Source: a virus (taxonomy: Duplodnaviria; Heunggongvirae; Uroviricota; Caudoviricetes). From it: a DNA stretch of 64,000 nucleotides. A model generated the notes under the pieces. It was not told where the DNA came from and did not search any database. It was given only the letters and a program-made list of their open reading frames with translations. The stretch's first letter is position 1; each line of letters begins with the position of its first letter. Shown piece by piece: positions 1-64,000 of the stretch. Where the stretch lies: the IMG/VR virus record IMGVR_UViG_3300029708_000226, one strand, 5' to 3'. The position numbers and the translations under genes are program-made.

Positions 1-82
1 ATTGATCAAGTACACACTTTTTGAACCCAAAACAAGAAAAACGCTTCTGGAGTGCTGACCAAAAGCGTTTTGTCTACAGTCT

Positions 83-107
83 GATAGGCTCACATTGTGA
101 GCCTAAT
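83..107. terminator. Perfect palindrome TAGGCTCACATTGTGAGCCTA followed by a T-run; a second copy lies at 440-464
   Basis: 9-bp arms AGGCTCACA/TGTGAGCCT are visible in the sequence; the two copies flank a small gene. Confidence 0.5.
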
Positions 108-145
108 TTTTATTGTTTGATATTTTCCTTTATTTCTACATTGCA

Positions 146-310
146 TTATGTCAATGGTTTGCCTAATCTGTTTCTCCAATAGTTGTCTTCACATTCTTGT
201 ACTCTTTGTTCCCATTGACGTTTTTGTTCTCTCTCAGACTTCTGCTGAAACTCCTGTTTCTTACATTTCCTTTGCTTCTCCAAAATGCAGTTCATTATAA
301 AAGTATTCAT
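146..310 (-). CDS. Small basic protein (~54 aa; starts MNTFIMNCILEKQRK), hypothetical
   Basis: ATG at 310 preceded by GGAAGGA RBS; the conserved promoter motif sits upstream at 345-365; not in the ORF track because it is <60 aa. Confidence 0.4.
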   Translation of the reverse strand: MNTFIMNCILEKQRKCKKQEFQQKSEREQKRQWEQRVQECEDNYWRNRLGKPLT

Positions 311-344
311 TCAAGTGCTCCTTCCTGGGCGGATATCTATTTTG

Positions 345-365
345 ATATTATTAATATGAAGGAAA
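345..365 (-). promoter_or_regulatory. Conserved cassette promoter-like motif (plus-strand reading ATTATTAATATGAAGGAAAAG)
   Basis: Member of the ~37-copy motif family found 25-60 nt upstream of minus-strand start codons. Confidence 0.5.
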
Positions 366-439
366 AGAACTATAAAAATGCGTAGACTATATGTAGTGGA
401 TATACTGTAGAAGAATATAAAATATTGATTTAGAATATA

Positions 440-464
440 GGCTCACAATGTGAGCCTAATATGC
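440..464. terminator. Second copy of the palindrome TAGGCTCACAATGTGAGCCTA
   Basis: Near-identical to the copy at 83-107. Confidence 0.45.
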
Positions 465-598
465 CGCAAAGCCGCATAAATAAAGGGTTTCGTTAAAAAC
501 AAGATGTCGTAGAGAGGGTCGAAAACGGTACAATATCTTGATTTATTTTACCTTCTATTTTGACATAAAAAGAGCCCCATTTCTGAGGCTCCTGAGTT

Positions 599-1738
599 TT
601 AATGTTCTTCTCCCTGAGTAATAATTGGTTTAATTCGTTTCTCTGATAAGGTTTGCTGTTCCTGTTTGGTTTCTTCGACAACAGAGTCAACATAATCAAG
701 AAACTCGGACGATTCATCGATTTCTTCTACATCAGACGGTTCGGTGTATTTTTCTAAGTAGCTATTTTCCTGTTCTATACTTTTCAATTCAAGTCTTATT
801 TTTGCCATTTGTTCATTGCTTAATTCTGGATTAGCATAGACAGAGGCATCAAGTCCTTCTTTTAAGCCTTCTCTTATTTCTTCCATTTGATCAATATCAA
901 ATACGGGATTAGCATAAATTGACGCATCAATGTCGTTTTCCAAACCCCATCTTATTTCTTGCATTTGAGGCCAACTAAATTCAGAATTAGCATAAATAGA
1001 GACATCGATCCCATTCCTCAGACCTTCTCTTATTTGGCTCATTTGATAGCATTCGAATTCGGGTTTAGCATAAATGGAGACATCAAAGCCTTCTTCTAGG
1101 CCTGTTCTTATTTGAGACATTTGAGATTCATCGAAATTAGGGTTGGCGTAAATAGAAATATCAACGCCCGTCTCTAAACCTTTTCTTATTTCTTGCATTT
1201 GAGATTCATCGAAATTAGGGTTGGCGTAGACGGATGCATCTATTCCATTCTCCAACCCCTTTTTTATTTCGCGCATTTGCCATAAATTGAACTTCGGGTC
1301 TGCATAAACGGAGATATCGAGTTTGGCTTCCAGCCCTTCTCTTATCTGTCTCATTTGATCGCAATTAAATTCTGGTTTAGCATAAGGAGAGACATTAATC
1401 CCATTCTCTAAACCAATTTTTATTTCACACATTTGCCATAAATTGAGCTTCGGATCTGCATAAAAGGATACATCGAGTTTAGATTCCAAACCATATCTTA
1501 TTTCATGCATTTGTTCATCGTCAAATTCAGGTTTGGCATAGATGGAAACATCGAGTCTGGATTCCAGACCTTCTCTTATCTGTCTCATTTGATCGCAATT
1601 AAATTCTGGTTTAGCATAAATAGAGGTATCGATACCAGACTCCAACCCACTTTTTATCTCTTCTTTTATTTGCTCCAGTTGATACTGATCAAATTTAGAT
1701 TTATTAAGCCATTCCGGAAAATTATATCTTTTCGACAT
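599..1738 (-). CDS. Tandem-repeat protein, ~11 copies of a 26-aa unit (xYAxPxFxxxQMxEIRxGLExGxDVS); function unknown
   Basis: 379-aa ORF; a 78-nt DNA periodicity is visible across ~800-1700; RBS AGGAGG precedes the ATG at 1738; its C-terminal ~40 aa resemble those of the next gene. Confidence 0.75.
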   Translation of the reverse strand: MSKRYNFPEWLNKSKFDQYQLEQIKEEIKSGLESGIDTSIYAKPEFNCDQMRQIREGLESRLDVSIYAKPEFDDEQMHEIRYGLESKLDVSFYADPKLNLWQMCEIKIGLENGINVSPYAKPEFNCDQMRQIREGLEAKLDISVYADPKFNLWQMREIKKGLENGIDASVYANPNFDESQMQEIRKGLETGVDISIYANPNFDESQMSQIRTGLEEGFDVSIYAKPEFECYQMSQIREGLRNGIDVSIYANSEFSWPQMQEIRWGLENDIDASIYANPVFDIDQMEEIREGLKEGLDASVYANPELSNEQMAKIRLELKSIEQENSYLEKYTEPSDVEEIDESSEFLDYVDSVVEETKQEQQTLSEKRIKPIITQGEEH

Positions 1739-1780
1739 TTTTGTTTACCTCCTAATAAAAATATTCCGAGTTAATTTGCT

Positions 1781-1802
1781 CTGACATTATTATGAAAGAA
1801 AA
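1781..1802 (-). promoter_or_regulatory. Conserved cassette promoter-like motif (CTGACATTATTATGAAAGAAAA on plus)
   Basis: Lies between the terminator hairpin at 1824-1850 and the RBS/ATG of the 599..1738 gene. Confidence 0.55.
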
Positions 1803-1823
1803 TATACTTACAAAAATATAAAA

Positions 1824-1850
1824 AGAGCCGCATTTTTTGCGGCTCCATCA
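1824..1850 (-). terminator. Intrinsic terminator hairpin (GGAGCCGCAAAAAATGCGGCTCTTT on the minus strand)
   Basis: GC stem plus T-run immediately after the stop of the upstream gene. Confidence 0.6.
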
Positions 1851-1855
1851 AAGTA

Positions 1856-2731
1856 TTAATGTTGCTCAACCTGGGTGATAAACGGTTTAGTTTGTTTCTC
1901 CGTTAATGCCCGCTGCTCTCGTTTGGTTTCCTCGACGACAGCTTCAATATGCTTCATAAAATCAGAAGGTTCATCAATTTCTATATTATTTTCGTTTTCG
2001 GAGCATTCCTTTTCAAAATCTTTTATCGCTGCGTTGATTTCGCGTATTTCGAATTCATTGATTGAATTTTTACTGACTTCTTCGCGAAGTCGATCAATTA
2101 ATTCGTGAGCTTTTTGTCTGATGTTTTGGTCATCGTTATATGCTAAAATATCAATGTGATAATTTCCAAATATTTCTCTTTTTGTTTTTAAGTCAAATTT
2201 TTTAAATTTGGCACGCAAGCTAACATCTTTGCTATTATCCTTAACCAAGACATCAAGATCTTTTTCTCGGCAATAACTTACAGCTTCTTTTCTTATCTCT
2301 TCGTATCGGCTATGAACAAGAAGATCAAGGTCATTGTCCCGACTATGACATAAAACAGCCCTTTGCACATCCTCATCATCGGAATTGACAAGTATATCCA
2401 AGTCTTTATCACGACCATATCTGGCAACAGCTATATCGACAAATGGATCTTCATCATGTACCAAAATATCCAAATCTTTATCCCGTCCATATTCAGCGAC
2501 AGTTATTCTAATCATCGGTTCTTCATCATGTACCAAAATATCCAAATCTTTATCCCGTCCATGTTTAGCAATGGCTATTTTAACGTAGGGTTCTTCACTA
2601 TGTATCAGGATATCCAAATCTTTATCATTTCCTAATTCTGCAAGGCTTCGTTTTATGTGTAAAGGAGCATTTAATAATTTCAAATCTTCTTTGACCTGTG
2701 GCGTATTTTCTTGCGTGTTTTCTGTTTTCAT
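1856..2731 (-). CDS. Repeat protein with ~6 copies of a 24-aa LRV/HEAT-like unit (KDLDILVHDEEPxVRIAVAxYGRD)
   Basis: Start refined to MKTENTQ (ATG at 2731, RBS AGGAGG); repeats are visible as a 72-nt periodicity over 2290-2640; the C-terminal tail EIDEPSDF...VVEETKREQ...TEKQTKPFITQVEQH is shared with the 599..1738 product. Confidence 0.7.
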   Translation of the reverse strand: MKTENTQENTPQVKEDLKLLNAPLHIKRSLAELGNDKDLDILIHSEEPYVKIAIAKHGRDKDLDILVHDEEPMIRITVAEYGRDKDLDILVHDEDPFVDIAVARYGRDKDLDILVNSDDEDVQRAVLCHSRDNDLDLLVHSRYEEIRKEAVSYCREKDLDVLVKDNSKDVSLRAKFKKFDLKTKREIFGNYHIDILAYNDDQNIRQKAHELIDRLREEVSKNSINEFEIREINAAIKDFEKECSENENNIEIDEPSDFMKHIEAVVEETKREQRALTEKQTKPFITQVEQH

Positions 2732-2768
2732 AATTTTTCCTCCTAAAAGTATTTCTGGATTAATTTGT

Positions 2769-2791
2769 CCTGACATTATTATGTCAGAAAA
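2769..2791 (-). promoter_or_regulatory. Conserved cassette promoter-like motif (CCTGACATTATTATGTCAGAAAA)
   Basis: Same family; sits between the terminator at 2806-2833 and the RBS. Confidence 0.55.
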
Positions 2792-2843
2792 TAGATTTAT
2801 AAAAATATAAAAAAGAGCCACATTTCTGTGACTCTTTAAAAAA

Positions 2844-3785
2844 CTATTTTTCTGCCGTCGTTGTCCCATCGGTTACATTACCAATATCCAAAATCAAATT
2901 GCTGGAATCAGAATTCATAACGCTGGGTAACTTTCCGTCCCACTTGTCATAATACTGCTGTTTCAAAATCTTTTCCGTGATGGAGTCATTTAGCAGCTTA
3001 TTTGCGTCTGCTTCACCCTGTGCCTTAATAACCGCCGCATCGGCTTCCGCTTTTGCCTGGGTCGTCTTCACCTTCGCTTCGGCCTCGGCCGCCTCAATCT
3101 GCCGCTTATTTTCGATCTGCTGCTTTTCGTAAGCAAGCTGCGCGGTCTGTTTGTCGGCGATTGCCTGATTGTAAGACTCCTCGAAATCAGTATTGGCGAT
3201 AACTACTTTGTTGATAAATACCACTTCGTCACCGTATTTCTGATTCAACGCTTCCTGAATCTTCTCCTGCGCGAGAGGTTCAATAATTCCTCTGTTTGTC
3301 GCATCGGTGGAATTTAATTCCTTACTACTGCTCTTGATTGCAGAAGCAACCAGGCTATCAGAAATCAGATTCTTTTTATAATCTGATATGTTTGCATAGA
3401 TCCATGCGCTTTTTTCGGAATTGATCGTATAGGTAACAGTTACGCCCTCATAATACAAAATCGTTCTTTCGGATGTTTCGCTCCATACCTGCCCGGTGTA
3501 AGCAATATCCTGTTGCTTATTGTTTACCTGGCTGATTTTCTGAACAAAGGGAATCTTCCAGTTAAACCCATTCTGGACGGTTCGATTATCAATCTGTCCA
3601 AAAGTAATCCGGACACCGGTATATCCCGTGGGGATAATTGCAAAGGACTGGCTGAGAACACAAATTGCTAATCCCAAAAAAACTCCGGGAGCGGCGTGTC
3701 TCATCGTTTTTTCCTTTTCGTTTACAACCCAGATGATGCTTGCAATAGCAATTACGATACCAATAATTAATAATGCGATATTCAT
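2844..3785 (-). CDS. SPFH/band-7 (prohibitin/HflC-like) membrane protein
   Basis: N-terminal TM helix, SPFH-like core and an Ala/Glu/Lys-rich coiled-coil tail (AEAEAKVKTTQAKAEADAAVIKAQGEADA). Confidence 0.75.
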   Translation of the reverse strand: MNIALLIIGIVIAIASIIWVVNEKEKTMRHAAPGVFLGLAICVLSQSFAIIPTGYTGVRITFGQIDNRTVQNGFNWKIPFVQKISQVNNKQQDIAYTGQVWSETSERTILYYEGVTVTYTINSEKSAWIYANISDYKKNLISDSLVASAIKSSSKELNSTDATNRGIIEPLAQEKIQEALNQKYGDEVVFINKVVIANTDFEESYNQAIADKQTAQLAYEKQQIENKRQIEAAEAEAKVKTTQAKAEADAAVIKAQGEADANKLLNDSITEKILKQQYYDKWDGKLPSVMNSDSSNLILDIGNVTDGTTTAEK

Positions 3786-3900
3786 AAAATATCCTTTCTG
3801 TTTTTAATGGTTTTCTCCATTTTTCTTCAGTTATAAAATTATTATGAAAGAAAATCATGATATAAAAACAGAAAACTCCGGAAATATTCCGGAGTTAATG

Positions 3901-4272
3901 TTACCTTTCTGAAATTGCCGCCGCATACGCCAAATAACATGCAATATCGCCAAGATCTTTTCTGCCAAATTCTTTTTCCAAAGGCATTTTATTATACCTA
4001 AGAAAAATATTCAGACAATCCATAAACCGATCATGTGACGATGTACGATATTTGTCGTTTTCTATCTTCCACATACTATCATGTATTGCCCAGTCCATAC
4101 GGTATTTTGCATACTTGATTGCTGCATTAAGCAAATCCGTCGCTAACTCCCTATTATCCTCATCTTCGCCAGATAGAGCATTCGGAAGCATGGTGCTTAC
4201 GAGTATAGCGATATCTTCACATTCGGAATTGGTAAAAAAACTATTCATAGAAAAGTTCCTCCTTCCGGTCAT
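3901..4272 (-). CDS. Hypothetical protein (123 aa)
   Basis: ORF with its own upstream motif and terminator. Confidence 0.5.
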   Translation of the reverse strand: MTGRRNFSMNSFFTNSECEDIAILVSTMLPNALSGEDEDNRELATDLLNAAIKYAKYRMDWAIHDSMWKIENDKYRTSSHDRFMDCLNIFLRYNKMPLEKEFGRKDLGDIACYLAYAAAISER

Positions 4273-4588
4273 CTAGCTCATGAAATAGCTCTTTTACGTT
4301 TGTATACTCTTCTATTATCTGATCCATATCTGCTTCAGACAGATTAACTGCAGAATAACTTTCGATATGTTTATCGTTAAAGATCGGATCATAAACTGGT
4401 TTAAATATAAAATGAAATTCATTTTTGCATTTTGTTGGAAGTATGGAAACATGTTTTTCGGTAAATTCTTCTCCGGTATCAAAAACGAGCCGGACATCAT
4501 ATCCATAGCCCTGTAATATGCGAACAATGTGCTTTCCGCCGTCAGGATTAGATGTTTTTTCTTCCTTTATAACTTTAAGCTGATACAT
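4241..4588 (-). CDS. Hypothetical protein (115 aa)
   Basis: ORF; promoter motif at ~4618-4634. Confidence 0.5.
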   Translation of the reverse strand: MYQLKVIKEEKTSNPDGGKHIVRILQGYGYDVRLVFDTGEEFTEKHVSILPTKCKNEFHFIFKPVYDPIFNDKHIESYSAVNLSEADMDQIIEEYTNVKELFHELDDRKEELFYE

Positions 4589-4650
4589 TCGTCTCCTCCA
4601 TTTCTCTAGTATTGTATCATTAATATGTCAGAAATGGGAAGAGTAAATAT

Positions 4651-5520
4651 TCAGCGTTCAATATCCTTTGCTGAACAGCCATTGGAATGTTCATAATTGC
4701 CATTTAGCACATCCTGCAGAAGAGAAGATCTTTCCGGTACTTTTTCTTCTATCTGTACTGCCCCTCCGTGATCGCTCGATATTTCCATGACTACATTTTT
4801 GAAAATTTCCTTTCCTATATACCCGTTTTCGCTTTTATCAAAATAACACGATGCACCGCCAAGAGAAATATTACCGACCGTTTCAATGTCGTATTCTCCA
4901 TATTTTGTAGGATTTTCGAGGCTGATCTGACAACCATCGCGAAAAGTGACTATGCCGGTTTTGCGTTCGTTCATGAAAATCTGTAAATCTTCCGATATAT
5001 CTGCGGAAGCGTATTCATTGAATTTTTCTGTCATTTCGTTTTTATTCAGCTCTGGATAAGATTTTTCCTTTGCTTTTTCTACAACCTGGTCCAGGAGATG
5101 CTCTGATTTCTCGAGTGTTCCTTTTTCGAACAATTCGTTTGTCAGGTCTGCACAAAATTTTGCAACACGGTAGTGATTGTCCTGGCTGAATTTTAGTAAT
5201 CCATGTTCCTGTGTCATCTGGGGTTCAAAATCAAATATTTTTTGCTGTCCATTTCGTCTTGCAATATCATTGATATTTTTACAGGCAGCGCAGGCCTTGT
5301 CATGAACTTTATTTCTTTCGTCGTTTGCCTTTTCGATTCTTGCTATATATTCCGACTGATCTATTCTTTCGGAAATAAGGAATGCGCGATTTCTTTCAAT
5401 AGCAAGTTCCTGATTAGCGACTGTATTGACATATTTGGTTAATGTCTGTGCGTATTCAACGATTTCATCTGCACTCCCGGGAACTTTTTCCATAAGTGCG
5501 CTAAGTTTTTCTATATACAT
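4651..5520 (-). CDS. Hypothetical protein (289 aa)
   Basis: ORF; promoter motif at 5541-5558. Confidence 0.55.
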   Translation of the reverse strand: MYIEKLSALMEKVPGSADEIVEYAQTLTKYVNTVANQELAIERNRAFLISERIDQSEYIARIEKANDERNKVHDKACAACKNINDIARRNGQQKIFDFEPQMTQEHGLLKFSQDNHYRVAKFCADLTNELFEKGTLEKSEHLLDQVVEKAKEKSYPELNKNEMTEKFNEYASADISEDLQIFMNERKTGIVTFRDGCQISLENPTKYGEYDIETVGNISLGGASCYFDKSENGYIGKEIFKNVVMEISSDHGGAVQIEEKVPERSSLLQDVLNGNYEHSNGCSAKDIER

Positions 5521-5573
5521 AAAAACACCATCCTTTCTGCCATTAATATGACAGAAAGAACGGGTACAAAATC

Positions 5574-6026
5574 CTAAAGCAGTATCTTCTCTAACAGTAT
5601 CTTCCGCTCATACTCCTCTCGTACTGCGTTCAGGTCAGTTGGTTCCTTTATGGTAAAACGAGCTCTTAGGAATCTCTCCATATCTTTTTCGATATTCTCT
5701 ATAGTTCCTTTTGCGGTTTTTCCAGGTCCTGCTGTAAGATAAAAAGTCCATTTTCCGAGAGCGTTATTGCCACGTCTCCCGTTTTCATCCGGAGCGAGGT
5801 CGCAGCGAATTTCGATTCCGGACAAAGATATCTCCTTACATTCCGGTATCCAACGGTAATCTGTTATTACTCTCATTGCACCGCAAAATAACTGAAACAA
5901 CACGTTTCGAACTTCATTCCAGTGTTCTGCACAGTCTATTTCTATCGTCTGCAGAAACCATTCGAACTCAAAATCCATATCAAGACGGGATCCGGGTGCT
6001 TCTGCCGCTTTTGTTCCTTCAAACAT
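5574..6026 (-). CDS. Hypothetical protein (150 aa)
   Basis: ORF; motif at ~6054-6070 and hairpin TCCCGGAGCGGGGACTCCGGGA upstream. Confidence 0.5.
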   Translation of the reverse strand: MFEGTKAAEAPGSRLDMDFEFEWFLQTIEIDCAEHWNEVRNVLFQLFCGAMRVITDYRWIPECKEISLSGIEIRCDLAPDENGRRGNNALGKWTFYLTAGPGKTAKGTIENIEKDMERFLRARFTIKEPTDLNAVREEYERKILLEKILL

Positions 6027-6357
6027 AATTTTCTCCTATTCTGTTATATATAACTATTATGAAAGATATTTTTTTAAATAACAAAATTTCCCGGAGCGGG
6101 GACTCCGGGAAACGCATCAAAGATAAAAGGGGAATCAGATCTATTTTCATCTGATAATACTATTATAACAGCTTTGAAATTTATTGCAAATTTCTGCACA
6201 GAAATTATTACAAAGAAAAATAAACAAAAATAACAATACAAAACAGTATGTATTTAACAAAACAACTGTTCCATATTGTATTAATTTTAAAAATATGATA
6301 TTTTCGTTATGGCAAAAGTAGATAGATGTTTTTGTTTACGAAAGAGAGGCGAAAATC

Positions 6358-6471
6358 ATGGAAAATAATCATGAAACAAGCGGATCTAATGGACAACCAC
6401 AATCAAATCTAACCGAGCTTCTTTTATTCCTTCTTCTTATTTTTTTAATTCTTGTTCTAATTAAATTCTAA
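6358..6471 (+). CDS. Candidate 37-aa peptide MENNHETSGSNGQPQSNLTELLLFLLLIFLILVLIKF with a hydrophobic C-terminal tail
   Basis: RBS GAGAGG 8 nt upstream of the ATG; a strong hairpin terminator (GGAGATCTACT...AGTAGATCTC) follows at 6487-6515; it is the only plus-strand gene in this neighbourhood. Confidence 0.3.
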   Translation: MENNHETSGSNGQPQSNLTELLLFLLLIFLILVLIKF

Positions 6472-6744
6472 TTTTTCTTCTAAAGGAGATCTACTGTGCA
6501 TTAGTAGATCTCTTTTTCTAATTGAATTCGCCTCTAACCACCATCATAATAGCAAAAAAATATTAAAAAAACTATATTTAATAGCTACAATTTTTTGCTA
6601 CATTATTTGGAAAATGTGCACAAAAAACATTTTTTAATTTTGTATAGTATTTATTTATGTAATGGTTTAATATTTTTTTAAAAAGGTTATAATGATACGA
6701 AAACATATGTTCCGCCGAAAACTAAATTCATTCTTTGAAAGTAT

Positions 6745-7179
6745 TTATTGATTAACAAAAAAATAAACGTCATAAACATCTGCATTTTGATGTGATGAGA
6801 TTTTAAAATATGCCTCGCATATTTTTAAGTAGTCAACTCTCCTTTTGGGAGGAATTGCTATTTCATATCTCGGATAAATGTAACGATACCAAAACAGATC
6901 CAGACACCGGTTTTGTTCGTAATACTCCATCCTTGGTTCAATAATTTGCAGAATTCCGCCTGATTTTAAATATCTGTGGAGACACTGAATCACCTTCGGT
7001 ATATCAGCATGATGTAGTACGTTTTTAAGGCGAAATTCATCAACGGATCCTTCTTGCAATCCAATAATTTCGTTTGTTTCTGTATTGTATACATAATTTA
7101 AATAGGGACCTTGAGTAATATCACATGTTTTATATCCAGGATATGGATTATATCCGCTGCCAAAATCAATTTTAAGCAT
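6745..7179 (-). CDS. Small class-I SAM-dependent methyltransferase-like protein (144 aa)
   Basis: Motif-I-like IDFGSGYNPYPGYKTCDI and LKSGGILQII; tightly linked downstream of the radical-SAM genes. Confidence 0.5.
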   Translation of the reverse strand: MLKIDFGSGYNPYPGYKTCDITQGPYLNYVYNTETNEIIGLQEGSVDEFRLKNVLHHADIPKVIQCLHRYLKSGGILQIIEPRMEYYEQNRCLDLFWYRYIYPRYEIAIPPKRRVDYLKICEAYFKISSHQNADVYDVYFFVNQ

Positions 7180-7188
7180 ACTGCACTC

Positions 7189-7989
7189 CTACGCCAAGTC
7201 GTGGTTTCCTATATCATGGCAGTAATCTTCCCACACAGAATAGACTTTATGGGAATACCGTTCATTAGAATGACAATTCGGTGCAATGATAATATCTGTC
7301 TTTTCGTATCCGGCTTCTTCCGTATCTGCGGATGCGTTTTTATCTCCATGATACCCAAACAGCCCAAATTCTTTTCCCTTCCACTCAAACGTGAAGAAAT
7401 TATGTCCATCACTACGTAATAATTTAGCGCCCATGCCATAAAGCAGATCTTCATAGCTGTCTTTATAGTTTAAATTGTATCTGCCCATAAGATCTTCACA
7501 TACAACCACGCCGATATCATCTGCTAAAATCATATCAACAAGTTCATATAACTTTTCCCCAGTAGACTCCCAAGATTTTGGAAGATTGATGCGTAAATTA
7601 GGCACGTACTTTTTTGCAATCAGTATCTGTTCTCTTCTGGCCTTATATTGTTCTTTAGAAGATATAGAGATTGCCATTTCTTCCAGTCCATTTTCCACTA
7701 AAGCTTTTGTTAATTCTTCAGTTAATTTTGTACCATTTGTTACCAGACAAATTGTATTTACGTATTTATTCACTACTTCGAAATAATCTACGATATTCGG
7801 TAAAAGCAAACTCTCTCCGCCCATAATGGTGGCTCTTTCCAGCATACCTACTTTTTTCATAGTCTCTTCCATTTTTTCAATATCTAATATCTTTTCTCGC
7901 TTCTCCGGCTGAAAGCAAAAATAGCAGTTTTGATTACAATGAAAATTTGTGATAATTCGATACCGGAACACTCTATGATTATGTAACAT
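7189..7989 (-). CDS. Radical SAM enzyme (CxxxCxxC: NFHCNQNCYFCF), 266 aa
   Basis: Start refined to MLHNHRV (GGAGG RBS 8 nt upstream); the hairpin at 8003-8030 separates it from the upstream peptide gene. Confidence 0.75.
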   Translation of the reverse strand: MLHNHRVFRYRIITNFHCNQNCYFCFQPEKREKILDIEKMEETMKKVGMLERATIMGGESLLLPNIVDYFEVVNKYVNTICLVTNGTKLTEELTKALVENGLEEMAISISSKEQYKARREQILIAKKYVPNLRINLPKSWESTGEKLYELVDMILADDIGVVVCEDLMGRYNLNYKDSYEDLLYGMGAKLLRSDGHNFFTFEWKGKEFGLFGYHGDKNASADTEEAGYEKTDIIIAPNCHSNERYSHKVYSVWEDYCHDIGNHDLA

Positions 7990-8037
7990 ATTTTCCTCCA
8001 TAGAAAATGCCCCTGAATGGGGCATTTCTGTTAACGA

Positions 8038-8163
8038 TTACTTATTCTCAGTAATAATAGCTAACTGACCGCATGCAGCTTTTGCAGTAATTTCTGCTTC
8101 AGTCGCAATGGCAACTGCGTAATCATAACCTGCTGCTCTTAACTGATTTGCGATTTTTTCCAT
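8038..8163 (-). CDS. 41-aa peptide MEKIANQLRAAGYDYAVAIATEAEITAKAACGQLAIITENK; candidate substrate or partner of the flanking radical-SAM enzymes
   Basis: GGAGG RBS; sits between two radical-SAM genes with 22-nt and 48-nt gaps; not in the ORF track (<60 aa). Confidence 0.4.
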   Translation of the reverse strand: MEKIANQLRAAGYDYAVAIATEAEITAKAACGQLAIITENK

Positions 8164-8184
8164 GAATTTTTCCTCCTTTATGTA

Positions 8185-8979
8185 TTACATCAAATTTCTT
8201 TTCTCGATAATACCAGATCCCATATGATTTTTCTCAGAAATCTCGTTCTCGTTAATAGGACTTAATTTTATAAAGAAATATCTAGGATCAAAATATTTGG
8301 TCAAGATATTGATGTCAAAATCTTCATAGTCTACCAATGTCATATTGACAGTTGTTTTCAAATTACTATTTGTCCGAATCTGGCCCAGTTCTTCGATAGA
8401 CATCAGATTACTGATAGGAATTAAATTGTGTCGTCTTTCCTCATTAAGACTATGTAAGCTTACTTGTAACGTAATATTGTCTTTAATCCAGCTAAAATCA
8501 CTTCCCTGTAATCCAACTGTAGAGATATAATGATGCGTTCCTGGATATTTTTCGTCAATTATCTGAATGGCTTTTTTTACTTCTTCTATATTTAGGAACG
8601 GCTCTCCCATTCTGGTGTAATTGATTTTATGTTCCCAAGCATCTTCAAATCGATATTCCGGATTCTGTTTGATAATAAATTCCACCTGGGCTACAATCTC
8701 TTCGGCTGTTAAGCAACGCCATCTTTTAAGTTTTCCGGTTGCGCAAAATTTACAATGCACAGGACAACCGCTCATACAACTAACACCAATCATCCATCGA
8801 TTGGTCCGGTCTCCAACTTCATATGTCTTCAGTGTGTTTTCATTGTTATTGATTGCGTCCTTTGTATAATTTGGTAAAAAAGTATCGGTGACTTCCAATG
8901 GATATTCATCCTCTGTTTCTAATGCATATACCTTTCCATTTGTAAAGGATCTGCTGCGTAATTCTTTTAACATAAGCAC
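8185..8979 (-). CDS. RlmN/Cfr-family radical SAM methyltransferase homolog, C-terminally truncated (264 aa)
   Basis: GCPVHCKFCATG, LTAEEIVAQV, MGEPFLN, ISTVG and LQVSLHSLNEERRHNLIPI mirror conserved RlmN blocks; it lacks the C-terminal region that carries the methyl-carrier Cys in RlmN. Confidence 0.7.
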   Translation of the reverse strand: MLMLKELRSRSFTNGKVYALETEDEYPLEVTDTFLPNYTKDAINNNENTLKTYEVGDRTNRWMIGVSCMSGCPVHCKFCATGKLKRWRCLTAEEIVAQVEFIIKQNPEYRFEDAWEHKINYTRMGEPFLNIEEVKKAIQIIDEKYPGTHHYISTVGLQGSDFSWIKDNITLQVSLHSLNEERRHNLIPISNLMSIEELGQIRTNSNLKTTVNMTLVDYEDFDINILTKYFDPRYFFIKLSPINENEISEKNHMGSGIIEKRNLM

Positions 8980-8996
8980 CTCCGTTTATTTTTCTA

Positions 8997-9017
8997 CCAT
9001 TAATATGACAGAAAAAG
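8997..9017 (-). promoter_or_regulatory. Conserved cassette promoter-like motif (CCATTAATATGACAGAAAAAG) heading the radical-SAM operon
   Basis: Motif family; the four genes downstream have no internal motif, so they appear co-transcribed. Confidence 0.55.
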
Positions 9018-9234
9018 AGACAAAAAGATCATTTCTAAAAATTATAAGCTATATGTTAAAAGGATAATATTATATCCATCATATGATTGAAAGTGATAGA
9101 ATTATGTTCCTTTAATTAATGAATTTAAAGGAATAGTGTATTATCCCTTTATGCAACCGGCACAGATTATTGTCCCGCTCATATTAAAAGTACCAATATA
9201 CTATCCCTCTCAAAACAATAAAAAAGAGGAACAG

Positions 9235-9774
9235 CTATCTGTCCCTCTCCGTTATTATTGGTAATATTTCATTTACAGCTTTTTTAAATTCATCCAAATT
9301 ACCGTATGCTCCCGCATTAATAATTGGAATATTATGATCCATAGCTATGCGGATCGCCTGCCCGGTTCCGCCGTCTACTCTCCCACCTGCCGTATAGCAA
9401 ATAATGAAATCAACTGGATCATTAAGATTTTGTCCCAATATCTGATAAGCATCTCTTGCAATTAATTTCTTTGCTGCCGGCTTTAGTGCAAACCAATTCG
9501 GATGATAGTGGATGCTAATCTTTTCTACTGTTTCCGGAATAGGATCTGGCAAAATCAATTCAGAACCATTTCCATTAAATCCTTTCCATGGAAGATAAAT
9601 CTCTTTAGGTCCACTATATATATCACAGCCATCTTCGAAAGCTGTATCGGCGCCATCAGCGGCTCCAGATCTTAATAGAAATCTTCGTTTGGCAAAATAT
9701 CGACCAAGGTAGTCAAAGAGTCCAAGGATTTCTTTTGGAGTTTTTCGGCTACCAATTCCTGCATACTTACTCAT
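9235..9774 (-). CDS. SLOG-superfamily (DprA/Smf/LOG-like) Rossmann-fold protein
   Basis: GIGSR...LLRSGAADGADTAFEDG and a second Gly-rich block AGGRVDGGTGQAIRIA. Confidence 0.5.
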   Translation of the reverse strand: MSKYAGIGSRKTPKEILGLFDYLGRYFAKRRFLLRSGAADGADTAFEDGCDIYSGPKEIYLPWKGFNGNGSELILPDPIPETVEKISIHYHPNWFALKPAAKKLIARDAYQILGQNLNDPVDFIICYTAGGRVDGGTGQAIRIAMDHNIPIINAGAYGNLDEFKKAVNEILPIITERDR

Positions 9775-9798
9775 TTACTCTTCTCCATTTACAAATAA

Positions 9799-10578
9799 CT
9801 AAGTGGGAACAAATAAAATTTGCTCATATAAGCAAATATCCTGCATAGACACCTGTTTATTGATATGCATATGTCCGAAATACCATTTCTTATATTCCGT
9901 TGTGGCTCGCACTTCTTCCAGATAGTTAGAAATAATATCCGCCTGGTAAAGGCCTTTGCCGCCCATTAAGAACATATCACTGGTGCACGGACTATGGGAA
10001 ATAATATAGTCCACTTTATTTTCGTATTTCTTAAGATTTTCGATTCCTTCAGACATCTCCTGCTCGCTAGGAAGTTCACGTTCCCACCAGGATACTCTCT
10101 TGATACGGTACATGGCTCTTCTATCATCTAACTTCTTTTTATCTTCTTTGAATAGAGGATCTTTTATTCCGCACTGATAATTATCCGGATCCAAAATACC
10201 ATCCTGTATATCATGGGAAGATGCTCCTCCAAACGTAAAGAATGTTTTTCCACAAAGAGTAAATACCTGGCCTCGTATTAAATGAATAACATTAGGTCTT
10301 ACAAAGTGAACATTTCCGCCATTCCATTCAGATACTGGCATAGCATCCAATCTATCATGATTTTCATGATTACCATCTACGAATAATGTAGTGAACGGCT
10401 TATTCTGAAGCCAGTTAAGCCAATATTCTTCTGTTCTTGATTCCATTTGATCCCATACGAGTCCAAAATCTCCACAGACAATAACGTAATCCTCTTTTGT
10501 CATTTTTGATTGTTCTGGAAACGCTTCTTTGGAAAATCTTGTGGGATCTCCATGAATATCTCCTGTAATATAGATCAT
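9799..10578 (-). CDS. Calcineurin-like metallophosphoesterase (Ser/Thr phosphatase-type)
   Basis: GDIHGD, GDFG and GNHE motifs. Confidence 0.8.
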   Translation of the reverse strand: MIYITGDIHGDPTRFSKEAFPEQSKMTKEDYVIVCGDFGLVWDQMESRTEEYWLNWLQNKPFTTLFVDGNHENHDRLDAMPVSEWNGGNVHFVRPNVIHLIRGQVFTLCGKTFFTFGGASSHDIQDGILDPDNYQCGIKDPLFKEDKKKLDDRRAMYRIKRVSWWERELPSEQEMSEGIENLKKYENKVDYIISHSPCTSDMFLMGGKGLYQADIISNYLEEVRATTEYKKWYFGHMHINKQVSMQDICLYEQILFVPT

Positions 10579-10955
10579 TTTCGTTCCTCCATCATTTTTT
10601 GCATTTCCAGAATATCACTATTTGTTCCATATCGAATATTCCATGGCAGATATCCGGCAAATGCTTCTTTATCCAACATATCCATCGTGATTTCTTTAAT
10701 GGTTATTCCGCTGACTGACTGGAATATACAGGCAGATGAATAAGGAAGATAATTCTTTGATCGCAGAAAATAAATATTGTAAAAAGGCAATTCTCTGCCA
10801 TTTATCATTCTATTATTTCCGCGTTCTGCAAGAAAAACTGCGCCTGCTTTTATTGTAATTCTTCCGTCATCACATGAATAAATATCAAAATCACTCGTGA
10901 GTTCATAAATATGCCCATTTTCAAGATGTATCATGTAATAAACCTCCTTATCCAT
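10575..10955 (-). CDS. Hypothetical protein (126 aa)
   Basis: ORF. Confidence 0.5.
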   Translation of the reverse strand: MDKEVYYMIHLENGHIYELTSDFDIYSCDDGRITIKAGAVFLAERGNNRMINGRELPFYNIYFLRSKNYLPYSSACIFQSVSGITIKEITMDMLDKEAFAGYLPWNIRYGTNSDILEMQKMMEERK

Positions 10956-11016
10956 AAGAACGGCAGTTTCCCGCCGTTCTTATCTATTTCAATCTAAGAA
11001 AAACATCACTTCCTCC

Positions 11017-11148
11017 ATTTTGTAAGCTCTTGTTTAGTTGCGTTTCTTATTCCATTCTTTTTCCGCAATTTCGCAGCCTTCAGTCAATGAGTAGCCTTCG
11101 TAATCTGCCAGATATTCAGCTCTACCCATAATATAAATATCCTTTTTA
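11017..11148 (-). CDS. Small hypothetical protein (~44 aa, MSKKDIYIMGRAEYLADYEGY...)
   Basis: GGAGGA RBS; below the ORF-track length cutoff. Confidence 0.3.
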
Positions 11149-11155
11149 CTCATTA

Positions 11156-11755
11156 TTAGTCCTCCTTCACTTTCCAATTAACAATCCATTTTGCAGACAC
11201 ATAAGTCCAATCCGCTGCATTGAACCAAAATGGTCTTTTGAACTGATATGCTGGAGCATGTTTCAATAGCTCTACTTCAACTCCATCATTTCTCGTCCAA
11301 ATGATTTTTGTTCCAATTGGTAACTTGGAAAGATTATGTGTTTTCTTTTTCTCATTTTCTTCCCAGCAATGTTTTCGCCAATTTAGAGCATGCTCAGAAT
11401 GCGTCTCACTAAGAAGCTTTAAAATAGACTCCGGACAATCATAGTAGCTGGGTCCCATGTCTTCAGAAATATCCTTGTAATAAAACATTCCATTTTTGAC
11501 GGACGTAAGAAAAACATATCCCCGTACTTTTCCGTCATCTATCGGGACATAGATACTGTGTTCTTTTTCATCTTTACCTGCATATCGTACCATATCCTTT
11601 ACGGCTGCATAATACACGCTGCCTTTCATTGCAGATTTTAATACCTGGAAGTTGCCTTTATTGGGACCTTCCATAAAATAAGCATCACATTCTGCTTTAC
11701 GGTCTACTATTCCACCTTTTTTTAAGTGAGTTGGCTGATATCCTGTCCATCCCAT
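11156..11755 (-). CDS. Hypothetical protein (199 aa)
   Basis: ORF. Confidence 0.5.
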   Translation of the reverse strand: MGWTGYQPTHLKKGGIVDRKAECDAYFMEGPNKGNFQVLKSAMKGSVYYAAVKDMVRYAGKDEKEHSIYVPIDDGKVRGYVFLTSVKNGMFYYKDISEDMGPSYYDCPESILKLLSETHSEHALNWRKHCWEENEKKKTHNLSKLPIGTKIIWTRNDGVEVELLKHAPAYQFKRPFWFNAADWTYVSAKWIVNWKVKED

Positions 11756-11765
11756 AATTATCCTC

Positions 11766-12065
11766 CTATTTTTTGATAAACTGCTCTATCCAATCGCTGC
11801 TTGTTTTACAGAATTTGTAACTCAGGTGAATCACATTCAATTCTGTAGCAATCTGGTACAGCCACATCTTTGCTTTTTCGCTGCCATCTTCCGCGAGTAA
11901 TGACATCAATTTCCTAATCAGAAACGTTGGTCCGCCGCAGTTTTTACTTGCCAGAAAGTCCGAATAATAATCCTTGGCGTTCTGTGTTACTTCGCCTGTT
12001 GTATATCCGCCTTTCCAGGCTGCGTTGCCGTATTCGGCTATGTTATAGAAATCTTCATATTTCAT
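11766..12065 (-). CDS. Hypothetical protein (99 aa)
   Basis: ORF; motif module at 12095-12157. Confidence 0.5.
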   Translation of the reverse strand: MKYEDFYNIAEYGNAAWKGGYTTGEVTQNAKDYYSDFLASKNCGGPTFLIRKLMSLLAEDGSEKAKMWLYQIATELNVIHLSYKFCKTSSDWIEQFIKK

Positions 12066-12094
12066 AATTTTTCTCCTTTTTTCTTATATTTTGT

Positions 12095-12157
12095 AGTATT
12101 AATATGACAGATAAAAGGGCGCAAAAGAAAAAGAAGCCCGTGGGCTTCTTTTAAACC
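12095..12157 (-). repeat. 58-bp promoter/terminator module, near-identical to the one at 13383-13445
   Basis: ATTAATATGACAGATAAAAGG(G/A)C(G/A)CAAAAGAAAAAGAAGCCCG(TG/AA)GGCTTCTTTTAA flanks the methyltransferase gene on both sides; a third diverged copy is at 14706-14765. Confidence 0.6.
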
Positions 12158-12336
12158 TGTGTTAATCCGCCGTCAGCGGTAATATGGATTCCATACTGAT
12201 CAAGCTCTTCTTTTGTGCAATCTAATTCATTCTGGATCATTTTAAACCATTCTTCTTCGTCATCATACTGTTCAAATGTTTCATCTATCAAAAGGCTAAT
12301 CGCATTGTACAATATTGTTTTTAATCTCTCTTCCAT
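12151..12336 (-). CDS. Small acidic protein (61 aa)
   Basis: ORF. Confidence 0.4.
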   Translation of the reverse strand: MEERLKTILYNAISLLIDETFEQYDDEEEWFKMIQNELDCTKEELDQYGIHITADGGLTQV

Positions 12337-12355
12337 TTATTTCTCCTTATTCTTC

Positions 12356-13354
12356 TTAAAATTCGATTTCACCAATATTCATAAGCTTCTTAAAGATATG
12401 CTGTAACACAGGAACACAAATAGAATTCCCGGCCAGATGAAAAATCTGAGAGTCTGTTAAACCAACTCTCTTCATCGCTGCGTAATCCTTATCCTTAAAC
12501 CCCATTAATCTCCAACATTCCTTTGCGGACAACATCCGCAGGACACCGTTTGTGTACACTGCCTGACGGGGACTCGTTGTTAATGTCTTTGCGACGCCTT
12601 TTCCAACTCTTCCTCTTCTGGTTTTGGAATTAGGAAATGCAACATTAACGCAGTCTCCGTCTTCTACCAGTTTATAGCCGATCTTTGTGGCTTCCCTGAC
12701 ATACAAATTACCGTTATTTGTGAAAAACAGCTGCTTCTCCGCATCAGATAACGCATAATCCGCAGGATTGATTGTTTTGTCAAGATAATCGACTAAATGG
12801 TACTTCAGAGGAATTTCTTCCGGAAATTTGAATTCTTTCCCGGACAGCAGACTTACCACATACAGTCTTTCTCTTGCCTGCGGAATACCGTATTTGCTTG
12901 CATCGAGAATGGCGTAAGCACTGCGATACCCCAATCGTTCCATGGTCTCGATATAATGATCGAGATGATGCTTATGGGACACCTTTTTGCCCTGGGAGGC
13001 GAGGTTTGGAACGTTTTCCCAGATTACCACGGGCGGTCTCTTATGCAGACCACTTTCGATGATTTCAAGGGTGCGGTTATACAGTATTGATCTTCCTGTA
13101 TTAATATCGTTTTTGCCCTCTTTTGTGAAATCCTGGCACGGTGATCCGTGAATAAGAATATCCACATCCATATTCCAGTTGATAATATTTTGCGGCTTGT
13201 AACTGATGTCGAAAATATTGTTATATGCCATTACTGCATAAGGCAGGATCTCCACATAATCAATAGACTTGACGTTCAAACCACAAAGTTCCAATGCTCT
13301 TCTGGGGGCGCCAACACCACCAAATAGTTCCAAAATATTTGTTGTTCCTTTCAT
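12356..13354 (-). CDS. DNA (cytosine-5)-methyltransferase
   Basis: Motif I LFGGVGA, motif [10 protein letters not shown] and motif VI ENV; start refined to [11 protein letters not shown] (RBS GGAGA). Confidence 0.85.
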
Positions 13355-13382
13355 ATTTTTTCTCCTTCTATCTACTTTGATG

Positions 13383-13445
13383 ACATTAATATGACAGATA
13401 AAAGGACACAAAAGAAAAAGAAGCCCGAAGGCTTCTTTTAACTAT
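13383..13445 (-). repeat. Second copy of the 58-bp promoter/terminator module
   Basis: See 12095-12157. Confidence 0.6.
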
Positions 13446-13704
13446 GATATAGCTGTTCAGCAATTTCAAGCAGACAATTGCTGTCAACGCATGTGATTAT
13501 TGCTTGAACAAAACGGGTATATTCTTTTCCTCGATAGATGCACCCTCCAGGCCATCCGTCTTCGAAATTTTCCTGCCCTACGCAGCGATATTCGATTTTT
13601 CTTTGATCCAAGAAATCCTTGACCTTCATCGCTGCGATATTCGGTAAAATACACAACTGTGGTTCATCAGTTTTTATAATATTTATTTTTTCGATATCAA
13701 CCAT
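13438..13704 (-). CDS. Small protein (88 aa) of a three-member paralog family ([23 protein letters not shown]...CLxKIAExL)
   Basis: Paralogs at 46743..47048 and 47021..47347. Confidence 0.5.
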
Positions 13705-13772
13705 ATATTTGTTCCTCCTGATATTTGCATTTTAACATATCTACCTGTATTAGACAAATTTCTGCATAGAAA

Positions 13773-14684
13773 TTAACGCACTTCGTCGCCCTTATGTGCT
13801 TTTTTGTAAGTAATATCAGTTTCTTTAATGTTTTCTTTAGCTTTTTCACGAATAATATTTTGTATGTTCTGGATATCACTGATTACTTTACTTTCTTCCT
13901 CATGATGAAAGAAACATTCGGAAAAATTAATTTTTCGTGTTTCATTTGAAGAAATGTGCTTGATTGAGGTATCGTTGTTCGTGATAAAAGCCTCAATTCT
14001 GCCGTCTTCTCTTTCCGGGAAAATGAGCTTTATATAAGGTTCTTTTGTGCCTGGATCCGTTCTTTGATAAATTTTAACATCCTTGTATTTATCGCTGATC
14101 GCGAAGTACAATTTCTGAATGTCAGAATCGAAAGTTATATTGGGTTTGTTGATAATATCCTCTTTTGTGTATTGTAATCCCGTGAAAATTGCGTTTTCGT
14201 GCTGTATATCCGCATAAGCGGTTTTAATGTAGAAACCAAAAGGCGATTCTCCATCCATATCTCTTTGCAAAACAACAGTTACCGCAGAGGTCTCTTTTTC
14301 TTTTACTACGCCGTTGTTGTTACTGAATCCATGTCCAATAGAATCGCCACCTATATCCGCCGATATACATAATTTCTGATAATCTTTTGGGTTTTTAAAT
14401 TCATATCTCTCCTTAAAAAGCCATTTGGTGATGGCATGAGAGCGGTATGCAACCACATTTGAGACTCCATCTTTTAATGATTCATCGTCCCAAAAGCTTG
14501 AAATATTTTCTTTTTCTTCTGTTATGATTCGTTTAATTAGCTCTTCATTAGCTATGTTTTCATGCAGTTCCTGAGAATGTCCCTTTGAGATATTGAGCAT
14601 TGCGTTGATTTCATCGAAAGCAGCATCTTCGAGCATTTCTTGATATGTATTCTGATCCATGTTTTTCAATGTTTCTCTATCCAT
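13773..14684 (-). CDS. 303-aa protein, paralog of 47391..48242 (MDRxTxxxMD...NxxKGHSxxLH...ESPFGFxxKTAYxDIxHE)
   Basis: Clear collinear similarity between the two ORF translations. Confidence 0.55.
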   Translation of the reverse strand: MDRETLKNMDQNTYQEMLEDAAFDEINAMLNISKGHSQELHENIANEELIKRIITEEKENISSFWDDESLKDGVSNVVAYRSHAITKWLFKERYEFKNPKDYQKLCISADIGGDSIGHGFSNNNGVVKEKETSAVTVVLQRDMDGESPFGFYIKTAYADIQHENAIFTGLQYTKEDIINKPNITFDSDIQKLYFAISDKYKDVKIYQRTDPGTKEPYIKLIFPEREDGRIEAFITNNDTSIKHISSNETRKINFSECFFHHEEESKVISDIQNIQNIIREKAKENIKETDITYKKAHKGDEVR

Positions 14685-14769
14685 AAAGATCTCCTTTGCT
14701 GTTTATGATATTAATATGAAAGATAAAAGAGAGTAAAAGAAAAAGAAGCCTTTTGGCTTCTCTTTCAAA

Positions 14770-15093
14770 CTACCAGCAAATGACCCAGTACGGATCCTGT
14801 CTTACTCCGCCGCAGATGTCATCCGTAACATAACGGAAGGAAAAACCATTGCCGGTAAAATATTCTCTTAATTCTTTTTCTACGTTGAATTCGCAATATT
14901 TTTCGCTATCGCCGTATTTTTTCTGAAATTCTTTAAAAGGGCCGGGGTGATGGTTAAATGAAACATAACATTCGCGAAAACCCCTTTTTGCATATTCCAT
15001 CATCTTTTCCTCAATGGTTTTAATGCCATAATCAACGGCGTTTTTTCTCAGGGAGCAACCATCTGAGATTTTTCTCATTTCTTCTGCTGTCAT
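14770..15093 (-). CDS. Hypothetical protein (107 aa)
   Basis: ORF. Confidence 0.5.
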   Translation of the reverse strand: MTAEEMRKISDGCSLRKNAVDYGIKTIEEKMMEYAKRGFRECYVSFNHHPGPFKEFQKKYGDSEKYCEFNVEKELREYFTGNGFSFRYVTDDICGGVRQDPYWVICW

Positions 15094-15614
15094 CAGTTTA
15101 CCTTTTTCCTTTCCGGAAATAATTTTAACATACGCTGCTTAATTTCCTCATAATCAAACATCTCGGCATCAAAACTTAAATTCAGATCCATACCAAATCC
15201 CTGTTTGTACTTATAAAGATGCCCGTAATAGCCATCTGCTCCAGTATGAAATTCATCAGAACCATATTTGGTATGAATTTCGAAGTGAGCGGTGTCGCAG
15301 CCGAGATCGATATTCTTTACAATTGTTCCGTTGTAATATTGTTCGCCCAGATATGTGTCGAGCATAAACGGTTGACCTGCCTGAAATACAGATACGTCGA
15401 TAATATCCCATTCCAGCTCATTTTCAGTGCAATGGATCTTACGGATCCGAAGCTTTCCAAGCGGCGCCCCAGAAATAGAACCATCGAATACAAGTTTCTT
15501 TTCGCAGCCCCTATCCGTTCCGTTAGCAATATTCTCGAGGTACATCGGATCACCAACGGTCAATTTTGTAGTTCCGCGAACATCGATGATCTCTTCTTTT
15601 AAAATCTTTTCCAT
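15093..15614 (-). CDS. Hypothetical protein (173 aa)
   Basis: ORF. Confidence 0.5.
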   Translation of the reverse strand: MEKILKEEIIDVRGTTKLTVGDPMYLENIANGTDRGCEKKLVFDGSISGAPLGKLRIRKIHCTENELEWDIIDVSVFQAGQPFMLDTYLGEQYYNGTIVKNIDLGCDTAHFEIHTKYGSDEFHTGADGYYGHLYKYKQGFGMDLNLSFDAEMFDYEEIKQRMLKLFPERKKVN

Positions 15615-15616
15615 CG

Positions 15617-15853
15617 TTATTCCTCAACTTGGATCCCGTAATTGCAGAATCCGTATTCATCAGATACCCAGTCGGATGCGTCTTCAACCAGTTCATCTTC
15701 GTGGTATCCGTCTTCGTCAGTATAGTTTTCTTTATTGAATTTTTCCGGGAGTTCGACTTCCGTAGGCAGCGAAGCAAGTGTATCTGCAATTTCTTCTTCG
15801 GTCATTTCTTCTGCTCCGTCAGTTACATCCCATTTGATATTTATTGCTCTCAT
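15617..15853 (-). CDS. Small highly acidic protein (Asp/Glu-rich)
   Basis: Likely start MRAINIKWD; composition resembles DNA-mimic proteins, but no homology is asserted. Confidence 0.4.
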   Translation of the reverse strand: MRAINIKWDVTDGAEEMTEEEIADTLASLPTEVELPEKFNKENYTDEDGYHEDELVEDASDWVSDEYGFCNYGIQVEE

Positions 15854-15961
15854 ATTATTTTCTCCCGTTCTTTCTTCTGCCGGCATGTTTGCACTGAAAG
15901 AAATAATTTTTTCTTTTTATGTCGTTTGAAAAACCTCTATAACGCATATTAGGCCACATAA

Positions 15962-16441
15962 TTATTTTTCGCTCCTTTTTCTTAATTCAGTGATCATTTG
16001 GTTGATGTGCGCGGTATGAATATCATCAAGACCACAGTCTCTCATATGATAATCTGTCTTCCATTCCCAGAACATCGGGCTGGATAAAACAGAATCCATG
16101 AATTTCCGGTTTTCGCCGTAGATGCGTCCATCACTCTTTTTGATCCCTGATACGATTACAAAAGTATTAATCGTATTGTCCAGGCCATATTTTTCGACGA
16201 CCTTATCAACGGTTACTATGGGGCCTTCATCTCTCGTTTCGTTAAAGACATTGACGATATCTTTCCAGATGAAAGCGTAATAATCTCTGGCCGCCCATTT
16301 TAACTCATCCGCATTGTATGCTTCCAGAAATGAATGCAAGCAGATATTGGCTTCCGCCTTGACCTTGGATTCAACAACAAGTTGATCGTATGTCAGCCGA
16401 TGTTGGAAAACTTTTTCAAGAATTTCGGTGTTTTTATTCAT
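15962..16441 (-). CDS. Hypothetical protein (159 aa)
   Basis: ORF; motif at 16475-16492. Confidence 0.5.
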   Translation of the reverse strand: MNKNTEILEKVFQHRLTYDQLVVESKVKAEANICLHSFLEAYNADELKWAARDYYAFIWKDIVNVFNETRDEGPIVTVDKVVEKYGLDNTINTFVIVSGIKKSDGRIYGENRKFMDSVLSSPMFWEWKTDYHMRDCGLDDIHTAHINQMITELRKRSEK

Positions 16442-16538
16442 TTTATATTCCTCCTATTTTCTTTGATGTCGATATTAATATGAAGGAAAATAGGCATAAA
16501 AATATCCCCGGTTTTGATAAAACCGAGGACATCAATTA

Positions 16539-17129
16539 TTAGCTGTGGATGAAGATAACTTTCTTCATTTTCCACAAGTTCAGTTTCCAAAGCGTCTGCG
16601 GGTGCGAATTAATGAAGGTATGGAATTTTTCAGTAACGAATTCCCTCATATGATCTTCCGTCATTGGAAATCCGTCAATATAATCTAAACTAACACAATT
16701 GCCGTCATAATAATACTGAAGTGTGATTCCGGCTCTGCTTACGTAAATTTTTGCTATGTAATTGGAAAATGAAGTTTTTCCGATTAGAATTTTCTCCGGA
16801 AGCGAAAATTTTTGGGACAGTTTGGAAATCTGCTTAAGCCCATGGAAGGCATCAATTACGAAATCGTAATTCTCATAATACATCTCGAAGTTATCCTTAT
16901 ATGCCCTTCTTTTTTGGACATATTTTCCCATTTTGTCAAGTGTTTTGGTCTTAATTTCCAACATTTCTCCGTTTTCGAGATCCACCAGATGATACGCTGT
17001 CTTCTCTTTCCCGAAACTCATTTTCGTACGCTTGCAGATTATCATACGATCGGGTTTAATTCCACCTCTGTCCATCAGGAAGATTTCCCCGGGTTCGGGC
17101 GGTATGACTCTGAATGCTTTGTTTGACAT
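16539..17129 (-). CDS. Hypothetical protein (196 aa)
   Basis: ORF. Confidence 0.5.
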   Translation of the reverse strand: MSNKAFRVIPPEPGEIFLMDRGGIKPDRMIICKRTKMSFGKEKTAYHLVDLENGEMLEIKTKTLDKMGKYVQKRRAYKDNFEMYYENYDFVIDAFHGLKQISKLSQKFSLPEKILIGKTSFSNYIAKIYVSRAGITLQYYYDGNCVSLDYIDGFPMTEDHMREFVTEKFHTFINSHPQTLWKLNLWKMKKVIFIHS

Positions 17130-17153
17130 ATTTTTCTCCTTTATATGTTTTGA

Positions 17154-17378
17154 CTATCTTTGTGCCGGCCGGAAATCTTTGTCTCCGTATACTTTTGCAT
17201 GTACTTTGCAGTATTCTTCGAAGAATAACTGATCAGAACACGGCGCTACTTCAGAATGTACCGTTTCGCGTATAAACGGATCCATCATTGCTTTTGCAAA
17301 TTCAAAGTCGATTTCCTTGCCGTAATTGTTGATTACCTTACCCAAAAAATATTTCTCCTTTTTTCGATTTTTCAACAC
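17154..17378 (-). CDS. Hypothetical protein (74 aa)
   Basis: ORF. Confidence 0.45.
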   Translation of the reverse strand: MLKNRKKEKYFLGKVINNYGKEIDFEFAKAMMDPFIRETVHSEVAPCSDQLFFEEYCKVHAKVYGDKDFRPAQR

Positions 17379-17419
17379 TATTATTATGATAAATTTTTAG
17401 CTCTTTATAAAAAACCGGA

Positions 17420-18091
17420 TCATTCCGGCTTTTCTTCCGCTATCTCTCTTAGCTGTATCGCTTCCTTTTGAATATCTATCGCATAAGAACTATATTCTCC
17501 TGCTTCGTATCTTTTTTTCGCCGTTTCGGCGGTCATATTATAGTACATAAGTGCTTCCGTCGTGTCCCGTTTGCTCTCCAGAAGTTCTGCGAGATAGTCA
17601 GCGGCCACAAGCATATTCTGATATGGATCGTATAGATTATCGCAATCCAGCTTTTCCATTCTGTTTTTGTGGCAATGCTCATTTATCTGACAGAGCCCGA
17701 TACAATTTCCATTGGAGACCGTTGGAATAAAAGCAGATTCTTTTTTCATTAACGCAAGCATAAGATACGGATCAATTTCATAATCCCTGCATATCTGTAA
17801 AAACTGCTTCTGCAATTTTTCATTAGCGAATAGATCCTTCGCTTCTTTCGGGAGTGATTCGAGAAGATGTTGAAATACCGCCAGCTCTTCTGCGTTTGTA
17901 TTTTCAAGAATTTTTATTTCAATAGGATCCGCCTGCGAATTCTCCCGGATTTCATTCTGATGGATAACGGTTTCTTTCTTTATTTCCAAAGCATTTATGG
18001 AATGTGGGTTTACAGGAATCGGTGTAACCGGAGTCACAGACAAAATACCACACATGATTACTCCGATTCCGTCAGTTGCAAGGTTTAACAT
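17420..18091 (-). CDS. Lytic transglycosylase (SLT domain) with N-terminal membrane anchor
   Basis: Catalytic-region motif KKESAFIPTVSNGNCIGLCQINE and a downstream AADYL block. Confidence 0.75.
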   Translation of the reverse strand: MLNLATDGIGVIMCGILSVTPVTPIPVNPHSINALEIKKETVIHQNEIRENSQADPIEIKILENTNAEELAVFQHLLESLPKEAKDLFANEKLQKQFLQICRDYEIDPYLMLALMKKESAFIPTVSNGNCIGLCQINEHCHKNRMEKLDCDNLYDPYQNMLVAADYLAELLESKRDTTEALMYYNMTAETAKKRYEAGEYSSYAIDIQKEAIQLREIAEEKPE

Positions 18092-18099
18092 ACTGAACT

Positions 18100-18723
18100 T
18101 TATTCTCCTCTGTAATATAATGTGATTTCTGTCTGCGGATCTACTTCTGTGCCTGCTTCCGGAGACTGTCTTGTAATCATTCCCATCTCGAATTCATAAG
18201 GGTTTTCTCCGGATTCGTCCTTTAAAATACCTCCGATAGATAAATTATCTTCAATCACTTCGACAACGGCGTCATCGATCGTATATCCGAGATAACTGTT
18301 AACGGTAACTGTATTCTTTTCTTCTATTTCTTCCTGTGGCAGTTCTGTGCTGCTTACAACGATAGTTACAGGAAGGAAAGTGTCTACTGTTTCTCCAGGA
18401 GCAATATCCTGTGACAATACCTCATAAGGGTGTTCTACATCTTCCTCCCAGACGATGTCGTAATATGTTACGCCGGCATTGGTTAATGTTTCTGTGGCTG
18501 CATCAAGTACCATTCCGCATACATCCGGCATAATCACATCTTTTTCAACATATCCTTCTATTTTATCTTCGGACACATCGTTGCCGGAAACGTCGTTACC
18601 TGATACAGATGTTTCTGTGTTTCCTTCGGTGGCTGTCTTTTCATTTCTTATCACCACACCGCAAATGACGGCTGCGATAATACCGATTCCAATCGCGCTA
18701 ACTACGATATTTTTTCTTGACAT
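18100..18723 (-). CDS. Membrane-anchored protein with two extracellular PASTA domains
   Basis: N-terminal TM; two ~65-aa units ending ...QSPEAGTEVDPQTEITLYY / ...QDIAPGETVDTFLPVTIVVS, typical of PASTA. Confidence 0.6.
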   Translation of the reverse strand: MSRKNIVVSAIGIGIIAAVICGVVIRNEKTATEGNTETSVSGNDVSGNDVSEDKIEGYVEKDVIMPDVCGMVLDAATETLTNAGVTYYDIVWEEDVEHPYEVLSQDIAPGETVDTFLPVTIVVSSTELPQEEIEEKNTVTVNSYLGYTIDDAVVEVIEDNLSIGGILKDESGENPYEFEMGMITRQSPEAGTEVDPQTEITLYYRGE

Positions 18724-19325
18724 ATTTGGATCTCCTTTTCTGTTAGCAGTTTTCTCTGTTTCAGAAGATCTACAACAATATCAACATACTTTTTTCGCAA
18801 AGATCCATTTGAAAGAATTTCTTCGATGACGGAAATATCCGTAACAGCTTCCTTATATGGCCGGGTGGATGTCAAAGCATCTAAAATATCGAGAACAGAA
18901 AGGAATTCGCAATACGCTGGTATTTCTCCGTCTTCGAAGTGTACAGGATATCCAGAGCCATCAATCTTTTCGTGATGTAAAAGTGTACACAGGACGACTT
19001 CTTTCGGATAATCCCGAAGCATATGAGCCCCCATTAAAGGATGCTTCTCCATATCCTTTTTTTCTTCCGGAGTATACTGGCTCGGTTTTGTTAGAATTTT
19101 TTCTGATATACCTATCTTTCCGATGTCATGCAGAAGACATCCTGTATAAAATACATTTCCGTCTATGGAAATGAGTTCTGGATATTTTTCTGTGACCGCT
19201 ATGCTGTTCTGCGCTACACGAATGCTGTGATCGTATGTTGTTTTGTCATAATTCTTCAACTGCCGAAGCAGATAAACTGTTTTTTCTTTTAATATGGGAG
19301 TAATCATTATTGTCCCCTTTCGCAA
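18702..19325 (-). CDS. HD-GYP domain phosphodiesterase
   Basis: HD...HDIGK...HP..G and the signature HHEKIDGSGYP. Confidence 0.8.
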   Translation of the reverse strand: MRKGTIMITPILKEKTVYLLRQLKNYDKTTYDHSIRVAQNSIAVTEKYPELISIDGNVFYTGCLLHDIGKIGISEKILTKPSQYTPEEKKDMEKHPLMGAHMLRDYPKEVVLCTLLHHEKIDGSGYPVHFEDGEIPAYCEFLSVLDILDALTSTRPYKEAVTDISVIEEILSNGSLRKKYVDIVVDLLKQRKLLTEKEIQICQEKIS

Positions 19326-19454
19326 AAAATACGGTAAAACAAAGGGGTAAGATGTAAACTCCTATATTTGTTCCATTATTATTATGAAAGATTATTTTTA
19401 ATAACGGAAAATTCTGCATAGAAATACCCGTGGAAGAATCCACGGGTATCTATC

Positions 19455-21065
19455 CTATTCAGTTACTTCCGTATAATCTTTCAACGTTTCCGATGTTTCT
19501 ACGGGATCCTTTTTCTCTGTTGTTTCTCTGTTATTTTTCTTCTGCAGTGCTCCTGTAAGCAGTGATGTCGGATCAATACCAGTAGATTCTTTGATACCAT
19601 CAGAAACCTGCGTTACGGTAGTCATAATATCACCCGCAAGCTGGCTGGTATTTCCACCAAACATCTTTATGGAATCTACGTTCGTATATCCCTTAGCCAC
19701 AGCCTCTGCGATCTTAGGCAGCTGCTCGAAGTATACCTTCAAAGTATCCAGTTCCATCTGCTGTTTTGCAGCGTCACCATACTGTTTCATAGCTTCCGCC
19801 TTCTTTAAGATACCGGCTGCCTCTGCCTCTGCCTTTGCCTGAATTGCTTCTGCTTCTGCCTTACCTTTTGCTGCTACGGCTGCTGCCTCGGCAAGACCTG
19901 CTGCCTTAACTGCCTCCGCTGCCTGTTCCTTAGCGAATCTCTCTGCCTCGGACTTTGCTTTCTCAGCTTCTGCCTGTCTCTGGATCTCGAAGAGTTCTGC
20001 CTCTGCTCTCTTCTGTCTCTCATACTGCTCAGCATCTGCCTTCTGCTGTGCTGCGTATTTATTCGCTTCTGCAGTCTTCTTGACCTCAGCTTCCAGAGCT
20101 TTCTCCTTGATGGATACTTCTCTCTCCTTTAATTCCAGTTCCTTCTCCTGACGGGCCAGGTTCGCGTTCGCTGTAGTGATCTCCACGGTCTTACGCTGTT
20201 CCTCTTCCTGAATCTTATATGCTGCATCTGCCTCAGCCTTCTTAATATCAGACTCTTTCTTCAGCTCTGCTTTCTTAATAGCCAGTTCGGTCTGCTTCTG
20301 TGCAATCTCAGTATCCGCAATGACCTGTGCATCATTGGCATCCTTCTGTGCCTGTGCTCTTGCAATCGCCACATCTCTGTCTGCCTGTGCCTTTGCAACG
20401 GAAGCATCCTTCTGAATCTGGGACATGTTATCCTGTCCCAAAGCAGTGATCAGGTTGTTCTCATCCTCGATCTTCTGAATATTACAGGACTCGATCCAGA
20501 TACCCAGGGCATTCATATCCTTCTGTGCCTTTGCCTGTACCTCGTCACCGAAGGTCTTACGATCATTACACAACTCCTTTAAACACTGGGTACCGATAAT
20601 CTCACGCATATTACCCTGTAAGGAATCGGTCAAAGCATCACGAATTCCCTGCTCCCTCATATTAAGGAAGTTCTTCATAGCGGCCTGTGCCATTTCATGA
20701 GTCACTCTCTTATTGGAATCTGCCCCGGGAAGTAACTGTCCATTTTTATCAATGGTAACATCCTTTTCCGTAAGGACTCGTACCTTAGCCACGGCATCGA
20801 TATCTACACCAATGAAATCCTTAGTTGGAATATATCCATTTGTCTTAATGTCGATACTGATCTGCTTTAACATCAATTCATCTTTCTTCTCCAAAAAAGG
20901 AATTTTAATACCGGCACGACCAATGAGTACTTTGGGTTCCTTTTTCAGACCGGATATAATATATGCCTTATCAGGAGATGCCTTTACATATCCAGACATC
21001 AGAATACCAAGTACTACTACAACAGCTACTACTGCTACAATAACTCCAATGTTAATTCCATTCAT
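19455..21065 (-). CDS. Flotillin-like SPFH protein (YqiK/FloT type) with long Ala/Glu/Lys coiled coil
   Basis: N-terminal TM, SPFH core and a ~250-aa EA/KA-rich coiled coil. Confidence 0.8.
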   Translation of the reverse strand: MNGINIGVIVAVVAVVVVLGILMSGYVKASPDKAYIISGLKKEPKVLIGRAGIKIPFLEKKDELMLKQISIDIKTNGYIPTKDFIGVDIDAVAKVRVLTEKDVTIDKNGQLLPGADSNKRVTHEMAQAAMKNFLNMREQGIRDALTDSLQGNMREIIGTQCLKELCNDRKTFGDEVQAKAQKDMNALGIWIESCNIQKIEDENNLITALGQDNMSQIQKDASVAKAQADRDVAIARAQAQKDANDAQVIADTEIAQKQTELAIKKAELKKESDIKKAEADAAYKIQEEEQRKTVEITTANANLARQEKELELKEREVSIKEKALEAEVKKTAEANKYAAQQKADAEQYERQKRAEAELFEIQRQAEAEKAKSEAERFAKEQAAEAVKAAGLAEAAAVAAKGKAEAEAIQAKAEAEAAGILKKAEAMKQYGDAAKQQMELDTLKVYFEQLPKIAEAVAKGYTNVDSIKMFGGNTSQLAGDIMTTVTQVSDGIKESTGIDPTSLLTGALQKKNNRETTEKKDPVETSETLKDYTEVTE

Positions 21066-21066
21066 T

Positions 21067-21207
21067 TTAATTTTCTCCTTTTGTGTTTTTTATTTTGCCC
21101 CAATAACGTTCTATATCCTCTTGGGGAATTTCTTTCATATATTTTTGTGCTTCTTTTAGAGTCACATTTTTTTGTTTTGATTTATGATCTATATCTTTAT
21201 TTCCCAT
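21067..21207 (-). CDS. Small protein (~46 aa, MGNKDIDHKSKQKNVTLKEAQKYMKEIPQED...)
   Basis: RBS AGGAGAAAG; abuts the flotillin start. Confidence 0.35.
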   Translation of the reverse strand: MGNKDIDHKSKQKNVTLKEAQKYMKEIPQEDIERYWGKIKNTKGEN

Positions 21208-21220
21208 TTTCTTTCTCCTA

Positions 21221-21505
21221 TCAATATCCTGCTGGAGGAATCACATTAAACTCCCATGTTACTATATTATGGAAAAAGAATACTATACTCGCAAGGATGA
21301 AAAAGAATCCAAGCACCAACTGAATCGCAAAATCCGGATCATGACAATGTTTTATAGCATATACGATTCTCCAAATCCCTATAATGAAACTTATAGGCGG
21401 TAATATATATAATAAATGTCCCATATATTCTTCCTTTTCGGTTTCCTTACTGATTAAATAGTTCCGATACATTGGGTGCTTCTGAGGCATTGTCACTTGC
21501 TTCAA
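21221..21505 (-). CDS. Small membrane protein (94 aa)
   Basis: Two hydrophobic segments. Confidence 0.5.
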   Translation of the reverse strand: MKQVTMPQKHPMYRNYLISKETEKEEYMGHLLYILPPISFIIGIWRIVYAIKHCHDPDFAIQLVLGFFFILASIVFFFHNIVTWEFNVIPPAGY

Positions 21506-22004
21506 AATAATATCTGCTATCTACACCATACATATTTGCAATGATATTCATGGGGAAGGAACGAATCTTTTTGTTTAAGGAACTTACGGCGTCATTATAG
21601 TCTTTTCTTGCTACGGCAATTCGATTTTCGGTACCTGCAAGATCAGTCATCAACTGACTATACTCTTCACTTGCCTTTAATTCCGGATATGCTTCCACAG
21701 CAATATTGAATTCTTTCATTGCGGACTGATAAGCGGAATCTGCGGCAGCTTCTTCACCCAAAGTGCCATCCCCGCGCAGAGCAACAACACTTTCCAATGT
21801 AGATGCTTCATAATCGGAGTACTGCTTTACTACGGCTACCAACTGTGGAATCAGATCATATCTACGCTGTAACTGATTTTCCACCTGTGCCCATTTTTCA
21901 TTTACATTTTCATCTGCACGCTGTAAAGAGTTATAAGAGCCTCCAAACAAAAGCACAATTACACAGATTACTACAACTAATACTACCCATCCTTTATTTT
22001 TCAT
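21447..22004 (-). CDS. LemA family protein
   Basis: N-terminal TM plus YNSLQRADENVNEKWAQVENQLQRRYDLIPQLV matches the LemA signature. Confidence 0.8.
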   Translation of the reverse strand: MKNKGWVVLVVVICVIVLLFGGSYNSLQRADENVNEKWAQVENQLQRRYDLIPQLVAVVKQYSDYEASTLESVVALRGDGTLGEEAAADSAYQSAMKEFNIAVEAYPELKASEEYSQLMTDLAGTENRIAVARKDYNDAVSSLNKKIRSFPMNIIANMYGVDSRYYFEASDNASEAPNVSELFNQ

Positions 22005-22045
22005 ATGTTATCTCCTTTTTAATTTGATTTGAAATTTTTACATAA

Positions 22046-22282
22046 CTAAATCTGCATAATTCTTTTATGGATTATATTAAAACCAATAAGCATCAATAGC
22101 GGAATCAATGGATTTACTGTTACAAAAAGATTCGCAATGAGTATTCCGATAAAGCAAAATGGTGCTAACTGCATAATCTGGTAAAGTGTATTAATTTCTT
22201 TTTCTGTAAGCTGATGATAATATATCCATTTCTTAAACATTACGAGTAGTAACGCACTTAAGGAAATTTTAATGACCAACAT
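22046..22282 (-). CDS. Small membrane protein (~78 aa)
   Basis: Start MLVIKIS with GGGAGG RBS; two TM segments. Confidence 0.4.
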   Translation of the reverse strand: MLVIKISLSALLLVMFKKWIYYHQLTEKEINTLYQIMQLAPFCFIGILIANLFVTVNPLIPLLMLIGFNIIHKRIMQI

Positions 22283-22283
22283 C

Positions 22284-23036
22284 TTACCAACCTCCCGAAG
22301 CGCCACCGCCTCCAAAGCTACCACCGCCAAAGGATCCGCTCGAATGGGAACTACTGCTATATCCGCTTGAATAATAATGACCTGATAATGAGGAACCAGA
22401 ACCACCATCAACGAATGCTGAAATCACACATAATACAACAATAAATACAATGACGACAATCATTCCTACCAGTAGGTCGTCATCATCTGTGTCTGTCTCT
22501 ACAACATAGTTGTCATCCTGCGAAATTGTATATTCCCCGGAATCATTCAAAACAGATACTGTCTTAGTAATCGCAGCTAAAAGACCGTCCGCATATTTTT
22601 CTTCTTTAAAGAAAGATGGCATACAATCGATAATCTTTTTTGCCTGTGAATCCGGAATCACGCCTTCCAGTCCATAACCTACTTCCATTCGAAATTCTCT
22701 GTCTGCCAGGGCTACGTAAATAAGTAAACCTGTGTTATCCTCTTTATCACCAACCCCTAATTTTCTACCGGCTTCCAAAGATGCTTCTTCGATGGTTTTA
22801 CCATCCAGTGATGGTGCCAGATAGATAGCATATTCAATGTTTGTCTGTTCATAGATTTGATACAAGGCATTTTCAATCTTTGCCTCGTCCTCATTTGTCA
22901 ACATATCCGCATTATCCATAACAAGCATATCTGAAGTTGGAGCAGCAAATACTATGGTCCCAATCATCAGAGTAGTCATTACAATTAATGCCAATGTAAT
23001 ACTTACAATAGAAATTGCTCTACGCTGTTTATTCAT
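22284..23036 (-). CDS. TPM-domain protein (classic LemA partner) with Gly/Ser-rich C-terminus
   Basis: Signal/TM, TPM-like core (LLIYVALADREFRMEVGYGLEG), C-terminal TM and GGSFGGGGASGGW tail. Confidence 0.75.
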   Translation of the reverse strand: MNKQRRAISIVSITLALIVMTTLMIGTIVFAAPTSDMLVMDNADMLTNEDEAKIENALYQIYEQTNIEYAIYLAPSLDGKTIEEASLEAGRKLGVGDKEDNTGLLIYVALADREFRMEVGYGLEGVIPDSQAKKIIDCMPSFFKEEKYADGLLAAITKTVSVLNDSGEYTISQDDNYVVETDTDDDDLLVGMIVVIVFIVVLCVISAFVDGGSGSSLSGHYYSSGYSSSSHSSGSFGGGSFGGGGASGGW

Positions 23037-23298
23037 CTGTATTCTCCTGTTTAAATAATATTTCGAGATCCGCTTTCGAAATAACCGGCAATACTAAGCC
23101 ACAATTAGGGCATATGTAGTAATTAGGGTTGATAAAATAGCCTACTTCCACTTCTTTCTTGGAAAATAATCCCTCTATAATTTCTGTCTTTTTTACAATC
23201 AAAGAATTTGTATTTGCTCCATAAGGCATATAAGCATGTTCCAGGCCTCTGATATCATCCCGATAAATCATTTCCTTATTACAATTAAAACATTTCAT
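23029..23298 (-). CDS. Zinc-ribbon protein (CxxC...CxxC), 89 aa
   Basis: CFNC ... CPNC. Confidence 0.55.
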   Translation of the reverse strand: MKCFNCNKEMIYRDDIRGLEHAYMPYGANTNSLIVKKTEIIEGLFSKKEVEVGYFINPNYYICPNCGLVLPVISKADLEILFKQENTDE

Positions 23299-23315
23299 AG
23301 TGACTCCTTTATGTA

Positions 23316-23549
23316 TTATTCTATAGCAATAAACTCCCTAATTGCTTCTACTACTTCTTCTTCATTATCAGAGTTAATGGTAAGTGATATCGGCTTCGAT
23401 AAATCCAGACTGAAAATACCCATAATACTTCTTGCATCTACGATATAACGTCCGGTTCCGAGATCAAAATCACCTTCTAACGGAAAGATTTTTGTGTTGA
23501 ACTCCTTTACTTTTTCTACGCTAGGCAAGCTAACTAATACTGTTTTCAA
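23316..23549 (-). CDS. HPr-like phosphocarrier-fold protein lacking the active-site His
   Basis: C-terminal half VDARSIMGIFSLDLSKPISLTINSDNEEEVVEAI parallels HPr (VNAKSIMGVMSLG...I...G.DE..A); the N-terminal region has no His15 equivalent. Confidence 0.5.
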   Translation of the reverse strand: MKTVLVSLPSVEKVKEFNTKIFPLEGDFDLGTGRYIVDARSIMGIFSLDLSKPISLTINSDNEEEVVEAIREFIAIE

Positions 23550-23699
23550 TTTATTTTCCTCCTTGTGTAGTATTTTCTTTTATTATTATGACAGATTTTG
23601 AAAAAATGGATTTTTCTGCACAGAAAAAGAGCCTCTTTTATAAACTTTGCCGTAAAACTACACTCCTTTATGGTGCGCTGTTGTGATTTGTCTTATTTT

Positions 23700-24698
23700 T
23701 TATTCTTCGCTTGTCCAAAAGGTATAGGTGTCTTTGTTAATTGCTTTTGCATGTAAAGTCTGCTCTTTTTTCTTTTCTGTAGTATGAGGTTCCTGCATTT
23801 CTTCCTGCATAGAGGAATATCCATCTCTCTTATAGATGTCTTCGCATACATCAGCTTTACAATCCATATCCATAACGATTTCTCCTGCTGCCTTTTTTAC
23901 CTCTACATTGGCTACTTTATAAGATAAATCTACAATTTTTTCATAATGCTTTTTTGCTTCTGCTGTCATTTCTTTTACATGGAAACTTTTTACATTCTGA
24001 TATTGTTCATATGCCTGCATAATTTCAGGAATATAATAACTTTCCAGTTTCCTTGTATAGCTTTCTTTTCCCTGATCATTTAAAAACTTTACAGCCCAAA
24101 CAATATAAGCGATTTTAGAATCCTTTTCTGCCAATTTATCAATATTGATTCCTTTTTTCTGTTTTTGCGTAGGAATCTTTTTAATAAAAGGATTATCTTC
24201 TGAATTTTCATTTGCTTCTCTTACAAATTTTTCAGTTTTGGTTTCTTTATTCTTTTTTGAAAAACAGATTTCAATAAGATCGACAGTAGAATCGGTAATG
24301 CAGTCTATTAAGCCTAATAAAATAAAAAGAAGTGCCGGACTAAATATAATAAGCATAATAATTATAATTGTTCCCATGCCGACTCCTTCTGTTTCTTCGG
24401 AGGTTTCTGGACTTTTCTCACTTTCTACAGCGTCCTCTCCTCTGAAAGAAGCTATTAGATTCTTCACAACGTCAGTTTCTGTTGTTGTAGATTCTACTTC
24501 TGTTGTCTTTGTAGCCGCCGGTTCTGTTAGCGTATCAGAGGAAATATATTCTGCTATTCCAAAACATAATAGTAAAGTCAAAATAATTCCAATAAAAGCC
24601 ATTGTTGCATTGTCATCAGCGATGCCAGCGAGTATGATGGATAAAAATAATATAAAAAGAATAACCGCGACTATTGTAATCAAAATCGTAATAATCAT
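23700..24698 (-). CDS. Membrane protein (332 aa; N-terminal and central TM clusters)
   Basis: Hydrophobicity pattern. Confidence 0.55.
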   Translation of the reverse strand: MIITILITIVAVILFILFLSIILAGIADDNATMAFIGIILTLLLCFGIAEYISSDTLTEPAATKTTEVESTTTETDVVKNLIASFRGEDAVESEKSPETSEETEGVGMGTIIIIMLIIFSPALLFILLGLIDCITDSTVDLIEICFSKKNKETKTEKFVREANENSEDNPFIKKIPTQKQKKGINIDKLAEKDSKIAYIVWAVKFLNDQGKESYTRKLESYYIPEIMQAYEQYQNVKSFHVKEMTAEAKKHYEKIVDLSYKVANVEVKKAAGEIVMDMDCKADVCEDIYKRDGYSSMQEEMQEPHTTEKKKEQTLHAKAINKDTYTFWTSEE

Positions 24699-24753
24699 AT
24701 TTATCTCCTATTTTACTTATAAAAATTACTCCTTCTCTTATATTATGACGGAT

Positions 24754-25155
24754 TTAGTGAAGTTTGGATTTTTCTGCACAGAAAGATTCTTCGTCCGGAT
24801 ATATTCCTGAAACAGATTCTCTTCTTTTGTAGTAGTATCCATTTTTCTTTCCTTTTGAATTCTTTTTCTTTCTTTTTAGCTGTTCGATAGCCTGCGATTT
24901 CAGATTATTTGGTATCGGAAAAACCGTGACAAGTTCCAAATTTGCAAATATCCAGATCTTCTCTGCGTAGATACGGATATTGTTAGCGGATTCATTACGG
25001 TTGAAAACTTTCGTTATATATGCTTTTAACTGTCCGGTCGCTTCGGCGTGCGTCAGGCCATTCTCAAATGCGATTTTAGCAATACGATCACAGCTTGCTT
25101 TGTTGATTCCACATCGTTCCTGGATGCGGTCTCGTGCATGATCTGAAGTATACAT
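24754..25155 (-). CDS. DUF4258-like small protein (HARDRIQERCGI motif)
   Basis: Start refined to MYTSDHARDRIQERCGI (RBS GGAG); the H-x2-R-x2-ERGI pattern is characteristic of DUF4258. Confidence 0.45.
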   Translation of the reverse strand: MYTSDHARDRIQERCGINKASCDRIAKIAFENGLTHAEATGQLKAYITKVFNRNESANNIRIYAEKIWIFANLELVTVFPIPNNLKSQAIEQLKRKKKNSKGKKNGYYYKRRESVSGIYPDEESFCAEKSKLH

Positions 25156-25259
25156 AAATCTCCTCTCTTCCATTTTATATTCTATTATTATTATGAAAGA
25201 AAACGGCAAACAGCCAAAATTCTACATAAGAAAATGGAGCCGTTTCCGACTCCATTAAA

Positions 25260-25739
25260 TTAATTTTCGTAATCCTCCGCGTTACGGCTGATTCCGATAA
25301 TATTTGCAAATTTGTCTGCGAGTTCATCGTAGTCGCTGCCGTAAATAATAGCGGCATCCGGATCGTCTTCTCTCTCATCATTCGGGATGTCATTTTTTGT
25401 GATTCCCTTTTCTTCGAGAAAATCTTCTACTGTGTCAACCATTGCTCCGATGGTTTCGCAGGCATCGGAATAACTTCTAATTGCTGCCGGCAAAGGATTA
25501 TCATCAGGAAATTCTACGATCTGCCAAATGCAGCTATCGGTTCCATCTGCTTCATGACTGCAGAAGTTCGCAGCTTTACAGGCTCCGCATTCGGGATCTG
25601 CTTCGAAATCATTATCTCTTTCATCGTATTCCTTAAACATCTGTTCCTGCGCACGTTCAAATCCTGTTTTATTGTCCTTGTCCTCAAAAATAGTGTAGTT
25701 TAAAGAATGTCCGTCGGACCAAATCAACATTGCTCTCAT
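25260..25739 (-). CDS. Highly acidic hypothetical protein (159 aa)
   Basis: ORF. Confidence 0.5.
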   Translation of the reverse strand: MRAMLIWSDGHSLNYTIFEDKDNKTGFERAQEQMFKEYDERDNDFEADPECGACKAANFCSHEADGTDSCIWQIVEFPDDNPLPAAIRSYSDACETIGAMVDTVEDFLEEKGITKNDIPNDEREDDPDAAIIYGSDYDELADKFANIIGISRNAEDYEN

Positions 25740-25829
25740 ATGTTTTCTCCTTTTTAATTACTGTTAAAATTTGCCATATTTTTTGTTTGTGAACTTTTTT
25801 CCCATTCGTGGTGGAAATTTCAGTTTAAA

Positions 25830-26234
25830 TTATTTCATATTCAAATATATAGAACTTAGTTCATCAATAATAATTTTCTCAGGGAATGTTAAGCAAGTAA
25901 TAATGTTAAATGTTTGATATAATATAACGATAATTCCAGCAATAATCATACAACCAGTGATAACTCCAAACAGAATTGCACCAAAATCGTAATCCGAATA
26001 TATATCTTCTTTATACTTGCTCCAAAAATATTTTGTTTTTGTAAATATATACTTAGAAAAAATTAAACATAATATACCAATTACCAACCACGTAACACTA
26101 GTAGCAATTTCATAAGTAATATACTTACTGCACAACTCTTGTAAATACGGAATTACATTTGTTGACGTCCAATCAACAGCTACACCGAACCTTTCAGCTA
26201 AATTATCTAATACTTTAATGATTTCTTCTGACAT
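25830..26234 (-). CDS. Membrane protein (134 aa)
   Basis: Three or four TM segments. Confidence 0.5.
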   Translation of the reverse strand: MSEEIIKVLDNLAERFGVAVDWTSTNVIPYLQELCSKYITYEIATSVTWLVIGILCLIFSKYIFTKTKYFWSKYKEDIYSDYDFGAILFGVITGCMIIAGIIVILYQTFNIITCLTFPEKIIIDELSSIYLNMK

Positions 26235-26257
26235 TTTGTTTCTACCTCCGTTAACTT

Positions 26258-26536
26258 TCAGTTTAACAATTCATATTTTTTATTGAATACATCAGGTTTA
26301 CATGGATAAAACTCCCCTCTTAAACCTTTGATAATATAATCATTTCTGTTAGCAACCATATCTCCTTCTAATGTGTGAATAATTAACTTTTCATGTGGTA
26401 TTCCTTTTCCGACTTTCCACGCGCTATCTTCCACTGAATACGTGCAACTATTTCCGCAAAACATTTCTACTTCTTTTGCATTACCAGTCCATTGAATTGC
26501 TTCGATTTCACACGGTTTTGTTCTATATTTTGCCAT
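26258..26536 (-). CDS. Hypothetical protein (92 aa)
   Basis: ORF. Confidence 0.5.
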   Translation of the reverse strand: MAKYRTKPCEIEAIQWTGNAKEVEMFCGNSCTYSVEDSAWKVGKGIPHEKLIIHTLEGDMVANRNDYIIKGLRGEFYPCKPDVFNKKYELLN

Positions 26537-26561
26537 TACTTTACCTCCACTAAATTCTAAG

Positions 26562-26903
26562 TTACGCTTTCAAATATTCTACGCATTTCCTGTAAACTTC
26601 CGGATCAAATTCTTTCCGCTCATGTTCATATGCGCTATATTCCGCAGGACTGCAACCTGCAATCTGTGCTATTTTGTACATTGATACTCTCGCATCTTTT
26701 CTTTTAGCTGCTATATACCCTGCATACATTTCTTTAGCTCCATTGAGTTCCTGTATATGCATTCTGTCTTTCATTGCCTTCGATTCCGAAATTCTATGCA
26801 ATTGATTAACAACACATTCCGTATTTTTGCAATCATACAAACAACCATGCTTTCCTTTATCACCATCAAAAATCCAGTTACAGATTTTGTTGGTTCTGAA
26901 CAT
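26562..26903 (-). CDS. Hypothetical protein (113 aa), possible C-terminal HTH
   Basis: SMYKIAQIAGCSPAEYSAYE resembles an XRE-type HTH. Confidence 0.4.
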   Translation of the reverse strand: MFRTNKICNWIFDGDKGKHGCLYDCKNTECVVNQLHRISESKAMKDRMHIQELNGAKEMYAGYIAAKRKDARVSMYKIAQIAGCSPAEYSAYEHERKEFDPEVYRKCVEYLKA

Positions 26904-27034
26904 GCATTACATTTTGCATTTATGAACATTGCTTCACCTCCATTTTCCTAATTTCATCTTCTCTATCTCCATTTTTCTAAGTTATCAAATCAACATATCA
27001 ACTTAATACATCAATTTCACATTTACAATAAAGA

Positions 27035-27238
27035 TTAGTACTTTTCGGTAGCTGCTCTCCTTACCGTATGCTCGCCGTCTTCGCGTTTCCACTCATACCC
27101 CGCCATTTCCAGCGCTTTGAGGGATCCGTTATAATAACTTACGTCCTGTGGTCTTGCGTCCGGCATATTTGCAATATACCACCTTTCGTTCAGAAACTTT
27201 TCTATCCGTTCTATTTGCTCATTTCGTTCAGTTTTCAC
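27035..27238 (-). CDS. Hypothetical protein (67 aa)
   Basis: ORF. Confidence 0.4.
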   Translation of the reverse strand: MKTERNEQIERIEKFLNERWYIANMPDARPQDVSYYNGSLKALEMAGYEWKREDGEHTVRRAATEKY

Positions 27239-27572
27239 TCTTTCCCTCCCGTTTTGTTAAAATCGCTGCCTCGTATTTTTCCATTACATCAACGCAATCC
27301 TGGCAGTATTCATCGAATTCGCATCCAACAAACAGCTTGAACATTTGTCTGAATGTATTTTTGTCAGCCGCCTGTTCGTAAATAGAAAACAGTTCATCAG
27401 CAACACCACTTTGTTCATGAAATTCGTCCCAATGGCTTCCCATAATGTCATCGAGCATAGTATCCGCATCACGAATGATTCCATTGACATTTTTAAGCTC
27501 GCTGTGCATTCGTTTTGCGTGTTCAAACCACATTTTTTCATATTTTTCATTTTCCGTAGTTAATTTTTCCAT
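27228..27572 (-). CDS. Hypothetical protein (114 aa)
   Basis: ORF; motif at 27599-27617. Confidence 0.5.
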   Translation of the reverse strand: MEKLTTENEKYEKMWFEHAKRMHSELKNVNGIIRDADTMLDDIMGSHWDEFHEQSGVADELFSIYEQAADKNTFRQMFKLFVGCEFDEYCQDCVDVMEKYEAAILTKREGKSEN

Positions 27573-27696
27573 TTTTCTCCACCTTTCTATATTGATAAAA
27601 TTAATATGAAAGAAAATAATGTTTGGAATCTTATACCAGATTTTTTACTGCTTTTTCGCAGCTTTTCTTTATTTTTGCCTTCGGCAAAATAAAAAA

Positions 27697-27722
27697 GCTC
27701 CCCGGAGGGAGCTTAAAATTAA
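27697..27722. terminator. Hairpin AAAGCTCCCCGGAGGGAGCTTAAAAT, identical to the copy at 28868-28893
   Basis: Two identical 26-bp copies bracket the pentapeptide-repeat gene. Confidence 0.6.
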
Positions 27723-28795
27723 TTGGTTCTGATTCCGGTACATTGAAAGAAAATTTCAGCATCAAAGTTTGGAATTGCCTTGATGATATTTTTCTGATGG
27801 TTAGACAGACTATCCCACCACAACTGACCGCATTCAGTTTCATCAAGCTTTTTTAAATAACCGTCTGTTGTTTTATATGTCGGGTGTTGTTCTTTTTCTT
27901 CATCCGTCATATTATCTGAATAAATCCATTCAACAACATCCTTTGGTATCTGATTCAGTAAATACCTTGCATCAGATTTACACCAATCACGATAGGTCAT
28001 ATCTGACTGTTTATTAAACAACATGATTTTCTGTTCAACAGTATTAAAACAACCGGTATTGAAAGATGATTTGTTCCAGTCCCCGGTGTTGCAGTCTCCA
28101 GTATTGCTGTCTCCAGTATTGCGGTTTCCGGTGTTGCAGCATCCAGTATTGCAGTATCCAATATTGCGGTTCCCGGTATTGTAGTATCCAGTGTTGTTGT
28201 CCCCGGTGTTGCAGCATCCAGTATTGCGGTCTCCAGTATTGCGGTTTCCGGTGTTGCAGCATCCAGTATTGCAGTATCCAATATTGCGGTTTCCGGTGTT
28301 GCAGTATCCGGTATTGTAGTCTCCGGTATTGTAGTCTCCGGTATTGCGTTCTCCAGTATTGCGGTTTCCGGTGTTGTTGTCCCCGGTGTTGCAGCATCCA
28401 GTATTGCGGTCTCCAGTATTGCGGTTTCCGGTGTTGTTGTCTCCAGTATTGCAAAAGCCTGTGCAATTCTTTCCAAGGTTGACGGTCCGCAAGACTTCAT
28501 CCCACGTGATTTCACGCACTATTTCCAGTTTATTAGTGCAAGACTTGTCATCTTCTGTCAGCACTTCACCATAGGCTATGACTTCTGCGACTTTGTTGTT
28601 GCTGTCAAAATCATAATAATTGAAGCAGTCAGCAGCGGTCTGACAGAAGTGCATACCGTGATCACAAATATAAAGTTCCCCTTCTTCCTCAAATTTTCCA
28701 GGGCAAGCGTACTGTTTAGTGTTGCCGTTAGGGGAACATGTCCAGTCTGGATTAAAAACTTTAAAACCATGTACTGTATTCTGCGTATTTTTCAT
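27719..28795 (-). CDS. Pentapeptide-repeat protein with ~40 consecutive NTGxx units between unique N- and C-terminal domains
   Basis: A 15-nt DNA periodicity (ccNgtRttgNNNNNt) over ~28060-28470 encodes NTGNR/NTGDR/NTGCC/NTGDY...; the unique N-domain is Cys/His-rich. Confidence 0.7.
   Translation of the reverse strand: MKNTQNTVHGFKVFNPDWTCSPNGNTKQYACPGKFEEEGELYICDHGMHFCQTAADCFNYYDFDSNNKVAEVIAYGEVLTEDDKSCTNKLEIVREITWDEVLRTVNLGKNCTGFCNTGDNNTGNRNTGDRNTGCCNTGDNNTGNRNTGERNTGDYNTGDYNTGYCNTGNRNIGYCNTGCCNTGNRNTGDRNTGCCNTGDNNTGYYNTGNRNIGYCNTGCCNTGNRNTGDSNTGDCNTGDWNKSSFNTGCFNTVEQKIMLFNKQSDMTYRDWCKSDARYLLNQIPKDVVEWIYSDNMTDEEKEQHPTYKTTDGYLKKLDETECGQLWWDSLSNHQKNIIKAIPNFDAEIFFQCTGIRTN
28060..28470. repeat. 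~27 tandem copies of a 15-bp unit (coding, inside the pentapeptide-repeat gene)
   Basis: Visible periodicity; explains the stop-free ORFs in several frames of both strands. Confidence 0.8.
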
Positions 28796-28867
28796 TTTCT
28801 TTTCTCCTTTTATCTATATTGTTGATATTATTATGATAGAAATGAATGTACGAATATTCTTTTTGTA

Positions 28868-28893
28868 CGAAAAAGCTCCCCGGAGGGAGCTTA
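28868..28893. terminator. Second identical copy of the AAAGCTCCCCGGAGGGAGCTTAAAAT hairpin
   Basis: See 27697-27722. Confidence 0.6.
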
Positions 28894-28896
28894 AAA

Positions 28897-29547
28897 TCAT
28901 TTTATGATCAGGTCTTCGATACAGGTAAAGCCGATTTCATCTGAATAATCTTCTGACTGGTAATCGCCCCATACCACGGCCCGCAGAACATTTTCGTTAT
29001 TTTCTACAAGAATGCGCGGGCGGATATATAGTCCGTCATCGGAAATTTTCTCTTCCTTATCCGAAATATATTCCACGTCCACGCCAGGATAATCCGGATC
29101 CTGGGATACGGAAATATCGAGATGTCCGTCCTTGATCGGGACCGTATAATTCACACCCGGCAGCATCTCGTTTGTAACCGCAAGCTTCAATCCCGTGAAC
29201 CGCTCCCAAAGGTGCTTAAAATTTTTGCCGTCAAACATTACCGACAATAATCCGTCCATGTAACCAGCGTCAAGATACTCCGCATTAAGGAATTCTTCTT
29301 TGCAGACGAATAATGATCCGCTTCCGAATCCTTCGTCCTGAAACATTTCTTCCGCTGCGTCAAAAAGGTTTTTTGTTTCTTCTGCATTTGTCGGAAGTTT
29401 TTCAATGGGCTCTTCTTCGATGCATTCACTTGCCAGCTCCGACAGAAGTTTTCTGTAATCGCTGAGAGAGTATCCATGGCTGATCATCCAGTCGAGCTGA
29501 TATGCCTCATAGCACTTATTTTCAAATTGTTCTTTTGTCATTATCAT
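28897..29547 (-). CDS. Acidic hypothetical protein (216 aa)
   Basis: ORF. Confidence 0.5.
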   Translation of the reverse strand: MIMTKEQFENKCYEAYQLDWMISHGYSLSDYRKLLSELASECIEEEPIEKLPTNAEETKNLFDAAEEMFQDEGFGSGSLFVCKEEFLNAEYLDAGYMDGLLSVMFDGKNFKHLWERFTGLKLAVTNEMLPGVNYTVPIKDGHLDISVSQDPDYPGVDVEYISDKEEKISDDGLYIRPRILVENNENVLRAVVWGDYQSEDYSDEIGFTCIEDLIIK

Positions 29548-29553
29548 TTTCTC

Positions 29554-30273
29554 CTAATTTGCATGATCGAAGCTCAAACATTTTTCAAAAGCATATTTAT
29601 AAAGAGTTACAACCATGTCTTTTTCCAACTGTTCTTTCCAGTCATCCGCCTTCCAGTCAACATTTACCGGCGCGTCAATATAATCGAAAGATTCCCAATC
29701 GGTATCTTTATCTCCGTGTTTGACACAACAGAAATAGCTACAGACGGGTGTGTAATCTTCCCGTTTATTTTCATCCCGCGTACACTGCGCAACACTGTGG
29801 ATGTTCAGTTCGATATCGAGGTATCCGCTTTCAAGTACCGCTGTGCCTATGATCGGATCGCCGTTTTCGAGCAGATCCGGCATCCAGTTCCTTCTAAGGC
29901 CATCGAGCGTATCAGTGGACTCAATGCTGGCGCAGCTGAACTTGTAACCGGATCTTTTCTTCGCCTCTTTTAACAGGATATCAGCGGCATATTCGCGGCA
30001 GTTGATCCAGTTTTCATCTGCAAAATCATTGCAGATTTCAAGAGCTTCTTCTGCTTCGTAGATATGCCCTCCGGTTCCGAGATATGCACCCCAGTATTCG
30101 CCATCTTCAATACTTTTTAAAGCGAGTTCGGCAGCATGATCTTCTGAAATACAATAGTAACAAAGTGCGCCGTTTTCGCTGTACTGGAATATATATACCT
30201 CTTTTACGGGATTATATAAATCTCCGTTATTGCAAAGATAATGATACATCCCTTCTGCTGAATTAAATTTCAT
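29554..30273 (-). CDS. Hypothetical protein (239 aa)
   Basis: ORF. Confidence 0.5.
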   Translation of the reverse strand: MKFNSAEGMYHYLCNNGDLYNPVKEVYIFQYSENGALCYYCISEDHAAELALKSIEDGEYWGAYLGTGGHIYEAEEALEICNDFADENWINCREYAADILLKEAKKRSGYKFSCASIESTDTLDGLRRNWMPDLLENGDPIIGTAVLESGYLDIELNIHSVAQCTRDENKREDYTPVCSYFCCVKHGDKDTDWESFDYIDAPVNVDWKADDWKEQLEKDMVVTLYKYAFEKCLSFDHAN

Positions 30274-30288
30274 CTTATTTTTCTCCTT

Positions 30289-30852
30289 TTAGTATTTGAT
30301 TTTGCAGCCACATTTCGAGCAATATGTCGGTCGCATTTCGCGATAATCGTTATTTGCAGCGAGTACTTCGTCACAATGAGGACATTTGATATAGTCGGCG
30401 TCATCGTCACCTTCATAGACGGCAGGCTCCGCTTTTCCTTTAGTCACACTATATCCTCTGCCAATCAATTCTTCAATTAAGGATCTATCGCTTGCGTCCA
30501 TGATTGCGATCTCATCAGTGGATAATATACGCAGCTTTGAAGAATCTTTCTCGAGGGTATAACGGCCTTCGATACCTGTATCTCCTCCGTCACCGTAGAA
30601 ATCTATCTGAACCTTGGCTCTAATTTTCAGATTATCGAGAATATCGATGGCTCTTTTCAACTGTTCCTCAATGCAACCATCTACGCCAACGCTATAATAA
30701 TCTTCCAGTTCGAGAAGTGCCTCATTTTTGAATGCGCGAATCATTTTTCTGGCTTCTAATACATCTTCTACTAATCCGGATATTACTACGGCAAAAAGAA
30801 GATTGCCGATGTGATTTTTATGAACAGATATTGTTCCGTTGTTGTAAATCAT
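30289..30852 (-). CDS. Hypothetical protein with C-terminal zinc ribbon (CPHC...CSKCGC)
   Basis: Start refined to MIYNNGTISV (RBS GGAGG); motif at 30887-30905. Confidence 0.5.
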   Translation of the reverse strand: MIYNNGTISVHKNHIGNLLFAVVISGLVEDVLEARKMIRAFKNEALLELEDYYSVGVDGCIEEQLKRAIDILDNLKIRAKVQIDFYGDGGDTGIEGRYTLEKDSSKLRILSTDEIAIMDASDRSLIEELIGRGYSVTKGKAEPAVYEGDDDADYIKCPHCDEVLAANNDYREMRPTYCSKCGCKIKY

Positions 30853-31067
30853 AATTTTTTTCCTCCACTTGTCTTGGCTTTGTATTCTTATTATGAAAGA
30901 AAAAGCCTCCCGGAAGATATCCGGAAGGCTTATAATTATTTCTTTATCTTCGCTTTCCATTCGACCATGGCATCATAAATAGGATCGTTGTCGTCAATAG
31001 AATTGATCATATTTGAGCGAAAACGGAAAATTTCTGCATAAGAAAAGCGCCATCAAGGCGCCGTTTC

Positions 31068-31493
31068 TTATAATTCAATCAGCTGCTTCGCACACCAGCT
31101 CTGCATCATAGCTTTATAAGCATTCTCGTGATGTTTCGGTTTTCTCCAGACATTTTCTCTGTGTGTGCCGCCGTCGTATCTGTTCGGAACATTGATCCAG
31201 CCTCTGTGACCAAAACTCTTACCGAATCTCTCTGCTTCCAGAAGTGTTTCTGCTGTAATTTCATGAAGCATGTTTTCATTACAACGACATCCATCTCCAA
31301 ATTCGCGGGAAGGCTCATAATGATATACGATATTGAGTCCGTCTGATTCAAAATCGATCGACATCCAGGAATTGTTCGGGGTAATTATATACAACCATTC
31401 CGACATTTCGCTTTGAAACAAAAATGATCTGAATCCTTCCGGTTTAATTTCTGCCGCCAGTTCTCTGTAAAAATTAATCTCTTCATTCATCAT
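31068..31493 (-). CDS. Hypothetical protein (~141 aa)
   Basis: Start refined to MMNEEINFY (RBS GGAGG). Confidence 0.5.
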   Translation of the reverse strand: MMNEEINFYRELAAEIKPEGFRSFLFQSEMSEWLYIITPNNSWMSIDFESDGLNIVYHYEPSREFGDGCRCNENMLHEITAETLLEAERFGKSFGHRGWINVPNRYDGGTHRENVWRKPKHHENAYKAMMQSWCAKQLIEL

Positions 31494-31577
31494 AAAAATA
31501 CTCTTCCTCCGTTTTTCTTTGATGCAATTAATATGAAAGAAAACAGTGAGGAAAAACAGCCGCAAGGGCTGCTTCTC

Positions 31578-31838
31578 TTATAATTTTTCATATAAAATTT
31601 TCTGGTCTTCTTCCGGAAGTGCTTCGTGATCTACTTGTTTTTCAGCATCTGAGTCTGTGCCGTTGCAGCCGTAATCGCAGAATTTGTAATTGCAACTTTC
31701 ACACATACTACACGGAGCGAGCGGCTTACCGCAAAGACATCTTGTGATACCTTTTGCGTAGATCACCTGCTCTTTTCCGCACCATGGGCAGATCTCAATC
31801 GTGAAGTGCTTCGGATTATATTTCATTTTCTTTGCCAT
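31578..31838 (-). CDS. Cys-rich zinc-finger protein (86 aa)
   Basis: CPWC...CLC...CSMCESC...C..GC; a TATAAT-containing element lies upstream at ~31870. Confidence 0.5.
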   Translation of the reverse strand: MAKKMKYNPKHFTIEICPWCGKEQVIYAKGITRCLCGKPLAPCSMCESCNYKFCDYGCNGTDSDAEKQVDHEALPEEDQKILYEKL

Positions 31839-32052
31839 CTAGTGATTCTCTCCCTGTGATTATTTTGCAACCTCTGCCGTGATTATACCAATACAGGGTT
31901 TCATAGAATAAATTGTGTCTTTAACATCTTTTATGTCTTTGAGTTCGACACATGTAGCTAGCTTCTTGTCTGCGACAACCTCGACAAAAGTTTTGGCGAA
32001 ACGCAAATATCCTTTTCTTGTTTTTAAATATACTTTTATGTTTTTCTCTCCT

Positions 32053-32901
32053 TTAATTTACATAAACATACCACCAGCCGGTATGTTCGGTTTCTTCTCC
32101 ATTTCTTTTATCTTCCTCAGGATCGTAATATCCGGTATTTACGGATATTTCTTCTCCCTGCGATCTGTAGAAGGCTTCAATGAGGTCGGCTACAACATTA
32201 GCTGTTTCTTCTGTTGCCACAAGAATCTGTCCGTCGTCATCGCACCAGATAGCGTCGCTTTCGTTTCCAGCAAGCATATCTGCAATGGCCACGATCCAGT
32301 TTGTTTTCGGCTTTTGAGGGAGGCTACCACTGTAATCCGCAGAAATAAATTCCTGTGCCTCTTCCGCCGTCATCAGATCCGCCATCATATTAATTTTACT
32401 GATATTACGTTTGCAGGTCTGAATAGCTTCTTTGCCGTTGCATTCTGACACTTTATTCCAGTCAGAACCGATATCCCACTCCATATACTCTACTGATGAT
32501 AACGGCGTATCGCTTTCCGAGGTAAGAAACGCATACTTAATGTTATCGGCATTATCGATATCGATCAGTAATCTTCCATCGTTATTATCCTGACAATAGA
32601 ACAGAACATCGTTAAGAGAATCCTCTGGGCAATATAATTCCTGATACTCTTTCAAAATATCGCTGCTGATCACGCAGTCGCCCATATCGAAATTCGTATC
32701 GAGAATTCTTGGAATTTTTTCAGCGCAAGCTGAAATATATTTATTATTTTCTTTCAACCATTCCATTGTATGCCTTGCTCGACTGATCATGCGCTCTCCG
32801 TAATTCCAGCCATAATATCTTGCCACCAATTTGCGGGTTCCGTCCGTTTCCTGATAGCGTACAAAAATCTGCGATCTCTGTCCCATAATATTTTCCTCCA
32901 T
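32053..32901 (-). CDS. Hypothetical protein (282 aa)
   Basis: ORF; motif at 32921-32939. Confidence 0.55.
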   Translation of the reverse strand: MEENIMGQRSQIFVRYQETDGTRKLVARYYGWNYGERMISRARHTMEWLKENNKYISACAEKIPRILDTNFDMGDCVISSDILKEYQELYCPEDSLNDVLFYCQDNNDGRLLIDIDNADNIKYAFLTSESDTPLSSVEYMEWDIGSDWNKVSECNGKEAIQTCKRNISKINMMADLMTAEEAQEFISADYSGSLPQKPKTNWIVAIADMLAGNESDAIWCDDDGQILVATEETANVVADLIEAFYRSQGEEISVNTGYYDPEEDKRNGEETEHTGWWYVYVN

Positions 32902-32985
32902 TTATCTATTTTGATATATTTAATATGAAAGAAAAAGCCTTCCGGAAGTTATCCGGAAGGTTTGGAATATTATTATAAATATTAA

Positions 32986-33076
32986 CGCCGTGGCGGGGAG
33001 TCGAACCCCGAAACCGGATTTTACTCCGAGATGGTGGATTAGCAATCCACTGCTGTACCATTTGAGCCACCACGGC
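32986..33076 (-). tRNA. tRNA-Ser (anticodon GCT), class II
   Basis: Manual fold: GCCGTGG acceptor, anticodon loop TTGCTAA, long variable arm, T-loop TTCGACT. Confidence 0.65.
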
Positions 33077-33089
33077 AAGAAATATAAAC

Positions 33090-33159
33090 GGCCCATTGCG
33101 GATTCGAACCGCAGTCCCTGGGGTCAAGGCCCAGTGCATTGACCGCTATGCTAATGGGC
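33090..33159 (-). tRNA. tRNA, probably Gln (anticodon TTG); loop atypical
   Basis: Acceptor GCCCATT/AATGGGC, T-arm TGCGGTTCGAATCCGCA; anticodon loop CCTTGAC has C at position 33. Confidence 0.4.
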
Positions 33160-33165
33160 TAAAAA

Positions 33166-33257
33166 ACGCCAGTGACAGGACTCGAACCTGTACGTCGACA
33201 TAAATGCCGGCTTGCCTGTGTTCGAAGCAGGTGCTGTACCACTTGAGCCACACTGGC
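33166..33257 (-). tRNA. tRNA-Ser (anticodon CGA), class II
   Basis: Loop TTCGAAC; long variable arm; T-loop TTCGAGT. Confidence 0.6.
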
Positions 33258-33400
33258 AGACTCCCGTGCCCCGCAGATTGGCAGGTTTATCACGAATACC
33301 GCAGCCGTTAGTCAATTTCGACTGAAATACCGTTTAGCACGGGCTTTTTGCATATACACTGAATAGAAACAGGTGACTAATCTGCTTCGCACAGCTTAAA
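33258..33400 (-). ncRNA. Unassigned structured spacer within the tRNA array (no tRNA fold found)
   Basis: Long-range stem CCCGTGC (33262) / GCACGGG (33337) followed by CTTTTT; no ORF. Confidence 0.2.
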
Positions 33401-33407
33401 TGCAAAG

Positions 33408-33481
33408 ACATCGGTGGGATTCGAACCCACGATAAAACCTGTTTTGCAGACAGGCGCCTTAGACCACTCGACCACGATGCC
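33408..33481 (-). tRNA. tRNA-Cys (GCA)
   Basis: Anticodon arm CCTGT-CTGCAAA-ACAGG; T-loop TTCGAAT. Confidence 0.65.
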
Positions 33482-33489
33482 ATAATACT

Positions 33490-33562
33490 ACGGACAGCGG
33501 GACTCGAACCCGCAAAGTACGATTTAGAAGACCGTTGTTTTATCCAATTAGACATGCCCGTA
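33490..33562 (-). tRNA. tRNA-Arg (TCT)
   Basis: Loop CTTCTAA; T-loop TTCGAGT. Confidence 0.6.
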
Positions 33563-33572
33563 TAAAATATCC

Positions 33573-33645
33573 CCAGGCAGATTTGAACTGCCGTTCCCTG
33601 CGTGAGAGGCAGATGTCCTTGACCGCTAGACTATGGGGACTTAAC
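33573..33645 (-). tRNA. tRNA-Glu (CTC)
   Basis: Loop CTCTCAC; T-loop TTCAAAT. Confidence 0.55.
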
Positions 33646-33648
33646 GCT

Positions 33649-33737
33649 GTGACAGGGATTCGAACCCTGAAAGCGGGAATCTCACCCGACATGCCGGATT
33701 TCAAGGCCGGTGCTGTACCAGTTGAGCCATCACAGCA
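33649..33737 (-). tRNA. tRNA-Ser (TGA), class II
   Basis: Loop CTTGAAA; long variable arm. Confidence 0.6.
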
Positions 33738-33741
33738 AAAG

Positions 33742-33832
33742 CGGAACGGGAGGGACTTGAACCCTCAAAGCGTGGATTGACACGACATGTCCGGCTTCCA
33801 ACCGGGTCCTGTACCAATTGAGGCACCGCTCC
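33742..33832 (-). tRNA. tRNA-Ser (GGA), class II
   Basis: Loop TTGGAAG; long variable arm; T-loop TTCAAGT. Confidence 0.55.
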
Positions 33833-33860
33833 ATATCAGGCTCTTTAACAAGAGCCTTTA

Positions 33861-34382
33861 TCATTTTGAAATTTTATCAGCAATTCCGGATGCAACATAA
33901 GACTCCGGCTTAACCTTTGCCTCAAAACCCATTGAAGTGACCCAGCCTATGAGCTCAGGAATCAATTCCTTCGTCTTACCATGTTCAGAATAACCAGCAT
34001 CAATATGAATAGAAAACTCTGTGTTCAAAAATACGTCTTCATATTCCGTTGTCTCAAATATTGTAATAAGCTGTTCTGCTATTTCAAGTGAATCGCCGGT
34101 TTCCACACGAAGTTTTGTTCTTACATCTGAAATACGGTCACGTGCGTTAATCTTATAAAAGAAAATACCGCCGTGTCCTTCACAGATCACAGCAATTACA
34201 CTTACTTCTTTCGTATAATCAAAATTCTGCGAATCCGTACCGATCGTAATATGAATACCGGTACCATACTCTTTCATTCTTTCATAGTAAGCTTTTATAT
34301 ATTTTGGAATTTCCTGTATCATAAGCTCACCGTGTGATGGCGAAATCCAGTTTTCACTGTAATGTTTCTTACTCATGATCAC
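33861..34382 (-). CDS. Hypothetical protein (173 aa) embedded in the tRNA array
   Basis: ORF with a terminator hairpin (AGGCTCTTGTTAAAGAGCCT) at 33840-33860; no family recognised. Confidence 0.5.
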   Translation of the reverse strand: MIMSKKHYSENWISPSHGELMIQEIPKYIKAYYERMKEYGTGIHITIGTDSQNFDYTKEVSVIAVICEGHGGIFFYKINARDRISDVRTKLRVETGDSLEIAEQLITIFETTEYEDVFLNTEFSIHIDAGYSEHGKTKELIPELIGWVTSMGFEAKVKPESYVASGIADKISK

Positions 34383-34409
34383 GTTGCTCCTTTCTGATAT
34401 TTTTTAGCA

Positions 34410-34483
34410 GGCGCGGAGGGATTCGAACCCCCAGACAATCACGGTTTTGGAGACCGTTGCTGTACCAGTTGAGCCACGCACCC
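34410..34483 (-). tRNA. tRNA-Trp (CCA)
   Basis: Anticodon arm ACGGT-CTCCAAA-ACCGT. Confidence 0.65.
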
Positions 34484-34725
34484 ATAATAATGAACAATAA
34501 AAAACAGCCTCTTTTGATAAACTTTTTATCAGAAGATGCTGCAGAGAATGCCGGTAATTTTGTTATGCGAAAATTTTTGCATCAACAAATAAAGCAGTAC
34601 ATCTTCTTATCATGTCTACTCTCTGACCACGAACTATTGGATTGTCTGCTACATCTGTTTACGTTATGCATAATTATTTACTCCTTCCTGCAATTTTTCT
34701 GTATCTGCATAAAAACTGGAAAAAT

Positions 34726-34799
34726 ACGCCAAATCGGATTCGAACCGATACTAACAGGGGCTTAAACCCTGTGCCTCTGCCGATTGGGCTATTGGCGCA
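34726..34799 (-). tRNA. tRNA with Leu-type anticodon TAA but class-I architecture (5-nt variable region), A73
   Basis: GCGCCAA acceptor; anticodon arm CAGGG-TTTAAGC-CCCTG; variable region TTAGT; T-arm ATCGGTTCGAATCCGAT. Confidence 0.5.
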
Positions 34800-34803
34800 T
34801 AAT

Positions 34804-34876
34804 GGGTATGACAGGCCATGATCCTGCAACCTTCGGCTTAAGAGGCCGATACTCTGCCACTTGAGTTACATACCCG
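34804..34876 (-). tRNA. tRNA-Lys (CTT); non-canonical T-loop
   Basis: Anticodon arm TCGGC-CTCTTAA-GCCGA; T-loop ATCATGG. Confidence 0.55.
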
Positions 34877-34898
34877 TGGATACACATGCGGTATCAGT

Positions 34899-34982
34899 GC
34901 ACCCGACGAGACTCGAACTCGCATGGAAAGTAATTCCGCCAGATTAAAAGTCTGGTGCCATACCAATTAGGCGACGGATGCA
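34899..34982 (-). tRNA. Class-II tRNA (16-nt variable arm, A73) with anticodon TTT; identity unclear
   Basis: Anticodon arm CCAGA-CTTTTAA-TCTGG; variable arm CGGAATTACTTTCCAT; T-loop TTCGAGT. Confidence 0.45.
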
Positions 34983-35062
34983 TACATTATAACTTTGATA
35001 ATCGCTTGCATAACTGTTTTCGTTTCATGATTATTTCTCCTTTATTATAAAGATTTTCAATC

Positions 35063-35137
35063 CCAAGGACAGGATTTGAACCTGCGTTTGCCGGGTATGA
35101 ACCGGCCGTACTCGCCGCTATACTACCCTGGAGTAGC
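35063..35137 (-). tRNA. tRNA-Met/fMet/Ile2 (CAT)
   Basis: Anticodon arm GCCGG-TTCATAC-CCGGC. Confidence 0.55.
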
Positions 35138-35138
35138 G

Positions 35139-35209
35139 GGTCCAGGAGTCGAAGCCTGGTATCGCAAGGGTTATGAGCCCTGCATGGTAAATCCGTTCCA
35201 CTCACCCGC
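35139..35209 (-). tRNA. tRNA (CAT), second copy, atypical T-arm
   Basis: Loop CTCATAA; T-region CCAGGCTTCGACTCCTGG. Confidence 0.4.
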
Positions 35210-35212
35210 AAA

Positions 35213-35288
35213 TGCTGATAACAGGACTCGAACCTGTAACCCCATGCTTGTAAGGCATATGCTCTCCCAGTTGAGCTACATCAGCATA
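35213..35288 (-). tRNA. tRNA-Val (TAC)
   Basis: GCTGATG acceptor; loop CTTACAA; T-loop TTCGAGT. Confidence 0.6.
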
Positions 35289-35289
35289 G

Positions 35290-35362
35290 TTGTGGTGGAC
35301 AGAGTCGGACTGTCGTTAACCGCTCATCAGACGGTCTTTCTACCATTGAAATACACCACAAT
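35290..35362 (-). tRNA. tRNA-Ile (GAT)
   Basis: Loop CTGATGA. Confidence 0.45.
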
Positions 35363-35376
35363 ATTTTTTATGAAGC

Positions 35377-35449
35377 CTGTGACAAGATTTGAACTTGCAA
35401 CCCTCTACTTACGAGATAGACGCTCTGCCAATTAGAGCTACACAGGCAT
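35377..35449 (-). tRNA. tRNA-Thr (CGT)
   Basis: GCCTGTG acceptor; loop CTCGTAA; T-loop TTCAAAT. Confidence 0.65.
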
Positions 35450-35451
35450 TT

Positions 35452-35526
35452 TACAGTGCTCCCATGGCGACTCGAACGCCAACTACAGAGTTCGTAGCCC
35501 TGCCGTCTATCCATTAGCGTATGAGA
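35452..35526 (-). tRNA. tRNA-Arg (ACG)
   Basis: Anticodon arm CAGGG-CTACGAA-CTCTG; T-loop TTCGAGT. Confidence 0.55.
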
Positions 35527-35527
35527 G

Positions 35528-35600
35528 CATAGCAGGCGGTAACCGAATCGAACGGGTGTCTCACGGCTCAGAACCGCACGGTTTACCTCTAACCTAACCG
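35528..35600 (-). tRNA. tRNA, probably Gln (CTG)
   Basis: Loop TTCTGAG; T-loop TTCGATT. Confidence 0.4.
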
Positions 35601-35608
35601 CCTATAAG

Positions 35609-35682
35609 CCGCAGAAGGGACTCGAACCCTTAATCCCCTGATTACAAAGCAGGTGCATTACCATTGTGCTACAGCGGCATAT
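35609..35682 (-). tRNA. tRNA-Thr (TGT)
   Basis: Loop TTTGTAA; T-loop TTCGAGT. Confidence 0.55.
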
Positions 35683-35691
35683 TTAATTTCA

Positions 35692-35776
35692 GGGAGACCA
35701 GTGGGGCTCGAACCCACGTAGGAATTGCTTCCGCAGAGCCACAATCTGCTGCCTAACCAACTCGGTCACAGCCTCC
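35692..35776 (-). tRNA. tRNA-His (GTG) with G-1:C73 but an unusual 15-nt variable arm (85 nt)
   Basis: G-1 then GAGGCTG; anticodon arm GCAGA-TTGTGGC-TCTGC; variable arm GGAAGCAATTCCTAC; T-loop TTCGAGC; 3' GGTCTCC then C. Confidence 0.5.
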
Positions 35777-35779
35777 ATA

Positions 35780-35853
35780 GCTGGAATGGCGGGACTTGAA
35801 CCCACAACCTACCGGTTAACAGCCGGTCGCTCTACCATTGAGCTACAAACCAA
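35780..35853 (-). tRNA. tRNA-Asn (GTT) with two U-U mismatches in the acceptor stem
   Basis: Anticodon arm ACCGG-CTGTTAA-CCGGT; T-loop TTCAAGT; acceptor UGGUUUG/CAUUCCA. Confidence 0.5.
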
Positions 35854-35870
35854 TACTATATTATCTAAAT

Positions 35871-35945
35871 GGGGCGAGTGAGAATCGAACTCACGACACA
35901 CGGCTTATAAGGCCGCTGCTCTTGACCCCTGAGCTACCACCCCTT
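35871..35945 (-). tRNA. tRNA-Ile (TAT), the rare AUA decoder
   Basis: Anticodon arm GCGGC-CTTATAA-GCCGT; T-loop TTCGATT. Confidence 0.55.
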
Positions 35946-36037
35946 ATGAAATAAGGTTCGGTATAGATATTCGTCTCATGGTCTTGTTTCTCCTTTATAT
36001 TTGTTATACTCTTTCTACAGGAAAGAAAATGTACCAG

Positions 36038-36111
36038 AAGGGATTCGAACCCATAGAAAACCGGATTTGAGCCGGCCCCGTCTGCCAGTTGCGGCACTGA
36101 TGCATACAGTC
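36038..36111 (-). tRNA. tRNA with Leu-type anticodon CAA, class-I architecture, A73
   Basis: Anticodon arm GCCGG-CTCAAAT-CCGGT; 5-nt variable region; T-loop TTCGAAT. Confidence 0.5.
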
Positions 36112-36114
36112 GGA

Positions 36115-36188
36115 ATGACAGGTCTCGAACCTGCAGCCTCATGATCCCAAATCACGCGCGCTACCAATTGCGCCACATCCCGATACAG
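36115..36188 (-). tRNA. tRNA-Pro (TGG)
   Basis: Anticodon arm CGTGA-TTTGGGA-TCATG; T-loop TTCGAGA. Confidence 0.55.
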
Positions 36189-36264
36189 TGCCCATGAGTG
36201 GATTCGAACCACCAACCTCTGCCATCTGAAGACAGTTCGTCTGCCAATTGCGCCACATGGACAT
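36189..36264 (-). tRNA. tRNA with Leu-type anticodon CAG, class-I architecture, A73
   Basis: Anticodon arm CTGTC-TTCAGAT-GGCAG; variable region AGGTT; T-loop TTCGAAT. Confidence 0.5.
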
Positions 36265-36267
36265 CAC

Positions 36268-36347
36268 AGTACCTCGAATGGGAGTCGAACCCATAAACAA
36301 TCACAGAGTCCTTAGCTCTGCCGCTTTGCCAATTTGCGTACCGAGGC
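36268..36347 (-). tRNA. tRNA with Leu-type anticodon AAG; intermediate 9-nt variable region
   Basis: Anticodon arm CAGAG-CTAAGGA-CTCTG; T-loop TTCGACT. Confidence 0.45.
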
Positions 36348-36361
36348 ATATTTATTTTAAG

Positions 36362-36445
36362 TGGGCGAAGAAGGACTTGAACCTTCAGAAGCCGAAGCCA
36401 ACTGTTTTACAGACAGTACCGCTGCCAATTACGGGATATTCGCCC
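36362..36445 (-). tRNA. tRNA-Tyr (GTA), class II
   Basis: GGGCGAA/TTCGCCC acceptor, A73; loop CTGTAAA; long variable arm; T-loop TTCAAGT. Confidence 0.65.
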
Positions 36446-36450
36446 AAAAG

Positions 36451-36538
36451 TCGGCAGGGTGAGAGTCGAACTCACAATGTTTACCACGAGGGTCACAGTT
36501 TTACAGACTGCTTGCTTCAGCCTTTTGCATACCTGCCG
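36451..36538 (-). tRNA. Second tRNA-Tyr (GTA), class II, diverged sequence
   Basis: CGGCAGG/CCTGCCG acceptor, A73; loop CTGTAAA; ~19-nt variable arm. Confidence 0.55.
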
Positions 36539-36607
36539 TTAATAATATTCAGTTCCCATATAATAATAGTCTGGCATATCAGTCATCTCCTTTACATTTC
36601 TTAAGCT

Positions 36608-36681
36608 CTCACAGCAGGACTTGAACCTGCAACATCCCGGTTAACAGCCGGACGCTCTACCGATTGAGCTATGCGAGAATA
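36608..36681 (-). tRNA. tRNA-Asn (GTT), second copy
   Basis: Anticodon arm TCCGG-CTGTTAA-CCGGG; T-loop TTCAAGT. Confidence 0.6.
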
Positions 36682-36683
36682 GA

Positions 36684-36757
36684 GTGCGTGAACGGATTCG
36701 AACCGTCCCTTTCTGCTTGGAAGGCAGATGTGCTATCCGCTGACACTACACACACAT
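36684..36757 (-). tRNA. tRNA-Gly (TCC)
   Basis: Anticodon arm TCTGC-CTTCCAA-GCAGA; T-loop TTCGAAT. Confidence 0.6.
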
Positions 36758-36763
36758 AAGCGA

Positions 36764-36838
36764 CTCCAACGGGATTTGAACCCGTGTTATTCCTGCGTGA
36801 CAGGCAGGTGCCATAAACCAGCTAGGCGATGGAGCCAT
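36764..36838 (-). tRNA. tRNA-Asp (GTC)
   Basis: Anticodon arm CCTGC-CTGTCAC-GCAGG; T-loop TTCAAAT; G73. Confidence 0.6.
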
Positions 36839-36841
36839 AAT

Positions 36842-36915
36842 GCCTCGTTTCGGTTACGATCCGATCCTCTGGAGCTTCAATCCAGCGCTTCTACCAAGTT
36901 AGCTTACGAGGCTCG
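36842..36915 (-). tRNA. tRNA-Phe (GAA) with non-canonical T-loop
   Basis: GCCTCGT/ACGAGGC acceptor; loop TTGAAGC; T-loop ATCGTAA. Confidence 0.5.
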
Positions 36916-37025
36916 GTAAAGTCAGTATCGTCTTTACCGCCATAAAATCGTTTATCCATATTTTTTCAATGTCCTTTCGTATATTGTATAAATCCTGAGT
37001 GCCTGGTTCAGAATTTAAGAGCAGA

Positions 37026-37096
37026 TGACGGAACTCGAATCCGCATTTCTGACTTGGCAAGCCAGTGTATTAGCCAGCTATACGACATCTGCATGT
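37026..37096 (-). tRNA. tRNA-Gly (GCC)
   Basis: GCAGATG acceptor, U73; loop TTGCCAA; T-loop TTCGAGT. Confidence 0.6.
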
Positions 37097-37159
37097 GGGA
37101 CAAACGGAGTGCCTGGTTCCATAAGTCCCTGTTTTGTTGTATTACGGATATTTCCGTAG

Positions 37160-37232
37160 CGACCGATGCGGGATTCGAACCCACGTCTCGGGAGTGAAAT
37201 TCCCGTGACCTCGTCCTCTAGTCGAATCGGCC
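37160..37232 (-). tRNA. tRNA-Glu (TTC)
   Basis: Anticodon arm CGGGA-ATTTCAC-TCCCG; T-loop TTCGAAT. Confidence 0.5.
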
Positions 37233-37239
37233 AAATCAA

Positions 37240-37316
37240 TGGAGCATATGGGAATCGAACCCATCTGTTTTTCCTGTTTGCAAAACAGGCGACCACCCCT
37301 TGCAGTCCCATACCCC
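37240..37316 (-). tRNA. tRNA-Ala (TGC) with G3:U70
   Basis: GGGGTAT/ATGCTCC acceptor gives the G3-U70 Ala identity pair, A73; loop TTTGCAA. Confidence 0.65.
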
Positions 37317-37403
37317 ATATAATTAAAAAGACCACTAAACTAAGACAATTTCTTAATCCAGTGGTCATGATTTCATATTTCCAATCTATGCGCGGTTCCT
37401 GTT

Positions 37404-37646
37404 CTACCGGGTGCCTGTTCCGATATCTGCTGACCGCTTGAAACGGCTATGAAAAGAACCACTGAATGAATTATGTAATTGTCTGAGATACGCTATAATC
37501 GCTGAAAAAAGACTGCATTCCGGCTTACTATCGACAATAAGATCCCATCCATAATGATAATTAGAGCGCACCAAACCAAGCCCTGTTTCCAGTGCGAATG
37601 ACATCTGTGTGAACTGAGGTTTGTTTTTCATAATCATTGCTATCAT
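37404..37646 (-). CDS. Small hypothetical protein (~80 aa)
   Basis: ORF at the edge of the tRNA array; weak RBS. Confidence 0.3.
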   Translation of the reverse strand: MIAMIMKNKPQFTQMSFALETGLGLVRSNYHYGWDLIVDSKPECSLFSAIIAYLRQLHNSFSGSFHSRFKRSADIGTGTR

Positions 37647-37922
37647 GGTCTTTCTTTTCCTTTCTAAAAATTTTTGCATAAAAATACGGAGTCCAACAGC
37701 TAATCTCAGATAGAAAATCTAAGACTCGCGGCAGGCACTCCGTTCATCTACTGATACTATAACACCTACCGGAAGTATTGTCAACATATTTTTATTTCTT
37801 TTTCACTATTATTATGATAGATTTTTTATAAAAACAAAACCTCCCGAGAAATTCCCGGGAGGTCTCAAGTTAAAATAAAGGACCGCCGCTTCCGTGCATA
37901 ACAATCACTCCTTTCTTCACGT

Positions 37923-38393
37923 CTATACAAGACTGAAATTTTCTCTATCTTTCAGCAGTCTTTCACGCAGATCAGCAAGCGTATAGATCTTATTTTCGTT
38001 CAAAAAAGCATAACCGTACCGATGTCCATACATAATAACTTCGATAACGTGACAAGAATCAAGCGCAATTCCTTTCTGCGTACCCATGAACTGAAGAAAA
38101 CAACCAATGTTCGCAAAAGGTCTTTCTCCTCCAATTTCACTGAGCTGAATGCGAATTTTTTCAACTTCTTTGATATAATTTTCAATCTCGTAGTCATCAA
38201 TTATCTCGCCCTGCCATAAACCGAGTTCGTGCATTATATCCTTTGTTGTCTCGGACAGAGAATAAGTAAAATCACCGTCTACGATATAATTTATCTTCTT
38301 TTCCAGGTCCAGTTTAGACCATAATTCGCGGTAGTCTAGAAACGAAGATCTACCAATCAGTTCCTTCATTTTTTCGTTAATTTTATTTGTCAT
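37923..38393 (-). CDS. Hypothetical protein (156 aa)
   Basis: ORF; motif at 38433-38450. Confidence 0.5.
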   Translation of the reverse strand: MTNKINEKMKELIGRSSFLDYRELWSKLDLEKKINYIVDGDFTYSLSETTKDIMHELGLWQGEIIDDYEIENYIKEVEKIRIQLSEIGGERPFANIGCFLQFMGTQKGIALDSCHVIEVIMYGHRYGYAFLNENKIYTLADLRERLLKDRENFSLV

Positions 38394-38598
38394 GAATTTT
38401 TACCTCCGATTTTCTTTGATGATATTAATATGAAAGAAAAAGAGTTGGAAAAACCGATTTTGATTTTCTTGTATTAATCAAATTCCCTTATTTTATTTGT
38501 TTTACGACAATAACATGAAAAATATTCGACAAATTATACTTTTCATTTTTGCTAAATATTGATATGATGGAAATGCATCAAAGAAAAAGAGGGATAAT

Positions 38599-39567
38599 AT
38601 GGAAAAGAAAAATGAACCGAAATTATATCATATCGAAGAAATGGAAGAATATCTCAATTCAATATTACCGGATTCTTCGAACTCTTTTAAATACCTTTAT
38701 CTTAAAAAGCAGATTATGGCACATTTTTCTTTAGCAAGAAATGGCTATACTAATCGCATTTCCTCTTATACTGAAGCCAAAAGAGAAGCTTTAGATAAGC
38801 TTTGTTGTAAAATAGCTGAAGAATATGGAACAACTGAAAAAACATGGGCTCAACTGGCGAAGGAAAATGACATTAATATCTCGACAGTTCAACATTATAT
38901 TAAAAAATACGACCAAGAGCATCCAGGCTATTTTTCTCAAAAACCTAATAGAATAAATGAACATGAAATTATTGAAATGTATTTTGAGAAAAAATATACA
39001 GCCAATGAAATAGCGGAAAAATTAGGGTGTTCCGCTTCTACCGTGTGGCGCGCAATCCGCAGTTATAGAAATATACATAAGGAGTTGGAGACGGACTGTA
39101 GTTTAACAAGAAATTTTTTAAACAAAGAAGATATAGAGATTGCCTGTGCATATCTCAATACGAACAGCACTTATAAAGAAGTGGCTGCAAAGTATTCATG
39201 TAGTATTTCGACTGTCCAGTATTGCATTAAAAAATACAAGGCCGCTACGGCGAAAATGGAAGAAATTTCTCCCACTGTAGATAATAGTAATTTTGTGCGC
39301 TTGTATTTTGTAAAAAATGTTTCCATCGAGCAATTGACGGCCTATGGAAAATATTCCAGGGAAGATATAGAAAATGGTATAAAAGAATATTTGAGCGAAT
39401 TATGTAAAAAATATACGGCTGATGAATTGATTGCGGAGCAGATTATTGAGGATTACATTAATGGTGAAAAAGCACACTCTTTAGCTAAAAAATACCATAA
39501 AGCAACAACAACCGTAACGGAGATCATAGAATTATATAAAAATTCCACACAAAAAGAACCGGGATAA
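38599..39567 (+). CDS. Multi-HTH DNA-binding regulator with four or five tandem xSxSTVxxxIKKY helix-turn-helix units
   Basis: ISTVQHYIKKY, ASTVWRAIRSY, ISTVQYCIKKY, TTVTEIIELYK; plus-strand, divergently placed; AT-rich upstream region with TATGAT; terminator at 39575-39597. Confidence 0.65.
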   Translation: MEKKNEPKLYHIEEMEEYLNSILPDSSNSFKYLYLKKQIMAHFSLARNGYTNRISSYTEAKREALDKLCCKIAEEYGTTEKTWAQLAKENDINISTVQHYIKKYDQEHPGYFSQKPNRINEHEIIEMYFEKKYTANEIAEKLGCSASTVWRAIRSYRNIHKELETDCSLTRNFLNKEDIEIACAYLNTNSTYKEVAAKYSCSISTVQYCIKKYKAATAKMEEISPTVDNSNFVRLYFVKNVSIEQLTAYGKYSREDIENGIKEYLSELCKKYTADELIAEQIIEDYINGEKAHSLAKKYHKATTTVTEIIELYKNSTQKEPG

Positions 39568-39650
39568 AATCCGGTTCTTTTCATCTTAAGGTACTGCGCA
39601 ATCTTGTCAATAAAGATAAATGATTCTCGCGTGTAAATCCCAAATCGACT

Positions 39651-41083
39651 TTAATCGCTCAGAGAGGTATCACCAGGTATCCAATTCTCTTCTGCTTTCT
39701 TCCTGAATTTCGGTGCTACCGTCTCTTTATAAAACGCGGATTCTGAAGCCATAGCCATATCAATGATCCAGAATTCATCTCCGTTTTGCATCACGTCGAT
39801 CGACCACTGACCGCTTAAATTAACGTCCGGCAGCAGTTCTTCGATTTCTTTCACAACGAGGCTTTTGTTTGATACATATTTCCGATACAATTCTTTTTCA
39901 TGTATAGAATAAATAACATAATCATGCCGGTCATGGATATTAGAATTACGTGCAAAACGTTTTTTCATTGTTTCTGCGTCCCAGTAGGCATGAATGCCAA
40001 GTACCATGTCTATATCAAAGTCAACGAATATGCGATATTCTGTATGAAGCGGCAGCCCTTTGTAAATAGTGGGATTATTCTCCTTATCCTGAATAAATTC
40101 GCGGACCACCCATTCATTTGTTGTAGAAACACCGTAAATAGGATGCGGAATTGTCGTGGGAGCAGCCATCTGCAACGCCTGCCAGTGGATAAATAACAGA
40201 TATTCTCCCAATTCCCGTACTTCTTTTGCACCAAATACATGTGCATTACGAAAATCAAATTTGGAAGAATAGGTTCCGGTTTTGATAAAATAGTCCTTAT
40301 CTTCGCTCAATTCAAATGCTTTTCTGCAGTATGCATCCACGATATCCAGTGTCGTTCTGTTGAATGACATATAATCCAGCCTCGTGAGCTGAAGTAATGT
40401 AAGCGGCACTTTAATGATTGTTGTTGCCGGGATTTTAAAAAATCCTCTGTCTAGGACTGGTCGGATCATTTGTGGCAGCCAGTACCCCATGGAATTTCTG
40501 TTACATCCGATCATATCATAGAGTCCGGAATCCATATCCAAAATATCCAGCCCCTGCCGGAACATTCCATAAAACGAAGCTGCTTTCTGTTCGTCTCCCG
40601 CTGCTTTTGCTTCCATATATTTCTGAAGCATAAGGTATACTATCTCACTGCTTGACTCTTTCATATCCTTTGCCACAAACGTTCCTGTAAACTGAGGTCT
40701 TACATCTTTTGAAATCTTGAGTAACTCTTCCTTGAGTACTTTGGCATCGGTTTCAGGAAGGCTTTTTGTATCAAGCGTCCCGTTTACTCTCTTCCCGTCA
40801 AATTTCCACACAACGGTCTGCGAGAGAAGTTCATCGACGATACGGTCAATGATATCCTGGCTGCATCCGTCTGATAGGATACCTTCTTTTTCTTCGGCGG
40901 CCTGTTTTGCATTAATATCAAAAAGATTGTCGCTGCCGTTTTCAGAATCAGCCTTTCGGTACATTTTCTCGAATTTATCAAGAAATTTCGGATCTGCTTT
41001 TAATATCCTTGCGGCTTCGTCAAGTGATAAAGTCTTTGTGTTTTTGCGTTTTTGCAGAAATATCTTCTCTAAAAAGTTCACTT
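39651..41083 (-). CDS. Large hypothetical protein (~477 aa) with GTG start
   Basis: The ORF-track start at 41222 lies inside the upstream terminator and promoter motif (AAAATCTCCCTTCGGGGAGATTTT, then TTCTGACATATTAATA, then AGGAGG, then GTG at 41081-41083), so the start was moved. Confidence 0.55.
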
Positions 41084-41161
41084 TCTCTTCCTCCTGTTTT
41101 CTAATTTCTATTAATATGTCAGAATTGGGATATAGAAAAATCTCCCCGAAGGGAGATTTTC

Positions 41162-43222
41162 TTAATTGTGTGTTGATAAACATGACCTCGTTATTTGCAA
41201 TAAAAACTTGCATTTTTCGCATTTCTTACACAAGTCAAAACCTCTGCTCTGTCCTTTGCAAGTACCAACGGCATTCTCTACAGTCGCTTTTTCCGTTGTC
41301 GCATTTATGAAATGACTTCTCTCGTAACATCTCGGTAATCCGCTTTTCCAGAAAGATTCTCTTGCGACACCGGCCTCGTCCTGGCAACCGTAGGTTTCTT
41401 CTACACTCAAAACCACCGCAAAGACAAATTCTTCCTCATTGTAGTGATCTTTAACAGCCCAATCCATCGGATCGTAGTTGTCGAGCAGATGATTTCCCTG
41501 ATGATAGAGACCATAATTATAATGCCGGAGTTCTTCAGGAAGTTCCGAAACCGTAACGTTACATAATTTTGCGAGTTCTTCCGCCGTTCTCGCCTGGAAC
41601 GTCAACACCACGGAAGGTTTCTTGCCGGTAAAATAGCTCTTATAATAAGCTTTTACCCAGTTATTTTTCCCTCTGTGAAATACCTTCGTATAACCATAAA
41701 GACCATTTTCGTAAAACGCATCAAAAGTTCCTTTTTCCATGGGAATTTCGTCGCGGAAACCCGCAAGAATTGTTTCTCTCAAACTTCTCCCAAACATCTC
41801 GGTGATGGTCCTTATTATAGAATTATGGTTATGTTCATAATCCTTTTCTTCCATGTCTGCGATCGCTTTTGCAATATTGTATCTGGCGAGCCAGCTCTGA
41901 TCGTATTTAAGCTCCTTTTCCGTCCGCAGGTCGTTCAGATTTATGGATTCGTATCTCGGAATGATTTTTGTTTTCCAGTCATTTGTTTTACTATTTTCAG
42001 GAAGCAACATAAATTCGTTATCTCTTCCGTCTACGAGATCCATTATTTTTGGATTTATCTTATTAATATATCTCTCGATAAGATAATCGTATAAATGCTG
42101 TGAAGGATGACTGTCATATTCCAACCCATTTGTGTCATCGAGAGTCGGAGTCGTGAGGGTAATTAATGGGATAGTGCCGGCAGCAACGATCTCTTTTCTT
42201 CCGTTGTCTTCCAAACCTGGACAGATAATATTTGCCTTGCAGTAGGATAATTCCGGACAGGATATTTTTTCGTCATAGAATTTTTCTTTGATCAGCTGGA
42301 ACATGTAAACAGTCCAGAAGGCTTCGCACTGATCCATGGATTTCAAAGTGCCGATTTTTACTCTGACGGCATCATCTTCTATGATGTTAGATAGCTCCGC
42401 ATCTGTTTCACTTACACCGTATCGGCTGCCGCCCCACAGATCACTTATATCAATTCCTGAAAGCGACGAATAAGGGAACCAGTTGCCTTCGATACGCCTG
42501 CTCATATCTCTTCCAGGACATCTTGAAAAATTTCTCTGAATCGGATACTTGTGGATGGGCCGATCAGATAAAATATAAAGATTTTCACCGTTTCTGATCA
42601 GAAATGCGAAATAACTTTCATCTATATTTTTTTCATTCCTGATATAACATAGAGATACACCGGTGATGACTCCTTTTGCCGCATAACGAATCACGTCGCT
42701 GATGCTTCTGTACATATAGATTTCGTTGGAAGCTTTAAAGGACGTTTCGTCAAATCTGCCTTTAGCAATCTGATCAAGTTTTAATCCCTTATTAACACAA
42801 TGCTTTGCAGATGTGACAATATCCATGATATTTTCTGCGTTAAGTCTATCGGATTCCAAATCATAGAAATCTAATGCAGATTTTGTATTTCTGATGATCT
42901 CCTCTTCTGCTCCCGTTTCCAGGATTGCCTGATACAATTTTTTGCAATCTTCAGCCAATTCCTGCATTTCTGTATTTAAAATAATATCCATTAAGGAAAC
43001 GGTCTTTTCTTTGATAAATTTCTTGAAATAGATACCAAGATAAGCTTCTGCAAATAATCCAGTCTCATCAATCTGAAGCACCTCTTTGATCTTATCGTCC
43101 ATAACTTTGATGTCGTAATCAGATAATTTCCCGGACAGATTGATTGAAAAAGAAGTTTTTTCTTCACTGGGATCCAATCCCGTGATCTTCACCCATAAAT
43201 TCAGTTTTTCTTTTAATGTCAT
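41162..43222 (-). CDS. Large hypothetical protein (~686 aa) with Cys-rich C-terminus
   Basis: Start refined to MTLKEKLNLW (RBS AAGGAGA); no family recognised. Confidence 0.55.
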   Translation of the reverse strand: MTLKEKLNLWVKITGLDPSEEKTSFSINLSGKLSDYDIKVMDDKIKEVLQIDETGLFAEAYLGIYFKKFIKEKTVSLMDIILNTEMQELAEDCKKLYQAILETGAEEEIIRNTKSALDFYDLESDRLNAENIMDIVTSAKHCVNKGLKLDQIAKGRFDETSFKASNEIYMYRSISDVIRYAAKGVITGVSLCYIRNEKNIDESYFAFLIRNGENLYILSDRPIHKYPIQRNFSRCPGRDMSRRIEGNWFPYSSLSGIDISDLWGGSRYGVSETDAELSNIIEDDAVRVKIGTLKSMDQCEAFWTVYMFQLIKEKFYDEKISCPELSYCKANIICPGLEDNGRKEIVAAGTIPLITLTTPTLDDTNGLEYDSHPSQHLYDYLIERYINKINPKIMDLVDGRDNEFMLLPENSKTNDWKTKIIPRYESINLNDLRTEKELKYDQSWLARYNIAKAIADMEEKDYEHNHNSIIRTITEMFGRSLRETILAGFRDEIPMEKGTFDAFYENGLYGYTKVFHRGKNNWVKAYYKSYFTGKKPSVVLTFQARTAEELAKLCNVTVSELPEELRHYNYGLYHQGNHLLDNYDPMDWAVKDHYNEEEFVFAVVLSVEETYGCQDEAGVARESFWKSGLPRCYERSHFINATTEKATVENAVGTCKGQSRGFDLCKKCEKCKFLLQITRSCLSTHN

Positions 43223-43233
43223 ATTTTTTCTCC

Positions 43234-43752
43234 TTATAAAATACCTGCGAATCTCAATACCTTGTTGCAATCAAGCTCATAAATATGAGAGTCCCAGTCG
43301 TCTCCCGGTTGCGTTTTCTGTACCGCAATCGGACATTTACAGACGGCGTCGAAATTCTTTACAAGCCAGTCATAAACATATTGATTCTGACCATTCCAGA
43401 TATACTCGATATGAGCCGGAATACCAAAAATGGTTTTCATGTCGCGTATGGCTGATGCAAGAACAACTGTACCAATTCCACGGTTTTTATAGCCATCTTC
43501 TGTAAACCATGCAGGAATTACCCAAGTATTTGCATCATTGCTCTTCTTGTGCATCTCGCAGTGGCAGATAATATCATCTCCTGCCTTTGCAATGTATTCG
43601 AGCAATCCATTCTCTTCGTCTAAAAATCCGCAGCAGATAGTGATCCGGCGAAGATTATTTCTTTCCTCAAATTTCTTCAAGGATTTTTCATTTTCTTCAA
43701 ACACTGTTTTATTGTGTTCGCTGTGATCAAAATAATATGTGGATTTTGTCAT
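43234..43752 (-). CDS. GNAT-family N-acetyltransferase-like protein
   Basis: YKNRGIGTVVLASAI resembles the acetyl-CoA-binding motif A (R/Q-x-x-G-x-G/A). Confidence 0.5.
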   Translation of the reverse strand: MTKSTYYFDHSEHNKTVFEENEKSLKKFEERNNLRRITICCGFLDEENGLLEYIAKAGDDIICHCEMHKKSNDANTWVIPAWFTEDGYKNRGIGTVVLASAIRDMKTIFGIPAHIEYIWNGQNQYVYDWLVKNFDAVCKCPIAVQKTQPGDDWDSHIYELDCNKVLRFAGIL

Positions 43753-43986
43753 TGTGTATCTCGCCCTTCGCGCTTCCCATGAATCTAATACATCTGTTGT
43801 TGTATTATAATGTTTTATTTCACAGGCTTGAATTTCATTGCGATCAAGAGATTTTTTTCACATACTTCACATTCATATTGCGAAATCATTCTTCGTATCA
43901 TCTTCTTCTCCCTCTTTCTTTAATTTGACAGTATTAATATGATAGATAAGAAGGTGCGAAAAATCCTCCCCTAAGGGAGGATCTTG

Positions 43987-44682
43987 TTAATTTTTTAATT
44001 CCTCGTAATGTTCCGTTAATTCCCCATTCAGCGCTTTTCCATCCTCACCGAACAACATCTTCAACTGGAACGGAAGTCCGATCTCTTTGTCGGAAGCATT
44101 TGTTATAGCTTTTTTAATTTCATCCATGCGTTTGCTGTATTCGCAGCCGGTCTTTTCTTCGGCAATCTTCACCAGTTTTTCCAGGAGTTCGTCAGTGGGC
44201 GTATTTTCCGGTGGATTCATCATCGGTGTCTCCTCTTCCTTTGCTGCAACCGGTTCCGAATCTTCATTTTTCAACTCTTTTACACCTTTCGGTTCAGCTG
44301 TTTTTCTCGGAGTTCTCGGTTTCGATGCTTTTTTATCGGAATTTTTTGCGGCAGCAGCCATGGATAAAAGCTCAATCTCCTGCTCTTTCGCAAAATCCGC
44401 CATATCCCTGGGCACAGAGGAAATAGTGCATACACGCGATTCTTTCCGCTCCTTTAACATCCCGAGAACAAACAACAATGTATCTCTTTTCTCGGGAAGC
44501 GCCGTAGAAAGATCCAGTTTATCATCCGGAATAGGCAGCTGGCGAAGCTTGTTATATTCGCTGATCCGCAGTTCAGTTCCAAGGACTGTGAACTTATCGA
44601 ACATAGACGGGAGTTTTTTGTTTTCTTTAATCAGATCTGATAATTTCTGGATTTCGTCGCTCCAAATAAGCAATGTTGACAT
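43987..44682 (-). CDS. Hypothetical protein (231 aa) with a Lys/Pro/Glu-rich disordered centre
   Basis: ORF. Confidence 0.5.
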   Translation of the reverse strand: MSTLLIWSDEIQKLSDLIKENKKLPSMFDKFTVLGTELRISEYNKLRQLPIPDDKLDLSTALPEKRDTLLFVLGMLKERKESRVCTISSVPRDMADFAKEQEIELLSMAAAAKNSDKKASKPRTPRKTAEPKGVKELKNEDSEPVAAKEEETPMMNPPENTPTDELLEKLVKIAEEKTGCEYSKRMDEIKKAITNASDKEIGLPFQLKMLFGEDGKALNGELTEHYEELKN

Positions 44683-44781
44683 ATGTTATACCTCCTTCTT
44701 TTAATATTATTATGACAGATTTTTTATGGAACGGAAATTTCTGCACAAAAAAGAGCGAATAATACATTCGCTCTTCTCATA

Positions 44782-45057
44782 TCAGGCAATAGACAAAATT
44801 TCAAATTTCTCGTTAAATGTTGCGACCATAGAGGTTCTTTCGGTTTTGTCATTCCATGCGCCCAGGTCATTGCCATATTCATCTTCGGTCACGGTTTTTA
44901 AGACACGATCGAAATGAACGGTGAATTCTCCGGTAACTTCATCCGGGAGGATGTTAGATATAGCTATATCCTCGTAATAATGTACACCACGATAGTTTTC
45001 ATAATCATTATCTATTCCGAATTTTATTCTCAGTTTGTTTTTTATTTTCTCTTCCAT
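44782..45057 (-). CDS. Hypothetical protein (91 aa)
   Basis: ORF; motif at 45089-45106. Confidence 0.5.
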   Translation of the reverse strand: MEEKIKNKLRIKFGIDNDYENYRGVHYYEDIAISNILPDEVTGEFTVHFDRVLKTVTEDEYGNDLGAWNDKTERTSMVATFNEKFEILSIA

Positions 45058-45117
45058 AAAAAATTCCTCCGATTTTCATTTTTATTATTATGAAAGAAAA
45101 TAAACGCAAATTTCCAT

Positions 45118-45146
45118 TGACAAGCAGAACATATGTTTGTATAGTA
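45118..45146 (+). promoter_or_regulatory. Canonical sigma-70/sigma-A promoter TTGACA-N17-TATAGT
   Basis: TTGACAagcagaacatatgtttgTATAGT, followed by GGAGGG RBS and ATGATG. Confidence 0.55.
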
Positions 45147-45164
45147 TTTACGGAGGGATTTATA

Positions 45165-45443
45165 ATGATGATTTCAGATTCTGTTTTCGATGCCAAACAT
45201 ATACGCTGCGTTCCGGTCATTGCCGTATTTTCGACTTCTGGTGCTATTAAGCCATTATATGTGACAATTAATTGGATAAAATTCAAAATAGAAAACTACA
45301 CTGTCCAAAACAATGCATTCGGAGATAACTGGATCTATTTCCTGTGCAATGTTATGGACGGCAATAAAAAGAAACAAATCAAACTGCAATACAATCTGTC
45401 AGAGCACGCCTGGTTCGTGGACGCCAAATATCTCAGCTCATAA
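45165..45443 (+). CDS. Hypothetical protein (~92 aa, MMISDSVFDAKHIRC...), a lone plus-strand gene
   Basis: The track ORF 45090..45443 begins inside the minus-gene promoter motif; the real start is likely the ATGATG after the GGAGGG RBS. Confidence 0.5.
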   Translation: MMISDSVFDAKHIRCVPVIAVFSTSGAIKPLYVTINWIKFKIENYTVQNNAFGDNWIYFLCNVMDGNKKKQIKLQYNLSEHAWFVDAKYLSS

Positions 45444-45445
45444 GA

Positions 45446-45697
45446 CTATGCCGCACATATTCCGACATAACCACAACCATGTATAACTTTATATCTGTCA
45501 TCTTTCTCAAAACAGAAATCCAGACTTTCTTCGGGACACTCTTCCGGATCAATCCATCCGGTCCGGTTTGCTCGCATGATCGTCCCATCTTCGCACCGCC
45601 AGATAATATCTCCTTTTTCGAAAGTTGTGTCCGTACTACTTTTCGTCACCTTATACACAACATTTTTCTCCATTACTGCTTTTCTCCTGTATTCCAC
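45446..45697 (-). CDS. Hypothetical protein (83 aa)
   Basis: ORF. Confidence 0.45.
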   Translation of the reverse strand: MEYRRKAVMEKNVVYKVTKSSTDTTFEKGDIIWRCEDGTIMRANRTGWIDPEECPEESLDFCFEKDDRYKVIHGCGYVGICAA

Positions 45698-46218
45698 GGA
45701 GCGACAATACCCAGAAGTTTCAAATAAGCATATACTTCTTTATATCCGCCTATCCCGAACATACAAATCTTATTCAGATTTCCGTAGTCGATAATATCGC
45801 CCACGGTTTTGATTCCGGCACGACGAAGAACGCTATAAGTTCGGTGGGAAAATTCGAAATCCTCCAGGGTCAAATTCCGCTTTTCTTCCATAGATAAAGA
45901 TGCGTAGGTTTTCTTTTTCTCGATCCAGTGATTCAAACCGTAGCACAAAAGCTCCGGACGATAGGCACGGCGCATATATGCAATAAAAATACGGATGCGG
46001 TTCGTAACAGTTTCCGGTATGATGCCATCCTCTTCCGCAATCTTTTCAATAGACTCTCCGTACATATAGTGCCTGATAACAGTGTTTGTAATCGTTTCCG
46101 GGACATCAGCGGCGGCATAGCGTAGCGCTTCATCAAAATCCTTACATGGCGTAATATCCTCTTTAAATATTTGACGGTACAATTCTTCCTGCCAGGTTTT
46201 ATTGTATTTCTCTGCCAT
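45673..46218 (-). CDS. Transcription-factor-like protein: sigma-70 region-4-type HTH plus an RNA polymerase alpha-CTD-like HhH domain
   Basis: ESIEKIAEEDGIIPETVTNRIRIFIAYMRR (sigma region 4-like); LEDFEFSHRTYSVLRRAGIKTVGDII matches the alpha-CTD consensus LxELxLSVRSxNCLKRAGIxTVGDL. Confidence 0.6.
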   Translation of the reverse strand: MAEKYNKTWQEELYRQIFKEDITPCKDFDEALRYAAADVPETITNTVIRHYMYGESIEKIAEEDGIIPETVTNRIRIFIAYMRRAYRPELLCYGLNHWIEKKKTYASLSMEEKRNLTLEDFEFSHRTYSVLRRAGIKTVGDIIDYGNLNKICMFGIGGYKEVYAYLKLLGIVAPWNTGEKQ

Positions 46219-46489
46219 TTTCTTCCTCCCCGATCACGTTTCCTCGGATAACATTTTCCTCGGACATCACATTGATCTTTTGCCCACAGTACTTACAGAA
46301 ACGGTCCTCTTTTCCAATCTTATTTTCGCATGCCGGACACTTTCTGACAACAATTTTCTTCCCAGCCCGTTCATATTTGCGAATGATCGGACTTTTAGCC
46401 ACGTCTCTTCCGTTTTTACATTTCAGGATCTTTTCATCAGTAGCGATCCGGATCTGGTCGCTTTCCCAGTCGAGCCCTCTCCAATCCAC
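46199..46489 (-). CDS. Zinc-ribbon protein (96 aa)
   Basis: CPACENK...CKYCGQK. Confidence 0.5.
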   Translation of the reverse strand: MDWRGLDWESDQIRIATDEKILKCKNGRDVAKSPIIRKYERAGKKIVVRKCPACENKIGKEDRFCKYCGQKINVMSEENVIRGNVIGEEENGREIQ

Positions 46490-46653
46490 GCAGCGTACAC
46501 AAAGGCGCGGCCGCCAATGCTCCTGTCCGCGGTTGTGATCATGATCGGCGTGTCTTTCCTCATCTTTTTGATCCGCAGCATTCTCGATGCCGCATCGTAG
46601 AGTTCCTGCAATGTTAAAATATGCGGCTCTACGGGCGAACTATTTTTATCCAT
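46423..46653 (-). CDS. Hypothetical protein (76 aa)
   Basis: ORF. Confidence 0.4.
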   Translation of the reverse strand: MDKNSSPVEPHILTLQELYDAASRMLRIKKMRKDTPIMITTADRSIGGRAFVYAAWIGEGSTGKATRSGSLLMKRS

Positions 46654-46742
46654 AACGAATCTCCTTCTAATACTATTATGAATGATTTTACGGGAAACGA
46701 AAATACCTGCACAGAAAAAGCCGACAATATGCCGGCTTTTTC

Positions 46743-47048
46743 TTAAATCTCGCTGTCATCGATATTTCGCAGTTCTTCCGCTATCTTCAGCAGGCAATCG
46801 CTGTCGATGTATGAAATAACCGCCACGGTATTGCGATATCCGCTTAACTTACCATACTTCCAATAGGCTCCCCATTCGTCGTTGTAATCTTCTTTTCCGG
46901 GGCTTGTCACTTTATATTCAATTTTTCTTTTTTGCAGGAACGGCTCCAGTTTATTCAGCGCTACTCCGGGAAGAAGCAGGTGCTGCTTTTCGTTTCGGTA
47001 TGTAATTTCGGGATTGTACATTACATTACCTTTCTCCCACCGAAGCAA
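46743..47048 (-). CDS. Small protein, paralog family member (101 aa)
   Basis: Similar to 13438..13704 and 47021..47347. Confidence 0.5.
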   Translation of the reverse strand: MLRWEKGNVMYNPEITYRNEKQHLLLPGVALNKLEPFLQKRKIEYKVTSPGKEDYNDEWGAYWKYGKLSGYRNTVAVISYIDSDCLLKIAEELRNIDDSEI

Positions 47049-47347
47049 GGATCATTGGCGCTTACATGAAGCAGGTCTTCTGCGATCTTATGCAGGCATT
47101 CAGTATCGACTTTTGCTACTACGGCGGCGACACCATTGATTCTAGGTCTGCCGCGGTATACGCACCCACCGGGCCAGCCGTCTTCGAATTCACTTTGGGG
47201 AACCGTTCTATATTCAATTTTATTTTCTTCCATAAAAGGAATCAGTTTATTTAAAATTACTCCCGGAACAACGGTAACTTCTTCTTTTTCAGAATATACA
47301 ATTTGTGGATTATACATTTCTGCCTCCTTATTCATTTGATGAATCAA
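47021..47347 (-). CDS. Small protein, paralog family member (start probably MYNPQIVYSE at ~47317)
   Basis: [13 protein letters not shown] motif shared with 13438..13704. Confidence 0.5.
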   Translation of the reverse strand: MIHQMNKEAEMYNPQIVYSEKEEVTVVPGVILNKLIPFMEENKIEYRTVPQSEFEDGWPGGCVYRGRPRINGVAAVVAKVDTECLHKIAEDLLHVSANDPCFGGRKVM

Positions 47348-47390
47348 TTATAATACAAATATTAACGACAGTCAAAATTCTGCACAGAAA

Positions 47391-48242
47391 CTAATGAGTT
47401 ATATCCTGCTTCTTACTTTGTGTTATATTTCTGTTATGTGTTACATTATCTGCATAAGTCAGCATTTCGGTCAATTTGGGGCATTCAAGATAACATTCCA
47501 AAGAACTTGCTGTTCGTATATGATCAATTTCAGCCTTTTTGATTTTTGTTCCCAGTTCGCTTATGTAAGCAATGTATTTGTTATCGCCATTATCTTCTGA
47601 AATTTTAATTTCAGAATTTCCTTTATTATTTTGCAGCCAGATCTTCTTATCTGGATATTCATGTTTTAAACAATGATAAGCTTTTTCGATATTTGATGTG
47701 AACGGCATTTTGTTCTGAATAAAATCCGAAATATTGACTCTTAATCCAGTTTCTTCGGCACGTTCGTGAAAAATATCTACGTATGCCGTTTTAACGAAAA
47801 ATCCAAATGGCGATTCGTCAGAAAAATCTCTTTGAAGAACAACCGTCGTCATTGTTGTAGCCAGTTCTCTTCCATCAATCGTTATTCCGTGTCCTACCGG
47901 ATCGTCTCCCATATCTAATGTAAACGTCAGTGTATGATAATTTTGGGGTTCTTTGAAATCTATCTTTTCTGATGTGATCCAGTTTGAGATTTCTTTCGCT
48001 TTGTAATATATCGCATCCTGTAGTGTACTAACTAATGTTTCCGCATCGTAAAAACTGGAAACAGCCTGTTTCTCTTCTTTGACCATTCTAGTAATCATAT
48101 CATCTATCGATATATCTGTATGTAATGTGGAAGAATGTCCTTTATTAACATTTAAAATACAGGATACATCATCCATAACTGCTTCTTCAAGCTTTTCCTG
48201 ATATAATTCCGGGTCCATTCGCCTAATTGTGTCTCTATCCAT
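47391..48242 (-). CDS. 283-aa protein, paralog of 13773..14684
   Basis: Collinear similarity; same gene order (large protein then small paralog genes) as the 13.4-14.7 kb module. Confidence 0.55.
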   Translation of the reverse strand: MDRDTIRRMDPELYQEKLEEAVMDDVSCILNVNKGHSSTLHTDISIDDMITRMVKEEKQAVSSFYDAETLVSTLQDAIYYKAKEISNWITSEKIDFKEPQNYHTLTFTLDMGDDPVGHGITIDGRELATTMTTVVLQRDFSDESPFGFFVKTAYVDIFHERAEETGLRVNISDFIQNKMPFTSNIEKAYHCLKHEYPDKKIWLQNNKGNSEIKISEDNGDNKYIAYISELGTKIKKAEIDHIRTASSLECYLECPKLTEMLTYADNVTHNRNITQSKKQDITH

Positions 48243-48342
48243 AACAATTACCTCCCATATTCATTAATATGAAAGATAAATACATGAGAAATACACAAAA
48301 CAGCAGCCTTTGAGACTGCTGTTCCGCTACGTTTCATATTAT

Positions 48343-48459
48343 TTTTCTTCCATCACAAATACTCTTTTTGTATCCCGATGTTTCTCTTTCAATACACATA
48401 TATCAGCCGGTTCCGGCAAAATATCATTAACAACGCTCCCTTTGGTCTTTTTACTCATA
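48343..48459 (-). CDS. Small protein (~38 aa, MSKKTKGSVVNDILPEPADICVLKEKHRDTKRVFVMEEK)
   Basis: Has its own promoter motif (48479-48497); weak RBS. Confidence 0.3.
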
Positions 48460-48718
48460 ACATTCATCCTGTTCCATTATTAATATGACAGATAAATATA
48501 AAAGAAAAGCCCGCGGTATCCACGAGCGTTTCTTCATCATTTATCAATTTCATCGCATTCCGCGTATGCGTCATCGATCAATGCCGTAACCTGGCACTTT
48601 TCACAAATACCATAGCAGGAAGCCTCCCGTCTTCAGACTGTGAGGAGGAATGCGTCTTTCTGTGCAGAAATCTGCACGGAACACATAATCTGTCATAATA
48701 CTTATATAAGGAGTATTT

Positions 48719-50185
48719 ATGACAGAATCATATGTTTTGACGCTAAAACTGAATACTTCTCCTGAACAGGATGTATGGCTGAGCCACACTTTCTGGTGTG
48801 GACAGCAGATCTATAACGTTCTCGTGCGGCACTGCAAGAAGCAGCTCCGGAAGTTAATACAGGATCCGGAGTATCGAGATCTTCTGGTTGCGAGGAAGGA
48901 GTCCGGTTTTTCGAAAGCTGACAAGAACCGCATCAATCAGGAACTCGCAGATATCCGCATAGGTTATGGACTTAGTGAATATCAACTGCACGCATATGTT
49001 TCCGTACAGCAGCACAGATACAAGAAATCCATTGACTCTGATGTAGCCCAGAAGATCGCTTCTTCCGTATGGCGTTCTGTAGAGAAGTATCTGTTTGATA
49101 ACGGGAAATGCATTCATTTCAGGAAATACGATGAATTTGAAAGCATGGAGGGTAAGAAAAATACTTCCGGCATGCGGTTTAAAGACGGCCGGCTTCATTG
49201 GCGTGGGCAGGTGATCCAGCCGCAGATCCGGACGGATTATGACCGGAAAGCTCTGAAATCCCGTGTAAAGTACTGCCGTATCCAGAGGAAGCCCGTGGGT
49301 ACGAAATACCACTACTACTTGCAGCTGGTTCTGGAAGGAAAGCCCCCGGTAAAGCATCCGGTCGGTCATGGAACCGCCGGACTGGATATCGGGATCTCTA
49401 CCGCGGCTATCGTGACCAAGGATTCCTGTAAACTGACGGTACTCAGTTCCGATGCAAAAGATCATTCTGCGCAGATCAGGCGGACTCAGAGAGCCATGGA
49501 CCGGAGCAGACGCATCACGAATCCGGATAATTATCTGCCGGACGGCACTGTCCGCAAGGGTGCAAGGAAGTGGATTCGTTCGAAGCACTACAGGAAGCTT
49601 CAGTTCCGCAAGAAGTCCATGGAACGCCGGCATGCCGATGCGATAAATACCGGCCACCACCGGCTTGCGAATGAAATTGCCTCGAAGGCAGATACCGCGT
49701 ACGTGGAAAAGATGTTTTTCCATGGTCTTGCACGGAGATCGAAGTCTGCCACGAAGAAAGCCGATGGCCGGTTCCGGAGCAGGAAGCGGTTCGGAAAGTC
49801 CATAGGCAACCACGCACCGGCGGCATTCCTAAAAATTCTGGAAAGCCGGCTTGCTTCTAGCGGCGGGGAGTTAATTAAGATCGATACCGTAAGCTTCCGT
49901 GCCAGCCAGTACAATCATGTAACGGATGACTACGTCCGAAAGAAGCTTTCCTGCCGGGGAAGTTTTGTTGGCAGCCGTTATGTACAGAGAGACCTGTATT
50001 CGGCGTTCCTGCTAAAGAACAGTAACGACACCGGCACGGCTGCCGACAGACAGAAGTGCATCGACACCTTCCCCATGTTCCTGATAACACATAACGCCTG
50101 CATGGACGCGCTCCTTGCAGAGAACAAGAAATATCCTTCGAGCTTCGGTCTCCGGAGCTACAAATACCATAAACGTAACTGTTAA
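48719..50185 (+). CDS. tnpB: TnpB (IS200/IS605 OrfB-type RNA-guided nuclease)
   Basis: 488 aa; RuvC-I-like GLDIGISTAAIV; Arg/Lys-rich; C-terminal Cys-containing region; preceded by a plus-orientation copy of the cassette promoter motif and the palindrome. Confidence 0.8.
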   Translation: MTESYVLTLKLNTSPEQDVWLSHTFWCGQQIYNVLVRHCKKQLRKLIQDPEYRDLLVARKESGFSKADKNRINQELADIRIGYGLSEYQLHAYVSVQQHRYKKSIDSDVAQKIASSVWRSVEKYLFDNGKCIHFRKYDEFESMEGKKNTSGMRFKDGRLHWRGQVIQPQIRTDYDRKALKSRVKYCRIQRKPVGTKYHYYLQLVLEGKPPVKHPVGHGTAGLDIGISTAAIVTKDSCKLTVLSSDAKDHSAQIRRTQRAMDRSRRITNPDNYLPDGTVRKGARKWIRSKHYRKLQFRKKSMERRHADAINTGHHRLANEIASKADTAYVEKMFFHGLARRSKSATKKADGRFRSRKRFGKSIGNHAPAAFLKILESRLASSGGELIKIDTVSFRASQYNHVTDDYVRKKLSCRGSFVGSRYVQRDLYSAFLLKNSNDTGTAADRQKCIDTFPMFLITHNACMDALLAENKKYPSSFGLRSYKYHKRNC

Positions 50186-50189
50186 TCAT

Positions 50190-50345
50190 GTAAACGGGTT
50201 CGACAGGATCCGGCCGCGTGAAGCACTCGTCGGAGTGCTTGCGGCGAAATTCTGGTTAAGGTACGGCAGCTATAACAAACACTGTTCTGCATAAAAAAAG
50301 ATCCGCTTCCTGACCGTAAAGATCAGAAACCGGATCCGTTGTAAG
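50190..50345 (+). ncRNA. Candidate omega-RNA/reRNA scaffold of TnpB
   Basis: GC-rich stem-loops (GGATCCGGCCGCGTGAAGCACTCGTCGGAGTGCTTGCGGCG...GGATCCG) immediately 3' of tnpB, as expected for IS605-family right ends. Confidence 0.4.
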
Positions 50346-50363
50346 AATTGTCAAGTGATGCTG

Positions 50364-50468
50364 TTATGTACCCGGAACCTGCCAGTCTTTAGACTGTGCA
50401 GAGCTGTCAGAGAATCCGCATAATTTGTCGCGGGCATCCAGCAGCTCGCTTAATTCTTCTCTACTCAT
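50364..50468 (-). CDS. Small protein (~34 aa, MSREELSELLDARDKLCGFSDSSAQSKDWQVPGT)
   Basis: AAGGAG RBS 7 nt upstream; overlaps the right-hand 17-bp repeat. Confidence 0.3.
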   Translation of the reverse strand: MSREELSELLDARDKLCGFSDSSAQSKDWQVPGT

Positions 50469-50481
50469 TCCGATTTTCTCC

Positions 50482-50715
50482 TTATACCCAGGCGATTCCC
50501 TGGAAAATTTCCGGCAGTTCGGTAACATCCGGATGATCCTCAAATTTCGAATTTTCTTCGAAAGGAATGATTTTGATATTCACGCATTCCGGATTAAATT
50601 CCGGTCCGCCGTGATCGATATAAGCGTTCATAACCTTCTTTGCAGCCTCTTCCTGATCCACTGCTGATACGATACCGCGGATGTCTGAGTCAATCACATA
50701 TACGAACATTTTCAT
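50482..50715 (-). CDS. Hypothetical protein (77 aa)
   Basis: ORF. Confidence 0.5.
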   Translation of the reverse strand: MKMFVYVIDSDIRGIVSAVDQEEAAKKVMNAYIDHGGPEFNPECVNIKIIPFEENSKFEDHPDVTELPEIFQGIAWV

Positions 50716-51324
50716 TTATTTTTCCTCCTTGAATTCCTTGACCTTTTCATTTTCGGAATCATCATACTCAATGGATCCGTCCTGCTCTACTCTGTAGGCT
50801 TCTCCCCCGAGCTTTTCAATAATTTTTCTCAGAAGATTATTGACCACCCAGATCTGACTTACGAATCCAGCAACAATGCCGTTCGTTTTTGCCGTGAGGA
50901 TCTGCGCCGTCTTGAGTATATCAATAACATTTTTCTTATCGATCAAATCAATTCCACGTCTTTTCAGCTCTCTCAGCAGCTCTTCGTCAGAAAAATCCCG
51001 GATGCTGCACTCGCTGCCGCACAGATCAACTGCCTGACCGTCTTCGATCAGGAGTACTCCAACTCCGTTCTCATTTGTGTAGTGAACATTCATCTCTACG
51101 TCAATGCCTTCAGAAATAAGCTTATTTGCCATGTTTACGAGTTCTGTGGTATTATCGCCGCCCTCTTCGTATTCAAAATAAATGGCAGCCTTTCCATCAG
51201 TGTTTGAATTGAGAACTTCTTCCTCACACGTTTCTATCAGAGAGGTCATTGTATTGAATGCTTCCACTAACTGTTTTGCATATTTTTTATCTACAGAAAT
51301 TTCACCATCATAATAAGTTAACAT
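50716..51324 (-). CDS. Acidic hypothetical protein (202 aa)
   Basis: ORF. Confidence 0.5.
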   Translation of the reverse strand: MLTYYDGEISVDKKYAKQLVEAFNTMTSLIETCEEEVLNSNTDGKAAIYFEYEEGGDNTTELVNMANKLISEGIDVEMNVHYTNENGVGVLLIEDGQAVDLCGSECSIRDFSDEELLRELKRRGIDLIDKKNVIDILKTAQILTAKTNGIVAGFVSQIWVVNNLLRKIIEKLGGEAYRVEQDGSIEYDDSENEKVKEFKEEK

Positions 51325-51339
51325 ACTTTTTCTCCTTTT

Positions 51340-51420
51340 CTATGCAGTTTACTTTCAATTCCGTCTTCTGACAACCGTAAATGAAAAAACTAATCCCCCA
51401 GCTATGCTGAGGTGAATTCT
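51340..51420 (-). CDS. 26-aa peptide MRKPKKRIHLSIAGGLVFSFTVVRRRN
   Basis: Strong AGGAGG RBS and its own promoter motif (51470-51488). Confidence 0.3.
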
Positions 51421-51922
51421 TTTCTTTGGTTTTCTCATTACGTTTTCCTCCTGTTATCTTTGCTTTCCTTTAATATGAAAGAAAACGAATATCCAAAGAC
51501 ATAAAAATATCCCCGGTCAGCCTGACCGGGGAACGCATCAAAGATAATTGGGGGAAGTCGGTTGTTTTGTTAACCGATGATCATATTATAGCAGATATTG
51601 AAATAAACGCAAATTTCTGCACAGAAATTTTTTAGAGAAAAACTCCGGGGATTCCGGAGTTGATTTCTCTTTTCACCTTTGATGATGATACAGTCGCCAT
51701 CGGTGGTGATATATTTAATTTTCAGATCCAAAATCGTATCCAGTGGTTTGTTTCACCCATTTTTTTCTTGAATCAAATACGGGATCTTTATCGTGTCACG
51801 TTTCCTCCGTGTTATCTTTGCAGATTCCTCTGTATCAGCCATAATACCTAAGCTATAAGGAATTGTCGGATAATCTTTCTTATGTAAGGTTACGTTACAA
51901 AATCATATTGTCCTCCTAATAT

Positions 51923-52141
51923 TCACCCAATACTATCGAATCCTGTTTCAATTAATCTGTTTCCATATTCGTCTTCTAAATCATAACCTCTGTATGATTT
52001 CCCGATTACTTTAACTTTTGTTCCTTTTTCGAAATAGCCTGCAAGGCTATTCACTTTTTTTGTTGTAGTTGCCCAATCACCAATCTCAAATCCATTTTTA
52101 TTTTTTACATATGCCATATCTTTATCATCCTTTCTAAACAA
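51923..52141 (-). CDS. Small protein (72 aa), possibly a tudor/SH3-like fold
   Basis: NGFEIGDWATT...GTKVKVIG pattern; weak. Confidence 0.4.
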   Translation of the reverse strand: MFRKDDKDMAYVKNKNGFEIGDWATTTKKVNSLAGYFEKGTKVKVIGKSYRGYDLEDEYGNRLIETGFDSIG

Positions 52142-52326
52142 ATACTAAGTTTCATACTAATCTGATAATGAAAGAATTTCAGGTGTAATTATTAACGCCT
52201 GATTTCCATTTACCATTTCAATATGCATTTCTGAAACTTCTGACGCTGTATGATATTTATCATAATCGACAAATCAATACCTTGTAAATATTTTGCATGA
52301 TCATCTACTTCAGTTTGTAATCCAAT

Positions 52327-52776
52327 CTAATTCGTATTCCAAATTTTTTCACACCTTGAATCATCAATTTCTCTTTTTTGAATTAAGTATTCTGCTAAAT
52401 TATGATTAGATTTCAAATCACTGAGGCTATTGATCAAAGAAGCACACCTGCGTATGTACATTTCATTCTCATAAGCTTTAAAAATCTTTCTTGCCAATTC
52501 GTCATTTCTTTCAAATGAATACCAATCTTCTGCAACAACAGATGGATTACCAATATCTTTTACATCAACCTGATAAATTTTACAACCTTTTATATAGATA
52601 TACTGCCTGGAAGTTTCACAAGAAGAGTCCTCTTCATATACTTTAAATACTTCTAATTGCGAAACATTAATCTTGGTATCTTTAGCAAAGCAATAATCTA
52701 ATGGATTTTTAAGATAATAATGATAAATTGTTTTACCAACCAAGGAATTTAATTCTTCTTTTCTTAACTTTACCAT
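52327..52776 (-). CDS. Hypothetical protein (149 aa)
   Basis: ORF. Confidence 0.5.
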   Translation of the reverse strand: MVKLRKEELNSLVGKTIYHYYLKNPLDYCFAKDTKINVSQLEVFKVYEEDSSCETSRQYIYIKGCKIYQVDVKDIGNPSVVAEDWYSFERNDELARKIFKAYENEMYIRRCASLINSLSDLKSNHNLAEYLIQKREIDDSRCEKIWNTN

Positions 52777-52791
52777 ATAGCAACCTCCATT

Positions 52792-53133
52792 TTAATTATG
52801 CTTTGTATTATACTTTTTCCCCCACTTTTGCAATTCTTTTTGGGCTGTTTCCTTTTTCTTCCGCTTTTTCAGGTATTCCTTTGCTGTTCTGTATTCCTCC
52901 ATATAAATAACATGATCATGGGCGCGCTTGCATTTTTCTTCAAGCATGGCGATGTACGTGGACATATTCATATCGGAAAACATTTCCTTCTCATTGTAGC
53001 CGTTCTCGCAGGTAAACATATATATTGACACCGTGCAGTTTGCTTTTGACAGCCAATACGCCGTCTTTGAATTAAACGCATTCTTGATTGGGGTAGCGAC
53101 ATACTCCCCGAATATTTTTTGTTCGTATTTCAT
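52792..53133 (-). CDS. Hypothetical protein (113 aa)
   Basis: ORF; RBS GGAGAAAAAG; no promoter motif of its own. Confidence 0.5.
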   Translation of the reverse strand: MKYEQKIFGEYVATPIKNAFNSKTAYWLSKANCTVSIYMFTCENGYNEKEMFSDMNMSTYIAMLEEKCKRAHDHVIYMEEYRTAKEYLKKRKKKETAQKELQKWGKKYNTKHN

Positions 53134-53333
53134 AACTTTTTCTCCTTAATTTTCAATATATAATTTTTCCAGTTTCCACAGATCTTTCGCAAATCCAAAC
53201 ATTCTGCGGTAACCAGCTGTCATTGCGATGCGGATCGTTATGATCGGACCATCGATTTTTTCAATTTCTGCCGTCGTTTTTCGGAATTCCTGGTTATGAA
53301 AACCTATGTAAATTCCGATGTTAACGATCTGCC

Positions 53334-53771
53334 CTACTTCGTAACTTTTTTGTATTCTTTTTCCTCCAAGCCATAAAACTCTCCAAAATCCGCTTCCAAA
53401 AAAGACGTCTTATAAAGAGTTACCATGTGTTCGTCTTTATCAAAGCCATCAAAAATATCAAAAATAATATCCTTGATTGCCTGACCTTCGACATAGCGTT
53501 CCTCATCTCCCTGCAAAAAGAAATCTGTAACCTTAGCATTCTTTAGATCTTCAAGAACAGCATCGTCAGGTATATCGATATCGGCGCAGTCGCTGAGATT
53601 CAACACGAGAATGTTGCCTGCATAGGATCCAACATATTTATTGAAATCGAATCGATATTTCTTTCTATTCTTTTTCAGACAAATATTTCCGACATATACG
53701 GATTCTTTAGTAGGCTTCTTTTTAAATCCAATGTACACAGTTGCTTTTAAATTCATATTCTTTAGTAACAT
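53334..53771 (-). CDS. Hypothetical protein (145 aa)
   Basis: ORF; motif at 53809-53826. Confidence 0.5.
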   Translation of the reverse strand: MLLKNMNLKATVYIGFKKKPTKESVYVGNICLKKNRKKYRFDFNKYVGSYAGNILVLNLSDCADIDIPDDAVLEDLKNAKVTDFFLQGDEERYVEGQAIKDIIFDIFDGFDKDEHMVTLYKTSFLEADFGEFYGLEEKEYKKVTK

Positions 53772-53930
53772 AATTATTGTAATTCCTCCTCTTTTCTTTG
53801 ATTTCTCTTAATATGAAAGAAAACCGCGGATAAAATCCACGGTTTCTCATAAACTAATTAATAACTTTATGGACAACAGCTACCTGGCATTCCGTTCCCG
53901 ATACATATACCGGTGGAATCCAGTACAGGA

Positions 53931-54194
53931 TCAGTTTTCTTTCACCGTTCCTCGGTTCCGGTCCAGTAATGATACCAGTGTGCCCTCCTTGTGTGTGTCG
54001 GTAAAGAACGTTTTATTACGAATGTTCAGTTCGAATGTTTGCCCTTTACAATTATCTGAAGATTTCTTTTGTTTCTTCTGTGAACGAATTTCTAATCCAT
54101 TTAAAAGTGTCTGTTTGATTACCCTGGTCCATTTATTATTATAAGGCTGACTGTTTGAATCCATTATTTTTGCAAAATATAATGGTGTATGCAT
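53931..54194 (-). CDS. Hypothetical basic protein (87 aa)
   Basis: RBS AAGGAGA. Confidence 0.45.
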   Translation of the reverse strand: MHTPLYFAKIMDSNSQPYNNKWTRVIKQTLLNGLEIRSQKKQKKSSDNCKGQTFELNIRNKTFFTDTHKEGTLVSLLDRNRGTVKEN

Positions 54195-54207
54195 TTGTTC
54201 TCCTTAT

Positions 54208-54627
54208 CTATATTTCTCTGCTGTCTTTGAATGCCTGCAATAATGCTTCAGCAATTTCTTTTTCATACAACCCGCAGCAACCGGTGCAATCAATGTCAGC
54301 GAGTACGCGCTTAAAGAAATCCTCGAACTTGTTATTCAGATAATCCGCTGCGATAATTTCTGGCAATTCCAGGACAACCTTGAGGTTTTTCTTTTCTTCA
54401 GTATAACCGGGAATTTTTAAATCCTGATCGATCCAGTATAACTTTTCGACATTGATCCGGATCCGCCGTTTTTCTCCGTCTCCGAAGATAATTACGTCTA
54501 CCAATGGGCTATTCGGTGACGGCGTTTCTGTAATAACGCCAAATGTCTCTATATAGAAACGATCCGGCTCTTCTCCATAACCCTGTACAAAACACTTGAT
54601 TCCTTTTTTCGCTTCTGTGATATGCAT
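54208..54627 (-). CDS. Hypothetical protein (139 aa)
   Basis: ORF. Confidence 0.5.
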   Translation of the reverse strand: MHITEAKKGIKCFVQGYGEEPDRFYIETFGVITETPSPNSPLVDVIIFGDGEKRRIRINVEKLYWIDQDLKIPGYTEEKKNLKVVLELPEIIAADYLNNKFEDFFKRVLADIDCTGCCGLYEKEIAEALLQAFKDSREI

Positions 54628-54637
54628 ATTTTTTCTC

Positions 54638-54967
54638 CTATTCTTCCAAATATTTACGGATTGCTGCTTCCGCTCTCTTCTGAAAACGTTTATAATCCGT
54701 GGCTGTTACGATAGACTTAAGATCTGTCAGCCAGAGATTGTGATACCAATCGTCATCGGATTCATATAGGTTTATGGAAATTCCTCTTCTTCCATAATCT
54801 CTTATAGTCTCCCACTGTACATCGGCAATATATCGACCTGCGTCTGTATCAATCAAAATATATCCATAAATATCCAGTGTCCGATCGGTGTTCAGCCGCA
54901 TCAGATCTTTTGGTGTGAATCTATGCCAGTTGAATTTAATGTCTCTTTGCATTTTTCTTTCCTCCAC
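54638..54967 (-). CDS. Hypothetical protein (109 aa)
   Basis: ORF; motif at 54988-55006. Confidence 0.5.
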   Translation of the reverse strand: MEERKMQRDIKFNWHRFTPKDLMRLNTDRTLDIYGYILIDTDAGRYIADVQWETIRDYGRRGISINLYESDDDWYHNLWLTDLKSIVTATDYKRFQKRAEAAIRKYLEE

Positions 54968-55064
54968 TTCTCTATTTTATTATATTAATATGAAAGAAAT
55001 AAGATCCCGAATTTGGAATCCTATACCAGATTTTCCTATGGCTTTTCCGCAACTTTTCTTCTGA

Positions 55065-55259
55065 TTATGCCTGCGGCAAAACAGCCACAAATACGACAAT
55101 TGCGGTGAGAAATACAAATAAAAGGAACGGAAGAATATTAACGAAACGATATATGACTCCGGTATAGTTTTGCTCGCGAGAATATCCGGTAAAAGCATCA
55201 ACTGACGCTATCGATATTCCCGCGCTTATGAAAATAATTAGGAAATACACAGCCAACAT
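55065..55259 (-). CDS. Small two-TM membrane protein (64 aa)
   Basis: Hydrophobic ORF. Confidence 0.4.
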   Translation of the reverse strand: MLAVYFLIIFISAGISIASVDAFTGYSREQNYTGVIYRFVNILPFLLFVFLTAIVVFVAVLPQA

Positions 55260-55273
55260 AATTTCCCTCTTTT

Positions 55274-55708
55274 CTAATCGATTTTTCTCATATAATCCTG
55301 ATTCGGACTCTGATATATTGTGACCTGATTTTCGTTTGCGTAGATCATTCCAAGTTCGGTAATTGCACGGCGCTTGATTTCTTCGAGATTCATACTGCTC
55401 TCCAAACGTTCCATTTCCTCGTCATTGCTTCTTTTTATGGTATTTAATTCTTTTTCCAACTGGGATATTTCGCTGATTTTTGCAGTGAGTTCCGCCTGTG
55501 ACTGGATGTAATTTATAAGTACCATGGCGCATAAAAATAAAGCAGCTACAAGAAACAAAACATACCCGATGTTCATATGTTTTGCTTTTTCCCGGTTATG
55601 TCTCGTTTCATTTGATAAAATCCGTGGTTTTGAATTCATTTCGCGAATCAATTCATCAGTGGTTGCTGTGTAAACATATCTCTGCTGTCTTCGTCTGTGT
55701 TCAGTCAT
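55274..55708 (-). CDS. FtsL/DivIC-like bitopic membrane protein (septum-formation-initiator family-like)
   Basis: Basic N-terminus, single TM (IGYVLFLVAALFLCAMVLINYI), coiled coil, then ...RRAITELGMIYANENQ. Confidence 0.5.
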   Translation of the reverse strand: MTEHRRRQQRYVYTATTDELIREMNSKPRILSNETRHNREKAKHMNIGYVLFLVAALFLCAMVLINYIQSQAELTAKISEISQLEKELNTIKRSNDEEMERLESSMNLEEIKRRAITELGMIYANENQVTIYQSPNQDYMRKID

Positions 55709-55804
55709 TTTTCCTCGATTTTGTATAAATAATACGTGTTAATTATTATGATTATTATGATAGAAAAGCAAAAAGAAACTCGCAAATACGCGAGTTTCTC
55801 AACT

Positions 55805-56116
55805 TTAACATTCATGCCATTTTTCTGCTAATTCTATAACTCTTTGAAAATCGTGATCAAAAGCTCTGTTATAAAAAGCCTTGATCTCATCTGGAGCATC
55901 TTCCATGCAGCTTAAGCCGATTGTTTTTATGCGGTAATGTTCCATGAGAGTTTCTGCATTATAAATGCAGATAACGCCCTGACATCCGCCTATAATTTTT
56001 GCGGATACAATCCAGTTTCCAACTATCTGATTTCTGACGGAATCTTTCGGACGGAAATAATTAGCGGGGTTCCGCAGAGCCTTTTCGTATCCTTCCAGCC
56101 ATGCATCGTATGCCAT
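55805..56116 (-). CDS. Hypothetical protein (103 aa)
   Basis: ORF. Confidence 0.5.
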   Translation of the reverse strand: MAYDAWLEGYEKALRNPANYFRPKDSVRNQIVGNWIVSAKIIGGCQGVICIYNAETLMEHYRIKTIGLSCMEDAPDEIKAFYNRAFDHDFQRVIELAEKWHEC

Positions 56117-56131
56117 ATTTTCCCTTTCTTG

Positions 56132-57187
56132 TTATATTAGCGTTAGATTCGATCCGGTTGTTTTCTCAAACAGATTGTAAATATCTCTCTTTTCGAATTT
56201 GAATCCGCCGGCTCCCTTGTGTCCGCCGCCTCCGAACTGTTTGACAATTTCTGCCACATTGATATCTTCCTTGTCACTGCGGATAGAGACCCCGTTTCCG
56301 TAATTAACAATGAACAGATCAAGCTGCGGATACGTATCGCGCATGTAATCCAGAACATCGAATATATATTTGGAATCATCAATGTAGGCAATGTCGTATG
56401 TTCTTGTATAGTTATCTTCCATCGGAATATCCAGTGTCCCGAATTTGATCTGATTCTTAATGTTTTCAACATGCTCTTTTCTTTTTGCTTTTTCTGCTTT
56501 GAGCATAATTCTATCGGTATCGGAGCCATAATAAATTGGAGACAATCCGATTTTTGATAATCTTCTGCGAACATACAGATTATTCCCATAAGCGGCAAAC
56601 AGGAGATTTTCATCCTTAAATTTATAGTTTCCTTCAAAACAGGTTTTCCAATCCCGTGTATCGTAAGCGGAAATCCATAGACATATATTTTCTGCTGTAA
56701 TGCAACTTGCATCAGGAAGAAAATTAATACCACAATAATACATGTAATCTAATATGAGAGAGGTTCCTGAAGAATGCCCGTTTGAATAATAATTGACCAG
56801 GAAGGAATCTTCTAACATATCCCCGAAACTTACGCCCCAGGAATATCTGTTGATATACTGGCTTGTCAGATGATGGTCCAGTAAAACGAACCGGCTGTTA
56901 ATATCAGGCAGGCTATCGATATATTCAGCATCCGCCTCATTGCAGGAAATATCGCAGGCAATAACTTTACCGAAGCTTTCAGCGATAGCCGCATCGGTTA
57001 AAGCTTCCTTGACGCGTCCACTCATCACCCCGTTACTAAGATGTACAACCTTAATATTTTTATCCGGAAACATGCATCTCAAAACGATTTCTGCTCCGGC
57101 TCCATCTGCGTCATCATGTGTCAGTAACAAAATGCGGTCGTCTTTATTGACTTTTGCAAGTTTTCCAAATAATTCGTTTCTAAACAT
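56132..57187 (-). CDS. DHH-DHHA1 family phosphoesterase (NrnA/GdpP-catalytic-domain-like)
   Basis: LLTHDDADGAGAEIV (motif I/II), LLDHH (DHH) and C-terminal GGGGHKGAGGF (DHHA1 GGGH). Confidence 0.8.
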   Translation of the reverse strand: MFRNELFGKLAKVNKDDRILLLTHDDADGAGAEIVLRCMFPDKNIKVVHLSNGVMSGRVKEALTDAAIAESFGKVIACDISCNEADAEYIDSLPDINSRFVLLDHHLTSQYINRYSWGVSFGDMLEDSFLVNYYSNGHSSGTSLILDYMYYCGINFLPDASCITAENICLWISAYDTRDWKTCFEGNYKFKDENLLFAAYGNNLYVRRRLSKIGLSPIYYGSDTDRIMLKAEKAKRKEHVENIKNQIKFGTLDIPMEDNYTRTYDIAYIDDSKYIFDVLDYMRDTYPQLDLFIVNYGNGVSIRSDKEDINVAEIVKQFGGGGHKGAGGFKFEKRDIYNLFEKTTGSNLTLI

Positions 57188-57290
57188 AATTTTCTCCTTC
57201 TTTCTTTGTTTTTATTAATATGAAAGATTTATGTCCATAAAAGAAAACTTCCAGCCGAAGCCGGAAGTTTTATATTTTATTGTTTCCGGC

Positions 57291-57524
57291 TTATAAACCG
57301 AAAATTTTATCAACTTTTACCAGTCCTGCGTTTGCCACAGCCCATGCCATTACAACATAGATCATTGCGACATTTTTGCCGCAATACGTGTTAAGAAATG
57401 CCATAATTAACACGCTGATAACAAAACTTGCAACCATAATGAAAATTAAAGAAATATTTTTCTGCATATTTGATTCCTCCTGTTTTAAGGAGCTCCCTGT
57501 TGCTCCAATTATCTTTGATAACAT
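57291..57524 (-). CDS. Small membrane protein (77 aa)
   Basis: Two TM segments. Confidence 0.45.
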   Translation of the reverse strand: MLSKIIGATGSSLKQEESNMQKNISLIFIMVASFVISVLIMAFLNTYCGKNVAMIYVVMAWAVANAGLVKVDKIFGL

Positions 57525-57558
57525 TAATATGCAGGAAAATATATTTCTAATTCCAAAG

Positions 57559-58275
57559 TTATCCGAAATACTTCAGCACCTTACAACCCTCTTTTGAAAA
57601 ACTGATATAAGCGTATCTGCAGAATCCAATAGAAGGAACATTTGCGACGTTTTCCATCATATTCTCGTGCAAATGGCCATGAAAATGGTACGCAGGCTGT
57701 CTGTTCAGTAGATACCATGTGATCCCCTCAAGTCCTGCGTGCGATCCTTCGTCTCCCGCTTTCTTAGCTTTATCGTGACTGAGCAGAATATCACATTCAG
57801 GAAGTGTTTTTGCGATTTTTACGCTCTCCTCATCCGTCATCATCGGTGCATCTGTATTTTTGTATTTGATACTTCCATGGATGCCTGTAAAACTCACACC
57901 ATTGACTACCACCATTTTCCCGTTTATGTCCGGAAGACCGGTCTCTTCGAGCTGTCCGTAATAATCGTGATTTCCAAGAAGTGCGTATCTTGGAATATCT
58001 GCGTAATACTGTTTGAGAAGCAGCTGTTCTCTTTCACTCATGTCTCCGAGTGCAAATACAATATCCACATCTCTGATGTCGGAAATGAAATTATCCAGTG
58101 CCTGTTTCGTCATATGCCCATGGGTATCTGTTATGAATAGCGCACGAAATTCCCCGGTACATCCCGGAATCTCCCGTTTACGAACCTCAAAACGCTTTTC
58201 TTCCTCGGAAAACATGACTTTTTTCGCTGTATCATTATGCATGATTTTTCTTCTTAACAATCTGTCCAAAAACAT
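57559..58275 (-). CDS. Metallophosphoesterase (calcineurin-like)
   Basis: LFITDTHGH, ALGDMSE, LLGNHDYYG and HFHGHLHE motifs. Confidence 0.75.
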   Translation of the reverse strand: MFLDRLLRRKIMHNDTAKKVMFSEEEKRFEVRKREIPGCTGEFRALFITDTHGHMTKQALDNFISDIRDVDIVFALGDMSEREQLLLKQYYADIPRYALLGNHDYYGQLEETGLPDINGKMVVVNGVSFTGIHGSIKYKNTDAPMMTDEESVKIAKTLPECDILLSHDKAKKAGDEGSHAGLEGITWYLLNRQPAYHFHGHLHENMMENVANVPSIGFCRYAYISFSKEGCKVLKYFG

Positions 58276-58285
58276 AATTTCTCTC

Positions 58286-59971
58286 CTATATTATAAATAC
58301 GCCGACTACTTCATTCAACCGGTCTACGATAGCTTTTACGTCCTTGATCTGCTCATCGATTGCTGCGATCTGTCCTGTCATCTCATTAATCGTAGCTGAG
58401 GTCTCCTCCGTGGATGCAGCATTCTCTTCGGATATCGCAGATAAGGATTCTGCACTTTCGATGATAGCATCTTTGCTGGAATTGATCTCTTTCACTTTTG
58501 CCGCAATTTCAGTAATCTTATCCGATACGCTGCCGATACTTTCCATAACACGTTCGAAGTCGCTATGCATATCTTTTAAGACCTGTTCTTCTTTTGCGAC
58601 TGCTTCACGGATCATTCCGGCAGAAGTTGTGCTTCTTTCGGAAATCGCCAGGATATTTGCGATGATATTTTTGATCTCTGTTGCGGATCCATTGGATTGT
58701 TCTGCGAGATTTTTAATTTCCCCTGCGACAACAGCAAATCCTTTTCCTGCTTCTCCCGCTCTTGCTGCCTCAATAGATGCATTCAGGGAAAGCAGATTTG
58801 TCTGCTCGGCAATGGATGCGATGATCGTGGCCGCTTCGCTGATCTTTTGTACAGCACTATTTGTTTCCATAACACTATCTGCTACTTCGTCGGCTGCTTT
58901 ATTCGTAAGCCCATTTGCAGATAACAGTTCATCCAGCGTTTTCATGGTTGCATTTGAGATTTCACGGATCTGTCCGGAAGCATCCATGGCATTTTCGGAC
59001 AGAACATTCGCGCTCACGATAGCTTCGCCGACTGCCGCCATCTGCTCATTGATATTCTGGGCATGATTTGCCAGGTCCATGGCTCCGCTCGAGATCTCTT
59101 CGACTGCGGTATTGACACTGACGGCAGCATCATTGCAGACAGCAACCTCATGATTGACGAGTCCGGTGTCCTGAAGCAGATTTCCCGATGATTCATTTAC
59201 CCGTTCTATAGTCCGGACCATATTTTGCTTAAGATCTGTTGCTGCACCGATCAGCTGATTGGTTTCCTTCAGAATAGAATGAATCCGGACATCTGCGGTA
59301 AAATTTCCTTTTGAAAATTCTGTGATCACGTATACTATTTTTGCGAGCGGTTTGCAGATCGCTTTTGCTGAGATCATTGCTATAACAATCCAGAACAACA
59401 GAGATGCAGCATAAACGATAATCGACTGTTTTGTGATATTATTTATGCCGCTTAATACATCGGATTCATTTGCCGTTATGACCGCTATGTATTTCTCATT
59501 GATTCCTACATAATAAGCGGCATATTTCAGGGTGCCGTTAAAATTATATTCGATAATATCCGGTTCCGGATGTTTGCCCGCGTTGATCTGACTGATCAAT
59601 GTTTTTACCGCTTCGTTTTCTACGGATTTTCCTACTTTTTCTTTTGTCGGGTGGTACAGCATTTCAGCCGTATAACCGTCAACAATATAAAGATAGGATG
59701 AATCGACATCAGTAACGGTATAATTATTTGCTTTTGCAGATAAAAAATTATAAGAAAGAGCGTCGTCATCTCCTTCGAATAAAGCAGAATCCAGTGTGCT
59801 GCCGCATTGCTCCACAATAGAAAGCATATAATTTTTAGTCAGGCTTTTTACCTCTTTTGAAGTTGCCTTCGTGGATGCTGTCGTCACACCTAAAAGTACT
59901 GCGACAAGCGGCAGGGCTACTGCGAGCAAAAGAACCCGATACATACTGAAAATGTTCTTTTTGTGGTCCAT
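58286..59971 (-). CDS. Methyl-accepting chemotaxis protein (two TM, periplasmic sensor, HAMP, MCP signalling domain)
   Basis: Highly conserved MCP signalling-domain block [38 protein letters not shown]. Confidence 0.85.
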
Positions 59972-60091
59972 AACTTACCTCCATTTAGCTGTTATTTTTT
60001 GTATTTGCTCCAGAGTATCCAAAAATTTTTTGAGTTCCGAATCTATTGTTTTTGGCGGATCTTTAGGTATATTTTTAATTCCAAGCATACT

Positions 60092-60544
60092 TTACCCTCT
60101 TCCACATAAAAGAGCCATATCTCCTTTTATTTCCTGTGTCTGTGCAATAGTCTTTGATACTTTTTGGCTATGCTCTTCCACCATGTATAATGACATGCAG
60201 AAAAATAACGGAAGAATATCTGTTATCTGCGATCCGGATAATTTCACTGTTATTTCTCCGGTCGTCCTGTTTTTCGTAGACATAGCCTTCAGCATATTAT
60301 AAGCAGCCATCAAACTGTCCGCGGAAATGGAGAAATTGCCGGCCTTTGCGATCATTCCGCTCGACTTTTTTATCGCGTTCAGATATTCTTTGTATTCTGC
60401 CTGATTGGAAAAGGTGATGTTCACGATTGGTGAATTAGCGGCGGACAATTTTTTTATATTCAATTTTTTACTCCTTTTATAATATTTTTCATATTTATTA
60501 TGAAAGAATTTGGTAAAAAATAAAGAAAAGCGCTGCTTTTGCAA
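60092..60544 (-). CDS. Hypothetical protein (150 aa)
   Basis: ORF. Confidence 0.5.
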   Translation of the reverse strand: MQKQRFSLFFTKFFHNKYEKYYKRSKKLNIKKLSAANSPIVNITFSNQAEYKEYLNAIKKSSGMIAKAGNFSISADSLMAAYNMLKAMSTKNRTTGEITVKLSGSQITDILPLFFCMSLYMVEEHSQKVSKTIAQTQEIKGDMALLCGRG

Positions 60545-60560
60545 CGCCTTTCATAATTAA

Positions 60561-60953
60561 TTAGCCTACTGCATACTGTTCTACCACAATCGCCGGCCAT
60601 ACAATCTGTGGTTCTACACGACGCATTTCTTCCCCATCGAATAAATATCTTCTCAGATTTCCTTTATTATCAGAAAATTCCAGATAACTTCCCCGCTGAA
60701 TAAAACTACCAATCGCGGAAAGGACTTTATCCAGTGCATAAAATGTATCTTCGGGATAACTATGGTATTTTAATTCTGCACTTGAATCCTTTTTGTCTAT
60801 TACATAGAATCCAATCTCTTCCATGATCGCATCGAAATCGCAGCCTCCAAATTCCACGGCAAGTTCTTTATCTTCGAGAATAGCGTCAACGGCAGAATCT
60901 TTTTTACCTGGTTTTATTCTTAGGGTTCCTTCCCTGTAAATTAAGTCGCACAT
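60561..60953 (-). CDS. Hypothetical protein (130 aa)
   Basis: ORF. Confidence 0.5.
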   Translation of the reverse strand: MCDLIYREGTLRIKPGKKDSAVDAILEDKELAVEFGGCDFDAIMEEIGFYVIDKKDSSAELKYHSYPEDTFYALDKVLSAIGSFIQRGSYLEFSDNKGNLRRYLFDGEEMRRVEPQIVWPAIVVEQYAVG

Positions 60954-60974
60954 ATTTTGCTTTCTCCTTTGGTT

Positions 60975-62075
60975 TTAGGCAATATAATGAATATCCATAT
61001 CATAATTCAATGCGATTTTTACATAAGTAATATGCATATTTTTATATGCATCCATATGGCTCTCATCGATGTAATCATCATTAAAATCTACTTTAACTGC
61101 ATCTCCGGAAACAACAAAGCTGTTTGTTTTCTTTTCATAGATCGCATCTTTCCCTAAAAAAACAATATTGATACTATTATTCGCATTATCATCTACCCAG
61201 AACCTATTTCTATTTGTACCAAACAGATTTAGGCTAACGGATTCATTACAGAAGGTAAAGCCTTCCTGTGTATAAACTGTTACCGAATAAGTAGTATCTT
61301 TTTCGCCGGTATTTACAATATTCAGATCCATAATTGCATCTTCAAAAGTTTCCCCATCATTCAATTCCAAAGCAATCGCAGAAAGACAATCATAATTAAG
61401 CTTAATCTTTTTGGAGAATGCTACTACCTTATGAATCTCAGAATGATATTCCGGTGCTAACTTATCCAATAAGTACTCTCTTACCTCTTCTGCAGTAGGA
61501 TAGTTGAATCTAAAATGATAATGAAATCTACCGGGTCTATTAATTAGATATTCATTTAAAGACCGATATTTATTACAGGTAATTACAAACAACTTCTTTC
61601 CGTGGCTGGTACCATCAAACAAAGAAAGCATCTGCGCCTGCGGATCTTCACTATCTGCGGAAGCGAAGGTTTTATCAAATTCATCAAATAATACCAGCAC
61701 TTCATTTTGAATGCTGTTAATAAAGTCGCTAATTCCGGGAATATATTCATTCACCAAAATCACAGGCATTCCGTTTTCGATTGCCTCATTAGAAAGTAAT
61801 CTGGCAAATAGAGATTTTCCGATTCCTTTATCTCCGCTTAAAATAACACCGAGGTTCTTGTTTGTGTTTTTGAATCTGTTTAAGACCTTTCTTACTTTGG
61901 ATTCATGTACCCCGTAAATCTTTTCCTCTTTAATTTCCAAGTTCGCCTGCTTCTCTAAAAAGAAACCGGTAAATTTAGAAAAGCCTACCTTATAGGTCTG
62001 CGCAGGAAGATTTTCAAGTACGATTAAATCCTCACCATAAATTTTATACGTTGTTCCTGTTTCAATAATTTTCAT
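60975..62075 (-). CDS. AAA+ ATPase (~366 aa)
   Basis: Walker A LSGDKGIGKSLFARLL and Walker B VLVLFDEFD; start refined to MKIIETG (RBS AAGGAGA). Confidence 0.75.
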   Translation of the reverse strand: MKIIETGTTYKIYGEDLIVLENLPAQTYKVGFSKFTGFFLEKQANLEIKEEKIYGVHESKVRKVLNRFKNTNKNLGVILSGDKGIGKSLFARLLSNEAIENGMPVILVNEYIPGISDFINSIQNEVLVLFDEFDKTFASADSEDPQAQMLSLFDGTSHGKKLFVITCNKYRSLNEYLINRPGRFHYHFRFNYPTAEEVREYLLDKLAPEYHSEIHKVVAFSKKIKLNYDCLSAIALELNDGETFEDAIMDLNIVNTGEKDTTYSVTVYTQEGFTFCNESVSLNLFGTNRNRFWVDDNANNSINIVFLGKDAIYEKKTNSFVVSGDAVKVDFNDDYIDESHMDAYKNMHITYVKIALNYDMDIHYIA

Positions 62076-62167
62076 TGATAATTTTCTCCTTTTTTCTTTT
62101 GATGGTATTAATATGAAAGAAAAACAGCAAAGAAAAACAGTCCTGAATGAGACTGTTTTTATAAGTT

Positions 62168-62652
62168 TTATACCGATTTCCTTAAATACAAATCTTCGTA
62201 ACATTCACAATTTTTACCAACACAACATGTGCAACCACCATCGTAATTACGAAAACAATTATAAGGAACTTTCCAATGTATTCTGGTGAGAATAACTTCC
62301 TCAAAACCAAACATATACATAAGGGTATATAAATTTACTTTATCTTTTTTTTGGTAAACGCCAACAGCTACAGTAAATATCGTCATGCGCATCTTTTAAC
62401 ATTTCAACAAACAATGCTTGCATATATCCTTTGTGTCTGTATTGTGGATGAGTGCAGGTCCAATCTATTTCCAAATGGCCATATTCGCTATTCGAAGTAA
62501 GTCCTGTCATTGCAACTAAAACATTGTCTGCAAATTACAAATAATATCTGTCTGTTAAATTTTCATACGGTTCTAAATCATTTTTATTCCCAAAACAAAT
62601 TAGCATAAGCTGTTGGATTATATTTTTATCATTTAATGTACTTTTACGAATC
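62168..62652 (-). pseudogene. Disrupted GNAT acetyltransferase-like gene with an in-frame TAA (~62533-62535) and a frameshift at an A8 run (62343-62350)
   Basis: Strong RBS AGGAGGACGAAAAT-ATG at 62652; the reading frame MIRKST...DRYYL*FADNVLVAMTGLTSNSEYGHLEIDWTCTHPQYRHKGYMQALFVEMLKDA continues across the stop; the C-terminal part (LYTLMYMFGFEEV...) is in another frame reached through the homopolymer. Confidence 0.5.
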
Positions 62653-62684
62653 ATATTTTCGTCCTCCTGTTATTTGTCATTTCT

Positions 62685-63158
62685 TCACATTTTTAATTTT
62701 TCTTCCAGTTCAAATAAATCCGCCGCTACATTCACACCGCATACCTTCAAATTATCGACGATTTCAAGGCAATGGCCAAAAGTATGCGTACAAATAGCGA
62801 AACGGTCCATAAAAATGATTGCCGGATTTGGATATGGGATCCAGTCATTCGCATTATATTTCGAAGACGGAGATCTATATATATAAATGCCGGAAATAAA
62901 ATGCGGAAGTTCCGCGATGATGGCATCTTTTTCTCCATTTTTCAGAAAAAGGACTGATTCTGGGAGTGTGTACTTTGAAAGAAATTTACGGCGGGTTATC
63001 TGATTGTTATCCCAGTCCTTTTTCTGTTTTTCTATTCTTCGATTTTCTTTTCTTTTCAGAATAACTTTATCAATAACATCTGTTATTCTATTTGCGACAA
63101 CGGATATCAGAGCACTGACGAAAAAGATAGTAAATGTCGCTATTAAAGGATTTTGCAT
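62685..63158 (-). CDS. Membrane-anchored hypothetical protein (157 aa)
   Basis: N-terminal TM. Confidence 0.5.
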   Translation of the reverse strand: MQNPLIATFTIFFVSALISVVANRITDVIDKVILKRKENRRIEKQKKDWDNNQITRRKFLSKYTLPESVLFLKNGEKDAIIAELPHFISGIYIYRSPSSKYNANDWIPYPNPAIIFMDRFAICTHTFGHCLEIVDNLKVCGVNVAADLFELEEKLKM

Positions 63159-63229
63159 TAAAACCTCCTAGTATAATTTGATAAACATCCCGTCTGAGAT
63201 TTTAACTGCAGACGGGATGTTGAAGAATA

Positions 63230-64000
63230 TCAGTTTTTGATAATATAAGTTTTTAAATTATCTAATAAACTTCCGCTGATATTGAATTTCTGATGTTCTG
63301 ATAATGTCCTTACGCCAACGGTTTCATTAACAACAATACTGTCCCCGTTCTTGAAAGCAGTAATCTCAATATCATAAGCATCCTTCTCTTCAATATCGTA
63401 AGGAATCGGGAATCGAATGATTTCTGTTCTTACGCCGAAACGTCTCAGGTCCTCTTCATTCGTATCTCCGCCGGATATTGGCTTTTCGTAATAATAATTT
63501 TTCACGGTATCAAAGCCGCTCATTGCGAAATCATCCGGGAATTTTACCTGTACCTGATCTGCATATCCACTGGTCCTAACGATCAGAACTCCAGTTTCGC
63601 CTTTTTTAAAGGTAATACAACCGTTGTCACCTATCGTATCGATACTTGTCTGAGAAGTGATCTGGGTTCTTAATCCAAATTCTCCTAATCCTTTAGATTC
63701 TTCTGTTTCGTTGCCTACATTATCCGAAGCGTAAATAACAAAATTTACATCACCCTGAAAAAGAAGGTCATCATTAATAATGTTGATCGTGATGGTTCCG
63801 TTTTTTCCATCATCAGAAATTGTTCCTATAAATGTCTGCGTTTTCTTATTATCTTCATTTTCGATGACAATATAAAATTCTTTCAGACCGCTTTCATCAT
63901 CTTTTACATCAATGGTGATCTCATAATCATCCGGATAATCTCCCACATCGATATTGTCGATATTTTTCAGGAATTCATATCCGTCTCCGGATATTTCTGG
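63230..64000 (-). CDS. Hypothetical protein, 5'-partial at the window edge (>=256 aa)
   Basis: The frame stays open to position 64000. Confidence 0.5.
   Translation of the reverse strand, partial: PEISGDGYEFLKNIDNIDVGDYPDDYEITIDVKDDESGLKEFYIVIENEDNKKTQTFIGTISDDGKNGTITINIINDDLLFQGDVNFVIYASDNVGNETEESKGLGEFGLRTQITSQTSIDTIGDNGCITFKKGETGVLIVRTSGYADQVQVKFPDDFAMSGFDTVKNYYYEKPISGGDTNEEDLRRFGVRTEIIRFPIPYDIEEKDAYDIEITAFKNGDSIVVNETVGVRTLSEHQKFNISGSLLDNLKTYIIKN

What the first reader, a model, noticed from the sequence alone, without database searches (positions are those of the whole stretch)
34726..36347. Anticodon/architecture mismatches: four Leu-anticodon tRNAs without the long variable arm, a class-II tRNA with a UUU anticodon, and a long-armed tRNA-His
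Manual folding gives four tRNAs with the four Leu anticodons (TAA 34726-34799, CAA 36038-36111, CAG 36189-36264, AAG 36268-36347). Together they would decode all six Leu codons. Three have a 5-nt variable region and one has 9 nt, where bacterial tRNA-Leu is always class II. All have A73. Conversely, 34899-34982 is a clean class-II tRNA (16-nt hairpin variable arm, A73) whose anticodon loop CTTTTAA gives UUU, a Lys codon reader. No class-I tRNA-Lys(UUU) was found, only Lys(CUU). 35692-35776 has His identity (G-1:C73, GUG) plus a 15-nt variable arm. Asn(GUU) at 35780-35853 has two U-U acceptor mismatches. An Ile(UAU) tRNA is present. If these fold as read, the element carries a re-engineered Leu-decoding set. 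One hypothesis is short-arm Leu tRNAs that escape host anticodon nucleases or tRNA-targeting toxins keyed to the class-II shape. Another is altered aminoacylation identity.
Basis: inference. Interest (0 to 1): 0.8.

Follow-up and report, generated by a model that had tools for sequence, protein, structure and literature searches.

The report
Phage tRNAs with swapped arm architecture
A gut phage's 35-gene tRNA array really does carry leucine tRNAs without the usual long arm and lysine and histidine tRNAs with an extra arm. These odd shapes are conserved and widespread in phage tRNA arrays, so they are a general, little-described phage trait and not a rewritten genetic code in this one element.

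Summary
ARAGORN and Rfam find 35 tRNAs on the minus strand (32985-37317). Four Leu-anticodon tRNAs have 5-9 nt variable regions. One tRNA(UUU) has a 16-nt variable hairpin. One tRNA-His (G-1, C73) has a 15-nt variable hairpin.

All six are kept in 25 related human-gut contigs, with compensatory stem changes and invariant anticodons.

The interpretation needs correcting. Short-arm tRNA-Leu is not unique to this element:
- It is annotated in cultured phages (Felix O1, Streptomyces and Enterococcus phages).
- It makes up about 40% of Leu tRNAs in my sample of viral tRNA arrays.
- It is known to be charged in Streptomyces coelicolor.

The four copies here keep a Leu-type body: 3-bp D stem, 11-nt D loop, U8-A14, A15-U48 and A73.

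Long-arm tRNA-Lys(UUU) is also widespread in phage and mobile tRNA arrays. It usually sits beside another Lys tRNA, and I found no description of it.

AAA is the second most used codon in the window, and a conserved gene reads with the standard code. Recoding is therefore unlikely.

Best reading: these are ordinary decoders with shapes that their synthetases tolerate. The shapes are possibly kept because they resist tRNA-cutting nucleases, but that is not shown.

The parts
32985..37317 (-). Array of 35 tRNA genes covering all 20 amino acids, interrupted by one ORF and a few short spacers
   Evidence: ARAGORN. All 35 score above the Rfam tRNA gathering score. The same gene order is found in L003, L129 and L136-L158.
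34725..34798 (-). tRNA-Leu(UAA), class I shape: 5-nt variable region, 3-bp D stem with 11-nt D loop, G1.U72, A73
   Evidence: G31-C39 is replaced by A31-U39 in L129/L146. Full-length matches to annotated phage tRNA-Leu genes. Its top two body-profile scores are the two Leu models.
36030..36103 (-). tRNA-Leu(CAA), class I shape: 5-nt variable region, A73, U50.U64. The window copy has C2.A71 where most relatives have C2-G71.
   Evidence: The Leu models are its top two body-profile scores.
36189..36262 (-). tRNA-Leu(CAG), class I shape: 5-nt variable region, A37, A73
   Evidence: Six pairs have compensatory changes across 8 variants, and the anticodon is invariant.
36270..36347 (-). tRNA-Leu(AAG): 9-nt variable region without a hairpin, G1.U72, A73, A34
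   Evidence: Seven pairs have compensatory changes across 6 variants, with 100% of cells paired.
34898..34981 (-). Long-arm tRNA(UUU), read as tRNA-Lys: 7/5 cloverleaf, 16-nt variable region with a 4-bp hairpin, A73. It is the only AAA reader in the array.
   Evidence: Among relatives the hairpin stem is invariant and its loop varies. It belongs to a diverse family in viral and mobile arrays.
34803..34875 (-). tRNA-Lys(CUU), class I, immediately next to the long-arm UUU tRNA. Its T loop is AUCAUGG, without the usual UUC.
35693..35776 (-). Long-arm tRNA-His(GUG): encoded G-1 (35776), C73, 15-nt variable hairpin, Ser-like D arm. The window copy alone has A10 where relatives have G10.
   Evidence: G-1 and C73 are conserved in all relatives and in an independent long-arm His in L023.
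35781..35852 (-). tRNA-Asn(GUU) with U4.U69 and U5.U68 in the acceptor stem
   Evidence: The acceptor stem is identical in L003.
35870..35943 (-). tRNA-Ile(UAU)
   Evidence: 64.6 bits.
33861..34382 (-). ORF inside the array encoding an RNase H-like protein (Pfam PF04308, YkuK/DUF458)
   Evidence: Pfam E 2.4e-37. Conserved at 72-100% identity at the same place in relatives. A role in tRNA handling is only a guess.

Best explanation
These are genuine, selectively maintained tRNA genes of a large phage of gut Firmicutes. Relatives include a 199-kb contig binned with a Lachnospiraceae genome. The tRNAs most likely decode according to their anticodons (Leu, Lys, His).

The unusual shapes occur where the cognate synthetase can tolerate them.
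- LeuRS reads the discriminator and the D-arm/core. It does not read the anticodon, and the long arm is not strictly required. The arm can therefore be lost while the Leu-type D arm, U8-A14, A15-U48 and A73 are kept.
- LysRS reads the UUU anticodon and A73.
- HisRS reads G-1:C73.
- A hairpin can therefore be added to the variable region of Lys and His tRNAs.

Both shapes are widespread types in phage and mobile tRNA arrays and are not peculiar to this window.

The array supplies a near-complete decoding set during infection. The most likely reason the altered shapes are kept is that they make the phage copies poor substrates for tRNA-directed nucleases. These could be host defence nucleases or the phage's own RNases.

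Shown: the genes, the folds, their conservation, the covariation, the Leu-type body, the distribution across phages, and standard codon meaning in one gene.

Inferred: the charging identity of the UUU tRNA, and any nuclease resistance.
For: The tRNAs are real and under constraint.
- Rfam scores are 37-58 bits.
- 25 related contigs keep all six odd tRNAs.
- Stems show compensatory changes while anticodons stay invariant.

Leu identity.
- With the anticodon arm and variable region removed, all four have the two Leu profiles as ranks 1 and 2, 10-16 bits above any other isotype.
- All four have a 2-3 bp D stem (2 Watson-Crick pairs in the window's CAG copy, 3 in relatives), an 11-nt D loop (C/A)AA(U/C)(U/C)GGCA(G/A)A, U8, A14, A15, U48 and A73.
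- These match the E. coli identity set listed in PMC6614811.
- Removing the arm from Aquifex tRNA-Leu mainly lowers affinity (PMC2377443).
- S. coelicolor LeuRS charges a type I tRNA-Leu.

Generality of short-arm Leu.
- The Leu(UAA) query hits 509 phage records, 320 of them over at least 80% of its length.
- Three Felix O1 tRNA-Leu genes of 78-79 nt are annotated.
- In sampled arrays 39 of 92 Leu tRNAs have variable regions of 10 nt or less. All 49 Ser tRNAs keep the arm, as expected if synthetase tolerance sets the limits.

Long-arm Lys.
- With the same anticodon arm there are 25 viral stretches with a long arm and 78 with a short one.
- Across 185,579 species genomes there are only 11 real cases, nine of them in loci with several tRNA genes.
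- In 23 diverse members, 14 of 20 cloverleaf pairs covary, and nearly all (21 of 23) have a variable hairpin with a 3-5 bp stem.
- 16 of 28 distinct members lie next to another Lys tRNA, although Lys is only 13% of tRNAs in those loci.
- Long-arm Lys(CUU) also exists.
- Huge phage LR745206 has four Lys tRNAs in a row, three of them long-armed.

Standard decoding.
- AAA is 520 of 9,669 codons, the second most used.
- In the C5-methyltransferase gene, AAA aligns with conserved K in 4 of 5 columns, AAG with K in 6 of 6, and Leu codons mostly with L.

His identity. G-1 and C73 are conserved in all relatives and in an independent long-arm His.

Precedents for nuclease escape.
- tRNA-Lys(UUU) is cleaved by PARIS AriB and by a bacterial Schlafen.
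- PtuAB of Retron-Eco7 and Septu cut the variable loop of tRNA-Tyr, and a phage tRNA-Tyr needs its longer variable loop to neutralise the system.
- The window itself encodes two proteins with the CdiA-CT RNase A domain. The prototype of that domain degrades nearly all cellular tRNA.
Against: - No charging or cleavage data exist for any of these tRNAs.
- PMC6614811 describes E. coli LeuRS as charging only type II tRNA-Leu, so tolerance of a short arm may depend on the host.
- The long-arm UUU tRNA has A73, U8-A14, A15-U48 and G18G19, which overlap the LeuRS identity set. It also shares U35, A73 and a long arm with bacterial tRNA-Tyr. Mischarging therefore cannot be excluded from sequence.
- The body-profile test is weak. 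Only 19 of 35 window tRNAs get their own isotype as top hit. For the UUU tRNA the Lys models lead Asp by under 2 bits.
- The long-arm His scores best on the long-Lys profile, not on His.
- Long arms occur in many isotypes, including Gln, Met, Trp, Cys and Ala. There is no clear match to the target list of any one nuclease.
- The codon check rests on one gene and small counts.
Confidence: 0.45

Rival explanations
1. Same decoders, but the shapes have no adaptive value. Phage tRNA genes turn over quickly and are copied and remoulded from other tRNAs. Loss or gain of the variable arm then simply persists wherever the synthetase does not care. On this view the architecture records ancestry and relaxed constraint, not counter-defence.
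For: - The pattern follows synthetase tolerance: Ser never loses the arm (49 of 49) while Leu often does (39 of 92). That is all this view requires.
- Bodies look mixed. The His and Cys tRNAs have Ser/Leu-like D arms, and independent long-arm Lys bodies score best on Ser, Cys, Lys or Leu profiles.
- Many tRNAs in the array carry other oddities: U.U pairs, T loops without UUC, and 8-nt variable regions.
- Long arms appear in many isotypes without an obvious link to nuclease targets.
Against: - Gaining a stable 3-5 bp hairpin, often capped by a GAAA-type loop, and keeping it in very different phages with compensatory stem changes points to selection on the arm itself.
- Within this lineage the Lys variable stem is invariant while its loop varies in sequence and length.
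- Long-arm Lys(UUU) is essentially confined to tRNA arrays and is not seen as a stand-alone chromosomal tRNA.
Confidence: 0.3
2. Altered aminoacylation. The class II tRNA(UUU) is charged by LeuRS, TyrRS or SerRS, as the nematode nev-tRNAs and the bacterial allo-tRNAs are. It would then insert a non-cognate amino acid at AAA/AAG. Alternatively, the short 'Leu' tRNAs carry another amino acid.
For: - nev-tRNAs are class II tRNAs with Gly or Ile anticodons that are charged only with Leu (PMC3333845).
- The UUU tRNA has A73, U8-A14, A15-U48 and G18G19, which overlap the bacterial LeuRS identity set.
- It also shares U35 and A73 with tRNA-Tyr (established knowledge).
- LeuRS does not read the anticodon.
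Against: - AAA is the second most used codon in the window, and this is the array's only AAA reader.
- AAA and AAG align with conserved Lys in a methyltransferase gene.
- Long-arm UUU tRNAs sit next to other Lys tRNAs far more often than chance predicts (16 of 28), and long-arm CUU isoacceptors exist.
- No Leu, Ser or Tyr profile is among the top five for the body of the window's UUU tRNA.
- The architecture is 7/5, not the 8/4 or 9/3 of allo-tRNAs.
- The four Leu tRNAs are clearly Leu-like in body.
Confidence: 0.07
3. Not translation adaptors. The odd tRNAs are decoys or inhibitors that soak up tRNA-directed nucleases or other host factors, or they are decaying pseudogenes.
For: [quoted passage not shown]
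- Some copies carry mismatches: C2.A71 in the window's Leu(CAA), A10.C25 in its His, and U.U pairs in Asn.
Against: - Anticodons are invariant and all four stems are maintained by compensatory change. Pseudogenes would not show this.
- The set is complementary. It covers all 20 amino acids, and these six are the array's only Leu, His and AAA readers.
- Identity elements for the cognate synthetases are kept.
Confidence: 0.05

Closest known systems
Type I (short variable loop) tRNA-Leu, as in Streptomyces coelicolor tRNA-Leu(CAA) and animal mitochondria (Fan et al. 2019, PMC6614811)
   Same: Leu anticodon on a cloverleaf with a 5-nt variable region. U8-A14 is retained. In S. coelicolor this tRNA type is charged by a bacterial LeuRS.
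   Different: - Here all Leu isoacceptors in the array are short-armed, and none is long-armed.
- The genes are phage-borne. They belong to a sequence family shared with Felix O1, Streptomyces and other phages, with D arm UAGCCCAAnnGGCAGAGGC, frequent G1.U72, and A73.
- Charging by the host LeuRS is untested.
Phage tRNAs that escape tRNA-targeting defences: T5 tRNA-Lys(UUU), Thr and Asn against PARIS AriB; SP15 and T5 tRNA-Tyr against Retron-Eco7 or Septu PtuAB (PMC12409363, PMC12673091, PMC11555353, PMC13096335, PMC10264068)
   Same: They are phage-encoded isoacceptors of tRNAs that defence nucleases cut, Lys(UUU) above all. In the tRNA-Tyr case the length of the variable loop decides the outcome.
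   Different: [quoted passage not shown] Here the tRNA changes class: the arm is lost from Leu and gained by Lys and His. Resistance has not been tested for these.
Class II tRNAs with anticodons that are neither Leu nor Ser: nematode nev-tRNAs (PMC3333845) and bacterial allo-tRNAs (Mukai et al. 2017, PMC5389517)
   Same: A long variable arm combined with an anticodon of a class I amino acid.
   Different: - nev-tRNAs derive from tRNA-Leu and are charged with Leu.
- allo-tRNAs have 8/4 or 9/3 acceptor/T-stem geometry and Ser or Leu identity.
- The tRNAs here are 7/5 and carry the identity marks of the anticodon's own amino acid: UUU with A73 for Lys, G-1:C73 for His.
- They cluster with cognate isoacceptors, and their bodies do not look Leu-like.
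Long tRNA gene arrays of mobile elements and large phages (Tran et al. 2016, PMC4758250; Morgado and Vicente 2018-2019; Santamaria-Gomez et al. 2021, PMC8421152)
   Same: A dense array of about 35 tRNA genes covering all amino acids, on a mobile or viral genome. A nuclease-type ORF is embedded in it.
   Different: In the passages I searched of one of those papers (PMC8421152) no change of tRNA class is mentioned; the other array papers were not read.

Membership tests
Type I (short-arm) tRNA-Leu | Leu anticodon in a standard 7-nt loop with U33 | tested here: met
   UAA, CAA, CAG and AAG by ARAGORN and by hand. They are invariant in all relatives.
Type I (short-arm) tRNA-Leu | Variable region too short to form an arm (about 4-9 nt) | tested here: met
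   5, 5, 5 and 9 nt. Relatives have 5-10 nt.
Type I (short-arm) tRNA-Leu | Leu-type core: U8-A14, A15-U48, G18G19, 3-bp D stem with large D loop, A73 | tested here: met
   Sequences and alignments. The Leu body profiles rank 1 and 2 for all four. The identity set is as listed in PMC6614811.
Type I (short-arm) tRNA-Leu | Leucylation by the host LeuRS | not testable with these tools
   Needs aminoacylation assays. Literature support is indirect only.
Class II (long variable arm) tRNA | Variable region over 10 nt that forms a stem-loop | tested here: met
   Lys(UUU): 16 nt with GGAA/UUCC. His: 15 nt with GGAA/UUCC.
Bacterial tRNA-Lys | UUU (or CUU) anticodon plus A73 | tested here: met
   A73 is present in 20 of 23 diverse long-arm members; 3 have U73.
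Bacterial tRNA-Lys | Class I architecture (4-5 nt variable loop) | tested here: not met
   16-nt variable arm. If it is a tRNA-Lys, it is therefore a structural variant of one.
Bacterial tRNA-Lys | Charged with lysine | not testable with these tools
   Indirect support only: adjacency to Lys tRNAs, AAA usage, codon check.
Bacterial tRNA-His | Extra G-1 opposite C73, with GUG anticodon | tested here: met
   G at 35776, C73, GUG. Conserved in all 22 relatives that have the gene and in the independent L023 copy.
nev-tRNA / allo-tRNA (mischarging class II tRNAs) | allo-tRNA: 8/4 or 9/3 acceptor/T-stem geometry | tested here: not met
   7-bp acceptor stem and 5-bp T stem.
nev-tRNA / allo-tRNA (mischarging class II tRNAs) | Body derived from tRNA-Leu or tRNA-Ser | tested here: inconclusive
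   For the window's UUU tRNA no Leu, Ser or Tyr profile is in the top five. Independent long-arm Lys bodies score best on Ser (9), Cys (7), Lys (5) and long-arm Leu (4) profiles. The method has low power.
nev-tRNA / allo-tRNA (mischarging class II tRNAs) | Charged with Leu or Ser against the anticodon | not testable with these tools
   Needs charging assays.
Phage counter-defence tRNAs | Phage-encoded isoacceptor of a tRNA that defence nucleases target | tested here: met
   Lys(UUU), Asn(GUU), Thr(UGU) and His(GUG) are all in the array. Targets are as reported.
Phage counter-defence tRNAs | Resistance to the nuclease and rescue of infection | not testable with these tools
   Needs cleavage and plaque assays.

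The most novel reading that the evidence does not exclude
Phage and mobile tRNA arrays systematically change tRNA class as a counter-measure to nucleases that read tRNA shape. They strip the arm from Leu and graft a stable hairpin onto Lys, His, Asn, Thr and others. In this phage the shape change may work together with its own two RNase A-like (CdiA-CT type) enzymes. Those enzymes would destroy the host tRNA pool while the reshaped 35-tRNA set takes over translation.

A still bolder reading is that the class II tRNA(UUU) carries Leu or Tyr. I put that at about 5%.
Probability: 0.3. Interest if true: 0.8.

Novelty: new variant of a known kind. Interest (0 to 1): 0.55.

Why it matters
tRNA class is textbook-stable in bacteria: Leu, Ser and Tyr have the long arm and all others have the short loop. 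Here, and in many other phage arrays, that rule is broken in both directions, apparently while the identity marks of the cognate amino acid are kept.

If the shapes do protect against tRNA-cutting defences such as PARIS, PrrC, PtuAB or Schlafen-type nucleases, or against a phage's own tRNases, this would be a second route of escape alongside the known point mutations in the anticodon loop. The prediction is simple to test by swapping the arm and measuring cleavage and charging.

There are practical consequences too. Annotation pipelines name these genes from the anticodon alone. Long-arm Lys and His tRNAs, which a synthetase may still accept, are also ready-made scaffolds for tRNA engineering.

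If the shapes are neutral, they still map which synthetases tolerate gain or loss of the arm in nature.

Tried and rejected
- The search for related loci with the RNase H-like ORF in IMG/VR found no relative.
- An exact-protein lookup of the 282-aa neighbouring ORF found nothing on record.
- BLAST of the window's long-arm Lys(UUU), and of a second family member, against 50,697 cultured or deposited phage records gave no annotated long-arm tRNA-Lys. The only match was to an unannotated 635-kb uncultured phage.
- Pairwise identity among the array's own tRNAs did not reveal a parent for the long-arm Lys or His; everything sits at about 62-72%.
- My isotype profiles, built from ARAGORN-called viral tRNAs, were first biased for Lys because the training set shared the searched anticodon arm. 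After removing that arm the method was decisive only for Leu.
- I considered an origin of long-arm Lys and His from tRNA-Tyr, which shares U35 and A73. The profiles gave it no support.
- I considered an intron or a ribozyme in the variable region. Bacteria have no splicing system for that site, and Rfam found nothing but tRNA.
- I considered stop- or sense-codon recoding. There is no suppressor tRNA, and codon meaning is standard in one conserved gene.
- phmmer of an RNase A-like ORF against PDB sequences gave no significant hit.
- Rfam does not recognise the tRNA-like element at 35134-35211 (12 bits).
- Nine literature searches found no paper describing a change of class in phage tRNAs. The library lacks most subscription journals, so this is weak evidence of absence.


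Full report
**What is there.** ARAGORN finds 35 tRNA genes on the minus strand between 32985 and 37317. Every one exceeds the Rfam tRNA gathering score of 29 bits.
- The flagged genes score as follows: Leu(UAA) 58.5, long Lys(UUU) 58.0, Leu(AAG) 44.7, Leu(CAG) 44.0, Leu(CAA) 38.8 and long His 36.8 bits.
- The four Leu-anticodon tRNAs have variable regions of 5, 5, 5 and 9 nt and A73.
- The UUU tRNA is a 7/5 cloverleaf with a 16-nt variable region that forms a GGAA/UUCC hairpin, and it has A73.
- The GUG tRNA has an encoded G-1 (35776), C73 and a 15-nt variable hairpin.
- Asn(GUU) has U4.U69 and U5.U68, and an Ile(UAU) gene is present.
- The window has no class II tRNA-Leu and no class I tRNA-Lys(UUU).
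The gene is at 36030-36103.

**Context.** Almost all genes lie on the minus strand, and G+C is about 0.38.
- Several proteins match PHROG families.
- The AAA ATPase at 60975-62204 is 47% identical to a protein of Enterococcus Herelleviridae phages, where that gene also lies inside the tRNA array.
- A syntenic relative is filed as viral in IMG/VR (L003). Another lies on a 199-kb contig binned with a Lachnospiraceae genome (L129). Twenty-two more come from metagenome assemblies, several of them titled human gut.
- I read the element as a large phage of gut Firmicutes. No structural gene was seen in this window, so a large plasmid-like element is not strictly excluded.

**Are the odd tRNAs real genes under selection?** Yes.
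- All relatives keep four short Leu tRNAs (75-81 nt), the long Lys(UUU) (85-86 nt) and the long His (84 nt).
- Leu(CAG): eight variants are 97.5% paired on the cloverleaf, with six pairs changed on both sides. Examples are the anticodon stem CUGUC/GGCAG versus CUGGU/ACCAG versus CUAUC/GAUAG, and the T stem GGUGG/CCACU versus GGAAG/CUUCU.
- Leu(AAG): six variants are 100% paired, with seven such pairs.
- In both, no shuffle of 500 reaches the observed covariation score, and slid controls pair only 30-55%.
- Leu(UAA) shows G31-C39 replaced by A31-U39.
- Anticodons never change.
- In the Lys(UUU) tRNA the variable stem is invariant, while its loop varies in sequence and length.
- The window's His carries a private G10-to-A change, and its Leu(CAA) a C2.A71 mismatch that most relatives lack.

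**The short Leu tRNAs are Leu tRNAs that lost the arm.**
- All four have a 2-3 bp D stem (2 Watson-Crick pairs in the window's CAG copy, 3 in relatives), an 11-nt D loop (C/A)AA(U/C)(U/C)GGCA(G/A)A, U8, A14, A15, U48 and A73. Two also have G1.U72.
- That is the arrangement of bacterial class II tRNA-Leu, and it matches the E. coli identity set listed in PMC6614811.
- I built rough isotype profiles from about 700 distinct ARAGORN-called tRNA sequences from unrelated viral and array loci, with both the anticodon arm and the variable region removed. The two Leu profiles ranked first and second for all four, 10-16 bits ahead of any other isotype.
- LeuRS does not read the anticodon. Deleting the arm of Aquifex tRNA-Leu mainly lowers affinity (PMC2377443).
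- S. coelicolor has a natural type I tRNA-Leu(CAA) that its LeuRS charges (PMC6614811).
- One caution: the same paper treats E. coli LeuRS as charging only type II tRNA-Leu.

**Short-arm Leu is common in phages.**
- The window's Leu(UAA) matches 509 phage records, 320 of them over at least 80% of its length. Most of the rows listed are annotated tRNA-Leu.
- Felix O1 has three tRNA-Leu genes of 78-79 nt, CCA included.
- Streptomyces phage Wofford has two of 76 nt.
- Enterococcus phage vB_OCPT_Bop has one long and one short.
- These genes share a recognisable body: D arm UAGCCCAAnnGGCAGAGGC, frequent G1.U72, and A73.
- In my sample of viral and array loci, 39 of 92 Leu tRNAs have variable regions of 10 nt or less. 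All 49 Ser tRNAs keep the arm. That is expected if the synthetase sets the limit, because SerRS needs the arm.

**The long-arm tRNA(UUU) belongs to a widespread, apparently undescribed type.**
- I searched for a pattern requiring this anticodon arm followed by a long gap before the T loop. It found 25 viral stretches, and all 25 are long tRNA(UUU) genes. The short-gap version found 78.
- In one genome for each of 185,579 species the long-gap pattern gave 30 hits. Only 11 are tRNAs, and nine of those lie in loci with several tRNA genes.
- Across 23 diverse members, 14 of 20 cloverleaf pairs covary.
- Nearly all members (21 of 23) fold the variable region into a hairpin with a 3-5 bp stem. Twenty have A73 and three have U73.
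- Sixteen of 28 distinct members lie directly next to another Lys tRNA, although Lys makes up 13% of tRNAs in those loci.
- Long-arm Lys(CUU) exists too.
- A deposited 635-kb phage has four Lys tRNAs in a row, three of them long-armed.
- Hairpin-bearing variable regions also turn up in Asn, Thr, His, Met, Gln, Cys, Trp, Ile, Ala and Gly. None were seen in 185 Glu, Phe, Asp, Val and Pro tRNAs.

**Which amino acids?**
- His is safe. G-1, C73 and GUG are conserved in every relative and in an independent long-arm His.
- For UUU I favour Lys, for four reasons. LysRS depends chiefly on the anticodon and A73 (established knowledge). The gene keeps company with Lys tRNAs. It is the array's only AAA reader. 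And AAA is the second most used codon here, at 520 of 9,669.
- In the C5-methyltransferase gene aligned with 105 homologues, AAA falls on conserved K in 4 of 5 columns, AAG in 6 of 6, and the Leu codons mostly on L.
- This does not prove charging. The tRNA also has U8-A14, A15-U48, G18G19 and A73, which overlap the LeuRS set. Nematode nev-tRNAs show that class II tRNAs with foreign anticodons can be leucylated (PMC3333845).
- My profile test is too weak to settle the question for Lys or His.

**How it most likely works.** The array provides a near-complete decoding set for a phage whose codon usage is rich in A and T. Why the shapes are kept is inference.
- tRNA-Lys(UUU) is a favoured target of defence nucleases: PARIS AriB, which cuts the 3' strand of the anticodon stem next to the variable region, and a bacterial Schlafen.
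- PtuAB of Retron-Eco7 and Septu cuts the variable loop of tRNA-Tyr. A phage tRNA-Tyr needs its longer loop to neutralise the system.
- A class change could therefore spoil recognition while leaving synthetase recognition intact.
- A neutral account fits most of the same data: arms come and go wherever the synthetase does not care. I rate it only a little lower.

**A lead from the surroundings.** Two paralogous ORFs (13773-14684 and 47391-48242, 36% identical) carry the CdiA-CT RNase A domain (Pfam PF18431, E about 1e-10). The prototype of that domain degrades nearly all tRNA when expressed in E. coli (PMC5435912). The phage may therefore attack host tRNA itself and rely on its own reshaped set. 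This is untested.

**Verdict.** The element-specific 're-engineering' and 'altered identity' readings are not supported.
- Short-arm tRNA-Leu is already present in well-known phage genomes and has a characterised bacterial counterpart.
- Long-arm tRNA-Lys and tRNA-His in phage arrays appear to be undescribed in the literature I could search.
- I file the finding as a new variant of a known kind (phage-encoded tRNAs), of moderate interest, with a clear experimental path.

Noticed in passing
window 13773-14684 (-) and 47391-48242 (-): Two paralogous ORFs (303 and 283 aa, 36% identical) carry the Pfam PF18431 'bacterial CdiA-CT RNase A' domain, above the gathering score. The prototype toxin degrades nearly all cellular tRNA in E. 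coli. The phage may attack host tRNA and replace it with its own set.
   Followed up: partly
window 33861-34382 (-): An RNase H-like (PF04308, YkuK/DUF458) ORF sits inside the tRNA array between Ser(GGA) and Trp. It is conserved at 72-100% identity at the same place in related contigs. A role in tRNA processing is possible but unknown.
   Followed up: partly
window 35134-35211 (-): A tRNA-sized spacer between Met(CAU) and Val(UAC) folds into a cloverleaf-like shape. It has a CAU anticodon, three G-C pairs closing the anticodon stem as in initiator tRNAs, a U.U at 1:72, A73 and an 8-nt T loop. ARAGORN and Rfam miss it (12 bits). It is nearly identical in 15 relatives. It may be a non-canonical initiator-like tRNA.
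   Followed up: partly
window 34803-34875 (-), 36841-36912 (-), 35289-35360 (-): Lys(CUU), Phe(GAA) and Ile(GAU) have T loops without the usual UUC (AUCAUGG, AUCGUAA, UCCGACU). The Lys(CUU) loop is conserved in relatives. A CRISPR-associated Schlafen nuclease is reported to cut the UUC motif of T loops (PMC13462974).
   Followed up: no
window 32985-33832 (-) and 33406-33481 (-): The four Ser tRNAs have class I-like 8-nt D loops, while the Cys and long-arm His tRNAs have Ser/Leu-like D arms (CGAGUGGUCUAAGG, CCGAGUUGGUUAGG). This suggests that tRNA bodies have been remoulded between isotypes in this array.
   Followed up: partly
window 36270-36347 (-) and 35457-35528 (-): Leu(AAG) and Arg(ACG) both have A34. 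Reading CUC and CUA would need deamination of the Leu tRNA to inosine, which bacterial TadA normally performs only on tRNA-Arg(ACG).
   Followed up: no
L109, L121, L128, L133 (alphaproteobacterial genome bins): Arrays of 32-35 tRNAs carry long-arm Lys(UUU) 91 nt and Lys(CUU) 88 nt with U73. They also carry Gln(UUG) 90 nt, Ala(GGC) 101 nt with a 26-nt variable arm, and a short Leu(UAA) beside long Leu(CAA) and Leu(CAG).
   Followed up: no
window 48719-50185 (+): One of the few plus-strand genes in the window. It matches a PHROG transposase family (phrog_506, E 2e-40) and sits in a locally G+C-richer stretch, so it is probably an insertion sequence.
   Followed up: no

What the first reader, a model, noticed from the sequence alone, without database searches (positions are those of the whole stretch)
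48590..50470. GC-rich TnpB insertion wired to a cassette-type promoter
The tnpB body is ~55% GC against ~38% around it, indicating recent horizontal acquisition. Imperfect 17-bp direct repeats (48611-48627 and 50383-50399) bracket it. A GC-rich structured segment 3' of the stop fits an omega-RNA. The sequence immediately upstream of tnpB contains both the palindrome (TTTCTGTGCAGAAATCTGCAC) and a plus-oriented copy of the cassette motif (ATCTGTCATAATAC). So the nuclease gene appears to be expressed from the element's own promoter type, suggesting domestication or at least integration into the regulatory scheme. No TnpA is in the window.
Basis: partly seen in the sequence, partly recalled or inferred. 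Interest (0 to 1): 0.6.

Follow-up and report, generated by a model that had tools for sequence, protein, structure and literature searches.

The report
Phage-adapted TnpB insertion sequence with guide RNA
This is an ordinary kind of jumping gene (a TnpB-only IS200/IS605 element with its guide RNA) sitting in a large gut phage; its one unusual trait is that it carries its own copy of the phage's promoter type, so it seems adapted to living in phages.

Summary
The TnpB gene is real and it is a true insertion. It is a complete, non-autonomous IS200/IS605-family element of 1,806 bp (window 48605-50410), inserted just 3' of a TCAC target in a tRNA-rich large phage. Comparison with more than 12 other insertion sites fixes both ends. 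They lie inside the element and are not a target duplication. The 219 nt after the stop codon (50192-50410) form a guide-RNA (omega-RNA) scaffold with strong covariation support. The palindrome and the promoter motif also lie inside the element and move with it. A matrix trained only on the phage's nine own promoters scores this one at 33 bits, the best untrained site in the window. An autonomous sibling that carries tnpA lacks this promoter, and so do bacterial relatives. No tnpA is in the window. Related phages lack the element here. This window in turn holds three empty TAM-plus-target sites that match the guides of copies in related phages. High GC is a trait of the whole element family, not a sign of recent arrival. 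Domestication is not supported. Verdict: a new member of a known kind with one interesting regulatory feature.

The parts
48601..48604 (+). Target / transposon-adjacent motif (TAM), TCAC. It is phage DNA, not part of the element.
   Evidence: All 11 distinct left flanks end in T(T/C)AC. Empty sites keep TYAC directly joined to the right flank. Removing a mini-element just after TTAC restores a tRNA-Val(TAC).
48605..50410 (+). Complete non-autonomous (tnpB-only) IS200/IS605-family element, 1,806 bp.
   Evidence: Homology with copies in unrelated flanks starts and stops at these positions. Related phages L019, L020 and L023 lack it.
48613..48648 (+). Left-end (LE) subterminal imperfect palindrome (stem CCTCC 48623-48627 / GGAGG 48644-48648; inner GTCT/AGAC). 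It is the left copy of the 35-nt LE/RE repeat. Inferred TnpA recognition hairpin.
   Evidence: the repeat finder family D1, conservation in alignment A1, and a weak DNA fold of -3.7 kcal/mol.
48657..48670 (+). Palindrome TTTCTGTGCAGAAA. It looks like an operator and is shared with nine phage promoters in the window.
   Evidence: The distance to the -10 element is within one base of that at the phage promoters.
48671..48699 (+). Promoter-like core: -35-like TCTGCA (48671-48676), 17-nt spacer, TG (48691-48692), -10 CATAAT (48694-48699).
   Evidence: A matrix trained on the 9 phage instances scores this site 33.4 bits, the best untrained site in the window (next best 20.0). It is conserved in all tnpB-only and mini copies at 30.8-36 bits. 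The simple sigma-70 scan does not call it.
48708..48713 (+). Shine-Dalgarno sequence AAGGAG, 5 nt before the ATG.
   Evidence: Read directly from the sequence. Invariant in alignment A1.
48719..50185 (+). tnpB, 488 aa. RuvC triad D223 / E330 / D425. The usual CxxC...CxxC zinc finger is replaced by SQYNH....
   Evidence: NCBIfam guided_TnpB 5.8e-20, below its cut-off. AlphaFold2 model pLDDT 89; Foldseek top hits are ISFba1 and ISDra2 TnpB at E 1e-14. Invariant residues. dN/dS 0.11-0.17.
50192..50410 (+). Omega-RNA (reRNA) scaffold, lying entirely 3' of the stop codon and ending at the right end.
   Evidence: MFE -78.4 kcal/mol, z = -4.45. 41 consensus pairs, 22 with compensatory changes against 6.2 in shuffles. 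A covariance model finds the same RNA right after tnpB in 15 bacterial loci that were not used to build it; 33 of 41 pairs covary. Mini-elements keep exactly this segment.
50379..50401 (+). Right-end (RE) subterminal hairpin (CTGCCAGTC-TTTA-GACTG-T-GCAG). The element ends 9 nt further on.
   Evidence: DNA fold -7.7 kcal/mol, z = -2.2. Invariant in alignment A2. Right copy of repeat D1.
50411..50430 (+). Flanking phage DNA that would form the guide segment of the omega-RNA (AGAATCCGCATAATTTGTCG). The guide length is inferred.
   Evidence: It is the first base after the conserved ...GCTGTCAG end and differs at every insertion site. That it serves as the guide follows from established TnpB biology.
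19334..19357 (-). Empty site: TTAC followed by ATCTTACCCCTTTGTTTTAC. It lies in a 5' UTR.
   Evidence: An exact 20 of 20 match to the right flank (guide) of full copies L032 and L040; the mini-element L033 sits at the same site with one mismatch.
56724..56747 (-). Empty site: TTAC followed by ATGTATTATTGTGGTATTAA.
   Evidence: Exact match to both flanks of the copy in L029.
57699..57722 (-). Empty site: TCAC followed by ATGGTATCTACTGAACAGAC.
   Evidence: Exact match to the guide of L036; one mismatch to L009.
48509..48527 (-). Terminator-like hairpin plus T-run for the minus-strand 202-aa/77-aa gene pair. The element lies between that pair's stop codon (50482) and this hairpin.
   Evidence: The same hairpin directly follows the 77-aa gene in the IS-less allele L019.

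Best explanation
Window 48605-50410 is a non-autonomous IS200/IS605-family insertion sequence with the tnpB-only architecture of the IS1341 group. It inserted 3' of a TCAC target in a non-coding stretch of a large, tRNA-rich phage of gut Clostridia.

Shown:
- The exact ends, and the absence of a target duplication.
- The TYAC target.
- Hairpin-bearing LE and RE.
- A TnpB-fold protein with an intact RuvC triad, under purifying selection.
- A conserved, covarying structured RNA between the stop codon and the right end.
- Presence/absence polymorphism at several sites among related phages.
- An autonomous sibling with a Y1 TnpA in a related phage.

Inferred from established TnpB/IS605 biology:
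- A Y1 TnpA supplied in trans moves the element as single-stranded DNA.
- Transcription from the promoter in the LE yields the tnpB mRNA, whose 3' part is processed into an omega-RNA. The last 16-20 nt of that RNA (the guide) come from the flank at 50411 onward.
- The TnpB-omega-RNA complex cuts any TYAC-flanked copy of that flank, meaning an empty site in a sister genome or a co-infecting phage. Recombinational repair from an occupied genome then copies the element in (homing).

Particular to this lineage: the tnpB-only and tnpB-less derivatives carry a promoter of the phage's own operator-bearing class in place of the TTGCAA-17-TATAAT promoter and tnpA of the autonomous form. The nuclease and guide are therefore probably expressed under the phage's own transcription programme.
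For: Ends and insertion:
- blastn and alignments against copies in different contexts.
- 37 metagenome loci give at least 12 sites, and every left flank ends in TYAC.
- Removing a mini-element after TTAC restores tRNA-Val(TAC).
- Of the tallied contigs with the identical 77-aa neighbour gene, 16 carry the element and 5 lack it.
- Three empty TAM-plus-target sites in the window match the guides of relatives' copies.

Protein:
-.
- dN/dS 0.11-0.17, with D-E-D intact in every copy.

RNA:
-.

TnpA:
- The gene at L062 1093-1491 matches Y1_Tnp at 3.4e-38, sits between the LE and tnpB, and is followed directly by a tnpB that starts with TTG.
- About 30 of 80 bacterial relatives have a Y1-like tnpA directly upstream.

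Promoter:
-.
- Phage-clade tnpB-only and mini copies score 30.8-36 bits. The autonomous copy scores 3.0, the 56%-identical relative in an integrative-element-like context scores -2.9, and there are no hits of 28 bits or more in 513 kb of bacterial loci.

Literature:
- The homing model and omega-RNA-encoding PATEs are published (PMC10055086).
- TnpB processes its own mRNA into the omega-RNA (PMC10278001).
Against: - No transcript, cleavage or transposition data exist for this element.
- The protein scores below the curated cut-offs of both NCBIfam guided_TnpB (71.9 against 100) and Pfam OrfB_IS605 (16.2 against 30.5). It also lacks the zinc-finger cysteines, so nuclease activity is not guaranteed.
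- The generic sigma-70 scan does not call the LE promoter, and its -35 matches only 3 of 6.
- No tnpA was found in the 64-kb window, and none could be placed in this phage lineage. Current mobility of this particular copy is therefore unproven.
- An exact empty allele of this site was not found. The IS-less alleles also lack about 92 bp of flanking DNA.
- A 56%-identical non-phage relative has a partly homologous LE promoter (TGTGCAGAA ... TTTGCA ... TGgTATTAT). Part of the resemblance to phage promoters may therefore be ancestral.
Confidence: 0.8

Rival explanations
1. Domesticated TnpB. The phage has co-opted the nuclease and guide as a fixed-function gene, for example a weapon against competing phages or a TldR-like regulator, expressed from a phage promoter. 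The gene is no longer a transposon.
For: It carries a phage-class promoter. It sits at the same locus in most contigs of this lineage. It is under purifying selection. Guides of copies in relatives match this phage perfectly, so competition between phages is possible.
Against: Both transposon ends and hairpins are intact, and the same unit occurs at 12 or more sites. The guide is simply whatever flanks the right end, so there is no fixed target. The RuvC triad is intact, unlike in TldRs. Mini-elements and an autonomous tnpA-bearing form coexist. IS-less alleles are common.
Confidence: 0.1
2. The promoter resemblance is not an adaptation by the element. Either the motif is a general host promoter or operator type that both the phage and the IS use, or the phage's promoters descend from fragments of the IS left end.
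For: The 56%-identical relative L064, which sits in an integrative-element-like context, already has TGTGCAGAA, a TTTGCA -35 and an extended -10 in its LE. CTGTGCAGAG also occurs next to the RE hairpin. The host genome could not be searched.
Against: L064 lacks the palindromic half-site and has 5 extra nt of spacing, and it scores -2.9 bits. The autonomous phage-clade copy scores 3.0. There are no hits of 28 bits or more in 513 kb of Bacillota loci. The nine phage promoters share nothing with the LE outside the functional motif positions, which argues against descent from LE fragments.
Confidence: 0.2
3. An inert passenger: a dead IS copy that persists only because it is harmless where it sits.
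For: It lies in a non-coding stretch between a stop codon and a terminator. No tnpA is in the window. The protein has no zinc finger.
Against: dN/dS is 0.11-0.17 across copies, with full-length ORFs and the catalytic triad throughout. The RNA shows strong compensatory evolution. The element is polymorphic at several sites among closely related phages.
Confidence: 0.05
4. A phage-encoded miniature type V CRISPR effector (like Cas-lambda, Cas-phi or Cas12f), or an IS607-type element moved by a serine recombinase.
For: Foldseek also matches Cas12f, Cas12m, Cas12p and Cas-lambda structures. There is a weak NCBIfam IS607_TnpB hit at 7e-5.
Against: There is no repeat array within 45-54 kb and no other copy of the RNA in the window. 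The best structural matches are true TnpBs. Relatives carry Y1 TnpA rather than a serine recombinase. The hairpin ends and the TTAC-type target are typical of IS200/IS605.
Confidence: 0.02

Closest known systems
IS608 / ISHp608 and ISDra2 (IS200/IS605 family; Y1 TnpA plus TnpB)
   Same: Subterminal imperfect hairpins at both ends, with no inverted repeats and no target duplication. Insertion is 3' of a short motif (TTAC for IS608; TYAC here). The right end lies about 9-10 nt past its hairpin. The autonomous sibling has tnpA followed by tnpB. The guide RNA scaffold overlaps the right end.
   Different: This copy has no tnpA. Its TnpB is larger (488 aa) and lacks the zinc-finger cysteines. The omega-RNA scaffold lies wholly downstream of the stop codon. 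The promoter is of the phage's own class.
IS1341-group (tnpB-only) elements and PATEs of Geobacillus stearothermophilus (Meers et al. 2023, PMC10055086)
   Same: Many non-autonomous tnpB-only copies and gene-less mini-elements encode omega-RNAs. They are presumed to be moved, and served with TnpB, in trans by a rare autonomous element.
   Different: Here the whole set (autonomous form, tnpB-only form, mini-elements of about 331 bp, solo-RE remnants) was found only on phage-like contigs. The mini-elements join the phage-class promoter directly to the omega-RNA.
TnpB-family 'transposase' genes in sequenced Firmicutes phages (Geobacillus virus E3; Clostridium phage c-st, 4 places; phiCD211 / phiCDIF1296T; D-1873)
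   Same: They belong to the same TnpB subfamily (35-42% aa identity over 94-98% of the length) and sit in large phages.
   Different: Those copies are annotated only as transposases. Their ends, guides and promoters were not examined here, and the clade in this window is at most 52% identical to anything in the GTDB species-representative genomes.
Free-standing homing endonuclease genes of T-even phages (Seg, Mob), and the proposed 'transposon non-restorative homing' (PMC13565253)
   Same: A nuclease gene that is present or absent at defined sites among related phages, whose target is the empty allele in a co-infecting genome.
   Different: Recognition here would be RNA-guided and would differ for each insertion site. 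Homing has not been demonstrated.

Membership tests
IS200/IS605 insertion sequences | Subterminal imperfect palindromes (hairpins) at LE and RE, with no terminal inverted repeats | tested here: met
   35-nt LE/RE repeat containing hairpins, conserved in all copies. The LE hairpin is weak when folded alone.
IS200/IS605 insertion sequences | Insertion 3' of a specific 4-5 nt motif, without target-site duplication | tested here: met
   TYAC at 11 distinct left flanks. Empty sites join TYAC directly to the right flank. tRNA-Val is restored by precise removal.
IS200/IS605 insertion sequences | Y1 (HUH) TnpA transposase encoded by the element or by a sibling | tested here: met
   Absent from this copy and from the window. 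Present in the autonomous sibling L038/L052/L055/L062, Y1_Tnp 3.4e-38, and directly upstream of tnpB in about 30 of 80 bacterial relatives.
IS200/IS605 insertion sequences | Single-strand 'peel and paste' transposition | not testable with these tools
   Only indirect evidence: many sites and presence/absence polymorphism.
TnpB (OMEGA RNA-guided nucleases) | Match to curated sequence models | tested here: inconclusive
   NCBIfam guided_TnpB at 5.8e-20 over nearly full length, but 71.9 bits against a cut-off of 100. Pfam OrfB_IS605 at 16.2 bits against 30.5.
TnpB (OMEGA RNA-guided nucleases) | TnpB/Cas12 fold with a split RuvC domain and a D-E-D catalytic triad | tested here: met
   Model pLDDT 89. 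Foldseek top hits are 8iaz, 8h1j and 8exa at E 1e-13 to 1e-14. D223, E330 and D425 are invariant in 39 homologues.
TnpB (OMEGA RNA-guided nucleases) | CxxC...CxxC zinc finger between RuvC-II and RuvC-III (typical, Pfam OrfB_Zn_ribbon) | tested here: not met
   No Pfam hit. The region reads ...FRASQYNHVTDDYVRKKLSCRG... with S396, Q397, Y398 and H400 invariant and no cysteine pairs. This holds for the whole subfamily, so it is a subfamily trait rather than decay.
TnpB (OMEGA RNA-guided nucleases) | Conserved structured RNA at the 3' end that runs to the transposon's right end, with the guide taken from the flank | tested here: met
   The flank differs at every site. No Rfam family matches.
TnpB (OMEGA RNA-guided nucleases) | RNA-guided, TAM-dependent DNA cleavage | not testable with these tools
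   Needs biochemistry or an interference assay.
Domesticated TnpB (TldR-type) | Loss of transposon ends, inactivated RuvC, and a fixed guide against a host promoter | tested here: not met
   Ends intact and mobile, triad intact, guide varies with the site.
Type V CRISPR-Cas | Adjacent CRISPR array | tested here: not met
   No array within 45-54 kb.
IS607 family | Serine-recombinase TnpA | tested here: not met
   Relatives carry Y1 TnpA. The IS607_TnpB model gives only 21.9 bits against a cut-off of 350.

The most novel reading that the evidence does not exclude
A lineage of IS605 elements has specialised for life inside large gut phages. Its tnpB-only and gene-less derivatives have swapped the transposon's own promoter and tnpA for the phage's operator-bearing promoter class. 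The nuclease and the guide RNAs would then be made on the phage's infection schedule. They would act as RNA-guided homing cassettes, or competition weapons, between co-infecting phages. This window already holds three intact TAM-plus-target sites for relatives' copies. The IS-less allele at this locus has lost the target itself, as a homing-resistant allele would.
Probability: 0.35. Interest if true: 0.65.

Novelty: new member of a known kind. Interest (0 to 1): 0.38.

Why it matters
On its own this is a textbook tnpB-only IS with its guide RNA. It is useful mainly as a well-delimited example: exact ends, TAM TYAC, a 219-nt scaffold, and a zinc-finger-less 488-aa TnpB.

Two things go beyond routine annotation:
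1. A transposon that carries its carrier phage's own regulated promoter type, while its autonomous sibling does not, would be a clear case of a mobile element tuning its expression to a viral host.
2. The panel of occupied, empty and target-deleted alleles among co-circulating phages, with perfect guide-target matches, gives a ready natural system. It could test whether TnpB elements home between co-infecting phages, an idea so far only proposed in reviews (PMC13565253).

Tried and rejected
Searches that found nothing:
- Megablast of 46-53 kb against 50,697 phage records: no match.
- Neighbour protein against IMG/VR: nothing.
- Exact right-end pattern in IMG/VR and in the GTDB representative genomes: 0 hits each. 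The clade is therefore absent from those collections at this stringency.
- Exact empty-site junction (AACCTGGCAC-N0-10-GAATCCGCATAA) in the metagenome contig collection: 0 hits.
- Rfam at gathering thresholds and at E up to 10: only tRNAs and noise, no omega-RNA family.
- The generic sigma-70 scan does not call the LE promoter.
- PDB sequence search gave only a marginal LaTranC hit at E 0.02. The fold search was needed.

Searches that were inconclusive:
- A search for the sibling's TnpA found only short contigs. I could not tell whether this phage carries a tnpA outside the window.

Ideas rejected:
- The repeats as a target-site duplication.
- A CRISPR array.
- IS607 membership.
- Phage promoters as LE remnants: the only similarity between the IS and the rest of the window is the palindrome.
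- A 13-of-14 match between the guide flank (50412-50425) and tnpB codons at 49519-49532, which lie next to a TCAC. The match is out of register with that TAM by one base and lies in the conserved NPDNY coding motif, so I treat it as coincidence.
Full report
**Context.** The window looks like part of a large phage.
- It holds an array of 35 tRNA genes at 32985-37317.
- It carries mostly small minus-strand genes, several of which match PHROG families.
- The same sequence occurs on metagenome contigs of 137-168 kb, including contig QUEC01000004.1 of the Clostridium sp. AF34-10BH assembly.
- It has no near relative among 50,697 deposited phage records.

**The gene.** ORF 48719-50185 (+) encodes 488 aa.
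- Sequence models see it as TnpB only below their cut-offs: NCBIfam guided_TnpB at 5.8e-20 (71.9 against 100 bits) and Pfam OrfB_IS605 at 16.2 against 30.5 bits, with no zinc-ribbon hit.
- An AlphaFold2 model built on 39 homologues has pLDDT 89. It matches TnpB structures best: ISFba1 8iaz at E 1.7e-14, and ISDra2 8h1j and 8exa. Small Cas12 proteins follow.
- D223, E330 and D425 sit in the usual RuvC motif contexts and are invariant. The zinc-finger cysteines are replaced by an invariant SQYNH motif across the subfamily.
- The subfamily is large. It has 2,286 clusters at 50% identity and at least 562 loci in representative genomes, almost all Bacillota, each at most 52% identical to this protein.

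**Ends of the element.** The same unit occurs in unrelated flanks.
- Two copies lie on one 262-kb contig (L009, L010), and another lies beside a RuvB-like gene (L011-L016). Homology to the window runs only from about 48600 to 50410.
- Scanning metagenomes for the right-end sequence gave 37 loci and at least 12 distinct sites.
- Every left flank ends in T(T/C)AC. Every right end is ...GCAGAGCTGTCAG, followed by unrelated DNA.
- Two tests show that TYAC belongs to the target and that nothing is duplicated. First, a 331-bp mini-element sits in the anticodon loop of a tRNA in a related phage's array, and deleting it just after TTAC restores tRNA-Val(TAC). Second, the window itself holds three unoccupied sites in which TYAC is joined directly to the right flank of a relative's copy (19353, 56743 and 57718, all minus strand).
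- The element is therefore 48605-50410 (1,806 bp), its TAM is TCAC at 48601-48604, and the guide-forming flank starts at 50411.

**The 'direct repeats'.** The repeat finder reports one 35-nt repeat, 48613-48647 against 50369-50403, 74% identical.
- Each copy holds an imperfect palindrome. The RE hairpin folds at -7.7 kcal/mol (z = -2.2). The LE hairpin is weak.
- The right end lies 9 nt past the RE hairpin.
- This is the standard IS200/IS605 end architecture, not a target duplication.

**TnpA.** None is in the window.
- Four to seven related loci (L038, L052, L055, L062 and others) carry an autonomous form: LE, a TTGCAA-17-TATAAT promoter, a 132-aa Y1 transposase (Pfam Y1_Tnp 3.4e-38), then a tnpB that starts with TTG directly after tnpA, then the RE.
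- That form sits in a phage about 70% identical to this one.
- About 30 of 80 bacterial relatives also have a Y1-like tnpA directly upstream.

**The RNA.** The 219 nt from 50192 to the right end fold far better than shuffles (-78.4 kcal/mol, z = -4.45, 0 of 200 shuffles as good).
- An alignment of 20 sequences, including relatives at 48-56% protein identity, gives a consensus of 41 pairs. Of the cells, 96.6% are paired. 22 pairs show compensatory changes, against 6.2 ± 1.8 in shuffles and at most 7 in slid controls.
- A covariance model built from that alignment finds the same RNA, full length and on the same strand, immediately after tnpB in 15 bacterial loci that were not used to build it. 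On that alignment, which is fitted to the model, 33 of 41 pairs covary.
- The mini-elements keep exactly this segment, from AAACGGGTTCGAC onward, which marks its functional 5' limit.
- No Rfam family matches.

**The promoter.** The window has a recurring promoter-like architecture: TTTCTGTGCAGAAA, a weak -35-like hexamer, a 17-nt spacer ending in ATCTGT, then CATAAT or TATAAT.
- It occurs nine times on the minus strand, in most cases just upstream of a ribosome-binding site and start codon.
- The tenth instance is on the plus strand, at 48657-48699, inside the element.
- A position matrix trained on the nine phage sites alone scores the IS site at 33.4 bits. Training sites score 31.9-49.3, and the next best untrained site scores 20.0.
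- Every tnpB-only and mini copy in this phage group scores 30.8-36 bits.
- The autonomous copy scores 3.0. A 56%-identical relative in an integrative-element-like context scores -2.9. Nothing reaches 28 bits in 513 kb of bacterial loci.
- That relative does have a partly homologous LE promoter (TGTGCAGAA ... TTTGCA ... TGgTATTAT), but without the palindromic half-site and with 5 extra nt. The phage-type promoter may therefore have evolved from a similar ancestor rather than being captured whole.
It is, however, cargo of the transposon and not a phage promoter that the insertion landed next to.
- In the mini-elements the same promoter sits about 25 nt upstream of the omega-RNA scaffold. These are PATE-like guide-only elements of the kind described by Meers et al. 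(PMC10055086).

**Polymorphism.**
- Of the tallied contigs that carry the identical neighbouring 77-aa protein, 16 have the element at this site and 5 do not.
- Four of the five (the L019 type) lack 48563-50465, which is the element plus about 92 bp around it, between two CGGAATG repeats. Those alleles have lost both the TAM and the guide match.
- An exact empty junction was not found.
- Site 19353 is empty here, holds a full copy in L032 and L040, and holds a mini-element in L033.
- Some copies share a left flank but differ in their right flanks (L031, L040, L044), and solo-RE remnants exist (L022, L063, L030). The copies therefore also take part in rearrangements.

**GC content and age.**
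- The element is 49.8% GC and the ORF 50.6% (GC3 59.7%), against 38.8% for the window.
- All phage-borne copies keep about 50% GC in flanks of 36-38% GC, although they differ from each other by dS 0.2-0.85. Several bacterial relatives show the same contrast, while others such as L070 and L085 do not.
- GC contrast is thus a lineage trait and says little about how recently the element arrived.
- dN/dS of 0.11-0.17 shows purifying selection on tnpB.

**Mechanism and comparison.**
- The shown parts fit a standard non-autonomous IS200/IS605 element. Transposition, RNA processing and cleavage are inferred from published work on ISDra2 and the Geobacillus elements (PMC8612924, PMC10055086, PMC10278001).
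- Relatives of the same TnpB subfamily are already present, annotated as transposases, in Geobacillus virus E3, Clostridium phage c-st and phiCD211. A TnpB in a phage is therefore not new.
- Homing into co-infecting phages has been proposed but, as far as the searched literature shows, not demonstrated (PMC13565253).
- IS605 left-end promoters controlled by a transposon-encoded Arc repressor were described recently (bioRxiv 10.64898/2026.09.24.754181). Here no Arc is encoded, and the operator-like palindrome is shared with phage promoters instead.

**Verdict.** The feature is a new member of a known kind. The phage-type promoter inside the transposon, and the set of natural empty and occupied alleles, are the parts worth following up.

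Noticed in passing
window 6040-6215 (-) and 51460-51638 (-): Two paralogous units. Each has the phage-class promoter, then a stem-loop that differs by compensatory changes (TCAGAT/ATCTGA against TCGGTT/AACCGA), a conserved CCCC..TTATCTTTGATGCGTT block, and a GC-rich terminator hairpin with a T-run. They look like a small-RNA gene of about 90 nt present in two copies. No Rfam hit.
   Followed up: partly
window 32985-37317 (-): An array of 35 tRNA genes covering nearly all amino acids, which suggests a large phage that supplements host translation.
   Followed up: no
window 45673-46218 (-): A 181-aa protein whose C-terminal part matches the RNA polymerase alpha C-terminal domain (PF03118, 28.3 bits, above the cut-off). 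It could be the factor that reads the palindrome or an UP-like element of the phage promoter class.
   Followed up: no
window 47391-48242 (-): The 283-aa gene next to the insertion carries a bacterial CdiA-CT RNase A-like toxin domain (PF18431, 3.3e-10).
   Followed up: no
window 48341-48548: A 208-bp unit (promoter motif, small ORF of about 39-42 aa, terminator) is present here but absent from otherwise 99% identical contigs L001-L007. Small single-gene cassettes come and go in this region.
   Followed up: partly
L041 2543-2873: A 331-bp tnpB-less mini-element (LE, phage-type promoter, omega-RNA, RE) is inserted in the anticodon loop of tRNA-Val(TAC) in a closely related phage's tRNA array, so it inactivates that tRNA gene.
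   Followed up: yes
L019/L020/L023 about 4235-4250; window 48563-50465: The IS-less allele at this locus is a deletion of the element plus about 92 bp between two CGGAATG repeats. It removes both the TAM and the guide match, as expected for an allele resistant to TnpB homing.
   Followed up: partly
L031, L040, L044 (shared left flank); L060; L022 5887-6010; L063 1761-1887; L030 6016-6070: Some copies share one flank but differ in the other, and solo right-end remnants of 55-129 bp exist. IS copies appear to act as recombination or deletion points in these mosaic phage genomes.
   Followed up: partly
L024 2307-3584 (Clostridium sp. AF34-10BH contig QUEC01000004.1): In the isolate-genome copy of this phage, an IS110-family transposase gene (DEDD_Tnp_IS110) lies between the 203-aa and 77-aa genes, about 1 kb from the TnpB element.
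   Followed up: no
L022 1-697: A related phage encodes an AcrVA2-like protein (PF26125) a few kb from this region. That family is an anti-Cas12a family, which is notable next to Cas12-related TnpB elements.
   Followed up: no
window 49519-49532 vs 50412-50425; 48603-48614 vs 50160-50171: The guide-forming flank matches 13 of 14 nt inside tnpB, next to a TCAC but one base out of register. Separately, the 12 nt that span the left junction (AC of the TAM plus the first 10 nt of the element) recur exactly near the tnpB stop codon. Both are probably coincidences, but they are unexplained.
   Followed up: partly
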